From NCBI GenBank assembly GCA_028292105.1, contig JAQGMY010000102.1, positions 1 through 52,454 of the forward strand: a DNA stretch of 52,454 nucleotides. The letters run 5' to 3'. This document shows positions 1 through 52,454 of this stretch, in pieces (the stretch's first letter is position 1; each line of letters starts with the position of its first letter). Under the pieces are notes generated by a model, which was not told the DNA's origin, did not search any database, and saw nothing but the letters and a program-made list of their open reading frames with translations. The DNA comes from Ramlibacter sp. (GTDB taxonomy: Bacteria > Pseudomonadota > Gammaproteobacteria > Burkholderiales > Burkholderiaceae_C). Both the position numbers and the translations under genes were made by a program.

Positions 1-516
1 CGCTGGGCGCGGATGGACTGACACCCCGGCAGGACCCGCCATTTCGTAGGGTGTGCAAGCTTGCTTGCGCACCATCACGGCCGTCACGGTGCGCAAGCGA
101 AGCTTGCACACCCTACAGGTGCAAGCCGGAGATGCGCAAGCGCATGACCGCGCAGGCCGCAGATGATTTCGCCCGGTCGCGGGCGGCGGAGATGCCCGCT
201 GGGCGCGGATGGACTGACACCCCGGCAGGCCCGCATTTCGTAGGGTGTGCAAGCTTGCTTGCGCACCATCGCGGCCCTCACGGTGCGCAAGCGAAGCTTG
301 CACACCCTACAGGTGCAAGCCCGGAGATCCGCAACCGCATGATCGCGCAGGGCGCCGATGGTTTCGCTCGGTCGCGGGCGGCGGAGATGCCGCGCTGGGC
401 CCGGATGGACTGACACCCCGGCAGGACCCGCATTTCGTAGGGTGTGCAAGCTTGCTTGCGCACCATCGCGGCCGTCACGGTGCGCAAGCGAAGCTTGCAC
501 ACCCTACAGGTGCAAG
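1..516. repeat. Tandem array of ~194-197 bp units, each containing an inverted GTAG-type REP doublet (BIME/REPIN-like); probably continues left of the window
   Basis: GTAGGGTGTGCAAGCTTGCTTGCGCACC-14 nt-GGTGCGCAAGCGAAGCTTGCACACCCTAC at 46-116, 240-310 and 437-507; the spacers between doublets are near-identical. Confidence 0.93.
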
Positions 517-861
517 CTAGCGAAGCGCGTCCAGGTCCAGCGGCCATTCGTTGCCCAGCCAGTAGGCGTATTCGGTGTGCTCCTGGATGACGTCACTGCC
601 CAGGCCGTGCACCAGGATATCCAGCCCGTTGCGGTTCGCCTCCAGCCACGGCACGATGCGGTCGAACTCCGCGGCCGAAAAAGCCAGCTGGCAGCTCCAG
701 CACGGATGCGGTCCGACGTTCTTCTCATGCACCCGGCCGACCGCCACCTTGAACAGGCGCCCGGCTTCCTCGCACAAGGCGCGCGCCTGCTGCACCGTCG
801 CCTGGTCGAAGTAGACATGGGCGTGATAGGCCTTGTGCAGGTTGACGGGACGGCGCGGCAT
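517..861 (-). CDS. DOPA 4,5-dioxygenase family protein
   Basis: MPRRP...YHAHVYF...VGPHP..SCQLAF...GLDILVH...EHT..A.WLG motifs; C-terminal part of ORF 517..1707. Confidence 0.88.
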   Translation of the reverse strand: MPRRPVNLHKAYHAHVYFDQATVQQARALCEEAGRLFKVAVGRVHEKNVGPHPCWSCQLAFSAAEFDRIVPWLEANRNGLDILVHGLGSDVIQEHTEYAYWLGNEWPLDLDALR

Positions 862-897
862 GGCGCGATTGTGCCCGCGCGGGGCAGAATGCGGCGC

Positions 898-1872
898 ATG
901 CCACGCGCCTTCGCCATCCTTGCCGCCAGCCTGCTCGCCAGCATCTGCGCGACTTCGTCCTTCGCGTTCGACCTGCAGGGCCACCGCGGGGCCCGCGGAC
1001 TGGAGCCGGAGAACACCCTGCCTGCGTTCGACCGCGCGCTGGACCTCGGGGTGACGACGCTGGAACTGGACGTCGGGATGACCGCCGATGGCGTGGTGGT
1101 GGTCGCGCACGATCCCTACCTGAACCCGGCGATCACCCGCGACGCAACGGGGGCCTGGCTGCCCGGCGCCCGCGGCCCGCTGCTGAAGGACTTGAGCTGG
1201 CAGCAGGTGCAGTCCTACCAGCTCGGACGCATCAACCCCGACTCGCCTTATGCGAAGAGCTTTCCGCGGCAACAGGCGCGGGACGGCACCCGCATGCCGA
1301 CGCTGGCGCAGTTGTTCGAGCACGTGCAGCGGCGCGGCGCTGGGTCGGTGCGCTTCAACATCGAGACCAAGCTTTTCCCTCCCGCGCCCGGCGACACGGT
1401 GGCGGTCGAAGTCTTGACGGACGCCCTGCTGCAGGTGATCCGCGAGGCCGGCATGCGCGATCGCGTGAGCATCCAGAGCTTCGACTGGCGCAGCCTGCAG
1501 CGGGTGCAGCAGCGCGAGCCCGGCATGCCCACCGTGTACCTGACGCAGCAGACGATGACGACCCACACCGCCCAGGATCCGGCCTGGACCGCGGGGCTGC
1601 GGCTGGCCGATCACGGCAGCGTGCCGCGGATGGTGAAGGCGGCCGGCGGCGGGACCTGGTCGCCCAATGCCGGCGCGTTGTCGCAGGCTCTGGTACGGGA
1701 AGCGCAAGCGCTGGGGCTCAAGGTGATCCCGTGGACGGTCAATGAAAGCGCCGACATGGACCGCCTGGTGGGCTGGGGCGTGGATGGCCTGATCACGGAC
1801 TACCCGGATCGGCTGCGCGAGGTGCTGGGCGCGCGTGGCATGCCGCTGCCACCGCCATCACCGCGCCGCTAG
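898..1872 (+). CDS. Glycerophosphodiester phosphodiesterase (GDPD), secreted
   Basis: Signal peptide then FDLQGHRGARGLEPENT, ELDV, HD, FNIETK, IQSFD, WTVN, GVDGLITDYPD; alternative start 889. Confidence 0.93.
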   Translation: MPRAFAILAASLLASICATSSFAFDLQGHRGARGLEPENTLPAFDRALDLGVTTLELDVGMTADGVVVVAHDPYLNPAITRDATGAWLPGARGPLLKDLSWQQVQSYQLGRINPDSPYAKSFPRQQARDGTRMPTLAQLFEHVQRRGAGSVRFNIETKLFPPAPGDTVAVEVLTDALLQVIREAGMRDRVSIQSFDWRSLQRVQQREPGMPTVYLTQQTMTTHTAQDPAWTAGLRLADHGSVPRMVKAAGGGTWSPNAGALSQALVREAQALGLKVIPWTVNESADMDRLVGWGVDGLITDYPDRLREVLGARGMPLPPPSPRR

Positions 1873-1946
1873 CACCGCGCTGGCGGTGCCGGCGGGCCCT
1901 GCCGGCCTGGGCGCGGTGCCAGGCGGCAGGAGCTGGGGAAAGCTGC

Positions 1947-2246
1947 TTAGCGGCTGAAGATCTTGGCGAAGACGTAGCCGACGGCGAAGGCGATGCCCAG
2001 GGCGGCGACCGGGTTGGCACGCACTTGCTCGCGCGCCATGTCGCCGTATTCCTGCTGCATGCCGAGCAACTTCTCGCTGCTGCCACCGATCTTCTGCTCG
2101 AGCGAATCGACCGCCTCGTGCAGGCTCTGGGCCATGCGACGCACCCGGTTGGCGTCGCCGTTCAGGGCACTGCCGCTGCCGCTGCCGCCGCCGCTGGACT
2201 CCGCGCTGGTGGGGAAGGGGTTCTGGGTGGACGTCTCGGCGTTCAT
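1947..2246 (-). CDS. Small tail-anchored protein, DUF883/YqjD/ElaB-like
   Basis: 99 aa ending VRANPVAALGIAFAVGYVFAKIFSR; GAGAGG RBS before ATG at 2246. Confidence 0.78.
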   Translation of the reverse strand: MNAETSTQNPFPTSAESSGGGSGSGSALNGDANRVRRMAQSLHEAVDSLEQKIGGSSEKLLGMQQEYGDMAREQVRANPVAALGIAFAVGYVFAKIFSR

Positions 2247-2417
2247 GGTGGTCCTCTCTCGTGATCGTTTGGGGGAAGGATGTTGGCGGATGCCGGGGGA
2301 AGCGTCAACTGTAGGAAGCCCAGCGATTGGCACCTGTCGGAGAACCCTCGGCCCGGCTGTAGGATTTGTCCTGCCGAAGCGCGGTGCCCCCGAAGTGGCC
2401 GCGCACATAATTGCGCG

Positions 2418-3395
2418 ATGAGCTCTTCCATCACCGACGTTGGCGGCATCGAGGTCGGCCACTTCACCGACCCGCGGCGGCCGACCGGCTGCACCGTGAT
2501 CCTGGCGCGGGGCAGCGCCATTGCCGGCGTCGACGTCCGCGGGGCTGCGCCCGGCACGCGTGAGACCGATCTGCTGCACCCGTCCAACGTGGTCGAACGC
2601 GTGCACGGGGTGCTGCTCTCCGGCGGCAGCGCCTGGGGCCTGGACGCCGCCGGGGGCGTGATGCGGTGGCTGGACGAGCAAGGGGTGGGCATGACCGTGG
2701 GCCCGGCGCGGGTGCCCATCGTGCCGGCCGCCGTGTTGTTCGACCTGCCGCTGGGCGACGCGCGCATCCGGCCCGATGCAGCGGCCGGTTATGCCGCTTG
2801 CCAGGCAGCGGCCAGGACTGCGCCGGCCGAAGGCAACGTCGGTGCCGGCGCGGGCGCGGCGGTCGGCAAGGTCTTCGGCTTCCATCGGGCGATGAAGGGC
2901 GGCATCGGTTCGGCGTCGCTCACCATCGGCGGTGTGACCGTGGGCGCCATCGTGGCTTGCAATGCGCTGGGGGATGTGATCGATCCGGACTCGGGCGCGG
3001 TGATCGCCGGTGCGCGCACCGAGGACGGCGAGCGCCTGCTGGACACGCGCCGTGCCTTGCTCGCGGGCAAGACTCCCCAGCCGATGCTGGCCGGTGCCAA
3101 CACCACGATAGGCGTCATCGCGACCGACGCAGTGCTCACGAAAGTGCAGGCCGGGCGGCTCGCCACCATGGGCCATGACGGGCTGGCCCGCGCCATCAAC
3201 CCGGTGCACACGCTGTCCGACGGCGACGTGCTGTTCGCGCTCGGCACCGGGGAGTCGGGCAAGACGCTCGGCATGATGACCCTGGGCACGATGGCGGCGG
3301 AGGTGTGCGCGCTGGCGGTGGTCCGCGCGATCCGCGCCGCCCACTCGGTGAGCGTGGGTGCCCTGCACCTGCCGGCCGCGGCCGATCTCGCATGA
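2418..3395 (+). CDS. P1/S58 family peptidase (DmpA-like)
   Basis: ITDVGGIEVGH, TGCTV, RGAAPGTRETDLL, GGSAWGL, NTTIGVIATD, PVHT..DGD motifs. Confidence 0.92.
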   Translation: MSSSITDVGGIEVGHFTDPRRPTGCTVILARGSAIAGVDVRGAAPGTRETDLLHPSNVVERVHGVLLSGGSAWGLDAAGGVMRWLDEQGVGMTVGPARVPIVPAAVLFDLPLGDARIRPDAAAGYAACQAAARTAPAEGNVGAGAGAAVGKVFGFHRAMKGGIGSASLTIGGVTVGAIVACNALGDVIDPDSGAVIAGARTEDGERLLDTRRALLAGKTPQPMLAGANTTIGVIATDAVLTKVQAGRLATMGHDGLARAINPVHTLSDGDVLFALGTGESGKTLGMMTLGTMAAEVCALAVVRAIRAAHSVSVGALHLPAAADLA

Positions 3396-4777
3396 AGCCG
3401 GTCAAGGGGCTGCGCTACACGCTGCTGTCACTGCGTGACCTGCTGATCTCGGCCGGCCCCGTCGCCTTGCTGGCGATCGCCTTGCTGGTGCTCGCCTACC
3501 TGTGGCTGGCCCCGAATCCGCCCAAGCGCGTCACCCTCGCCACCGGGCCGGCGCAAAGCGCCTACGACGAGTTTGGCAAGCGTTACCAGAAGGCCCTGAA
3601 GGCGTACGGGATCGACGTGGTGCTGGTGCCGACCGGCGGCTCACCCGCCAACCTGCGGATGCTGCGCGCCGGCGAGGTGGACCTCGGTTTCGTGCAGGGC
3701 GGCAGCAACGAGCGCAACGCCAGCGAAGTGAGCGGGATCGTCTCCCTGGGCAGCCTGTTCGTTGAGCCGCTGTGGCTGTTCTATCGGGCGGAGGCGGCCA
3801 AGGATGCACCCGGTGGCGCCTTCACCGCGCTCACCCAGCTGCAGGACCTGCGCGTCAACATCGGCTCGCGCGGCAGCGGCTCACCGTTCCTGATGCGGCG
3901 GCTGTTCGAGGCCAACAACATGGATCCCGCGCAGCTGAAAGTGACGCGCCTGGACCAGACGGCAGCGACCGTCGCCTTCCTCAACGGCGAACTCGACGCG
4001 ATCGTGTTCGCCTCCGCCCCCGAGTCGCTGATGGTGCAGATGCTGCTGCAGACGCCCGGCGTGAAGCTGCTGGACTTCAGCCAGAGCGAAGCCTATTCGC
4101 GCCGCTTTCCCTTCCTCACGCCGGTGGTGCTGCCGCGCGGCGTCGCGGACCTGGCCAAGGACCTGCCGCCGCAGGACGTGCGCCTGGTGGCCACCACCAC
4201 CGCCTTGCTCACGCGCGAAGCCACGCACCCTGCCCTGCTGCAGCTCTTCACGCAGGCGGCGAAGGACCTGCACGGTCCGGCCGGCTGGTTCAATCGCGCC
4301 GGCAGCTTTCCCACCATCGCGCAAAGCGAATTCCCGGTCTCGCCGGAAGCGCAGCGCGCCATCCGCGGCGGCCAGCCGTTCCTGCAGCGGTGGCTGCCTT
4401 TCTGGCTGGCCAACCTGGTCGAACGCATGTGGCTCGCGCTGGGCATCATCCTGGCCGTGCTGTTGCCGCTGACACGCATCGTGCCCCCCATGTACCAGTT
4501 CCGCATCCGTTCGCGCGTGTTCCGCTGGTATGGGCAGTTGCGCGAGATCGAGAACCGGCTGCTGGAGGAGCCGGCGCGCGCGCCGGAACTGCTGCGCGAA
4601 CTGGATGCCCTCGAAGATCGCGTGGGCCGCATCACCGTGCCGCTGTCGTATGCCGACGAGCTCTATGCATTGCGCAACAACATCGAGGTGGTACGGCGCC
4701 GCGCCAAGGGCGGCAAGGGACCGATGGCCGCCGGCGCGAACGAAAACGCCGGCGGGCTTGGCAGCCGGCCGGCGTGA
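3392..4777 (+). CDS. TAXI-family TRAP solute-binding protein with N- and C-terminal membrane segments
   Basis: ATGP..SAY, TGGSPANL, DLGFVQGG, SLFVEPLWLF, IGSRGSG; ATGA overlap with the peptidase stop. Confidence 0.85.
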   Translation: MKPVKGLRYTLLSLRDLLISAGPVALLAIALLVLAYLWLAPNPPKRVTLATGPAQSAYDEFGKRYQKALKAYGIDVVLVPTGGSPANLRMLRAGEVDLGFVQGGSNERNASEVSGIVSLGSLFVEPLWLFYRAEAAKDAPGGAFTALTQLQDLRVNIGSRGSGSPFLMRRLFEANNMDPAQLKVTRLDQTAATVAFLNGELDAIVFASAPESLMVQMLLQTPGVKLLDFSQSEAYSRRFPFLTPVVLPRGVADLAKDLPPQDVRLVATTTALLTREATHPALLQLFTQAAKDLHGPAGWFNRAGSFPTIAQSEFPVSPEAQRAIRGGQPFLQRWLPFWLANLVERMWLALGIILAVLLPLTRIVPPMYQFRIRSRVFRWYGQLREIENRLLEEPARAPELLRELDALEDRVGRITVPLSYADELYALRNNIEVVRRRAKGGKGPMAAGANENAGGLGSRPA

Positions 4778-4798
4778 CGCGCAGGGTCGAATGAGGGC

Positions 4799-5650
4799 TT
4801 AGTGGCCCGGCTCGTACGCCGCCGTCATCATGCCGGGGTTGCCCATGCGGGCCTTCAGCTCGGCCAGTTGCACTTCGAGTTCACCGGCCTCGCGCGCGCC
4901 GAGGCGGGCATTGGCGATGTGGCGCCGGGTTTCCACCGGCAGCTTGGCGGTGTTCAGGCCGTCCCACTTGTTGCGTCCCTTGCTTGACAGGTTGTAGAAG
5001 ATGGAGACGCCCTCGCGCAACTTCAGCGCGCGTTCTTCGGGGGTCAGCTTGAGGTTGGAAATGCGCCTGGCGCTCCACACCGCCGCGTCTTTCAGGTGCA
5101 CGGCGGCGGCGTGCACGGCCTGGACCGGATCACCCGGATCCGTCAGGCCGACGGCCTTGGCGGTGGCGGGCTCGAACTGCGCGATGCCCAGGTTGGGCGT
5201 GCCATCCTTGCTGGCACCCATGCGCGGGATCCAGGAGGTTTCGGCATTGATGATGCCGTACACATCGCGATAGCTCAGGCCGACCTTGTCGAGGCCGGCG
5301 CGTTGCGCGGCGGACTGCGCCAGCAGCAGGCGCGACTGCACGTCGGGCGTCTGCAGCACATTGCCGGCGTAGCGCACCGGCACCCAGCGCAGCTTGTTGC
5401 GCAGCTGCTCGTAGTAGGCATCGACCTTGTAGTTGAACGCATGGGCCGCCGCCGCGATCTGGCCACCGTTGGCCGGTGCGATGGCGACGCCGACTTCGCC
5501 GACCTTGCCGGCCTGGACACGCTGCGCGAGCGTGTCCGAAGTCGGCCCGGGCGAACCGCCCATGGAGCCGCTGAGCCCCGCGCCCAACACGGCTGCCAGC
5601 ATCACGACGTTGTGAACCGAGGTCACTCGCGAGGCAATGCGTTCATTCAT
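4799..5650 (-). CDS. Lytic transglycosylase (SLT/lysozyme-like) domain protein, divergent
   Basis: IINAETSW (catalytic Glu position), GIAQFEPATA (GLMQ-like), SIFYN; hydrophobic N-terminus. Confidence 0.7.
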   Translation of the reverse strand: MNERIASRVTSVHNVVMLAAVLGAGLSGSMGGSPGPTSDTLAQRVQAGKVGEVGVAIAPANGGQIAAAAHAFNYKVDAYYEQLRNKLRWVPVRYAGNVLQTPDVQSRLLLAQSAAQRAGLDKVGLSYRDVYGIINAETSWIPRMGASKDGTPNLGIAQFEPATAKAVGLTDPGDPVQAVHAAAVHLKDAAVWSARRISNLKLTPEERALKLREGVSIFYNLSSKGRNKWDGLNTAKLPVETRRHIANARLGAREAGELEVQLAELKARMGNPGMMTAAYEPGH

Positions 5651-5820
5651 TCAATGGTCCTGCTTCGTAGTTGCGAACAAGACCTACTGAGGGCCTGTGT
5701 CGGCGGAAGTTCAGGCCGTTACAGCGCGTTGTCCTACGTTCCTGGCGGGAGGATCAAGCCCATGCGCGGGAAAGCGAGGACTGGCGCGGGCTGGCGCGGG
5801 TTCGTTGGATGAGCCAGCGC

Positions 5821-5860
5821 GTCGGACCGATTGACAGACGGTCGTACGACCGTGTCCGAC
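5821..5860. promoter_or_regulatory. Nested palindrome, candidate operator
   Basis: Perfect 16-bp palindrome ACGGTCGTACGACCGT (5838-5853) next to TTGACA (5831-5836), bracketed by GTCGGAC/GTCCGAC. Confidence 0.45.
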
Positions 5861-5945
5861 AGGTGCGCCGCACGTGGTGAATATTCACGCTCAAACCAGC
5901 CAATGGCTCGGCCGCCGGCCCTGTTGTTTATACGCGTCCAGCGGC

Positions 5946-5975
5946 TTGAAACAAGAATTGTATACATGTATAACT
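5946..5975 (+). promoter_or_regulatory. Sigma70 promoter of gntR with overlapping operator
   Basis: TTGAAA-17 bp-TATAAC; palindromes TGTATACA and TATACATGTATA (5961-5972) resemble GntR/FadR-type operators. Confidence 0.7.
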
Positions 5976-5981
5976 CAGCGG

Positions 5982-6629
5982 ATGCCCGCCTCATCGATCG
6001 CCCAGACCACCTCCGCCGCCGTCCTCCAACTGCTGCGGCAGAGCCTCGATCGCGGCCGCTGGGCTTCGGGGACGCCGCTGCGGCAGGAGGAGATCGCGAC
6101 GGAGATGGGGGTCAGCCGCGTCCCGGTGCGCGAGGCCATGTTCCAGCTGCAGGCGGAGGGCCTGGTCGAGGTCAGGCCCAACAAGGGCGTGTACGTGCGC
6201 ACGATCAGCGCCACCGACCTGCGCGAGCTGTTCCGCCTGCGCTGCCTCATCGAATCCGACGTGCTCACCGACGCCATCCCCTTGCACACTGCCGTCACCC
6301 TGAATCGCGTCGATACCGTGCAGGCGGCCCTGGACAAGGCGCACTCGGTGGCCGACTGGCTGGCCGGCGACCGCGAGTTCCACGAGGCGCTGTACGCGCC
6401 CGCCCAGCGCAGTGAATCGATGAACGTGGTCCGGCGCTTGCGCTACCTGGTCGATCGCTTCTACTTCTCGCGCCTGAAGCCCAGCACCCGGGCGCAGGGC
6501 TGGCACGAGGAACACCATGCATTGATCCGCGCGGTGCGCAGGCGCGACGCCAAGGCGGCGACCCGCCTGCTGCAGTCGCACCTGGCGCAAACGGAACGCG
6601 CGGCGCTGGCTGCCCTGCCCACCACCTGA
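5982..6629 (+). CDS. GntR family transcriptional regulator (FCD domain)
   Basis: LRQEEIATEMGVSRVPVREAM..L.AEGLV wHTH; DREFHEAL, EEHHALI. Confidence 0.92.
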   Translation: MPASSIAQTTSAAVLQLLRQSLDRGRWASGTPLRQEEIATEMGVSRVPVREAMFQLQAEGLVEVRPNKGVYVRTISATDLRELFRLRCLIESDVLTDAIPLHTAVTLNRVDTVQAALDKAHSVADWLAGDREFHEALYAPAQRSESMNVVRRLRYLVDRFYFSRLKPSTRAQGWHEEHHALIRAVRRRDAKAATRLLQSHLAQTERAALAALPTT

Positions 6630-6685
6630 GAAACGCCTGCGTGCCCACACATGGCCGCACTGGCGCTGGCTGATCACGGACTGAC

Positions 6686-7018
6686 ATGGCGCGCAAAAGC
6701 AAGCAGCACTACCACGTGTATGTCGTGCTGCTCGATGACCGCGTGTGGAACAACGCGCGCTTCCGTCGCTGCAACCCGGACTACGAACTCGGCAAGCCGT
6801 TCGTGTACGTCGGCATGACGGGGCTGGACCCGGACCTGCGCTTCGACAAGCACAAGGCCGGCATCCAGGCCAACACCTACGTCCGCGACCACGGCGTGCG
6901 CCTGCTGCCCGAGCTCTATGCCGTCTACAACCCGATGCCTTACCAGGCCGCGGTGGAGATGGAAGTGGAACTCGGGATCAGCCTGCGCGAGAAGGGCTAC
7001 GGCGTCTGGCAGGCCTGA
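6686..7018 (+). CDS. Small GIY-YIG-like nuclease-fold protein
   Basis: HVYVV...VYVGMTG...RFDKHK...A.EME pattern matches GIY-YIG motifs I-III; typical codon usage. Confidence 0.6.
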   Translation: MARKSKQHYHVYVVLLDDRVWNNARFRRCNPDYELGKPFVYVGMTGLDPDLRFDKHKAGIQANTYVRDHGVRLLPELYAVYNPMPYQAAVEMEVELGISLREKGYGVWQA

Positions 7019-7024
7019 CGCCTC

Positions 7025-9085
7025 CTAGAGGCTGTTCTTCCACGCTGCGCGGGCCACCGCGTCGAGCGCGCCGTCGACGACGGGATGCGCCGACACCATC
7101 CGCAGCGAGCCTTCGGCCAGCACCTGGTTCAACTTGCGCCGGGTCATCGACCGCGTGGCACCGCCGGCCTTGGTGAACATGAACAGCAGCCCGTGCGGGC
7201 TGGCCCAGGTGAGTTGCCAACGCTCCCAGCCATGCCCCACCAGGTCGACATATGCGCCGATCGCCAGCTCCTGCGGCGGCAGCGTATCGGCCTCCCACGC
7301 GGTGGAACCGAGCGGGATCGGCTGCTCCGGCACGTAGCCGGACTCGTGCATCTCCAGTGGCGCCAGCCAGGTATCGACCTTCTCCGGCGCCTTGTGCACC
7401 GGTCGTGCCTGCGGCGTCGCGGACAGCGCCAGTTCGTGCAGCGCCGACAGCAGGTCCAGCCAGCGCTGGGTATCCGCCGGCAGGTGGTCGATGCTCACCA
7501 GCCCCGCCTGGATACGCTCGGCGAGCATGGCCTGCTGGTTGCCGACGCGGCCGGCCAGCGCCGGCTGCACGCTCCAAAGCACGGTGGGCACGACCCAGCC
7601 GTAGCCCGCCGGGTCCTCGTCGCCGCTGCTGTCGGTCAGGCGCGCCTGTGCCATCACCTGCGACCAGGGCCCGGTGAGGAAGGCCAGTGATTCCGGTGGC
7701 GCGCCGGCGGCGTCGGCGCGATCCAGGACCTGGCGGCCCAGGCGTTCGGCCAGCAGGTTGCGTTGTTCGGCGCGCATCAGGGCGCGCACCGCGCGCTCGC
7801 GGATGCGGCGGCTGCGCGGCTGCGCCTCGGCCCAGGCTTCCTGCAGCGCGTTGAGCGCGATCTCGAAGGTGTCCGGGGACGCCGCACGCGCATCCAGCAG
7901 GGCCTCGGTGGCCTGTTGCAGGCCTTCGGCGAAAGCGGCGAAGCCCGGCTCCTCGGAATGGGTCCAGGCCAGGCTGCGCTGGGTGATCTGCTCGAGCAGC
8001 TGGCGCGCCGGATGCGTGCGGTCACTGAAGAAGCGCGGATCGACCAGCGCCAGCCGCAGCAGCGGCGGCTCCAGCTCCCGCACGATGTCCCGCACTGCGG
8101 GCAGCAGGCGCGGATCGCCGGTCAGCTGCTCGATCATCAGGTGCACCACTTCCAGGCCCAGGGCCTGCGCCGGGTGCCGCACCTCCTGGCGCAAGGCTTC
8201 GCGGAAGGTGGCCAGCGTGTCTTGCTCGCGCCCCGGCATCGCCGCCTGCCGCTGGCGCAGCTGCAGCATCAGCTGGTCGACCTTGCGCAGGTCCTGCACC
8301 ATCTCGAGCGCGGCCGGCACGGTGTGGGAGAAATCGGTGTCGGTGAAGACTGCCACCGCCTGGCCGCTCTCGGCGCCGGTCCCGGCGAGCAGCTTGCGCA
8401 GCTCGCGGATGGTGAGCTGGGTGGCCTGGCCCCCCGCCTCCTCAGGCGCCAGGTCCAGCGGCAGGTCCACCGTTTCCTGCGGCTGCAGGCGTTGGGTGAT
8501 GGCGGCGTAGGTCTGCGCGAGTTCGGCCGCCATCAGCGGCGGCAGCCAGCGTACCCACCGGCGGCGCACCGAAGGGGAGACGGGACTCTGGCGCGCGAGC
8601 CGGTAGACGCTGCGCACGTACACCTCGGGGCGCAGCGGATGCCGCTGCGAGCCGCCGGCGGCGGCCAGGCGGGTCGTGAGCAGCACCGACTCGAGCGCCG
8701 CCAGTTCGGCCTGGACGGCGGTGGTGAGGTCGCGGCCGGCGCGGACCATGTCCGCGTTTTCGTGCACCTGCTCGTCGCCCAGCAGGTGCAGGGATTCGAA
8801 GCTGAGGGTCGACGACCTGTCGCCGGCGATCGCATGGGCGAATTCCGCCAGCAGCGCCTGCGGAAAGGCGGAAGTCAGCGCCTGCTGCTGGTCCCGCAGC
8901 ACTGTGACGGATTCGAGCAACAGATTGCGCTCGACGACGTCCTCGATCAGGGCCGCCTGCCGCGGCAGTTCAGCGAGCGCGCGTGCCAAGGTCACCTGCA
9001 TCAGGGACGCGCCGGCCAGCGCCGCGTCCTTGATACAAGCCCGGTACAGCTTCTGGTACTGCGGGTGGTGTTGCACGACGCCCAT
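7025..9085 (-). CDS. DUF1631 family protein (paralog 2)
   Basis: PLRPEV, DPRFFSDRTHPARQLL, FLTGPWSQV, C-terminal GAYVDL...QLTWASPHGLLFMFT. Confidence 0.85.
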   Translation of the reverse strand: MGVVQHHPQYQKLYRACIKDAALAGASLMQVTLARALAELPRQAALIEDVVERNLLLESVTVLRDQQQALTSAFPQALLAEFAHAIAGDRSSTLSFESLHLLGDEQVHENADMVRAGRDLTTAVQAELAALESVLLTTRLAAAGGSQRHPLRPEVYVRSVYRLARQSPVSPSVRRRWVRWLPPLMAAELAQTYAAITQRLQPQETVDLPLDLAPEEAGGQATQLTIRELRKLLAGTGAESGQAVAVFTDTDFSHTVPAALEMVQDLRKVDQLMLQLRQRQAAMPGREQDTLATFREALRQEVRHPAQALGLEVVHLMIEQLTGDPRLLPAVRDIVRELEPPLLRLALVDPRFFSDRTHPARQLLEQITQRSLAWTHSEEPGFAAFAEGLQQATEALLDARAASPDTFEIALNALQEAWAEAQPRSRRIRERAVRALMRAEQRNLLAERLGRQVLDRADAAGAPPESLAFLTGPWSQVMAQARLTDSSGDEDPAGYGWVVPTVLWSVQPALAGRVGNQQAMLAERIQAGLVSIDHLPADTQRWLDLLSALHELALSATPQARPVHKAPEKVDTWLAPLEMHESGYVPEQPIPLGSTAWEADTLPPQELAIGAYVDLVGHGWERWQLTWASPHGLLFMFTKAGGATRSMTRRKLNQVLAEGSLRMVSAHPVVDGALDAVARAAWKNSL

Positions 9086-9112
9086 GCGGGCCGCCCCCTC
9101 GCTGACTCGAAC

Positions 9113-9214
9113 TGGATCCCCGCCCCTGCGCGGGCTGCTGCTTCGATGGGTCCCTGCCTGCGCGGGGACGCTTCGTGTACCGGTGGGTCCCCGCCTGCGC
9201 GGGGACGCTTCGTG

Positions 9215-9215
<1 letters not shown>
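9113..9215. repeat. Cluster of short palindromic repeats (TGGGTCCCCGCCTGCGCGGGGAC; dRS3-like core)
   Basis: Two near-identical 32-bp copies at 9147-9178 and 9184-9215 plus a degenerate copy from 9113. Confidence 0.8.
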
Positions 9216-10876
<1,661 letters not shown>

Positions 10877-10931
10877 GGGGTTTCTGCGGGGGAAACCGTG
10901 ATTATCCCTGCGATCGAGAGTCCCGTCCCCG

Positions 10932-10960
10932 GTAGGGTGTGCAAGCCCTGCTTGCGCACC
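10932..10960 (+). repeat. Single GTAG-type REP
   Basis: GTAGGGTGTGCAAGCCCTGCTTGCGCACC, same family as 46-73. Confidence 0.85.
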
Positions 10961-10981
10961 CTGCGAGCTCCGAGCTGGCTC

Positions 10982-13216
10982 CTACTTCTTCTCGACGCTG
11001 TTCTTCAGCGCTGCCTGGGCCACGTGGTCGAGCGCCTCGTCCACCACCGGCCGGTCGGCCACGACGCTCAGCTGGCCGTTGGAGCGCAGCTTGTCCATGG
11101 TCCGGCGCGACATCGAATGCGCGGTGCCGCCGATGGACGTGAACATGAACAGCGTGGCGTGCGGGCTGGCCCAGGTGAGCTGCGCCCGCACCCAGTCGCC
11201 CTTGACCAGGATCTCCACCCAGGCGCCGATGCGCAGGTCTTCCGGCGCGACCTCGACCGCCGGCGTCGGCCGCGCAGCTTCGATCTCGGCGCGCACATGC
11301 TCCTGTTGTGCCGCTTCGGGCGACGCCACGTGGTCAGGCGCCAGGTCGGGTTCGTCGAACATGAAGCCGGACTCCTGCGCCTCGTTCTGGTCCAGCCACA
11401 TCTCGATTTCCTGGCTGGCGCTGTCGCTGAACTGGGAGGGCGATTCCGCCACCTCGATGCCCGGCGAGCGCGAGCGGGCGGCGCGGCCTTCGTGCACGGC
11501 TGCGCGGTGCAGGGTGATCAGGTGGTCGAAGAAGCGCTGGGTGAGCTCCGGCGGGTAGCCGATGCCGTTCAGGCCCTGGCGCAGGCGCTCCAGCATGCCG
11601 GGGATCATCTGCACGAGGCGCCGGGCGCGCCCGCGCTGCCCGATGCTGCTTTGCACGCTCCAGATCAGGTCGTCGACCAGCGCCCGGTACCCATAGGGAT
11701 CCGAGGAGCCGTCGTCGCAACTGAGCTGCGCCTCCGCCACCACCTGGGCCCAGGCGTTGCGCAGGAACTCGCGCACGAAGTCCGCGACCTCCATCTCCTC
11801 GAGCCCGCCGGTGAATTCTGCTGCCAGCTTCTGCGCCAGCAGGTTGCGTTGTTCGGCATGCAGCAGCGCCCGTGCCGCTTCTTCGCGCTTCTGCTTGGCG
11901 CCCTGGTCGTGGGTGGACCACAGCTCCTGCAGGTCATCCATCAGCTCGCCGAAGGTGTCGGCGTCGATGACCTTGCTTTCCAGCCAGCGCACCGCCGAAT
12001 CGACCGATTCCATGAAGCGCCGGCAGCCGGGGTCGTCCTCCGAGCTGAAGGCCAGGCTGCGCTGCGTGATGCGGTCCAGCACCTGCCGCGCCGGATGGTT
12101 GCGGTCGCTGAAGAACCGCGAATCTTCCTGGGTGAGGCGCTGCACCGCCGGCTCCATGGCACGCAGCTGGCGCTTGAGCGACGGCAGCAGCCGCCGGTCT
12201 TCGGACAGGTGGTCGAACATCAGCCGAACCACTTCTTCACCGAGCTGCTGGCCGATCTTGTGCGGCGCCGGCCCGGCGTCGATGGCAATGTCGGACAGCA
12301 TGTCGACCGGCTTGGCCGGCTCCGGCGCCGGCTTGGCGCGCTGTTCCAGCCGCTTGACCAGTTCGTCGGTCTTCTGCATGTCGTTCAGCAGCGACATCGA
12401 AGCGGGCACGGTGTGCAGGAAGTCGGCCCGGCGCGGCTGGTCGAAGTCGCCGGCCAGCAGCTTGCGCAGGCGGTCCAGCGTCAGCAGCGTCTTGGCCACG
12501 GTGTCGGTCACCGGCTTGCCGCTGGCGCCGGTGTTCTTCTGGATGCGGCCGCCGACCGGCACCGCCGGCTCCACGCCGGTGGAGCGCAGCCATTCCGACA
12601 GTTCGCGATAGAGCTTGCGCAGGTTCACGCCCATGAGACCCGCCGAAGGCGTGATCAAGGCTTCGCGCACGCCCGCTTCGGGAACGTGTTGCGCCAGGGT
12701 GGCCTGCAGGGCGCGGACGAAGACGTCCGGGCGCAGCGGATTGAGTCCGGGCTGGATGGTGCGCCATCCGAGCATCGTGCTGATCAGGGCGTCCAGCGCC
12801 GGCAGCGCGTCGTCCACCGCATGGGCGACCTCCTGCTGGGCGCGCGCGACCTCGATGCTCTGATCGAGCTGTTCGTCCTCGAACAGCTGCAGGTCCTGGA
12901 AGCGCAGCGCCTCCGGCTGCGGCTGGTCCTTGCCGCCGCCCTCGTAGACCAGGCGGGTCAGTTCCTCGATGAAAGTGGCCTTCAGCGGCTTGGGATCGGC
13001 GTGGAGGGCCAGTACCGCTTCCTTGACGCTGCCGCCCTGGAAGGCGGCGATGCGCCGCGGCCCGCTGCTGGCCGTGCCCGCCATCAGCCCCTTGATGATT
13101 TCGTCCATCAGGCTGTCGGACTGCTGCAGCATGGTCGCCAGGCAGTCGCTCAGCGACGGCTGCAGGGCGCTCGGATCGTCCGCGACGCCGAGCCGGAGCT
13201 TCATCATCTTGGCCAT
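10982..13216 (-). CDS. DUF1631 family protein (paralog 1)
   Basis: NPLRPDVF, DSRFFSDRNHPARQVL, FLRNAWAQV, GAWVEI...QLTWASPHATLFMFT. Confidence 0.88.
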   Translation of the reverse strand: MAKMMKLRLGVADDPSALQPSLSDCLATMLQQSDSLMDEIIKGLMAGTASSGPRRIAAFQGGSVKEAVLALHADPKPLKATFIEELTRLVYEGGGKDQPQPEALRFQDLQLFEDEQLDQSIEVARAQQEVAHAVDDALPALDALISTMLGWRTIQPGLNPLRPDVFVRALQATLAQHVPEAGVREALITPSAGLMGVNLRKLYRELSEWLRSTGVEPAVPVGGRIQKNTGASGKPVTDTVAKTLLTLDRLRKLLAGDFDQPRRADFLHTVPASMSLLNDMQKTDELVKRLEQRAKPAPEPAKPVDMLSDIAIDAGPAPHKIGQQLGEEVVRLMFDHLSEDRRLLPSLKRQLRAMEPAVQRLTQEDSRFFSDRNHPARQVLDRITQRSLAFSSEDDPGCRRFMESVDSAVRWLESKVIDADTFGELMDDLQELWSTHDQGAKQKREEAARALLHAEQRNLLAQKLAAEFTGGLEEMEVADFVREFLRNAWAQVVAEAQLSCDDGSSDPYGYRALVDDLIWSVQSSIGQRGRARRLVQMIPGMLERLRQGLNGIGYPPELTQRFFDHLITLHRAAVHEGRAARSRSPGIEVAESPSQFSDSASQEIEMWLDQNEAQESGFMFDEPDLAPDHVASPEAAQQEHVRAEIEAARPTPAVEVAPEDLRIGAWVEILVKGDWVRAQLTWASPHATLFMFTSIGGTAHSMSRRTMDKLRSNGQLSVVADRPVVDEALDHVAQAALKNSVEKK

Positions 13217-13348
13217 TGCAAACCATTATGGGTGAGGCTCAGGCGTAAGCCACTTTTTGTCACTCCATGTGACCCTGTGCGGCACGCCGGGCGCAGCGTG
13301 GGCGCAACGGGGCTGAGGCAAGCCGTGACAAAGCATGCGACAATGCAG

Positions 13349-13523
13349 CTTCACGGGCCTCCAGTTGCTCGTGAGCCCAGCGTTCCGCTGGGGACGAAGC
13401 AGGCCCTTCGCAGGCGCCTGCCGGCTCCCACCCTTAGACCTACATCTGCCTCTCACTGGATCCGGCCCGCGTGGCCCGGAACGGCCGATGCCCCCGCGCC
13501 CGGGAAGGCGCTTCATTACTTAC
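13349..13523 (+). promoter_or_regulatory. Candidate structured 5' leader of rhlE
   Basis: GACAAT -10-like box at ~13339, then consecutive hairpins TCACGGGC/GCTCGTGA, CCCAGCG/CGCTGGG, GCAGGC/GCCTGC. Confidence 0.45.
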
Positions 13524-15374
13524 ATGAATTTTGACGAACTGAATCTCGCTCCGGAACTCCTCAAAGCCGTTCACGAGCAAGGCTACGACACCCCCACCCC
13601 CATCCAGGCCCAGGCGATCCCCGCCATCCTCGAGGGCCGCGACCTTCTCGGCGGCGCCCAGACGGGCACCGGAAAGACCGCCGCCTTCACCCTGCCGATG
13701 CTGCACAAGCTCACCAAGGGCCAGGGCAAGACCAACAAGTTCGGCAAGGACGGCATCGCCGCCCTGGTGCTCACCCCGACGCGCGAACTCGCGGCGCAGG
13801 TGGAAGAGTCCATCCGTACCTACGGCAAGTACTTGCAGCTGACCTCCACCGTCATCTTCGGCGGCGTCGGCATGAACCCGCAGATCGACCGCATCAAGAA
13901 GGGCGTCGACATCCTGGTGGCCACCCCCGGGCGCCTGCTGGACCTGCAGCAGCAGGGCCACCTGGACCTGTCCACCGTCGAGATCCTGGTGCTGGACGAG
14001 GCCGACCGCATGCTGGACATGGGCTTCCTGCCCGACGTCAAGAAGATCCTCGCGCTGGTGCCCAAGGACAAGCAGAGCCTGCTGTTCTCCGCCACCTTCA
14101 GCGACGAGATCCGTGACCTGGCCCATACGCTGCTGAAGAATCCGCAGAGCATCCAGGTGACCCCGCGCAACACCACCGTGCAGCGCATCACGCAGGTGGT
14201 GCACCCGGTCGGCCGCGGCAAGAAGAAGGAACTGCTGGCGCACGTGATCAAGGAGCACGACTGGTCGCAGGTGCTGGTGTTCACGCGCACCAAGTTCGGC
14301 GCCAACAGCGTCGCGGAATACCTGACCAAGCACGGCATCCACTCGATGGCGCTGCACGGCAACAAGAGCCAGACGGCGCGCACCCAGGCGCTGGCCGGCT
14401 TCAAGAGCGGTGACATCCGGGCCCTGGTGGCGACGGACATCGCCGCCCGCGGCATCGACATCGACGAACTGCCGCACGTGGTGAACTTCGAGATCCCGAA
14501 CGTGCCGGAAGACTACGTCCACCGCATCGGCCGCACCGGCCGCGCCGGCAACGACGGCGCTGCCGTCAGCCTGGTGTGCCTGGACGAAGAAGGCTTCATG
14601 CAGGAGATCGAGCGCTTCACCAAGCAGGACATCCCGACCGTGGTGGTGGAGGGCTTCGGCCCGGACGCCAACGAGCAGGCCGAGCCGATCGCCATGGGTC
14701 GCCAGGTGCTGTGGGGCGGCAAGGGCCGCCCGCCGTCGCGCGAAGTGTTGAACGCGGCAGCCAAGGCGGCGCGCAGCGAGATGATGCAGCGCGTGCGCGA
14801 GAACAAGGACAAGTCGGGCCAGCCTTCCGGCGGCCGTGGCGGCAATGGCCGCAGCGGCGGTCGCGGCGATGGCCAGCGTGGTGAGAGCCAGTCGGCCCGC
14901 GGCGAAGGCGGCGGCAACGGCGGTGGCCGCAACGGCAACAACGGTGGTGGCAACGGCCGCCGCCAGCAGCCGCAAGGCGGCGCCCCGGCGCAGCAGGCCC
15001 GGCCGCCGCGCCAGCAGCAGGATGGCGCCCGCAACGGCAACGGCGGCGGCAACTACGCCGGCGGCAACAACGGTGGCGGCGGCAACTACGGTGGCGGCAA
15101 TGGCCAGCAGCGGCCGCCCCAGGGACCGGACGAAGAGCGCCAACCGCGCGAAGGCGCGCACAATAGCCGCAGCCCCTTCGTCGTGAGGGACGTGACCGAA
15201 CGCAACACCGATGGACAACCCGATCCCCTGCGCACCAGCGTCGACATCATGGCCAAGAACGGCCGGCGTGGCGGCGGTGGAGGCGGCGGTGGCGGTGGCC
15301 GGTCGAACCGCACTGGTGGCGGGGGCTACGGGACTCGTGGGACGGGCAATCCTCCGCGGTCTTTTAGCCGATGA
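13524..15374 (+). CDS. rhlE: DEAD-box RNA helicase RhlE-like with long Gly/Asn/Arg-rich tail
   Basis: Q motif, [44 protein letters not shown]. Confidence 0.93.
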
Positions 15375-15942
15375 CACCGTTGCGGCGGTCCATGCCCTGG
15401 CCCGCCGCGACCTGGGCCTCACGCATCCAAAGCTGACGGCCCACAGCGTCGCCTTCACGGCGCTGCCCACCCTGCCTCGCCTCGACGAGGTGTACCTGGC
15501 TCTCGGGACCACCATCAAGGTGGCGGGGAGCCAGTCTGCTTTCCGGGCGGTGGATTTCGACGCCAACCTGGCCGTTGCGAAAGCCGCCCGTGCCGCCGGC
15601 GCGACCCGGCTGGGGCTGGTGAGCGCGATGGGCGCGGACCCGCGCTCGAGGATCTTCTACAACCGCATCAAGGGTGAGCTGGAGGCGGCGCTGCAGGAAC
15701 TCGGCTTCGACACGCTGGTGATCGCCCGGCCGTCGTTCCTGGCCGGTGACCGCGAGGCCCTGGGCCAGCCCCTGCGCGGCGGCGAAAAACTGGCCTTGCG
15801 CGTGAGCGAGATGCTGCGGGGGCTGATCCCGTCCAACTACCGCTCCATCGCTTCCGACGACGTTGCGCGGGCCTTGCTGCGCGAGGTCCCGCGCGTGCGC
15901 GGGCGAGAGGTGCTGTTGTCCGGTGCGATGCAGCGGCGCTAG
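15289..15942 (+). CDS. NAD(P)-binding atypical SDR/epimerase (YraR/TIP30-like)
   Basis: [53 protein letters not shown]; GTG start 15289 (or 15295) after GGAGG. Confidence 0.85.
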
Positions 15943-15949
15943 CCCTGGA

Positions 15950-16834
15950 TCAGGACGGCCGGCGTGCCTCGCGGCCCGGCTGCACGGTGCCTTCGCGCAA
16001 CTCGCGCCAGGCCCGGTCCATCAGGGGCGACAGCAGGTTCCAGCGCAGCAGCTGCAGCCACTGGGCGCAACGGCGGCCGAAGGTGCGCGAACGCAGCTGG
16101 TGCAGCGGGTCGTGGAACACGCCGACTTCGCGCACCACCATCGGGTTGTGGGCGTCCCCCAGTCCACCGGCATAGGCGCTCTCGTGCCCGTCCCACAGCA
16201 TGTGGCCGTCCACGTGGATGCCGTAGCCCCACTGCCAGCCCTGGTCCTTCAGCCGCTGGCGCGCGGCGGCCATGGTCTCGGCGTCGAGGATGTAGGTGTC
16301 GGTCTGCTGCCAGGCGCCGGCGATCCACATCTCCACCAGCGGCCGGTCCATGCGGTTCACGCCCGAGACCACGCCGCGCAGGAAGGCGCCCCGCATGGTC
16401 ACCACCCGGATGCGCGCCGGCACGGCCGCGATGCGCAGCATGGCGACCAGCAGCGTGGCCTTGCCGGGGGCATCGCCACTGCCCGCGTCCAGCACGGCCC
16501 GCGCGGTCATGACCCCGGTCTTGATCCTCTTGGCGATCGGCAGCCGCTTGACGAAGCGATACAGCGCCACGGCCTTTTCGCGATCGTTCTTGCAAAGCTG
16601 CGTGAGCGAGTGGACGCGCAGGCGAAGCTTCGGGTCTTCGAGGTCGATCAGGGCAGTGCGCCCCAGCCAGCGGGCGGGGTTGTCCTGCACCGCGGCCGAT
16701 AAGGGGGTTGCGGGCTGCGCCACGTGGATCGTCCTCCCAGCGTTGCGGCGCTCGAGCGGCGTCGCTGCTGGAGATTCTACTGACGAGCTCGCCGACACGC
16801 CCAGGAATGTCGCGTATCCGGGCCCCAGCGACAC
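15950..16834 (-). CDS. Transglutaminase-like domain protein, probably catalytically degenerate; start uncertain
   Basis: L..T..ID.E.P.L, A.AVL..GSGDAPGKATLLVAMLR...VPAR, VEMWI.G.W...D. Confidence 0.7.
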   Translation of the reverse strand: MSLGPGYATFLGVSASSSVESPAATPLERRNAGRTIHVAQPATPLSAAVQDNPARWLGRTALIDLEDPKLRLRVHSLTQLCKNDREKAVALYRFVKRLPIAKRIKTGVMTARAVLDAGSGDAPGKATLLVAMLRIAAVPARIRVVTMRGAFLRGVVSGVNRMDRPLVEMWIAGAWQQTDTYILDAETMAAARQRLKDQGWQWGYGIHVDGHMLWDGHESAYAGGLGDAHNPMVVREVGVFHDPLHQLRSRTFGRRCAQWLQLLRWNLLSPLMDRAWRELREGTVQPGREARRPS

Positions 16835-16846
16835 TCGCTGTGGCGT

Positions 16847-17590
16847 TTACGCAGAACGGAGCATGCGCACCGGTTCGTTCAGGCGCGGCAGGCGTCGCCG
16901 GCTGGCGAGCACCGTCTCGATGTCGTCCCGGGCGCCATCGATCAGTACCAGGATGGCCTGCTCGGCGCCCGTCGGATCCTTGGCGATCACCGCGTCGATC
17001 ACCGCGCGGTGCAGCGGCAGCGACTTGCGCGGGCCGTCCGCGCGGGTGGTGGAGATCTCGAAGCTGGTGCGCAGCAGCGCCCCCAGCGCCTTGCTCATCT
17101 GGATGATCATGCGGTTGCGCGAGCCGCGCAGCAGGCCCTGGTGGAAGCGCAGGTCGTGCCTCACGTAATCGCCGCCCTCCTCCACCGCGCGCCGCATGCC
17201 TTCGAAGGCAGACTCGATCTCGCTGATGTCTTCCGGGGTGGCGCGTTCCGCCGCCATGCGCACGGCCGCGGGCTCCACCACCCGCCGCAGTTCCTGCAGG
17301 TCGCGCAGGAAGCCGGGCGTCAGGCCCGCCTGCGACTGCCAGACGATCACGTCCGGATCGAACCAGTTCCAGTGCTCCGAAGCCTGCACCCGGGTGCCGA
17401 CCTTGGGCCCGGTGGTCACCAGGCCCTTGGCGATCAGCGACTTGACCGCTTCGCGAACCACCGTTCGGCTGACGCCCAGCTCCGTGCACAGCAACGGCTC
17501 GGGCGGGATCGAAGTCCCGGGCGGGTAGCGGCCAGCCAGGATGGCCTGGCCCAGGTGGTCGACCGTGTTGCCGTGGACGTTCTTGATCAT
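16847..17590 (-). CDS. FadR/GntR family regulator (DgoR-like)
   Basis: PEPLLCTELGVSRTVVREAVKSL.AKGLV..GPKVGTRV....WNWFDPDV..W; DLRFH. Confidence 0.92.
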   Translation of the reverse strand: MIKNVHGNTVDHLGQAILAGRYPPGTSIPPEPLLCTELGVSRTVVREAVKSLIAKGLVTTGPKVGTRVQASEHWNWFDPDVIVWQSQAGLTPGFLRDLQELRRVVEPAAVRMAAERATPEDISEIESAFEGMRRAVEEGGDYVRHDLRFHQGLLRGSRNRMIIQMSKALGALLRTSFEISTTRADGPRKSLPLHRAVIDAVIAKDPTGAEQAILVLIDGARDDIETVLASRRRLPRLNEPVRMLRSA

Positions 17591-17591
17591 G

Positions 17592-17975
17592 TCAGCCGCG
17601 CACGAACAGCGTCTGCAACGCGTCGGCACCTTGCTGCGCGCTCCAGTGGCCATGCAGCCTGGCATCGAACGTGGCGCCTTCGGGCAGCAGGTCCGCCGAG
17701 TAGAAGTGTTCACCGGGCCCGAAGCTGCGCGTGCTGCCGTCCGCCAGCCCGATGACCATGGTGCCGCGCAGGATGAACACCCATTGCGGATACGGCGAGC
17801 AATGCGGGTTGCTGCGAAAGCCGACCGGGCTCTGGCGCAGCTGGTAGCCGCCTGAGGGCAGCAGCGGCGACAGCTGCGACTGCGGCGTGCCCTCGCCAAG
17901 CGCGACCTGCTCCTCGCGAAAGCGCGCGCGCCCGTCCGTGTCGGTGAAGAGGATGACCTTGGTGAAGGATGTCAT
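17592..17975 (-). CDS. Cupin domain protein
   Basis: [17 protein letters not shown]...DG..R.FGPG......D.....GHWS. Confidence 0.8.
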
Positions 17976-19063
17976 TGAAGGGTGGCGTTCACCGCGTCGA
18001 GGCGCTGGCCTCCGGCGGCATCGAAAACGTGGGTCTTGGCGGCTGCGACTTCGAGCAGCACGGTGTCGTCCGGCCTGGCCGCGGTGCGCCCGTGCAGCAC
18101 GATCACCAGCTTCTGCTCGCCGACCTGCACCAGCAGTTCGGTTTCGGCCCCGGTCGGTTCGACCACCACCACGGTGGCCGGGATGCCCTGGCCGTTGGTG
18201 GAGAGGCCGACGTCGCCGGGCCGCACGCCGTACTGTACCGGCTGGCCGTCCTGGCCCTGCGCCTGCACCTGCGCCGGCCAGCGGTGCCCTTCCGACTCGA
18301 CCCAGGCGGTGGCGCCTTGCTGGCGCAGCGTGCCGGGCAGCACGTTCATGGACGGGGAGCCGATGAACTGCGCGACGAACAGGTTGCGCGGGTGGTCGAA
18401 CAGCTCCAGCGGCGTGCCGATCTGCTCGACGATCCCGTCGTGCATCACCACGATGCGGTCGGCCATGGTCATCGCCTCGATCTGGTCGTGCGTGACGTAG
18501 ACGGTGGTGGTCTTCAGGCGGTGGTGCAGCGCCTTGATCTCCGCGCGCATCGCCACCCGCAGCTTGGCGTCGAGGTTGGAGAGCGGCTCGTCGAACAGGA
18601 ACACCTTGGGATCACGCACGATGGCGCGACCCATCGCCACCCGCTGGCGCTGGCCGCCGGACAGCTCGCGCGGGAAGCGATCGAGCAGCTGCGTCAGGTT
18701 CAGGATGCGGGCGGCGTCATCGACGCGCTTGTTGGTGACCGTGCTGTCCGCCTTGCGCAACTTCAGGCTGAAGCCCATGTTGTCGCGCACCGTCATGTGG
18801 GGATACAGCGCGTAGCTCTGGAACACCATCGCGATGTCGCGGTCCTTGGAGTCCAGGTCGTTCACCACCCGGCGGTCGATGTCGATCTCGCCAGCGGTAA
18901 TCGGCTCCAGCCCCGCCAGCATGCGCAGCAGGGTCGACTTGCCGCAGCCCGAAGGCCCGACCAGCACCACGAACTCGCCGTCGGCGATGTCGAAGCTGAT
19001 CCCGTGGATCACCTTGAAGCGGCCGAAGTTCTTTTCGACGCCGCGGAAGGATACTGATGCCAT
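17972..19063 (-). CDS. Carbohydrate ABC transporter ATP-binding protein (MalK/UgpC)
   Basis: [49 protein letters not shown] tail. Confidence 0.95.
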
Positions 19064-19107
19064 CGTGTCAAACCTCGTTCGAAGAGGAAGCCGTGTGCGC
19101 ACTCGGC

Positions 19108-19209
19108 GCACCCCGCTGCGGGCGCCCCCTTGAGCGGGGTCCCCGGGAAATTGCACCGCAATTTTCCGGGGTGCCTTTGGGGGAGGCGCGGCAGGCGCTT
19201 CGGGGGTGC
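19108..19209. repeat. ~100-bp nested inverted-repeat element inside the ABC operon
   Basis: Outer GCACCCC/GGGGTGC; inner hairpin CCCCGGGAAATTGC-ACC-GCAATTTTCCGGGG (19141-19171). Confidence 0.65.
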
Positions 19210-19210
19210 A

Positions 19211-20113
19211 TCATGATTTCACGGCGCCGGCCGTCAGGCCCGACACCATGTAGCGCTTGAACGCGTAATAGATCGCCGCCGGCGGCAGCGCATAGATCAG
19301 GCCGGTCGCCATCAGCAGCTCCCACGGCGAGTCGTCGGCCGACAGGAAGTTGCCCAGGGCCACGGCCACGGTGACACTGCGGTCGTTGGACAGCAGCAGG
19401 AAGGCGTACAGGTACTCGTTCCACGCCAGCAGCAGGGAGTAGGTGCCGACCGCCACCAGCGACGGCACCATGAGCGGCAGGTAGACCAGGCGGAACAGTT
19501 GCAGCGGCGTAGCGCCGTCCATGCGCGCGGCTTCGTCCAGTTCGTAAGGCAGCTTGTCGGAGGCCTGCTTGAGCACCCAGATGCTGTAAGGCGAGGCGAT
19601 GGTGACCATGGCGAGGATCAGCGCCCACTGGTTGTTCAGGAGGCCGTAGGTGCCCATGGCCTTGTACATCGGCACGGCGAGAAAGGCCGCCGGGATGAAG
19701 TAGGTGATGAGCGCCAGGTTCATGACGGTGCGGCCGCCGGACACGCGCAGCCGGCTGATCGCGAAGGCCGCGCAGGTCGACACGAACAGCGTCAGCGCGC
19801 CCACCGTCACCGCGATCAGCAGCGAGTTCCACATCTGCAGCCAGAAGTGGTTCAGGTAATGGTGCTGCTCCTGGAACAGGATGCGGAAGTTCTGCAGCGT
19901 CGGATCCTTCGGCCAGATGCGGCCGGAGGTGGCACCGTCCTTGGTCGAGAACGCGAACAGCGCCAGGTGGTAGATCGGGATGATGGTCCAGAGGAACACC
20001 GGGATGCCGATCAGCAGCAGCTTGGCCTCGGTGGCGACATTGCGCCACTTGATCCTGACCGGCTTGCGCCGCGCGATGGCGGCGGCTTCGTGCGGCAGCG
20101 TTTGCGTGTTCAT
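19211..20113 (-). CDS. Carbohydrate ABC transporter permease (MalG-like)
   Basis: ELDEAARMDGAT EAA loop, AWNEYL, multiple TMs. Confidence 0.95.
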   Translation of the reverse strand: MNTQTLPHEAAAIARRKPVRIKWRNVATEAKLLLIGIPVFLWTIIPIYHLALFAFSTKDGATSGRIWPKDPTLQNFRILFQEQHHYLNHFWLQMWNSLLIAVTVGALTLFVSTCAAFAISRLRVSGGRTVMNLALITYFIPAAFLAVPMYKAMGTYGLLNNQWALILAMVTIASPYSIWVLKQASDKLPYELDEAARMDGATPLQLFRLVYLPLMVPSLVAVGTYSLLLAWNEYLYAFLLLSNDRSVTVAVALGNFLSADDSPWELLMATGLIYALPPAAIYYAFKRYMVSGLTAGAVKS

Positions 20114-20985
20114 TTGGACAGCCGCTTCATCATGAAGTAAACGAGCGGCAGCACGAACGGCAGCGCCACCACGATGGAGGCCATCGCCAGGTCGACCTGG
20201 TCGAGCCGCAGGTAACGGATGCCGAGGGTCGCCAGCACATGGGTCAGGTCGGCGGGCCCGCCGCCGGTCAGCAGGTACACGCTGTTGAAGTCACCGAGCG
20301 TCCAGATCATCGACAGCACGGTCGACGTGAGATAGAGCGTGCGCATCGAAGGCCACGTGATGTAGCGGAACTTCTGCCAGCTGGTGGCGCCGTCGACCGC
20401 GGCCGCCTCGTACTGCTCCGCGGGAATCGACATCCGTCCGGCGACCAGGATCAGCGTCCAGAACGGCAGCGACTTCCAGACGTGCATCAGCATCGAGAAC
20501 GAGAGCGCCAGCGTCGGGTCGTTCAGCCAGTTGGGGCCGTCCATGCCGGTGAAGCGGAAGATCAGCGAGTTGATCACGCCCCACTCGGGGTTGAGCATGA
20601 AGCGCACCGACAGGATGGTGGGAATCGAAGGCACCGCCCAGGGCAGGATGAACAGCACCGACAACGCCTTGATCCACCAGCGGGTCTGCACGAAGAAGCC
20701 GGACAGCACCAGCGCGACCACCATCTTGATGTTGATGGCGACCACCAGGAAGATCACCGTGTTGACGGCGGTCCGGAAGAAGATGGGGTCGGCGAACAGC
20801 TGCACATAGCTTTGCGGATGCCGCGCCAGCCACAGCCCGTACCCGACCGGGTACAGCACGAAGATGAGAAAGATCGCGAGATAGGGCAGCACCAGCACCC
20901 GCCCCCAGAATTCCCAGGGGTTGGTGCGGCGCGGCGCGCGCGCCGGCAGCGGCAGTTCTTCGGTCGGAACGAGAATCGTGCTCAT
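20110..20985 (-). CDS. Carbohydrate ABC transporter permease (MalF-like)
   Basis: LPWAVP, YEAAAVDGAT, LTGGGP. Confidence 0.95.
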   Translation of the reverse strand: MSTILVPTEELPLPARAPRRTNPWEFWGRVLVLPYLAIFLIFVLYPVGYGLWLARHPQSYVQLFADPIFFRTAVNTVIFLVVAINIKMVVALVLSGFFVQTRWWIKALSVLFILPWAVPSIPTILSVRFMLNPEWGVINSLIFRFTGMDGPNWLNDPTLALSFSMLMHVWKSLPFWTLILVAGRMSIPAEQYEAAAVDGATSWQKFRYITWPSMRTLYLTSTVLSMIWTLGDFNSVYLLTGGGPADLTHVLATLGIRYLRLDQVDLAMASIVVALPFVLPLVYFMMKRLSK

Positions 20986-21003
20986 GGCCGGCGCTCCCCA
21001 GGT

Positions 21004-22389
21004 CTACTGCGGGCTGCCCGCCACCGTCTTGATGCGGGCGATCATCTCGTCGACCGCCTTGTCGACCGGCACCTTCTCGTTGAGCACGCGGTTGGCCGCC
21101 TTGGCCCACACGTTCTCGTTGTTCAACACCGTGAACTTGTAGTTCTTGGTGAATTCGAACGTGGTCGTGCCGTTCATGTACTGGTTGTAGACCACCAGGC
21201 GGTGCGGGTCGTTCTTCCAGAAGGGACTGGCCTGCCCCACCTTCGTGACCGGGAACCAGCGGCCGAGAGACCCTTCCACGTAAGGCGTCAGGTTCTCGTC
21301 CTGCAGCAGGAAGGCCACGAACTCCTTGGCGCGCTGCTTGTTCTTGGCCTGGCTGAAGATCACGCCCGTCTTGACGGCGGTGCGGTACTTCATCTTGCTG
21401 CCGTCAGGCTTGTCCGGGAACGCCGAGGTGGCGATGTTCTCCGTGTAGTTCTTCTTCGCTTCGTCGCGTTGGGCCTGCGTGAGCGAGGTGTTGTTCGCGT
21501 CGTCCAGCCACTTCGCGGCGATCGAGATGGTGGCGTTGTGCGTGAGCACCGTCGTCTTGTTGTGGAACGCGACGTTGTTGTCCGGGTCCTTCCAGCTGGT
21601 GGAAGACGGCGGCGAGCAACCCTTGGTGTAAGGGGCGGTGTAGTCGGTCAGCGCGCCGATCAGGCCCTGGCGCACGCTGGGGTCGTCGACCAGCAGCTTG
21701 CCCGAGTCGTTGACCAGCTTGACGTTGTACGCGTCCATGAAGGTCAGGAACGAATAGAACGAGTCGCTCGAGTCCACGCCCAGCGGCTGGCCGATGCCGA
21801 AGCCGCGCTTGCCGGTTTTCTGGCGATAGGCCGGCTGCACCTTGTCGCACCAGAAGCTCCAGTAGCCCTTCCAGTCGGCCGGGATGTCCGACGCCTTGAA
21901 GCCGGCTTCAGCGAGCATGTCCTTCCAGTACTGGATGTGCATGGTCTGCTGCTTGAGCGGGAAGGCGTAGTACGCGCGCTTCTTGGAAGCGTCGTTGTAG
22001 AGGAAGGTGGTCGACAGCGCGGTCGATTCGAACTTCGAAGTCAGCGGACTGATGATGCTGGAGATGTCTTCCAGCTTGCCGTCGAACGCCCACTTGGCCG
22101 TGACCTGGAAATCGTAGACGTCGGCATACGCCACGTCCGGCGGTGCGCCGGAGTCGAGCGCGGCCACCGTCTTGGGGATCATGTCCTGGATCGGGTACTG
22201 CGACAGCTCGATCTTCACGCCCTTGTGCTTGGCTTCGTACTTCCTGATCGCCTCGAACAGGGCGTCGTCTTCGGCCTTGTAGAAGCCCTTGACCCACCAG
22301 ACGGTGAGCTTCTCCTGCGCCACCGCGGGCGCGCCGGCGACGAGGCCGGCGGCGGCGATCGCGGCGGTTAGAACGATCCTCAGTTTCAT
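21004..22389 (-). CDS. Carbohydrate ABC transporter substrate-binding protein
   Basis: Signal peptide MKLRIV...AVA; GAPPDVAY; AGGAG RBS; operon context. Confidence 0.92.
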   Translation of the reverse strand: MKLRIVLTAAIAAAGLVAGAPAVAQEKLTVWWVKGFYKAEDDALFEAIRKYEAKHKGVKIELSQYPIQDMIPKTVAALDSGAPPDVAYADVYDFQVTAKWAFDGKLEDISSIISPLTSKFESTALSTTFLYNDASKKRAYYAFPLKQQTMHIQYWKDMLAEAGFKASDIPADWKGYWSFWCDKVQPAYRQKTGKRGFGIGQPLGVDSSDSFYSFLTFMDAYNVKLVNDSGKLLVDDPSVRQGLIGALTDYTAPYTKGCSPPSSTSWKDPDNNVAFHNKTTVLTHNATISIAAKWLDDANNTSLTQAQRDEAKKNYTENIATSAFPDKPDGSKMKYRTAVKTGVIFSQAKNKQRAKEFVAFLLQDENLTPYVEGSLGRWFPVTKVGQASPFWKNDPHRLVVYNQYMNGTTTFEFTKNYKFTVLNNENVWAKAANRVLNEKVPVDKAVDEMIARIKTVAGSPQ

Positions 22390-22439
22390 GCCTTGTCTCC
22401 TGCTGTCGTTGTGGAAAGGGAAGGGAAGCAGCCGGGCGC

Positions 22440-23417
22440 TCAGCGGCACTCGGGCACGGGACTCAAGAGGCGTTCGCCCGCGAAGTGCGCGCGCAGGTTG
22501 TTCAGTGCGAGGTCGGCCATGGCCTGGCGGGTTTCATGGGTGGCGCTGGCCATGTGCGGCGTGAGCACCACGTTGTCGAGGGCACGAAGCGCGGCGGGAA
22601 CCTGCGGTTCGTTCTCGAACACGTCGAGGCCGGCGCCGGCGATCACGCCTTGCTGCAAGGCCTCGACCAGCGCTTCTTCGTCGACCACCGAGCCCCGCGC
22701 CACGTTGATCAGGAAGCCGCGCGCACCGAGCGCCGCCAGCACCTCACGGTCGATCAGGTGGCGGGTGGCCGCGCCGCCGGGCGTGATCACCACCAGGAAG
22801 TCCACCGCCGCAGCCAGGGCCTTCGGCGTGGGGTGGTAGTCGAAGGCAAGCTGCTCCTGCTGGTGGCGGCCGGTGTAGGCGATCGACATGCCGAAGGCCT
22901 GGGCGCGCACGGCGACCGCCTTGCCGATCCGGCCGAGCCCGACGATGCCCAGGCGGGCGCCCGACATCTTGCGGGCCAGCGGCATCGGCCCTTTCTCCGC
23001 CCAGGCATTGGCGCGCACGTAGCGGTCGGCCTGCGGGATGCGCCGGGCGAGCGACAGCATCAGCCCGATCGCCAGGTCCGCGACTTCGTCGTTCAGGACA
23101 TCCGGCGTATGGGTGACGGGAACGCCGCGGGCCATGGCTGCCGCGACGTCGACGCCGTCATAGCCCACGCCCATGATGGAAATCATCGTGAGCGCGGGCA
23201 GCTGGTCCATCAATGCCGCGGCCACCTTCGACTCGCCGCCGCCGGTGATCGCGCGGATGCCGGGCGCGACCCTGGCGAAGGCCGCCGGATCGGTTTCGTG
23301 CAGCCGCTCGTACACGGTGAAGTGCTGCTGCAGCGGCTCCAGGTAGAAGGCCGGCAGCTTGGAGACGACGAGCACGGCGGGACGTGCGGCAGGGGGTGAG
23401 GCGGAAGGTTCGCTCAT
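22440..23417 (-). CDS. D-isomer-specific 2-hydroxyacid dehydrogenase
   Basis: GVGYDGVD, GIVGLGRIG, INVARGSVVD, GLDVFENEP, TPHMAS. Confidence 0.93.
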   Translation of the reverse strand: MSEPSASPPAARPAVLVVSKLPAFYLEPLQQHFTVYERLHETDPAAFARVAPGIRAITGGGESKVAAALMDQLPALTMISIMGVGYDGVDVAAAMARGVPVTHTPDVLNDEVADLAIGLMLSLARRIPQADRYVRANAWAEKGPMPLARKMSGARLGIVGLGRIGKAVAVRAQAFGMSIAYTGRHQQEQLAFDYHPTPKALAAAVDFLVVITPGGAATRHLIDREVLAALGARGFLINVARGSVVDEEALVEALQQGVIAGAGLDVFENEPQVPAALRALDNVVLTPHMASATHETRQAMADLALNNLRAHFAGERLLSPVPECR

Positions 23418-23441
23418 GGTTTGTACGGTGGGCGGAGGCAA

Positions 23442-23460
23442 TCGTATGACCATAATACGA
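23442..23460. promoter_or_regulatory. Candidate operator between divergent sugar-acid operons
   Basis: TCGTAT-7 nt-ATACGA overlapping a CATAAT -10-like box; FadR-type regulator in the same cluster. Confidence 0.55.
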
Positions 23461-23483
23461 ATGGTTTTTTCCGGACTAACCCT

Positions 23484-25220
23484 ATGACGACGCCCCTCAA
23501 GAAGAAGCCCAGCGAGCTGCGGTCGCAGCAATGGTTCGGCCGCCAGGACCGCGATGGATTTGCCTACCGCAGCTGGATCAAGGGCAAGGGCGTGCCCGAC
23601 GACCAGTTCGATGGCCGGCCCGTCATCGGCATCTGCAACACCTTCAGCGAACTGACTCCGTGCAACTCGCACTTCCGCACCCTGGCGGAGCAGGTGAAGA
23701 TCGGCGTCTACGAAGCCGGCGGCTTCCCGCTGGAGTTCCCGGTGATGTCGCTCGGCGAGACGATGCTGCGGCCGACCGCGATGCTGTATCGCAACCTGGC
23801 GAGCATGGACGTCGAGGAATCGATCCGCGGCAACCCGATCGACGGCGTGGTGCTGCTCATGGGCTGCGACAAGACCACGCCCTCGCTGCTGATGGGTGCG
23901 TCGAGCGTGGACCTGCCGACCATCGGCGTCTCCGGCGGCCCGATGCTTTCGGGCAAGTGGCGCGGCCAGGACCTCGGCTCCGGCACCGGCGTGTGGAGCA
24001 TGAGCGAGCAGGTCCGCGCCGGCACCTTGAAGCTGCAGGACTTCCTCGAAGCCGAAAGCTGCATGCACCGCAGCCACGGCCACTGCATGACCATGGGCAC
24101 CGCGTCCACCATGGCCAGCATGGTCGAAGCGCTGGGCGTGGGCTTGCCCGGCAACGCGGCGTATCCGGCGGTCGATGGCCGGCGCAACGTGCTGGCACGG
24201 ATGGCCGGCCGGCGCATCGTGGAGATGGTGCACGGCGACGTTCTGCTGTCGAAGATCCTCACGCGGCAAGCCTTCGAGAATGCGATCAAGACGCTGGCGG
24301 CGATCGGCGGGTCGACCAACGCGGTGATCCACCTGATCGCGATCGCGCGGCGCATCGGGGTGGAGCTGGCGATCGAGGACTTCGACCGGCTCGGCAGCGA
24401 GATGCCGTGCCTGGTGAACCTGCAGCCCTCGGGCAAGTTCCTGATGGAAGACTTCTGCTACGCCGGCGGCCTGCCGGTCGTCCTGAAGGAGATCGCCGGC
24501 CACCTGCACCTGGACGCCCTCACCGCCAGCGGCGCCACGATGGGCGACAACATCGCCAATGCCCAGAACTGGAACCAGGAAGTGATCAAGCCGCTGGCCA
24601 CGCCGTTCAAGGACCACGCCGGCATCGCGGTGCTGCGCGGCAACCTGGCGCCGCGTGGCGCGGTCATCAAGCCGAGCGCCGCCACCCCCGGGCTGATGGT
24701 GCACCGTGGCCGCGCCGTGGTGTTCGAGGACATCGAGGACTTCCATGCCCGCATCGACGACGAAAACCTGGACGTCGACGAAACCTGCGTGCTGGTGCTG
24801 AAGAACTGCGGCCCCAAGGGCTACCCGGGCATGGCCGAAGTCGGCAACATGCCGCTGCCGCCCAAGATCCTGCGCAAGGGCATCACCGACATGGTCCGCA
24901 TCAGCGACGCCCGCATGAGCGGCACTGCCTACGGCACGGTCGTGCTGCACACCGCGCCCGAGGCCGCGGCCGGCGGTCCGCTGGGGCTGGTGCAGAACGG
25001 CGACATCATCGAGCTCGACGTTCCCAAGCGGCGCATCCACCTGGAGGTGAGCGACGAGGAACTGGCCCGCCGCAAGGCCGCCTGGCAGCCGCCGAAGCCG
25101 CCGATGGAGTCCGGCTACTGGAAGCTGTACATCGACCACGTGCTGCAGGCGGATGAAGGCGCGGACCTCGACTTCCTGGTCGGCAAGCGCGGCTCCTTCG
25201 TGCCGCGCGACAATCACTGA
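23484..25220 (+). CDS. IlvD/Edd family sugar-acid dehydratase (L-arabinonate/D-galactonate-type)
   Basis: LRSQQWFG, PCNSH, GCDKTTP, GHCMTMGTASTM, GGSTN, DARMSGTAYG. Confidence 0.9.
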   Translation: MTTPLKKKPSELRSQQWFGRQDRDGFAYRSWIKGKGVPDDQFDGRPVIGICNTFSELTPCNSHFRTLAEQVKIGVYEAGGFPLEFPVMSLGETMLRPTAMLYRNLASMDVEESIRGNPIDGVVLLMGCDKTTPSLLMGASSVDLPTIGVSGGPMLSGKWRGQDLGSGTGVWSMSEQVRAGTLKLQDFLEAESCMHRSHGHCMTMGTASTMASMVEALGVGLPGNAAYPAVDGRRNVLARMAGRRIVEMVHGDVLLSKILTRQAFENAIKTLAAIGGSTNAVIHLIAIARRIGVELAIEDFDRLGSEMPCLVNLQPSGKFLMEDFCYAGGLPVVLKEIAGHLHLDALTASGATMGDNIANAQNWNQEVIKPLATPFKDHAGIAVLRGNLAPRGAVIKPSAATPGLMVHRGRAVVFEDIEDFHARIDDENLDVDETCVLVLKNCGPKGYPGMAEVGNMPLPPKILRKGITDMVRISDARMSGTAYGTVVLHTAPEAAAGGPLGLVQNGDIIELDVPKRRIHLEVSDEELARRKAAWQPPKPPMESGYWKLYIDHVLQADEGADLDFLVGKRGSFVPRDNH

Positions 25221-25235
25221 ATCGCAACTTGCCGA

Positions 25236-25265
25236 CCGGGCTCGCCCGGGATCCATGCAGCCCGG
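25236..25265. repeat. Degenerate copy of the CCCGGGCTCGACCCGGGATCCA palindrome
   Basis: CCGGGCTCGCCCGGGATCCATGCA matches 50512-50537. Confidence 0.6.
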
Positions 25266-25266
25266 A

Positions 25267-26157
25267 ATGAACAACTCGCTCGTGGCGGTCGACTGGGGCA
25301 CATCCGCCCTTCGCACCGCGCTCCTCGGCCCGGCCGGCGAGGTGCTGGAAGAACGCACCTCCCCGCGCGGCATCCTCACCGTCGAAGCCGGCGCCTTCCC
25401 CCAGGTCCTGCAGGAAACGTGCGGCGACTGGCTGCAGGACCCCGCTGCCCTTTGCCTGGTCAGCGGCATGGCGGGCAGCCGCAACGGCTGGCGCGAAGCG
25501 CCCTACTGCCCCTGCCCCGCCGGCTTCACCGAACTGGCGCAGGCACTCACCTGGATTGAGCCCGGCCGCATCGCGCTCGTCCCCGGCCTCACCTGCGAGA
25601 ACGATGGCGTGCCCGATGTGATGCGCGGCGAGGAAGTGCAGGTGTTCGGCGCGATGTCGCTCCTCGGCATGCAGGACGGCCTGTTCGTGCTCCCCGGCAC
25701 GCACAGCAAGCGGGTGGAAGTGCACGAGGGCCGCATCCGGTCCTTCGCCACCTTCATGTCCGGCGAATGCTATGCCTTGCTGAAGGAGCATTCGATCCTG
25801 GCCCGCACGCTGCCGGCGGAGGACGGCCGGATGGACGAGGAAGCGTTCAAGCGCGGCGTGCGCCAGGCGCACCAGACCGGCAGCCTGCTGCGCAGCGCCT
25901 TCAGCGTGCGCAGCCTGGCCTTGTTCAACCGGCTCAGCAACGAAGGCATGGGCAGCTACCTCTCCGGCCTGGTGATCGGTGAGGAGCTGCGCTTGCGCGA
26001 CCCCGCCGTGCACGACGTCGTGCTGATCGGCAGCGAAACGCTGACGCAGCGCTATGCGCTGGCGCTGCAGGTGCTGGGGGTCGCGTCGCGCAGTCTCGGC
26101 TCGGAAGCGGCCTGGCAGGGACTCTGGCGCCTGTCGCAAACGCTGGAACGGGCCTGA
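25267..26157 (+). CDS. dgoK: 2-dehydro-3-deoxygalactonokinase
   Basis: VDWGTS.LR, GMAGSRNGW.EAPY, DVMRGEEVQ, PGTHSK, YLSGLVIG.E. Confidence 0.93.
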   Translation: MNNSLVAVDWGTSALRTALLGPAGEVLEERTSPRGILTVEAGAFPQVLQETCGDWLQDPAALCLVSGMAGSRNGWREAPYCPCPAGFTELAQALTWIEPGRIALVPGLTCENDGVPDVMRGEEVQVFGAMSLLGMQDGLFVLPGTHSKRVEVHEGRIRSFATFMSGECYALLKEHSILARTLPAEDGRMDEEAFKRGVRQAHQTGSLLRSAFSVRSLALFNRLSNEGMGSYLSGLVIGEELRLRDPAVHDVVLIGSETLTQRYALALQVLGVASRSLGSEAAWQGLWRLSQTLERA

Positions 26158-26801
26158 TGGACGAGCCGCTCGCCGCCCAATGGGCGCAGGCGCTGGCGCG
26201 GCTGCCGCTGGTGGGCATCCTGCGCGGCATCACGCCGGCCGAAGCGCCGGCCGTCGGCGATGCGCTGTGGGACGCGGACTGGCGGCTGTTCGAAGTGCCG
26301 CTCAATTCGCCCGAGCCGCTGCGCAGCATCCAGAGCATGGCGCGGCGGTTTCCGCAGGCCGTCGTCGGTGCCGGCACGGTCCGCACGGCCCTCGAGGTCC
26401 GGCAGGTCCACGACGCCGGCGGCCGCATGATCGTGTCGCCCCACTTCGACCCGCGCGTGGTCGCCGCCGCCACCGGGCTGGGCCTGGTCTGCCTGCCGGG
26501 CGTGATGACCCCCACCGAAGCCCTGGCGGCGCTGGACGCGGGCGCCACCGGCGTGAAACTGTTCCCGGCCGAGATGATCACGCCGGCCGCCGTCAAGGCC
26601 CTGCGCGCGGTGCTCGCGCCCGAGGTGCTGCTGTTCCCCGTGGGCGGCATAGCGACGGGCAACATGGCTGCTTACCGGGCCGCAGGCGCCAGCGGCTTCG
26701 GCATCGGCTCGGCCCTGTACAAACCCGGCATGCAAACGGCTGCCGTGGCGGCCTCGGCGCACGCCTTCGCGCAGGCATGGGCGGGTACCATCCGCCCATG
26801 A
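26157..26801 (+). CDS. dgoA: 2-dehydro-3-deoxy-6-phosphogalactonate aldolase
   Basis: ILRGITP, EVPLNSP, GAGTV, TPTEA, KLFPAE, PVGGI, GFGIGSALYKPG. Confidence 0.93.
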   Translation: MDEPLAAQWAQALARLPLVGILRGITPAEAPAVGDALWDADWRLFEVPLNSPEPLRSIQSMARRFPQAVVGAGTVRTALEVRQVHDAGGRMIVSPHFDPRVVAAATGLGLVCLPGVMTPTEALAALDAGATGVKLFPAEMITPAAVKALRAVLAPEVLLFPVGGIATGNMAAYRAAGASGFGIGSALYKPGMQTAAVAASAHAFAQAWAGTIRP

Positions 26802-27598
26802 CCAGCGCGCCTTCTTCCAGCCCTTCTTCGTCGCCGGTTTCCTTCGGCCTCGGCGGCCGGGTCTGCATCGTCACCGGTGCCGCGCAAGGCATAGGCGAAG
26901 CCTGCGCCCGGCGCTTCGCGCGCGAGGGCGCGATGGTGGTGATCGCCGACATCGACGACGGCCGCGGGCAGGCGCTGGCGCAGGAACTGCAGGCGCTCTA
27001 CGTGCACTGTGACGTCGGCGACAAGGCCCAGGTCGACACGCTGGTGGCCAAGACGATGCTGACCCACGGGCGCATCGACGTGCTGGTCAACAACGCGGGC
27101 ATCTTCAAGGCCGCGGACTTCCTGGACATCAGCGAGTCGGACTTCGACGCGGTGCTGCGCATCAACCTGAAGGGCTCCTTCCTGGTCGGCCAGGCGGCGG
27201 CGCGGGAGATGGCCAGGGCCGGCAAGGGAGCGATCGTCAACATGAGCTCGGTCAACGGCGTCCTGGCGATCCCGAACATCGCCAGCTACAACGTCAGCAA
27301 GGGCGGCATCAACCAGCTGACGCGGGTGATGGCGCTGGCGCTGGCAGGCCACAACATCCGCGTCAATGCCGTGGCGCCGGGAACGATCGCCACCGAGCTC
27401 GCCGCCAGGGCGGTGCTGACGAGCGAGGAAGCCAGCAAACGCATCCTGATGCGCACGCCCATGAAGCGCCTGGGCGAGCCCGCCGAAGTCGCGGACGTGG
27501 TCGCGTATCTGGCCAGCGATGCGGCCAGCTACATCACGGGCGAAATCGTCGTGGTGGACGGCGGCCGCATGACCCTGAACTACACCGTGCCGGTGTAG
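26798..27598 (+). CDS. SDR family oxidoreductase (candidate aldose dehydrogenase)
   Basis: TGAAQGIG, NNAG, YNVSK, IRVNAVAPG; ATGA overlap with dgoA. Confidence 0.92.
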   Translation: MTSAPSSSPSSSPVSFGLGGRVCIVTGAAQGIGEACARRFAREGAMVVIADIDDGRGQALAQELQALYVHCDVGDKAQVDTLVAKTMLTHGRIDVLVNNAGIFKAADFLDISESDFDAVLRINLKGSFLVGQAAAREMARAGKGAIVNMSSVNGVLAIPNIASYNVSKGGINQLTRVMALALAGHNIRVNAVAPGTIATELAARAVLTSEEASKRILMRTPMKRLGEPAEVADVVAYLASDAASYITGEIVVVDGGRMTLNYTVPV

Positions 27599-27602
27599 CG
27601 GA

Positions 27603-27803
27603 TCAGCGCTGGCGGGTTCGCGCCGAAACGGCCTTGCGCGCGGCCGCGGCAGGCGCCTGGGCCTTCAATTGGTCCATGTAGTCGCGGATCAGCCGGCGCA
27701 CCACTTGCGATGGCGTCATGTCCTGCGTGCGGCACAGCTCGTCGAAGGCCTGTTTCTTGGCGGGATCGATCAGGATGGTCAACCGGGCGGTCTTGAGCTC
27801 CAT
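27603..27803 (-). CDS. Ribbon-helix-helix (CopG-family) regulator
   Basis: ARLTILIDPAKKQAFDELC..QD.TPSQVVRRLIRDY. Confidence 0.85.
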   Translation of the reverse strand: MELKTARLTILIDPAKKQAFDELCRTQDMTPSQVVRRLIRDYMDQLKAQAPAAAARKAVSARTRQR

Positions 27804-27815
27804 GGGGCGAAGGAA

Positions 27816-27836
27816 TCTGATGTTAATCAGAGTCTA
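27816..27836 (-). promoter_or_regulatory. Candidate operator and -10 box for the RHH gene
   Basis: TCTGAT-GTTA-ATCAGA inverted repeat abutting TAGACT on the minus strand. Confidence 0.5.
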
Positions 27837-27879
27837 ATGGCTTTCGGTCCGCCAAGACAGCGCGGCTGTTGCCCGGCCG

Positions 27880-28062
27880 TCAGTCGTCGGTGCCGTTCTT
27901 CTGCCTGGGCGCGTACTTCACGCCGTGCTTGAGCAGGTAGTCGCGGATCAACTGCCGGACCACCTGCGAGGCGGTGATGTCCTGCGATGCGCAGAGCTCG
28001 TCGAAGGCCTTCTTCTTGTCGGCGTCGATCAGCACGGTCAGCCGTGCGGGTTTGTCATCCAT
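27880..28062 (-). CDS. Ribbon-helix-helix (CopG-family) regulator, paralog
   Basis: MDDKPARLTVLIDADKKKAFDELCASQDITASQVVRQLIRDYL. Confidence 0.85.
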   Translation of the reverse strand: MDDKPARLTVLIDADKKKAFDELCASQDITASQVVRQLIRDYLLKHGVKYAPRQKNGTDD

Positions 28063-28218
28063 TCGAACTTGGTGGGTATCAGACATGGTAATAGTCTGCA
28101 CCTGCCATGTGACTCCGATGGTAGTACGCGGGCGCGCCCGCCGCGCCTGTAAACCCCCGCGCGGGCGTCGATTCCGGCTCTACCGTTTGTAGGCCGGAAC
28201 GAACGCTGAGCCAACGCG

Positions 28219-29454
28219 TCAGGCGGCGGCTGCGGCTGCCACCGATGAGCGGGGCAGCCGCTCTTCGCGGATCGGCAGGTGCACCAGCGCCGCGCCGACC
28301 GCCAGCACGATATCGATGTACCAGACCCAGTCGTACGATCCGGTGGCATCGAAGACCCTGCCGCCCAGCCAGGAGCCGAAGAAGGCCCCGACCTGGTGCG
28401 TGAGCATCACCAGCCCGAACAGCGTGGCCATGTTCGCCGGACCGAAGAACTTGGTGACCAGGCCGGCCGTCGGCGGCACGGTCGACAGGTAGGTCAGGCC
28501 CATGACGGCCGCGAAGACCAGCACCACGGTGCCGGACTTGGGCGCGAACAGGAACACCAGCACGGCGATGGCGCGCGCGGCGTAGATCAGCGACAGCAAT
28601 GACTTCGAGCGCCAGCGGCCCACCGCCCAACCGATGCCCAGGCTGCCGATGATGTTGAACAGGCCGAGCATGGCGAGCGCCCAGCCGCCCCACTGCGGCG
28701 GCAGCCCGCAGGCGGCGACCACTCCCGGCAGGTGCACCGCCAGGAAGGCGACGTGGAAGCCGCAGACGAAGAAGCCGGCGCCGAGCAGCAGGTAACTGGG
28801 ATTGCGCAGCGCGTGCCTCACGGCCTGGCCGGCGCCGGCGGGCTTTTGCGCGGTGGCGCCTCCCATGGTGACGGCGTTGCCGCGCAGCACCCAGGCGGCC
28901 GGCAGGCAAAGCAGCGTCATCAAAGCCAGCGCCTGCATCGCGTTGCCCCAGCCGATGCCGACGATCAGCGCGGCGGCGAGCGGCGCCGTCGCGAACTGGC
29001 CGAAGGAGCCGCCCGCGTTGACGATGCCGATGGCCATTCCGCGCCGCGCCGGGTCGATCATGCGTACGCTGGCCGACATCAGGACCGCGGGGCCCGCCAT
29101 GCCCGAGCCGCCGGCGGCCAGCACGCCGATGGCGAAGATCAGGCCCAGCGTCGTCGTCATGTAGGGCGTGATGAAGGTGCCAATCATCAGCAGCACCACG
29201 CCGAGGGCGAGCACGCGGCCGGCGCCGTACTTGTCCGCCAGCGCACCGGCGAAGGGCTGCGTGAGGCCCCACCACAACTGGCCGAAGGCGAAGGCCAGGC
29301 TGATGCTGCCCAGCCCCAGCCCGGTCGACGTGTTGAGCGAGGACAGGAACAGGCCCATGCTCTGGCGCGTGCCCATCGTCAGCGCGAAGGTGCCCGCCGC
29401 CGCCAGCAGCACCAGCCAGAACGCCGCGCGGCGCACGCCCTTCGCATCACTCAT
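28219..29454 (-). CDS. MFS transporter
   Basis: GALADKYGAGR motif A, GFFVCGFH, ~12 TMs. Confidence 0.93.
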   Translation of the reverse strand: MSDAKGVRRAAFWLVLLAAAGTFALTMGTRQSMGLFLSSLNTSTGLGLGSISLAFAFGQLWWGLTQPFAGALADKYGAGRVLALGVVLLMIGTFITPYMTTTLGLIFAIGVLAAGGSGMAGPAVLMSASVRMIDPARRGMAIGIVNAGGSFGQFATAPLAAALIVGIGWGNAMQALALMTLLCLPAAWVLRGNAVTMGGATAQKPAGAGQAVRHALRNPSYLLLGAGFFVCGFHVAFLAVHLPGVVAACGLPPQWGGWALAMLGLFNIIGSLGIGWAVGRWRSKSLLSLIYAARAIAVLVFLFAPKSGTVVLVFAAVMGLTYLSTVPPTAGLVTKFFGPANMATLFGLVMLTHQVGAFFGSWLGGRVFDATGSYDWVWYIDIVLAVGAALVHLPIREERLPRSSVAAAAAA

Positions 29455-29902
29455 GCAACTCTCCCTGGGGGACATCGGACAACAGTTCCTGGCATTCGTC
29501 CAGCAGCTCGTGCAGCGCCAGCACGCGCCGCAAGCCCAATCGTTCGTTCAGCGCCTCCTGCGCCACGCGCCAGCGGCGCTGCGCCTCCTGCCGCTTGTCC
29601 CGCCCCGCTCGCGTCGCGTTCACCAGCCGGCTGCGGGCGTCGGGCCCGGCGTCGAGCGTGAGCCAGCCGCCGTCGATCATCGGGCGCAGGTTGCGGGTGA
29701 GCGTCGAGGCATCCACCTTCATCGCGCGCGCCAGGTCGACCGGCCGGACCGGGCCCAGCTTGACCACGTACGACAGCAGTGAGTACTGCGTGCCGCGCAG
29801 GCCGGTCTTGCCGACTTCGGCGTCGTAGTGCTGCGCCACCCGCCGCATCAGCTGGCGCAGCTTCATGTTGGTGCAGCCTTGCGGCTTGACAGGGGTGTCC
29901 AT
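29447..29902 (-). CDS. MarR family regulator
   Basis: CTNMKLRQLMRRV...YD, LARAMKVDASTLTRNL, DARSR. Confidence 0.92.
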   Translation of the reverse strand: MDTPVKPQGCTNMKLRQLMRRVAQHYDAEVGKTGLRGTQYSLLSYVVKLGPVRPVDLARAMKVDASTLTRNLRPMIDGGWLTLDAGPDARSRLVNATRAGRDKRQEAQRRWRVAQEALNERLGLRRVLALHELLDECQELLSDVPQGELHE

Positions 29903-29909
29903 GGAAACT

Positions 29910-29937
29910 AGTGTAGCTGCAACTGTTGCAGATACAA
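29910..29937 (-). promoter_or_regulatory. marR promoter with palindromic operator
   Basis: TGTAGCTGCAAC-T-GTTGCAGATACA (29912-29936); minus-strand TTGTAT-16 bp-TACACT. Confidence 0.72.
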
Positions 29938-29995
29938 GCTTTAATTGACGAGCCGGAGCTACGCGCACGCCACCACCACCTGCCAGGTGTTCGCG

Positions 29996-32900
29996 CTACG
30001 GCCTCTTGGAGCGGCCCGGGCCGTCGAAGGCAAAGGTGAAGATCAGGTCGACGCCGGTGCGCTCCCCCGCCTCCGCGCGCACCGTCAGGCGGCGCGACAC
30101 GTCGTAGAAGATGAAGAGCGTGCCCATGGTTCCCGCCAGGCTGCGCTCGTACGCGGCGTAGAAGTTGGTGGCGAAGCGCTTGCCCACGCGCACCACGGCG
30201 CCGCTGGTGCTGTCCGGGCTGACGCTGAGGTCGTCCAGGCCCAGCTTGCTGGCAAAGCCCTTGCCGGTGCCGCTCTTGCCCGCGAGCAAGGCGGTCGCGG
30301 CGCGCTGCAGCAGCGCGGTCTCGGCGCCGCCACCGGCGGAGGAACGCCCGAGCACCAGGTAGGAAAGCGTCTCCGCCTCGGAGAGGCCCGCGTCCGAATA
30401 GAGTTCGATGTGCGGCGCCTGGGCGCGCCCGCTCACCAGCACGCCGACTTTCTGCGACATGTTCGGCCGCACCGCCAGGATGTCCAGCGCCGGGTTGTCC
30501 GCCTGGCCGGTGAAGCGCAGTTCGCCGCGCTCAATGGTCATGCGCTGGCCGTAGGCTTCGAAGGTGCCGCCCACGGTGTTGATCAGGCCCGTGATCTGCG
30601 GCGTGCCGCCGCCCGCGCCTTCGATCTGCACCTTGCCGGCCAGCCGCGTGTCGAGGCCGCGGCCGGTCACGCGGAAGTCGTTGCCCAGGTCGAAGCTGAT
30701 GCGCAGGGTCGTGGTGCGGCTGGCGGAGCTGGCGGTCGGCGTTGGCTTCGGCTGCAGCTTGCGTTCCGCCTGTGTCTCGGCCACGCCGGGAGCGTTGCGA
30801 ACGACGACGTCTTCGCCGAGCTTTGGCGGCGTGTCCTCGGGGATCACGATCCGGGCGCGGTCCACCACCAGCTGGCCGGTGACGCTGGTGCCGGAACTGT
30901 CGACTCGCGCGGCCACCGGCCCCGAGACCGTGAGCTGCCGGTCGCTGCGGATGCTGGCGCGCAACTGCGACAGCTGCGCCGTGGCCTGGAATTGCGGACC
31001 TTGCGGTGTCCAGCTGCCTTCACCGGAAGCCAGCAAGCTGCCGCCGCCGCCGCCGCCCTCCTCGCTGCCGTGCAGCAGGAATTCGCTCACCACCACCCGT
31101 TGCCCGGCCAGCTGCGCGCGCAGGCGGCCGTTGCGCAGCTCGATCCCGTCGACCACCGAGCGCAGCGCCAGGTCGTCCGCCTGCAGCGGCCCGGACAGCT
31201 CCGGTTGCGCGCGGGTGCCGGCGATGGTGATGTCCGCCTGCACCGAGCCGCGCAGCCGCCAGCCTGGCGGTGCCAGCAGCGACCACACGCCGATGCGCGG
31301 CAGGCTCGCCTGCACCCGGCCGGCGAGCGGCGCCTGGGCCGGCCACTCCCAGCCGTCGCCAGAGCGAACCAGCCGCGTGCGGATCTGGCCTTCGGCATGG
31401 CCCGCCCGTTCGCTGTCCCACAGCAAGGCGAGCACCAGTTGCTCGCCCTGGCTGCTGACGGTGAGGCGGGCATCGCGAACCCCGGCCGTGACGCGCGCCG
31501 CAGCACCATCGACACTTTCCGCCAGCACGTTGACGTCGCCGCGTACCCGCACCAGCGAAGCATCGAGCCGCACCGTGCTGCCCAGCTGCGCATTCCACTG
31601 GGCGTCGAACACCATGTCGCCAGACAGCGCCGAGCCGGCCAGCTGCGGCCCGCCGAACAACTCGATCCAGGCCATCGGCAAACCGCTCACCCGGCCCGCG
31701 GTGGTCAGCTGACCGGCCTGCCGCCGCACCGGCGTCCAGGTGAGGACCGCATCACTGGCCGGCGCGCCGCTGCGCATCGCCGGCGCGTGCAGCACGGCTT
31801 CGCCCGCGCCCACCTCGAAGCTGCCGCCGGCATAGCGCCAATCCACGGCCCGGCGCAACTGCAATTGCCACGGTCCGGGCGTGATCGAGGGATCCTGCAA
31901 GCGCAGGTCGAGTGTGGCGAACTGTCCGCGCCAACTGGTGGCGGCCCCGCCCAGCGTCGCGCCGACCCGACCCTTGACGTCGACGCCGACCTTGCGTTGG
32001 CCCTGCTCCGCCTGCCCCTGCAGGTCCAGCGCCGCGTCTCGCAGCCGCCCTTGCACTTGCAGCACCGCTTCGCGCACCGCCCACGGCGGCGGTTCGCCGC
32101 TTTCGGCCTTCACCGGCGGCTGCCACGCCAGGTTGCGCAGGTTGGCCCGCGCCTGCACGGTGGGATCGCTCCAGCCGCCTTGCCAGGCCAGCTGCGCCTG
32201 GGCGTCGCCGCGCAGGCTCAAACCCTTGAGGACGCCACCGACGCCGGGCCAGCGGGCCAGCCAGCGCTGCGCCTGCGCGAGGTCAGGCGCACCGACCTCG
32301 GCCGAGCCCTGCCCCCGGGTTTCGCCGACGCTGCCTTGCGCCTGCGCCTGCAAGCCGGGCGCGCGCAGGTTCAGCTTGCCGGTGCCGGCCTTGGCCGCGA
32401 TCTGCCATTCGAGCTCGCCTTCCAGCAAGGCGTCGCTGGTGCGCACGCGCAGTGGCGCCACCGAGACTGCTTCGCCTGAATAGCGGCCACGCGCCAGCAC
32501 ATCGCGCAACTCCAGCGCGCCGGCCACGGCCAGCAGCGGATCGTCCGCTGCACCGGGTCTGCGCCCGGATGCGCGCGGCCGGGGCGCTCCCGCCTGCAGG
32601 TTGACGTCGAAGGCGATCGCCTTGCCTTCGCCCTGCAGTTTCAGCGGCCCGGTCAAGGGCAGCGGCGCCAGGCTGCCATACAGCTGCGAGGGGTCCACCG
32701 CATCCACCCGGCCATCGAAATGCCAGCCCTGGCCTTCCCAGGCGCCGCTGCCTTCGACCGTGCCCCCGCCGAGCTTCGCCGCGATGGACTTCACCAATGC
32801 GGTGCCATTGCGCCATTCGCCTTCGCCCTTGGCAGAGGCGACCGGCAGGCGCTTCTCGTCCCACGGACCCGCGGCCGCATTGCGCACGTCGGCACGCAGC

Positions 32901-33811
32901 TGCCACGTCGCCGTCCCTGCGGGGACAACCTCCACGTGCCCGGACAGCAGCGTGCGCGGCGCGGTCGGCCACAGCATCGCGAGGTCCAGCTGGCGGAAAT
33001 CGGCGGCGGCCTGGTGCACCGGCATCCGCTCGAACGGGGTGATGCGGGCCGTCGCGGTGGCGTGCGGCAGCTCGCCGCTGCGCGCGGGCGCCGTGAGCAC
33101 CTGCAGTTCGCCCCGGGCATCGATCCGGCTGGCGGGCCCCTGCGCGCGCAGCTGGAATTCGAGCGGCACCTTGGCGTCGGCGCCCGGCACCGGCGCCTGG
33201 AACCGGCCGGCCAGCCTGGCGTCCAGCGTCAGCGGTGCCACGGCGAGCAGCGTCATGTCGCCGCTGTACTCGCCGCCCGCGAACTGAAGGGAACGCAGCG
33301 CCACGCGGTGCCGCAGGCCGTCGAACTCGTACCGGGCGACGATCTTGTCCGCCTGCACGTCGGTGCGCCCCTGGTATTCGAGATGGTCGACACCGGCCTG
33401 CACGACCATCACCCGCCAGGGCAGCCGCAGGTTGTCGGGCGGTTTCAGCGGCTCGTTGTCGGGCGGCCGCTTGTCGATCACGCGGACGCGGCCAACCTGC
33501 ACCTGCTGCAGGTGCAGCGTGCGGGTCAGCAGCGCCAGCGGTTGCCACTCCAGGCGGATGTCGTCGGCTTCGACCCGCAAGCCGTCCTTCTCCCAGGCGA
33601 TGCGCTGGATGTGGCCGCCGTGGCGCAGCGCGCCCTGCACCCCTTCGCTGTGCAGCGGCACGCTGCGGGCGACGCGGCGCAGCACCCAGTCGAGCGAGCC
33701 TTCCTGGCCGGACCACCACCAGAGGCCGGCGACGGCCAGCGCCAGCAGCAGCACCAGTCCCACCAGCAGCCCGGCGGCCCAGCGCGCGGCCCGTGCGGCT
33801 TGTGCTTTCAA
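29996..33811 (-). CDS. tamB: Translocation and assembly module TamB
   Basis: N-terminal TM anchor; C-terminal DUF490-like GTFEAYGQ...NPALDILAVRP...LSYLVLGR; TTG start overlaps the tamA stop. Confidence 0.9.
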   Translation of the reverse strand: MKAQAARAARWAAGLLVGLVLLLALAVAGLWWWSGQEGSLDWVLRRVARSVPLHSEGVQGALRHGGHIQRIAWEKDGLRVEADDIRLEWQPLALLTRTLHLQQVQVGRVRVIDKRPPDNEPLKPPDNLRLPWRVMVVQAGVDHLEYQGRTDVQADKIVARYEFDGLRHRVALRSLQFAGGEYSGDMTLLAVAPLTLDARLAGRFQAPVPGADAKVPLEFQLRAQGPASRIDARGELQVLTAPARSGELPHATATARITPFERMPVHQAAADFRQLDLAMLWPTAPRTLLSGHVEVVPAGTATWQLRADVRNAAAGPWDEKRLPVASAKGEGEWRNGTALVKSIAAKLGGGTVEGSGAWEGQGWHFDGRVDAVDPSQLYGSLAPLPLTGPLKLQGEGKAIAFDVNLQAGAPRPRASGRRPGAADDPLLAVAGALELRDVLARGRYSGEAVSVAPLRVRTSDALLEGELEWQIAAKAGTGKLNLRAPGLQAQAQGSVGETRGQGSAEVGAPDLAQAQRWLARWPGVGGVLKGLSLRGDAQAQLAWQGGWSDPTVQARANLRNLAWQPPVKAESGEPPPWAVREAVLQVQGRLRDAALDLQGQAEQGQRKVGVDVKGRVGATLGGAATSWRGQFATLDLRLQDPSITPGPWQLQLRRAVDWRYAGGSFEVGAGEAVLHAPAMRSGAPASDAVLTWTPVRRQAGQLTTAGRVSGLPMAWIELFGGPQLAGSALSGDMVFDAQWNAQLGSTVRLDASLVRVRGDVNVLAESVDGAAARVTAGVRDARLTVSSQGEQLVLALLWDSERAGHAEGQIRTRLVRSGDGWEWPAQAPLAGRVQASLPRIGVWSLLAPPGWRLRGSVQADITIAGTRAQPELSGPLQADDLALRSVVDGIELRNGRLRAQLAGQRVVVSEFLLHGSEEGGGGGGSLLASGEGSWTPQGPQFQATAQLSQLRASIRSDRQLTVSGPVAARVDSSGTSVTGQLVVDRARIVIPEDTPPKLGEDVVVRNAPGVAETQAERKLQPKPTPTASSASRTTTLRISFDLGNDFRVTGRGLDTRLAGKVQIEGAGGGTPQITGLINTVGGTFEAYGQRMTIERGELRFTGQADNPALDILAVRPNMSQKVGVLVSGRAQAPHIELYSDAGLSEAETLSYLVLGRSSAGGGAETALLQRAATALLAGKSGTGKGFASKLGLDDLSVSPDSTSGAVVRVGKRFATNFYAAYERSLAGTMGTLFIFYDVSRRLTVRAEAGERTGVDLIFTFAFDGPGRSKRP

Positions 33812-35595
33812 AACACGAAGCCCGCGCTGAAATGCAGCCGCAGCTTCTTCGCCTGCACGCCATAGGCCAGCGCTGCCTCCACCGGACCGATGGGGCTGCG
33901 CCAGCGGACACCGGTGCCGACACCCACCTTGGGCCTCAGGTCGCCGACCTGGTCGGCCACGGCGCCGGCATCGACGAACAAGGTGTGTTCGAACTGGGTC
34001 GGCTGGCCGCGCCGCACGATCGGCCGCTGCCATTCGGTGCTGCCCACGGCCAGGTAACGCCCGGGGCCGACCAGGTCACCGACCAGCGGGACGCCGATGT
34101 CCAGGAAGCGGTAGCCACGCACGGTGGTGTCGCCGCCGGTGCGGAACAGTTGCGTCGCCGGCAGCAAGGCCGATTCACGCGCGAACACCGCACCGCCTTC
34201 GGCCCGCAGCTGCAGGCGGCCGGTCTGCAGCGGCCGATAGCCTATCCAGCGCAGGACGGTCCGCTGGAACGGGCTGTTGTCGCCGCCCAGCGTGATGCCG
34301 CCGCCGACTTCGATGCCGATGCCGTAGCCGCTGGTGGGCATCTGCAGGTTGTCGAAATAGCGGCCGGTCCAGATGTAGTTGACGCTGAGCGCCGAACCTT
34401 CCCCGGTCTCCGAGGGCGTGAGCGGCACGCCGCGAGGATTCTGGACGGTCGAGCGCTCGTACTGCACATACACGTTGCGGTCGATCCGGTCGCCGTCCTG
34501 GAAACGCCCTGCCCGCAGGCGCTGGCTGTGCGTGACGAGTCGGTCGTCGTCGAGCCTCTCCGCCCGCGCCAGCACCGACCAGCGCCAGCTCTTCTCGTCG
34601 GGGATGGCGGTCCACTCGGTCTGGGCGTACGGGTTCTTCTTGTCGGCCTGCAGCTTGCTGACGGCGCGCCAGCCGATGCCGGGCAGCCGGTTGTGGATGT
34701 GCTCGATGGAAGCCCGCGGCCCGCCGTCGGTGGTGAATCCCACGCCCAGCACCACCTTCTGCAGCTGCGCTTCGCGCACGGTGACCTGGACGTCGGCCGA
34801 CTCGGGGTCGGACTGCGGATCGACGTAGATGAAAGCCGAGTCGAAGTAACCGCTGCCGGACAAGCGCAGCTGGGCCTGCACGATCTTCTCCTGGTCGTAG
34901 ATCGTGCCCGGCGGCAGCCGGGCCAGGCGCGGCACCAGCACCGGGTCATAGCGCTCCACGCCGGTGACCCGCAGCGGCCCCAGGCGGAACAGCGCGCCGG
35001 AATCCAGCTTCAGCCCGAGCCTTGCCGAGGCGGTGGCGGCATCGACATCGGCCAGGCTGTAGGTGATGCGTGCCGCCGGATAGCGCCGGGCGAGCAGCGC
35101 CTTGGTGGCGTCCGACTTGGCACGGTCCCAGCCGGTTTGCGTGAAGCCCTCCCCGGGGGCCAGGCCCCAGCCACTGCGCACGGCGTCCCGCTGCGCGATC
35201 GCGCCCGGGTCGGCAGTGGTCGCGATGTCACCTTCGAAAGCGATATCGACCGCGGCGACGCGGGTGCGTTCCCCCGGCTCGACGGCCACGACCAGCGTGG
35301 TGCGGGCGCCGGCTTCGCGGCTGATCTTCACGTCCGGCGCGAAGTAACCCTGGGTGGCCAGCAGTTCCCGCGCATCCTTCTCGGCCATCACGATCAGCCG
35401 GGCGATCTCCGCGTCGTCGAGGTCGCTCACCTCGCGGTAGCGGCGCAGCTCCAGATTGCGCTCGAGGATTTCCTTCAGCGGATCGGGGGCCCGCACGACC
35501 AGGTCGAACGACGGAGCAGCGGACTGGGCCGCCGCCGGCGCAGCCGCCACCGACAGGACGACGAGCGCCGCGGTGGCGAAAAGCTTGCGGATCAT
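33808..35595 (-). CDS. tamA: Omp85-family outer membrane protein TamA
   Basis: Signal peptide, POTRA region, FRTGGDTTVRGY, GVRWRSPIGP, C-terminal Phe. Confidence 0.92.
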   Translation of the reverse strand: MIRKLFATAALVVLSVAAAPAAAQSAAPSFDLVVRAPDPLKEILERNLELRRYREVSDLDDAEIARLIVMAEKDARELLATQGYFAPDVKISREAGARTTLVVAVEPGERTRVAAVDIAFEGDIATTADPGAIAQRDAVRSGWGLAPGEGFTQTGWDRAKSDATKALLARRYPAARITYSLADVDAATASARLGLKLDSGALFRLGPLRVTGVERYDPVLVPRLARLPPGTIYDQEKIVQAQLRLSGSGYFDSAFIYVDPQSDPESADVQVTVREAQLQKVVLGVGFTTDGGPRASIEHIHNRLPGIGWRAVSKLQADKKNPYAQTEWTAIPDEKSWRWSVLARAERLDDDRLVTHSQRLRAGRFQDGDRIDRNVYVQYERSTVQNPRGVPLTPSETGEGSALSVNYIWTGRYFDNLQMPTSGYGIGIEVGGGITLGGDNSPFQRTVLRWIGYRPLQTGRLQLRAEGGAVFARESALLPATQLFRTGGDTTVRGYRFLDIGVPLVGDLVGPGRYLAVGSTEWQRPIVRRGQPTQFEHTLFVDAGAVADQVGDLRPKVGVGTGVRWRSPIGPVEAALAYGVQAKKLRLHFSAGFVF

Positions 35596-35696
35596 GGACC
35601 TCGCACTATGAGGGGAAGGCGCGTTCCGCCTCGTAGGTGAAGTTCGACTCATGCAAACAATAGCGTAGCCGAGCTTGGCCGTGGCCATAATCGCGC

Positions 35697-36092
35697 ATGC
35701 GAATCCTCCACACCATGCTGCGCGTGGGCGAACTCCAGCGCTCGATCGACTTCTACACCAAGGTGCTGGGCATGAGCCTGCTGCGCATGACCGAAAGGCC
35801 GGAGCAGAAGTACTCCCTGGCCTTCGTCGGCTACGGCAAGAATCCGGAGCATGCCGAGCTGGAGCTCACCTACAACCACGGCGTGTCCGAATACGACATC
35901 GGCACGGCCTTCGGCCACATGGCCATCGGCGTGCCGGACGTTTATGCCGCGTGCGACAAGATCCGCGCGGCCGGCGGCAACATCACGCGCGAGCCCGGCC
36001 CCGTGAAGGGCGGCGACACCGTGATCGCTTTCGTGACGGACCCGGATGGGTACAAGATCGAACTCATCCAGCGGGAAGCTGAAGCGGCCTGA
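35697..36092 (+). CDS. gloA: Lactoylglutathione lyase (glyoxalase I)
   Basis: [30 protein letters not shown]. Confidence 0.96.
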
Positions 36093-36106
36093 TCGGCCGC
36101 CTGCCG

Positions 36107-36747
36107 TCACTTGCGCGCCAGGCGCACCGCCTCGGATGCCAGCTGCGTGATGCGCGCCCAGTCACCGGCGCTCACTGCATCGGCCGGCGTCAGCCACGAA
36201 CCGCCGACGCAGGCGACGTTCGGCAAGGCCAGCAAGTCCGCCGCGTTCTGCGCCGTGACGCCTCCGGTGGGGCAGAACATGACATCGTGGAACGGCCCGT
36301 GCCAGGCCTTCAGCATGGCCGCGCCACCGGCCTGCATGGCGGGGAAGAACTTGAGGGCGTGATAGCCCTCCTCCTGCGCCATCATGATTTCGCTGCCGGT
36401 CGACACGCCGGGCAGCAGCGGCAAACCGAGCGAATGGCAAGCCTTGCCGACGGCCCGCGTGAAGCCCGGGCTGACGACGAAGCGGGCCCCCGCCCCGGCC
36501 GCCGCCTGCGCATCGGCGGCACTGCGCACGGTGCCGGCGCCGACCACCGCGTCCGGCACTTCGCGCGCGATCGCCTCGATGCAGTCCAGCGCCGCGTCGG
36601 TGCGCAAGGTCACCTCCAGCATGCGGATGCCGCCGGCCACCAGCGCGCGCGCCAGCGGCACGGCATGCGCCACGTCGTGCAGCACGATCACCGGAATGAC
36701 CGGGGCGTCCTGCATCACCTCCAGCGGGGTGGGGATCTCGCCCGGCT

Positions 36748-36757
<10 letters not shown>
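36107..36757 (-). CDS. eda: KDPG/KHG aldolase
   Basis: VIPVIV, EVTLRT, GAGTV, KFFPA, FCPTGGV, CVGGSW. Confidence 0.96.
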
Positions 36758-38568
<1,811 letters not shown>

Positions 38569-38671
38569 GGTGTTGATCCTAACCAACACCGCCGGGCAAT
38601 GGGGCGCATGGGCGTTGGCAAGGGCTTGCCGGCGTGCAGGCGCGGCCGTTGCGGTCCGCTAGAGTTCGGGC

Positions 38672-39274
38672 GTGAGCGAATCGCCCAAGCCCCTGCGCGA
38701 CCCGGCCCCGATGCTGGAGAAGGCGCTCGCCGAATGGGGCGGGCAGGACGACCTCTGGGTCTTCGGCTACGGCTCGCTGATCTGGCGGCCCGACTTCGAC
38801 TTCGAGGAACGGCGGCCGGCGACGGTGCACGGCTGGCACCGGGCGCTGAAGATGTGGAGCCGCATCAATCGGGGGACGCCCGAGCGGCCCGGGCTGGTGT
38901 TCGGCCTGCTCTCGGGCGGCTGCTGCCGCGGCGTGGTGTTCCGCATCGCGCGCCCGCACGGCGGCGAAACGCTGGCGCGGCTGTGGACACGCGAGATGAC
39001 GACAGCGGTGTACGACCCGCGCTGGCTGCACGCCCACACGCCGCAAGGGCCGGTGCGCGCCCTGGCGTTCACGCTGTCGCGCCAGAGCCCGAACCACACG
39101 GGCGAGCTGAGCGCGGAGGAATACAAGGCCATCTTCGCCTTGGCGTCGGGCATCTACGGCACCACGCACGACTATGCGCATCGCACGCTGGAAGAACTGC
39201 GGCGGCACGACATCCGCGACAGGAACCTCGAGAAGCTGCTGCGGCTGATCCAGGGCGAACGGGCAAAGCCGTAG
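38672..39274 (+). CDS. chaC: Glutathione-specific gamma-glutamylcyclotransferase
   Basis: WVFGYGSLIWRP, RGTPERPGLV, LW.REM, G..G...DY. Confidence 0.9.
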   Translation: MSESPKPLRDPAPMLEKALAEWGGQDDLWVFGYGSLIWRPDFDFEERRPATVHGWHRALKMWSRINRGTPERPGLVFGLLSGGCCRGVVFRIARPHGGETLARLWTREMTTAVYDPRWLHAHTPQGPVRALAFTLSRQSPNHTGELSAEEYKAIFALASGIYGTTHDYAHRTLEELRRHDIRDRNLEKLLRLIQGERAKP

Positions 39275-39281
39275 GGCGCGT

Positions 39282-39356
39282 GGTGTGCAAGCGGAGCTTG
39301 CACGCCCTACCGCGCCGTGCCGGGGTCGTAGGGTGTGCAAGCTTCGCTTGCGCACC
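39282..39356. repeat. Two GTAG-type REPs between convergent genes
   Basis: 39282-39310 (minus) and 39328-39356 (plus), same family as 46-116 but in the opposite relative orientation. Confidence 0.85.
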
Positions 39357-39357
39357 A

Positions 39358-39888
39358 TCACCCCCGCAGTGCCGCCTCGATGCGCGCGAGGTCCTGCACC
39401 GTATCGACGTCCGTCACGATGCCTTCGTCCTGGAGTTCGAGCCGCACCGCCTGCGCGCCGCGCACGATGGCGGCAGCGCCCTCGGCACCACGCAATGCCA
39501 GCAACGCCGGCAAATGCTCCACCGCGAAGCCGACGGGGTGACCGCGCCTGCCCTCGTACATCGGCAACACCACCGAAGCCGTTTCCAGTGCCGCAGCAAC
39601 CGCTAGCAGCGACGCCGGAGCGATCAGGGGCAAGTCGCCCGGCAACACCAGCCAGCCGCCGGCATCGGCGGTGGCGCCCACTGCGGCGGCGATCGAGTCG
39701 CCCATGCCGGCATGCCCCGCATCTTCCACGTGAAAAGGCAGCCCGCTGGCGCGCACCGCGGCGATGGTGTGCTCCAGCAGGGGCTTGCCGGCCAGCAGGG
39801 CATGCAGCTTGGAGCCGCGGCCGCCGGAGGCGACGAAACGATCGCCCCGCCCGGAGGCGAGCACGAGAACGACGACGGGAGACTTCAC
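39358..39888 (-). CDS. MobA/MocA-like NTP transferase
   Basis: [37 protein letters not shown]; GTG start. Confidence 0.88.
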
Positions 39889-39973
39889 CCGCCGATTGTC
39901 ACGCCATCCGGACTCGCGCCGGCGGTCAGTGGCAGCTTGCACCCCCTCGTGGCGCCGATGCGAGAATCGGCCC

Positions 39974-40621
39974 ATGAGCAGCACCTCCGACCAGATCGCC
40001 GAACTGCGCAAGAGCTATGAGCGCGCCGAACTGAGTGAGGACGCCTCGCATGCGGAGCCGCTGCGGCAGTTCGACCAGTGGCTGACCGAAGCCATCGCCG
40101 GCAAGGTGCCGGAGCCGAACGCGATGACGCTGGCCACGGTGGCGAGCAACCTGCGCCCGAGCACGCGCGTGGTGCTGGTCAAGGGCTACGACGAGCGCGG
40201 CATCTGCTGGTACACCAACTACGAAAGCCGCAAGGGCCAGGAACTGGCGGGCAACCCGTTTGCGGCGCTGCAGTTCCACTGGGTGGAGCTCGAGCGCGTG
40301 GTACGCATCGAGGGCCGCGTGGAGCGGGTCAGCGCTGGCGAGAGCGATGCCTACTATGCGAGCCGGCCGCTGGACTCACGCATAGGCGCCTGGGCCAGCC
40401 CGCAAAGCCAGGTCATCCCCGGTCGCACCGTGCTGGTGACGAATGCGGCCAAGTACGGCGCGCAGTTCCTGCTGAACCCGCCGCGCCCGCCGCACTGGGG
40501 CGGCTACCGGCTGGTGCCGGACGAATGGCAGTTCTGGCAAGGCCGCAAGAGCCGGCTGCATGACCGCCTGCGGTATAGGTCCGCGGGCGGTTCGTGGATC
40601 AGGGAGCGGCTGGCACCGTGA
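39974..40621 (+). CDS. pdxH: Pyridoxamine 5'-phosphate oxidase
   Basis: [50 protein letters not shown]. Confidence 0.97.
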
Positions 40622-40627
40622 ATGCGG

Positions 40628-40743
40628 ACAACCGGACGCAGAAATCGCAGAGGTTCCGCAGAAGACGCAGAAGGACTTCCGAAAAGTTTCTCAGGTTTCC
40701 TTGACTCTTTCGCGTCTTCTGCGAAGCCTCTGCGTCCGGGTGT
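40628..40743. repeat. Long inverted repeat built from CGCAGA units; possible bidirectional terminator
   Basis: CGCAGAGGTTCCGCAGAAGACGC (40646-40668) pairs with GCGTCTTCTGCGAAGCCTCTGCG (40712-40734); lies between convergent pdxH and msrA. Confidence 0.75.
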
Positions 40744-41283
40744 TCAGCTGCGCTGCAACTCGCTGAAAGTCTTGCGGAACTTCGCCACCTTGGGCGCCGC
40801 CACCGCCATGCAGTAGCCCTGCGTCGGGTTCTTCTCGAAGAAGTCCTGGTGGTACTCCTCGGCCGGCCAGTAGTTGGTCACCGGCTGCACCTCGGTGACG
40901 ATGGTCTTGCCGAACAGCTTCTCCGCATTGGCGCTGCGGATCAACTCCTGCGCCACTTCCTTTTGCTCCGGCGTCGTGTAGTAGATGCCGCTGCGGTACT
41001 GCGTGCCCACGTCGTTGCCCTGCCGGTTCATGGTGGTGGGGTCGTGCACGACGAAGAAGATCTCCAGCAGCTGGCGCGTGCTGACCTGGGACGGGTCGTA
41101 GACCAGCTTGACCACTTCGTTGTAGCCGGTGGTGCCGCTGCACACGTCGTCGTAGCTGGGGCGCCCGGTGCTGCCGTTGCTGTAGCCGGACTCGACGTCG
41201 GTGACGCCGCGCACTTCCTTGAAGACGGACTCGGTGCACCAGAAGCAGCCGCCGCCCAGGACGATGGTTTGCAAGTCGCTCAT
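40744..41283 (-). CDS. msrA: Peptide-methionine (S)-S-oxide reductase
   Basis: GGGCFWC, RQGNDVGTQYRS, AEEYHQ. Confidence 0.97.
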   Translation of the reverse strand: MSDLQTIVLGGGCFWCTESVFKEVRGVTDVESGYSNGSTGRPSYDDVCSGTTGYNEVVKLVYDPSQVSTRQLLEIFFVVHDPTTMNRQGNDVGTQYRSGIYYTTPEQKEVAQELIRSANAEKLFGKTIVTEVQPVTNYWPAEEYHQDFFEKNPTQGYCMAVAAPKVAKFRKTFSELQRS

Positions 41284-41344
41284 GCTTGTCTCTCCTTCAT
41301 GCGAACACCTTACCATCGGCGGCCATGCACGACAGCAGCCCGCC

Positions 41345-42139
41345 ATGATTCCCGGCGAACTCAAGCCCATCCTCGCTTCGCTGGTGCTGCCGCCGGCCGG
41401 GCCGCTGCTGCTGGCCCTGCTGGCGCTGCTGCTGGCGCGGCGCCACCGCGGCTTCGGCATCCTCGTCGCCGCGCTGGCCATCGTCGCGACGCTGGCGCTC
41501 AGCACCAACGGCATGGCGGTCATCCTGGCGCGCCACCTGCTGCCGCCCATGAAGGTCGCGCAGCCGCAGGACCTGCGCGACGTGCAGGCGATCGTCGTGC
41601 TCGGTGGCGGCGTGGTGGAACAAGCGCCCGAGTACGGCGCGGCGCAACCGACCGGGCCCACGCTCAACCGTCTGCGCTACGGCGCCTGGCTCGCGCGCCA
41701 GACCGGCAAGCCGCTGGCGTTTGCCGGCGGCATCGGCTGGGCCGCTAGCGGGACGGACGTGCCGTCGGAAGGCTCGGTGGCGCGGCGCGTGCTCCAGGAG
41801 GAGTACGGCCTCACGCCACGCTGGGTCGACGACCGGTCGCGGGACACCGTGGAGAACGCCCAGCGCATCGCCGCCCTCCTGCGACCCGCCGGTGTGCGTC
41901 GCATCGCGCTGGTCACGGAAGCCACCCACATGCCGCGCGCCCTGCTGGCTTTCCGCGATTCGGGCCTGCAAGTCGTGCCGGCGCCGACCAACTTGCCGGC
42001 CCCGCTGGAACGTCCCTTGCTGGAATGGCTGCCGTCCGGTCCAGGCGCCAGCACCAACCGGATCCTGCTGCGCGAATGGCTGGCCCGCCACGTGGCGCGG
42101 ATGCAGCCAGAACCGGGCTTTACGGCTGGGCTGCCTTGA
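41345..42139 (+). CDS. YdcF/ElyC family (DUF218) protein
   Basis: N-terminal TMs, [24 protein letters not shown]. Confidence 0.9.
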
Positions 42140-42182
42140 CCCGTGGCGCCCGCAAAGTTACATTACTAACCCGTCAGTCATT
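42136..42182 (+). promoter_or_regulatory. Promoter and candidate TetR operator of the efflux operon
   Basis: TTGACC-17 bp-TACATT followed by imperfect palindrome ACTAAC-CC-GTCAGT. Confidence 0.6.
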
Positions 42183-42240
42183 AAACCCCCGGCGAACCCG
42201 CGCGCCTCTGGCGCGTCGGCGGGAACGCTCCGGTTTCCAG

Positions 42241-42924
42241 ATGCCCCTCAGCAAACTTGCCGCGCGCGGCAACGACGCGTTCGCCAGGCGCGGCCGCCGC
42301 AAGGAAGCCCGTCCCGGCGAGCTGCTCGACGCGGCGCTGGACCTGTTCGTCGAGAAGGGCTTCGCGGCGACCCGGTCGGAAGAAGTCGCGGCCCGCGCCG
42401 GGGTCTCCAAGGGCACGCTGTTCCTGTACTTCCCGACCAAGGAAGACCTGTTCGAGGCCGTGGTGCGGGAGAACATCTCCGGCCGCTTCGGCGAATGGAA
42501 CGAGGAGTTCGACGCCTTCGAGGGCTCCACGGCCGACATGGTGCGCTATTGCATGCGCATGTGGTGGGAGCGGATCGGCGCCACCCGGGCGTCCGGGATC
42601 ACCAAGCTGATCATCAGCGAGGCCCGCAATTTCCCCAAGCTCGCCGAGTTCTACCAGCAGGAAGTGATCCGGCCGGGAACCGCGCTGGTGCGCCGCATCC
42701 TGCAGCGGGGCATCGCGTCCGGCGAATTCCGGGGCATCGACCTGGACTACGCCGTCTACGGCATCGTCGCGCCCATGACCTTCCTGCTGATGATGCAGCA
42801 CTCGCTGTGGGCCTGCGCGCCGCAGGACTGGCCGATGGACCCGGACCGCTACATCGCATCGCAGGTGGACCACCTGCTGCACGGCCTGTGCGCGCGGCCG
42901 CAAACCAGGGAGGGGACGGCATGA
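42241..42924 (+). CDS. TetR/AcrR family regulator
   Basis: [21 protein letters not shown]...[16 protein letters not shown]. Confidence 0.94.
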
Positions 42925-44108
42925 GCAGGAAGTGGAAGTGGTGGTTGGCAGCCCTGGTGCTGGTGCTGGTCGCCGCGGGCGCGTACCGCGTGATCAGCGG
43001 CCGGCGGGCGCAGCAGGTCGCCGGCGCCGAAGCCGCGGCACAACGGGCGCAGCCGGTGATCGAACTGGCTGCGGGCGACGTGGTCAAGGCCGAAGTGCGC
43101 GATTTGCAGCGCGGCTTGCCGGTGTCGGGCTCGCTCAAGGCGGTGCAGTCCGCTTTCGTCAAGGCACGCACTTCGGGCGAGCTGCAAGGGCTGACGCTGC
43201 GCGAAGGCGACACCGTCAAGACCGGCGAGATCGTGGCGCGCGTCGATGTCGAGGAAGGCCGCGCCCGCATGCGGCAGGCGCAGCAGCAGGCCGACGCGGC
43301 GCAGGCGCAGATCGACATCGCGCAACGCCAGTTCAACAACAACAAGGCGTTGGTGGAACAGGGCTTCATCTCGAAGTCCTCACTCGACACCTCGCTGAAC
43401 AACCTGGCCGCCGCACAGGCCACCCACAAAGCCGCCCTGGCCGCCGTGGACGTGACCCGCAAGGCGGTCGAGGACGCCGTGCTGCGGGCCCCGATCTCGG
43501 GCGTGGTGGCCCAGCGCCTGGCGCAGCCGGGCGAGCGCGTGGCCGTGGACGCCCGCGTGATCGAGATCGTCGACCTGTCCCGGCTGGAGCTGGAGGCGAG
43601 CCTCAGCGCCGCCGACTCGGTGGAAGTGCGCGTCGGCCAGGACGCGGTGCTGCGGGTGGAAGGCAGCAGCCGCGCCATCCCGGCGCGGGTCGCCCGCATC
43701 AATCCCAGCGCCCAGGCCGGCAGCCGCAGCGTTCTGGCTTACCTCGTGCTGGCCGACACCGCGGGATTGCGCCAGGGCCTGTTCGCGCAAGGGACGGTCG
43801 CCACCGCGCGTGCGTCCACGCTCGGCGTGCCGCTGTCGGCGGTGCGCACCGACAAGCCCTCGCCCTACGTGCAGGTGGTCGAGGACGGCAAGGTGGCGCA
43901 CAAGCCGGTGACCCTGGGCGTGCGCGGCGAAGCGGACAAGGAAAGCTGGGTCGCCGTCGAAGGCGTGCAGGCCGGCGCCGCCGTGCTGCGAGGCCACGTC
44001 GGGGCGCTGCGCGAGGGCACGCTGGTCAGGTTCACGGGGTCGCCGGGAGCGCCCCCACCCCAGCCCTCTCCCGCCCGCGGGAAAGGGAGCAAGGCCCCCA
44101 GCCCCTAG
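42921..44108 (+). CDS. RND efflux periplasmic adaptor (MFP)
   Basis: N-terminal TM, lipoyl motifs (REGD.VK.G; RAPISGVV), coiled coil. Confidence 0.92.
44052..44089 (+). repeat. CCCTCTCCC...GGGAAAGGG palindromic element within the MFP 3' end
   Basis: CCCCCACCCCAGCCCTCTCCCGCCCGCGGGAAAGGGAG; hairpin; atypical codons. Confidence 0.6.
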
Positions 44109-44112
44109 CGCC

Positions 44113-47100
44113 ATGTGGTTCACCCGCGTCAGCCTGAAGAACCCGGTGTTCGCCACCATGGTGATGGTCGCCATCGTGGTGCTGGGCCTGTTCGCCTACC
44201 AGCGGCTGAACATCGACCAGTTCCCGAACATCGACCTGCCGATCGTCGTCGTCACGGCCGAATACCCGGGCGCTTCGCCGGAGGTGGTGGAGAGCGAGGT
44301 CAGCAAGAAGATCGAGGAAGCCCTCAACTCGATCGCCGGCATCAACGCCCTGACCTCGCGCAGCTACGAAGGCCAGTCGGTGGTGATCCTGGAGTTCCAG
44401 TTGCACATCGACGGGCGCAAGGCGGCCGAGGACGTGCGCGAGAAGATCGCCGCCGTGCGCCCGACGCTGCGCACCGAGGTCAAGGAGCCGCGCGTGCTGC
44501 GCTTCGACCCGTCCAGCCGGCCGATCTGGTCGGTGGCCGTGCTGCCGGAGGCCGGCAAGGGCGTGCGCCCGCTGTCCGCCGTCGAACTGACCAACTGGGC
44601 CGACCAGGTGCTGAAGAAGCGCCTGGAGAACGTGCGCGGCGTCGGCTCCGTCAGCCTGGTGGGCGGCACCAAGCGCGAGATCAACGTCTACCTGCAGCCG
44701 GCGGCCATGGAGGCGATGGGCATCACCGCCGACCAGGTGGCCAACGCCCTGCGCAACGAGAACCAGGACCTGCCCGTCGGCGCGATCCGCTCGCCGTCCC
44801 AGGAGCGCGTGGTGCAGATCGACGCCCGGATGGCGCGGCCGGAAGACTTCGGCAAGATCATCGTCGCCCGCAAGGGCGGCTCGCCGGTGCGGGTCGACCA
44901 GGTCGCCCGCGTGGCCGACGGCGGCCAGGAAGCGGAAACCCTGGCGCTCTACAACGGCCAGCGCACGCTGGTGCTGCAGGTGCAGAAGGCGCAGGACGAG
45001 AACACCATCGTGGTCACCGACGGCCTGAAGGCGGCGGTCGCCGAGATGCAGGCGCAGATGCCGCCGGGCCTGAAGCTCGAGCCGGTCGCCGACTCTTCGC
45101 GGCCGATCCGGGTGGCAGTGGAAAACGTCCGCAAGACGCTGATCGAGGGCGCCTTCCTCACGGTGCTGATCGTGTTCCTGTTCCTGAACTCGTGGCGCTC
45201 CACCGTCATCACCGGGCTGACCCTGCCGATCTCGCTGATCGGCACCTTCCTGTTCATGTACGCCTTCGGCTTCTCGATCAACATGGTCACGTTGATGGCG
45301 CTGTCGCTGTGCGTCGGCCTGCTGATCGACGACGCGATCGTGGTGCGCGAGAACATCGTGCGCCACGTGCAGATGGGCAAAACGCCCTACCAGGCGGCCC
45401 TCGACGGCACGCAGGAGATCGGCCTGGCGGTGCTGGCCACCACCTTCTCGATCGTGGCGGTGTTCCTGCCGATCGGCTTCATGGGCGGCATCATCGGCAA
45501 GTTCTTCCATGAGTTCGGCGTGACCATCGTCGCGGCGGTGCTGATCTCGATGTTCGTCAGCTTCACCCTCGACCCGATGCTGTCGTCCATCTGGCACGAC
45601 CCGGAGATCGAGGCCCATGGCAAGCCCAGGCAGCACCTGAACTGGTACGACAAAACCATCGGTCGCGTCACCGGCTGGTTCGACCGCGCGACCGAGTCGC
45701 TGGCGGCCAGCTACCAGACCATCCTGCGCTGGTCGCTGGGCCACAAGCTCGCCACCGTTCTGGGTTCGGTGGCGATCTTCGTCACCAGCGTCTTCATGGT
45801 GCCGCTGCTGGGCACCGAGTTCGTGCCCAAGGCCGACTTTTCCGAAACCAGCATCAGCTTCTACACGCCGGTGGGTTCCTCGCTGGAGCTGACCGAGGCC
45901 AAGGCCAGGCAGGTCGAGGCGATCGTGCGCGAGTTCCCGGAGGTGCGCTACACGCTCGCCACCATCAACACCGGCAACGCGGTGGGCAAGATCTACGCTT
46001 CGGTCTACGTGCGCATGGTCGACCGCAAGGACCGCCAGCGCAGCGTCGACGAGATGGCCTCGGTGCTGCGCCAGCGCCTGCAACAGGTGCCCGGCATCAC
46101 CGTCACGCACGTGGGCCTGCTGGATTCGGTCGGCGGCAACAAGCAGGTCGAGTTCTCCCTGCAGGGCCCCGACCTGCGCGAACTCGATCGGCTGGCGCGG
46201 CTGGTGATGGAGCGGGTGCGGCCTATTCCCGGCCTGGTCGACCTCGACTCCAGCGTCAAGCCCGACAAGCCGACCATCGAAGTGGACGTCCACCGTGACG
46301 CGGCTTCCGACCTCGGACTGTCCGTGGCCCAGATCGCCGGCTCGCTGCGCACGCTGGTCGCGGGCCAGACCGTGGGCAACTGGCGCGCCCCCGACGACCA
46401 GACCTACGACGTCAACGTGCGGCTGGCGCCGGACGCCCGCACCACCCCTGCCGACCTGGAGCGCCTGCCCTTCGCCACCGGCACCAACGCCGACGGCAGC
46501 TCGCGCATCGTGCGCCTGAACCAGGTGGCCAGCGTGCGCGAGGGGACCGGGCCGAACCAGATCAACCGGCGCGACCTGACGCGCGAGGTGGCGATCAACG
46601 CCAATGCCGCCGGCCGCGCCGCCGGCGATGTCTCCGCCGACATCCGGAACCAGCTGGACACGATCCAGTTCCCGCCCGGCTACCGCTACCAGTTCGGCGG
46701 CTCGACCAAGAACATGAAGGAGTCGTTCGGCTACGCGGTCTCCGCCCTGGGCATGGGGATCATCTTCATCTACATGATCCTGGCCAGCCAGTTCAGGAGC
46801 TTCCTGCAGCCGATGGCGCTGATGACGGCGCTGCCGCTCACGCTGATCGGCGTGGTGCTGGCGCTGCTGATGTTCGGCTCCACCCTGTCCATCTTCTCCG
46901 TGATCGGCATCGTCATGCTGATGGGGCTGGTGACCAAGAACGCCATCCTGCTGGTGGATTTCGCCATCCGCATGCGCGAGCAAGGCATGCCGCGCAGCGA
47001 GGCGCTGCTGCACGCCGCGCGGGTGCGGCTGCGGCCCATCCTGATGACGACGCTGGCCATGATCTTCGGCATGGTGCCGCTGGCGTTCGCCCTCAGCGAG

Positions 47101-47301
47101 GGTTCCGAGCAGCGCGCCCCGATGGGCCAGGCGGTGATCGGAGGGGTGATCACCTCGTCGCTTCTGACCCTGGTGGTGGTGCCGGTGGTCTACTGCTATC
47201 TCGACGACCTGGCGCAGTGGCTGCGCCGCCGTCGCCGGCCGCATTCGGCCGGAGCCGGCGCCGCCGCCGTGCCCGCTTCTAAAATGGACGGTTTGTCCTG
47301 A
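44113..47301 (+). CDS. RND efflux permease (AcrB/AcrD/AcrF family)
   Basis: [39 protein letters not shown]. Confidence 0.96.
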
Positions 47302-47318
47302 CGCCCAGAGAAAAGAAC

Positions 47319-48008
47319 ATGAACGCCCCGATCGACATCGAACGCGCCCGCTTCAACATGATCGAGCAGCAGATCCGCCCCTGGGACGTGCTGGACAACG
47401 AGATCCTCGCCGTGCTGCACCAGGTCAGGCGCGAGGACTTCGTGCCGCTCGCGCACAAGTCCCTGGCCTTTGCCGACCTGCAACTGCCGCTGCTGGGCGA
47501 CAGCGAAGACAACGTGCGCAAGGGCTGGTGCATGCTGGAGCCCAAGCAGGAAGCCCGCCTGCTGCAGGACGCCGCGGTGCGGCCGCACGAAAAGGTGCTG
47601 GAAGTCGGCGCCGGCTCCGGCTACATGGCGGCGCTGCTGGCCAGCCGGGCGCAGCGCGTCATCAGCCTGGAGATCGAGCCGCGGCTGGTGCGGATGGCCC
47701 GCGAAAACCTGCAGAAGGCAGGCATCCTCAATGCCGAAGTGCGCGAAGCCGACGGCGCCAGGGGGCTGGCCGCCGAAGGCCCGTTCGACGTGATCATGCT
47801 CAGCGGCTCCGTCATCGAGGTGCCGCAGGTGCTGCTCGCGCAGCTGAAGGTCGGGGGCCGCCTGGCCGCCATCGTCGGCGACGAGCCGGTGATGCGCGCC
47901 ACCTTCATCACCCGCACCGGCGAAGCCTCGTACACCACCTCGCAGCCGTGGGACACCCTGGCGCCGCGGCTGGCACACTTCCCCGAGCCTTCCCGCTTCC
48001 ACTTCTGA
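47319..48008 (+). CDS. pcm: Protein-L-isoaspartate O-methyltransferase family protein
   Basis: ARFNMIEQQIRPWDV, VLEVGAGSGY, QLKVGGRL. Confidence 0.88.
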   Translation: MNAPIDIERARFNMIEQQIRPWDVLDNEILAVLHQVRREDFVPLAHKSLAFADLQLPLLGDSEDNVRKGWCMLEPKQEARLLQDAAVRPHEKVLEVGAGSGYMAALLASRAQRVISLEIEPRLVRMARENLQKAGILNAEVREADGARGLAAEGPFDVIMLSGSVIEVPQVLLAQLKVGGRLAAIVGDEPVMRATFITRTGEASYTTSQPWDTLAPRLAHFPEPSRFHF

Positions 48009-48018
48009 ACGCCGCTCC

Positions 48019-48354
48019 ATGATCCCGCAGGTCCGCCCTTCCGAATTCGACGACTGGCTGCAGTCCCAGCCGCAGCCGCCGCTGCTGCTGGACGTGCGCG
48101 AACCCTGGGAGGTGCAGACCGCCGCCGTCGTCCCGCAGGGCTTCGAGGTGGTGGCGATCCCGATGAACCAGGTCCCGGCGCGGCTGGCCGAACTGCCGCG
48201 GGACCGGCCCATCGCCTGCCTGTGCCACCATGGCGCCCGCAGCCAGCGGGTCGCGATGTTCCTGGAGCAACAGGGCTACCAGGACGTGGCGAACATCACG
48301 GGCGGCATCGAGCTCTGGTCGCGCGAACGCGATCCGGCGGTGCCGCGCTACTGA
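48019..48354 (+). CDS. Rhodanese-like domain protein
   Basis: LLDVREPWE, CHHGARS, GGI..W. Confidence 0.92.
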   Translation: MIPQVRPSEFDDWLQSQPQPPLLLDVREPWEVQTAAVVPQGFEVVAIPMNQVPARLAELPRDRPIACLCHHGARSQRVAMFLEQQGYQDVANITGGIELWSRERDPAVPRY

Positions 48355-48403
48355 CGGCGACGACGCCGACGACAAGAAAAGCAAGACCCACAAGGACGGA
48401 TCC

Positions 48404-49720
48404 ATGAACGTGTTGCGGCTTCTCCCCCTGACTGCGGCGATCGGCCTGGCCCTGGCGGGACCGGCGCGCGCCGACAGCCTGCTGCAGATGTACGAGGCAG
48501 CGCGGGCGTACGACGCGACGTGGCAGTCCGCCAAGTCCCAATACGACGCCAACGTCGCGCGGGCCGACCAGGCGCGGGCCGGCCTGCTGCCGCAGGCGGC
48601 ACTGTCCGCGGGCGTCAGCCGCAGCATCATCGATGTCGACAACCCGCCGCAGGACCGCGCTTACGGCACCCAGCAGGCAACGATCAGCGCGTCGCAGCCG
48701 CTGTACCGGCCGGCCAACCTGGCGACCTACCGGCAGGGCCTGCGGCAGGCCGAGCTCGCCGGCTTCCAGCTCACCGCCGCCAGCCAGGACCTGATCATCC
48801 GCGTCAGCCAGGCCTATTTCGACGTGCTGGCGGCCCAGGACACGCTGGCCTTCGTGCGTGCGCAGAAGCAGGCGACCTCCGAGCAGCTGGCTTCGGCCAA
48901 GCGGAACTTCGAGGTCGGCACCTCCACCATCACCGACACCCGGGAAGCGCAGGCGCGCTATGACCTCGTGATGGCGCAGGAGATCGCCGCCGAGAACGAC
49001 CTGCGCGTCAAGCGGCTGGCGCTCGACACGCTGGTGGGCAGCAACAACTCGCAGCCGGCGCCGCTGGGCAACATCGACACCGTTCCGGCACCGCAGCCGG
49101 CCAATCCGGAGGCCTGGGTGGCCGCCGCCGAGACCAGCCCGGCCATCCTGCAGGCGCGCAGCGCCGTCGACATCGCCGAACTGGAGACGGAAAAGGCGCG
49201 GGCCGGCCACAAGCCCACGCTGGACCTGACCACCAGCTACGGCATCACGCGCAACTCCGGCAGTGCCACGGCCGCCCTGGAGAACCGCCCGAGAATCGGC
49301 TCCGCCGGCCTGGCCTTCAACCTGCCGCTGTTCTCCGGCTTCGCCACCCAGAACCGCATCCGCGAGACGCTGGCGCTCGAGGACAAGGCCCGCTCCGACC
49401 TCGAAGCAACGCGGCGCCAGGTGGCGCAGGCGGTGCGCACCGCCTACTTCGGCGTGGTCTCGGGGCAGAACCAGGTCAAGGCGCTGGAATCGGCGGAAGC
49501 CTCCAGCCAGAGCGCGCTGGACGCCAACCGACTGGGCTACCAGGTCGGCGTGCGCATCAACATCGACGTGCTGAACGCGCAAAGCCAGTTGTTCCAGACC
49601 AAGCGCGATCTCTCGCAGGCGCGCTACAACGTGCTGCTCGGCCACCTGAAGCTGCGGCAGGCCAACGGCACGCTGCAGCCGGAAGACCTGGCGCGTTTGA
49701 ACCTGCTGCTGGCGCCCTGA
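48404..49720 (+). CDS. tolC: TolC family outer membrane channel
   Basis: Signal peptide, AYFDVL, FEVG, GYQVGVRINIDVLNAQ. Confidence 0.93.
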   Translation: MNVLRLLPLTAAIGLALAGPARADSLLQMYEAARAYDATWQSAKSQYDANVARADQARAGLLPQAALSAGVSRSIIDVDNPPQDRAYGTQQATISASQPLYRPANLATYRQGLRQAELAGFQLTAASQDLIIRVSQAYFDVLAAQDTLAFVRAQKQATSEQLASAKRNFEVGTSTITDTREAQARYDLVMAQEIAAENDLRVKRLALDTLVGSNNSQPAPLGNIDTVPAPQPANPEAWVAAAETSPAILQARSAVDIAELETEKARAGHKPTLDLTTSYGITRNSGSATAALENRPRIGSAGLAFNLPLFSGFATQNRIRETLALEDKARSDLEATRRQVAQAVRTAYFGVVSGQNQVKALESAEASSQSALDANRLGYQVGVRINIDVLNAQSQLFQTKRDLSQARYNVLLGHLKLRQANGTLQPEDLARLNLLLAP

Positions 49721-49726
49721 GTTCAC

Positions 49727-49752
49727 AGGGTGTGCAAGCTTGCTTGCGCACC
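49727..49752 (+). repeat. Single REP with eroded GTAG end
   Basis: AGGGTGTGCAAGCTTGCTTGCGCACC just after the tolC stop. Confidence 0.82.
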
Positions 49753-49770
49753 CGCGGTGTTAGGATGCGC

Positions 49771-49896
49771 GCAGGTGCCGAGGGGCGCCTGCCCGCCAAA
49801 GAGGCCCTCACCCTCACGACGCTGATCATCCAAGCGACAGCAAGCCCAATCGTCTGACCTTAGCGGGAAAGGTCGACAACGATTCGGAGCCTTGTC
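49771..49896 (+). ncRNA. Candidate structured cis-regulatory RNA with pseudoknot, unassigned family
   Basis: Extended -10 TGTTAGGAT (49758-49766); hairpin 49771-49792; hairpin GACCTT/AAGGTC whose loop GCGGG is complementary to CCCGC at 49792-49796; AATCGT/ACGATT stem; outer pairing covers the GGAG RBS. Confidence 0.55.
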
Positions 49897-50481
49897 ATGT
49901 CCCTTGCCCCTTCCTCCCCCCTTTCCGTGGTCACCGGCGCCGGTTCCGGCAGCGCGGTGAACGCCTGCATCGGGGAACTGAAGATCCGTGCCCGCCTCGG
50001 GCTCAAGGCGCTGCGCAGCGGCGACCGCAGCCTGCTGGAACGCGCGGCCAAGGTCAGCGGCCGCAAGCCGCCCGAGCCCGCCGAGTGGAAGCTGCGCCAC
50101 GTGCTGGCGCTGGCCGCGCAGTCCGTCGGCTTCCAGCATTGGGACCATGCGCGCCAGGTGCTGGCGGGCGAGGCCAACGCCGGTGACGACATGGGCAAGT
50201 TCTGGCACGGGCCAGGCTGCGAAAGCCTGCTGAACCACTGGTTCGCTTCCTATGCGGACGCGGCGGCGATGCAGCAGGGCAAGCCGCGCACCACCGTGCT
50301 CACGTACGCAAGGCAGTTCGTCGTGGTGGACGCGCCCTACCTGCAAGCGATCGGCATCACGCAGCGCATCGAAGACGCGGCGACGCAGGGTTTCGATGCG
50401 GTGCGGGAATACGGCTCGGCGCGCTGGCTTGTGTGGTGCGACGCGCGAATGCGGGCGCCGGTTTCGACCTGGGTGCGCTAG
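49897..50481 (+). CDS. Hypothetical protein with ELK..A..L.K / LA...GF..W helical motif
   Basis: 194-aa ORF with GGAG RBS and genome-typical codons; motifs LALAAQSVGFQHWDH, LNHWFASY, QFVVV. Confidence 0.8.
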   Translation: MSLAPSSPLSVVTGAGSGSAVNACIGELKIRARLGLKALRSGDRSLLERAAKVSGRKPPEPAEWKLRHVLALAAQSVGFQHWDHARQVLAGEANAGDDMGKFWHGPGCESLLNHWFASYADAAAMQQGKPRTTVLTYARQFVVVDAPYLQAIGITQRIEDAATQGFDAVREYGSARWLVWCDARMRAPVSTWVR

Positions 50482-50485
50482 GAGT

Positions 50486-50533
50486 CATGGGTCCCGGGTC
50501 AAGGTTGTCATCCCGGGCTCGACCCGGGATCCA
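50486..50533. repeat. GTCATCCCGGGCTCGACCCGGGATCCA palindromic repeat plus truncated inverted partner
   Basis: Full copy 50507-50533; partial CATGGGTCCCGGGTCAAG 50486-50503. Confidence 0.8.
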
Positions 50534-51776
50534 TGCACCCTGGCAGCTTCAGCACCGCCTGCGCCGTCTTCTCGGCAGCCCCGCGGTGCGCGCCGGTGAA
50601 GCGCACCCCCGCCTCCACCGCAGCATCCCGCGCAGTCGCATCGCGCACCAGCGCCACGGCCTCGCGCACGCCCTCTTGCATCGAAGCGACACGCCGCGCC
50701 GCGCCGGCTCCTTGCGCCAGTTCGGCCGCGTCGCTGAAGTTGAAGGTGTGCGGCCCCATCACCACCGGGCAGCCGCACGCCGCGGCCTCGATCAGGTTCT
50801 GCCCACCCAGCGGCGCGAAGCTGCCACCGAGCAGGGCCGCATCCGCCAGGCCGTAGTACAGCGCCATCTCGCCCAGCGAGTCGCCGAGCCACACCTGCGC
50901 CGGCGCCGTGCGGTCGGTCCACGTGCTGCGGCGCCCGACGCTGAAACCCGCCTGCGCCACCAGGCCAGCGACTTCATCGAACCGTTGCGGATGCCGCGGC
51001 ACCAGCAGCCACTGCACGCCCTGGTGCCCCGCGATCGCCTGCAGGAATTGCGCCTCCTCGCCTTCGCGCGAACTGGCGAACATCACCACCGGCTGCGGCG
51101 ACGACGCCCGCCAGGCGCGGCCCTGCTGCAGCTGGACGGGGTCCGGATGGGCGTCGAACTTGAGGTTGCCGAACACGCCCTGCACCGCCGCCCCGGCTGC
51201 GGCCAGTCGGCGCGCATCGTTTTCGGTCTGTGCCCAGACCGCTCGGAGTGCCGCATAGGCCGGCCGCGACAACGAGGCCAGGCGGCGCGCCTTCACCAGC
51301 GACTTTTGCGACAAGCGCGCATTCGCCAGCGCCAGCGGGATGCCACGCTCATGACAGGCCGCCGTCATGTTGGGCCAGACCTCCGTCTCCATCAACACGC
51401 CGGCGCCTGGCTGGAAGTGATCGAGGAAACCACGGACGGCGGCCGGCGTGTCCCAGGGCAGCCAGGCTTGCGCATCGCCCTCGCGCAGCAGTCGCTTGCC
51501 TTCGGCACGCCCCGTGGCCGTGCCGTGCGTCAGCAGGATACGCAGGCCCGGTCGTGCGCGCCGCAACGCCTCCAGCAGGATGGCGGCGGCGCGGGTTTCG
51601 CCCAGCGACACGGCGTGGATCCAGAGCCGGCCCGGCTCGGTGGTGCCCTGGTAGCGGCCGAAGCGCTCCTCCACGTGTTCCAGGTAGCCGGGCTCCGCCA
51701 CTGCGCGACGCCGCAGCTTGCGCCGCAGCAGCGGCTGCGCGGCGATGACCAGCAGGGAGTAGAGGCGCCGGATCAT
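50508..51776 (-). CDS. waaA: 3-deoxy-D-manno-octulosonic acid transferase
   Basis: ERFG, WIHAVSLGET, LPWD, ETEVWPN, GNLKFD, VPRHPQRF, GGQNLIEAA, GPHTFNF. Confidence 0.96.
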   Translation of the reverse strand: MIRRLYSLLVIAAQPLLRRKLRRRAVAEPGYLEHVEERFGRYQGTTEPGRLWIHAVSLGETRAAAILLEALRRARPGLRILLTHGTATGRAEGKRLLREGDAQAWLPWDTPAAVRGFLDHFQPGAGVLMETEVWPNMTAACHERGIPLALANARLSQKSLVKARRLASLSRPAYAALRAVWAQTENDARRLAAAGAAVQGVFGNLKFDAHPDPVQLQQGRAWRASSPQPVVMFASSREGEEAQFLQAIAGHQGVQWLLVPRHPQRFDEVAGLVAQAGFSVGRRSTWTDRTAPAQVWLGDSLGEMALYYGLADAALLGGSFAPLGGQNLIEAAACGCPVVMGPHTFNFSDAAELAQGAGAARRVASMQEGVREAVALVRDATARDAAVEAGVRFTGAHRGAAEKTAQAVLKLPGCMDPGSSPG

Positions 51777-52454
51777 CCCGGCATTGTGACGGCCAGCCAG
51801 GCCTCCCACACGGCGTCCACCGACGGCGCCGGCGACGCGTACACGCTGCGTTGGTGTGGCGAGCCGATCGGCCCCGTGCGCCAGGCCGTGTCGAAGTTGT
51901 AGACCTGCACGTGCGGCAGGTCCAGCGCCACGGCGATGTGGCTCAGCCCGCTGTCGACGCCAATCGCGCCGGCGCACCGCGCCATCCGTTCGGTGAGTGC
52001 ATCGAGCGACAGGCGCGGCCAGACCTGGGCATGCGGGCCGAGGTGGGCGGCCAGGCGCTCGCTGCGTGCACGCTCCGGGTCATTGCCATGCGGCAGGCCG
52101 ATCGCCTGGCCGGCGGCGATCAGGCGGCGGCCCAGTTCGACCCAGCGTTCTTCGGGCCAGCACTTGTCCTCGCGCGAGGTGCCGTGCACCAGCACCACGG
52201 TGGCATCGCGCGCGGCGCCGCCACCGGCGAGCCCGTAGCGCGGGGCTCCTTCGACGGAATACCCCAGGGCCGTGGCGCAGACGGCGCGGGCGCGCTGCAC
52301 TGCATGCGATCGGGGCTCCACCGGAATCGCGACATCCGCGACCCAGCGGGTCGGCGCCTCGTAGCTGGAGCCGTCGCTGCGATTCGCCATCGCAAAGCGC
52401 TTGCCGCCGGGCGCGAGCCGGGCCATGTGCGCCACCAGCGCCGACTTGGTCAGC
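51773..52454 (-). CDS. waaC: Lipopolysaccharide heptosyltransferase I (5' part outside window)
   Basis: HAVQR.R, HGTSREDK.WP, GVDSGLSHIAVAL GT9 motifs; adjacent to waaA. Confidence 0.88.
   Translation of the reverse strand, partial: LTKSALVAHMARLAPGGKRFAMANRSDGSSYEAPTRWVADVAIPVEPRSHAVQRARAVCATALGYSVEGAPRYGLAGGGAARDATVVLVHGTSREDKCWPEERWVELGRRLIAAGQAIGLPHGNDPERARSERLAAHLGPHAQVWPRLSLDALTERMARCAGAIGVDSGLSHIAVALDLPHVQVYNFDTAWRTGPIGSPHQRSVYASPAPSVDAVWEAWLAVTMPG

Follow-up and report, generated by a model that had tools for sequence, protein, structure and literature searches.

Leader RNAs with a double pseudoknot are uncommon, and most of them are riboswitches or ribozymes; SAM-II and preQ1 are translational riboswitches with pseudoknots. 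According to the available sections of PMC10931766, the ribosomal proteins uS4 and uS15 also repress through pseudoknots, and the repression spreads via translational coupling.

The locus described here lies in a stretch of 52,454 nucleotides of Ramlibacter sp. DNA (the window), in which a leader RNA and the gene of a 194-aa protein are found between tolC (Pfam OEP, ending at 49720) and the convergent waaA (Glycos_transf_N). A preliminary description of this DNA proposed that a structured leader RNA, not described before, is associated with a helical protein and that the pair is inserted between these two genes. Family covariation, linkage and an empty Rfam search support the first part of the proposal. 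The insertion is borne out by 16 of 29 same-genus loci in other genomes, where the end of waaA lies about 160 bp or less from tolC (of the other 13 loci, two have a tolC-waaA gap of about 1.3 kb and 11 have no waaA inside the fetched DNA). The RNA and the protein are both single-copy in the window genome, and the window represents the minimal form of the unit, i.e. a predicted promoter, a 130-nt RNA and a single gene. Its features are as follows.

49727-49752 (also 48-73, 242-267, 439-464, 10934-10961 and 39330-39356): palindromic repeat family 1, about 130 copies genome-wide.
49758..49766, + strand: predicted extended -10 (TG-T-TAGGAT), from the sequence and the family position of TAnnnT.
49772-49778 with 49785-49791, + strand: P1 hairpin, loop 49779-49784; core pairs 99.1% paired, with two-sided changes.
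49780-49784 with 49811-49815, + strand: predicted pseudoknot PK1, GAGGG of the P1 loop with CCCUC; two-sided change in 5/5 pairs, 96.2% paired.
49792-49796 with 49863-49867, + strand: predicted pseudoknot PK2, CCCGC with GCGGG of the arm loop; two-sided change in 3/5 pairs, 97.9% paired.
49799..49810, + strand: AAGA, P2 and a conserved A; invariant columns, two invariant pairs and one covarying pair.
49836..49899, + strand: long 3' arm, the lower stem of which pairs over GGAG 49886-49889 up to AUG 49897-49899.
49897..49956, + strand: 20-codon SDR relic, an in-frame fusion with the protein; residues 9-20 have a pLDDT below 50.
49957..50181, + strand: basic helical N-terminal module (residues 22-95) with ELKxRA...L..A...GF..W, ancestral GTG start at 49957.
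50182..50481, + strand: C-terminal alpha/beta domain (residues 96-194), model pLDDT 94.7.
50507-50535, with a partial inverted copy at 50485-50503: palindromic repeat family 2, 24 genome copies, between the protein stop and the waaA end.

The two different palindromic repeats had been taken to bound the unit. Both are ordinary genome-wide repeats rather than boundaries, and they are not part of the RNA-protein system. Inverted pairs are frequent in family 1, three evenly spaced units of which, about 195 bp apart, lie at the window start.

Positions 49772-49899 are a member of a conserved leader RNA family of about 130 nt. In total 105 distinct copies were collected, from beta-, gamma- and alphaproteobacteria and one other phylum (the set excludes L118, which carries a long insertion). 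The order of parts is P1, CCCGC, AAGA, a 3-bp hairpin, ACCC, a variable linker and a long arm reaching the start codon, and the letters of CCCGC, the GCGGG arm loop, GGAG and ATG were confirmed at the positions listed. A 9-bp hairpin described earlier is indeed present from 49771, but the family supports a P1 of 7 bp, the loop of which forms a second pseudoknot; this PK1, missed in the preliminary description, has at least 4 bp in 105/105 RNAs. P2 is a 3-bp hairpin with a triloop, GAG 49801-49803 pairing with CUC 49807-49809. The tandem CCCTCAC-CCTCAC motif pointed out before turned out to be a coincidence of the 3' side of this hairpin and the PK1 strand, the GCC triloop that creates it being found in only 5/105 RNAs, and the proposed CGCT/AGCG stem falls in a segment that varies in length and sequence. 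The invariant AAGA/P2/A segment is a candidate recognition surface. Insertions of 35-100 nt between PK1 and the arm were seen at four loci (L118, L219, L005 and L026); several of them form hairpins of their own, and the core is kept.

The extended -10 that had been pointed out is present in the window, but it was missed by a -35/-10 scan. Across the family, 76/105 RNAs have a TAnnnT whose end lies 8-10 nt ahead of the invariant GG, against a background of 5/1050 positions; the spacing in the window is 7 nt. Since most copies have a -10 hexamer just before P1, the RNA likely begins the transcript, with a start at 49772-49774, the first P1 bases.

Folded alone, the window leader is only modestly stable (z -2.19; 6/200 shuffles equally stable). 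Across homologs the structure exceeds chance by a wide margin. In an alignment of 69 RNAs, which was built on a pseudoknot-free model, 89.7% of cells pair and 30/37 pairs show two-sided change. Slid-partner controls on the same RNAs gave 7-15 pairs with two-sided change and 37-50% pairing, and none of 500 shuffles equaled the observed covariation values. A second, independent MAFFT alignment of 49 close copies gave a like result, but PK2 was near invariant in it (two-sided change in 1/5 pairs), so that the support for PK2 comes from a few distant lineages. The variant pairs are UCCGC/GCGGA, CCCAC/GUGGG and CUCGC/GCGAG, with UCCAC/GUGGA found by eye, and the PK2 partner is unpaired within the predicted arm fold in 90/105 RNAs. 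Because CCGC was part of the patterns by which most of the RNAs were found, the conservation of this strand partly reflects the choice of pattern; the partner strand was not in the patterns. The pairing and two-sided changes of PK2 uphold the CCCGC/GCGGG pseudoknot of the preliminary description.

The arm showed two-sided changes in all 17 pairs of the fitted alignment, a count that is biased upward because the arm pairs were fitted, whereas a shuffle test of the opening of SD..AUG does not depend on the alignment. Opening costs a mean of 10.5 kcal/mol compared with 5.0 in shuffles, and is costlier than shuffles in 103/105 copies (p<=0.05 in 80), in line with the earlier statement that the base of the arm covers the RBS up to the ATG. 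For the window copy the values are 10.2 and 6.2 (p about 0.1). The lower stem is bulged and has many G-U pairs. Taken as predictions from aligned copies, these data support a conserved structured leader with two pseudoknots and an arm over the SD and AUG.

The protein accompanies this RNA closely. Starting from the protein, the leader was found at 48/52 loci; of the four exceptions, two have <650 nt upstream, one has a partial match and one is a true loss. Starting from the RNA, 61 metagenome pattern matches were obtained, from which the 49 scoring at least 60 bits were kept and the 12 under 60 bits dropped (some are near-duplicates). The protein lies downstream in 44 of these 49 model-confirmed matches, and the five exceptions comprise four with 155-1062 nt of DNA remaining and one with a 68-aa truncated gene. 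When 118 genomes of the genus were searched for each part separately, the same 11 turned out to carry both the full protein and strong RNA, a count that omits G502 (two module-only matches, E about 4e-4) and G521 (RNA at 25.8 bits, no P2). Co-occurrence of this kind can arise from physical linkage alone, and related genomes are not independent. An expression listing contained no genome that carries the RNA, and three runs from the same study had no cover of the leader; both results are uninformative either way. Reduced genes were seen behind intact RNAs at two loci, one keeping part of the C-terminal domain (L091) and the other a 68-aa stub with only the first helix (L077).

Of the 87 distinct RNAs that have the protein downstream, 34 are followed directly by its gene as first ORF, and in 50 the gene comes after 1-3 other ORFs (3 unresolved). 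Overlaps of 4 nt were found at 71/84 resolved junctions, although the chaining rule favors such starts, and in 47/50 resolved operons all junctions are <=15 nt, a layout of translational coupling from which two genomes depart. Whichever gene comes first, its working SD and start codon form the end of the RNA in every case. The cargo genes, which are repeatedly deleted, occur in varying subsets and encode an SDR (short-chain dehydrogenase), a GIY-YIG-like protein of ~120 aa and a MarR-like protein. The identity of the GIY-YIG-like cargo is based on one Pfam match (E 8e-4) and a GVY motif. In this protein (L012:2223-2591 and relatives) the GVY, a conserved Arg and usually a Glu are found, the second Tyr is mostly absent, and no Pfam family matches at threshold. 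An aldo-keto reductase gene is often close behind the protein gene on the same strand (L012:3504-4499 and many GIY/MarR-type loci), and may also be cargo. In a quick tree search (the thorough search is incomplete) the arrangements were mixed across clades, and the window protein grouped with those of L001 and L002 (SH-aLRT 94).

Two genomes depart from the usual order. In G151, an assembly that is 81% complete and 5% contaminated, the protein lies at the tolC-waaA site without RNA, and an RNA-GIY-MarR unit without protein lies on another contig, both contigs being short. This RNA resembles GIY-type copies (85%) more closely than the window RNA (72%), i.e. it is of another lineage. In G447 a protein gene is found just upstream of a promoter and RNA; the TTG start of this gene is doubtful and its stop lies within the RNA, so that the arrangement may be a recent accident. 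Both G151 and G447 fit action in trans. One protein gene lacks the RNA (L217). The G151 RNA (L132, G151:C93:5774-5910) has the rare GCC triloop that is also seen in the window, L001 and L003, and the protein clade of these three includes the only partner protein in G151; this one case may hint at a recognition contact or be chance. In G447 (L208/L215, G447:C1:2368788-2369435) the usual order RNA-GIY-MarR-protein is circularly permuted to protein-RNA-GIY-MarR, which resembles the outcome of tandem duplication and loss, or of a circular intermediate.

The 194-aa ORF does begin at ATG 49897, as described before, but its first 20 codons are a relic, and close homologs start at GTG 49957. Residues 1-20 match, at both the protein and the DNA level, the start of an intact SDR at L001, where the order is tolC-RNA-SDR-protein. 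Judged by this comparison of sequences, an in-frame deletion removed the SDR body from the window, and 20 codons of the gene persist as a fusion with the protein. Similar relics are present at L017, L021, L028, L045 and L119.

The model of the whole protein is confident (pLDDT 89) and has two parts, the helical module and the alpha/beta domain. Searches returned 43 close homologs and 519 representatives at E<=0.001. The mean net charge of the module is +4.2, and it is positive in 87/91 homologs, compared with a mean of -1.2 for the C-terminal domain; K29, R33, K37 and R67 are basic in 77-98% of homologs. The module is thus a candidate RNA-binding part, although a comparison with solved RNA-binding folds gave no informative match (best Z 4.5). 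Conserved residues of the C-terminal domain are G100, N113, W115, A122, Q140 and D167. The ORF had no match in Pfam, NCBIfam, PADLOC or PDB sequences (best PDB E 1.1), and in a structure search of the PDB the whole model reached a best Z of 4.5 and the C-terminal domain one of 3.6, with nothing informative among the matches. Among five proteins (the protein and its cargo) compared with the PADLOC anti-phage profiles, four had no match and the SDR had a marginal one (E 0.009). An Atlas search with the homologue P0019 returned unnamed clusters, with a Glyoxalase_8 lead of 0.83 and weak structural leads to ankyrin and GIY-YIG-fused proteins. Longer fused forms were sought, and the 81 matches held only proteins of 141-254 aa, which is weak evidence.

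Purifying selection acts on cargo-free units (dN/dS 0.07-0.32 across 10 pairs; the window gene is more weakly constrained, at 0.55), which suggests that the protein does more than regulate cargo. As the window has lost its cargo and the protein is its sole output, the C-terminal domain probably serves a separate function, as a sensor or effector.

Autogenous translational repression is, on balance, the probable mode of control: the protein would bind the folded leader through its basic module and hold translation of its own operon off. In such a scheme transcription would start at P1, the P1/PK1/P2 part would fold first, the arm loop would then dock on CCCGC (PK2), and protein binding would stabilize the closed form. 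A shortage of free protein would let the bulged lower stem open, and the first gene would be translated, followed by the coupled genes and the repressor. In a coupled operon, control exerted at the first start extends as far as the last gene. The partner gene can lie about 0.5-1.6 kb behind the cargo or off the transcript, a placement that speaks for a diffusible repressor and against an effect of the nascent peptide at the controlled start. If validated, the unit would be a compact translational switch for synthetic biology.

The main rival, an orphan translational riboswitch with the protein as the responding gene and some small molecule or ion setting PK2 docking and SD exposure, is unlikely. 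The compact tertiary architecture, the invariant unpaired bases at the 5' end of the transcript and the sequestered SD would be expected of one; the near-invariant unpaired AAGA and UCA also suit a small-molecule pocket, and SDR, MarR-like and aldo-keto reductase cargo or neighbors could share a stress theme, the genes behind the RNA being SDR, GIY-YIG-like, MarR-like or aldo-keto reductase genes, or none. However, SDR, GIY-YIG-like and MarR are each dispensable, and the association tracks one protein module and no pathway. Since the constant partner of the RNA is the protein only, the other genes being swapped or lost, autoregulation fits better. Module-bearing ankyrin, DUF1835 and Glyoxalase_8 genes with similar leaders also speak against a riboswitch. 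So does the search for a conserved alternative (anti-anti-SD) fold, in which none was found over shuffles (median p 0.51; 3/102 at p<=0.05); in the window copy an alternative hairpin is merely 1.2 kcal/mol less stable. Some riboswitches have no mutually exclusive alternative pairing.

The direction of control could also be reversed. PK2 excludes the SD, so the structure leaves the direction open to either sign. That the protein activates, opening the lower arm or freeing the SD in a positive feedback, or that the leader is released as a stable RNA-protein particle with a function of its own, is decidedly improbable. The default fold is already closed, so that a repressor may be unnecessary, cargo-free units are conserved, and a pseudoknot activates translation of repZ, as described in the available part of PMC8383071. 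Against these points stand the working SD and start codon on which the RNA always ends, which indicate control in cis, the absence of a second RNA copy from the window genome, and the further trigger that a positive loop needs. A switch independent of the protein, i.e. a thermosensor or a structure opened by ribosome loading and inherited by linkage alone, is very improbable: the bulged, G-U-rich lower stem and the protein gene without RNA at L217 would agree with it, but it leaves unexplained why the protein is retained through repeated cargo loss and why the tertiary core is conserved. Double-pseudoknot cores occur in small ribozymes, and such a core, the patchy distribution (11/118 genus genomes) and the permuted order in G447 might point to a self-cleaving ribozyme or a mobility signal of a small selfish cassette, but this is scarcely credible given the lack of an Rfam match, 14 pattern matches on viral contigs with a best score of 25.6 bits (none above 26), the single copy with generic repeat flanks, and a core at the predicted transcript start.

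The module is also found beyond this protein family. Its likeness to the N-termini of Glyoxalase_8 and ankyrin proteins, noted in the preliminary description, was recovered by HHalign (98.4% over 65 columns for ankyrin/DUF1835; 95.4% over 32 columns for Glyoxalase_8, the latter compared with 4 sequences only). A wider profile matched in 35/401 phylum genomes, mostly over the module only, and 14 module proteins scanned comprised 5 ankyrin, 4 DUF1835, 3 Glyoxalase_8 and 2 unnamed ones. Upstream of 12/24 module-bearing loci a simple parser, run with no shuffle control, found the same two-knot layout with P1, both complementarities and a purine-rich linker; the RNA model detects only the two nearest of these wider-family leaders, one of them weakly. 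The leaders of true Glyoxalase_8 genes (L160, L161, L163 and L164) seem rearranged, with a PK2-like strand after CCGC and the linker GGUGAAG, and were left unresolved by the parser.

It is possible, as a tentative extension of autogenous repression, that the module is a portable RNA-binding part fused to many unrelated domains, each with its own double-pseudoknot operator RNA, and that these are widespread one-component translational regulators. If so, the pair would be an RNA counterpart of a repressor-operator cassette, placeable on any operon and acting in trans, with release by a signal sensed via the fused domain or the RNA core. This would also assign a function to many hypothetical, ankyrin, DUF1835 and 'glyoxalase superfamily' proteins.

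As had been expected, Rfam 15 gave no match at or above the gathering threshold of its covariance models for the window, 20 homolog loci or 20 wider-family loci, and none on the leader. Within the full-text literature covered, the system is not described; that scope stops short of most subscription papers and of the supplements of PMC5737381 and PMC11109978, which could hold a similar motif. The available parts of PMC5737381, PMC11109978, PMC12370729, PMC8383071, PMC10931766 and bioRxiv 10.64898/2026.09.15.751765 contain no description of it. Two candidates were rejected as identities: EFASI, which the available part of PMC12370729 places as an enterobacterial RNA near STAXI and integrases, and the sul1 motif, described in the available part of PMC5737381 with sulfate-transporter genes and without an Rfam match here.

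Compared with known systems, the leader has most in common with those of the ribosomal proteins (uS4 of the E. coli alpha operon, uS15 of rpsO and uS8 of spc, as far as presented in the available part of PMC10931766). As in autogenous leaders, a pseudoknotted structure lies over the initiation region of the first gene, and a likely repressor is encoded later in a coupled operon, through which control would spread. Unlike them, the window protein is non-ribosomal and has no known second RNA target, its binding is a prediction, the cargo is exchangeable, and the pair is accessory, with a patchy distribution; nor does any Pfam, NCBIfam or PDB sequence match place the protein among repressors with rRNA-mimicking targets. 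The repZ switch of ColIb-P9 (Rfam PK-repZ; available parts of PMC8383071 and PMC12370729) likewise ties long-range pairing of a hairpin loop to translation initiation, whereas the leader here has two pseudoknots, no replication gene and no Rfam match. A compact, conserved and complex 5' domain beside an occluded SD is shared with translational riboswitches such as SAM-II and preQ1, but here the SD is hidden by a separate long arm instead of a pseudoknot, and there is no metabolic gene theme or known ligand. With the N-termini of Glyoxalase_8 (PF20066), ankyrin and DUF1835 proteins the window protein shares a homologous helical module, but its C-terminal domain is unrelated, and their leaders, missed by the RNA model, are similar in layout alone. 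PF20066 matched weakly in 20/91 family members (best E 0.0014), and the window protein had no match at its cut-off of 23.7 bits. The RNA family and the protein family appear to be uncatalogued, a double-pseudoknot leader tied to an unnamed protein module across distant bacteria, and their probable mode of action resembles a known kind.
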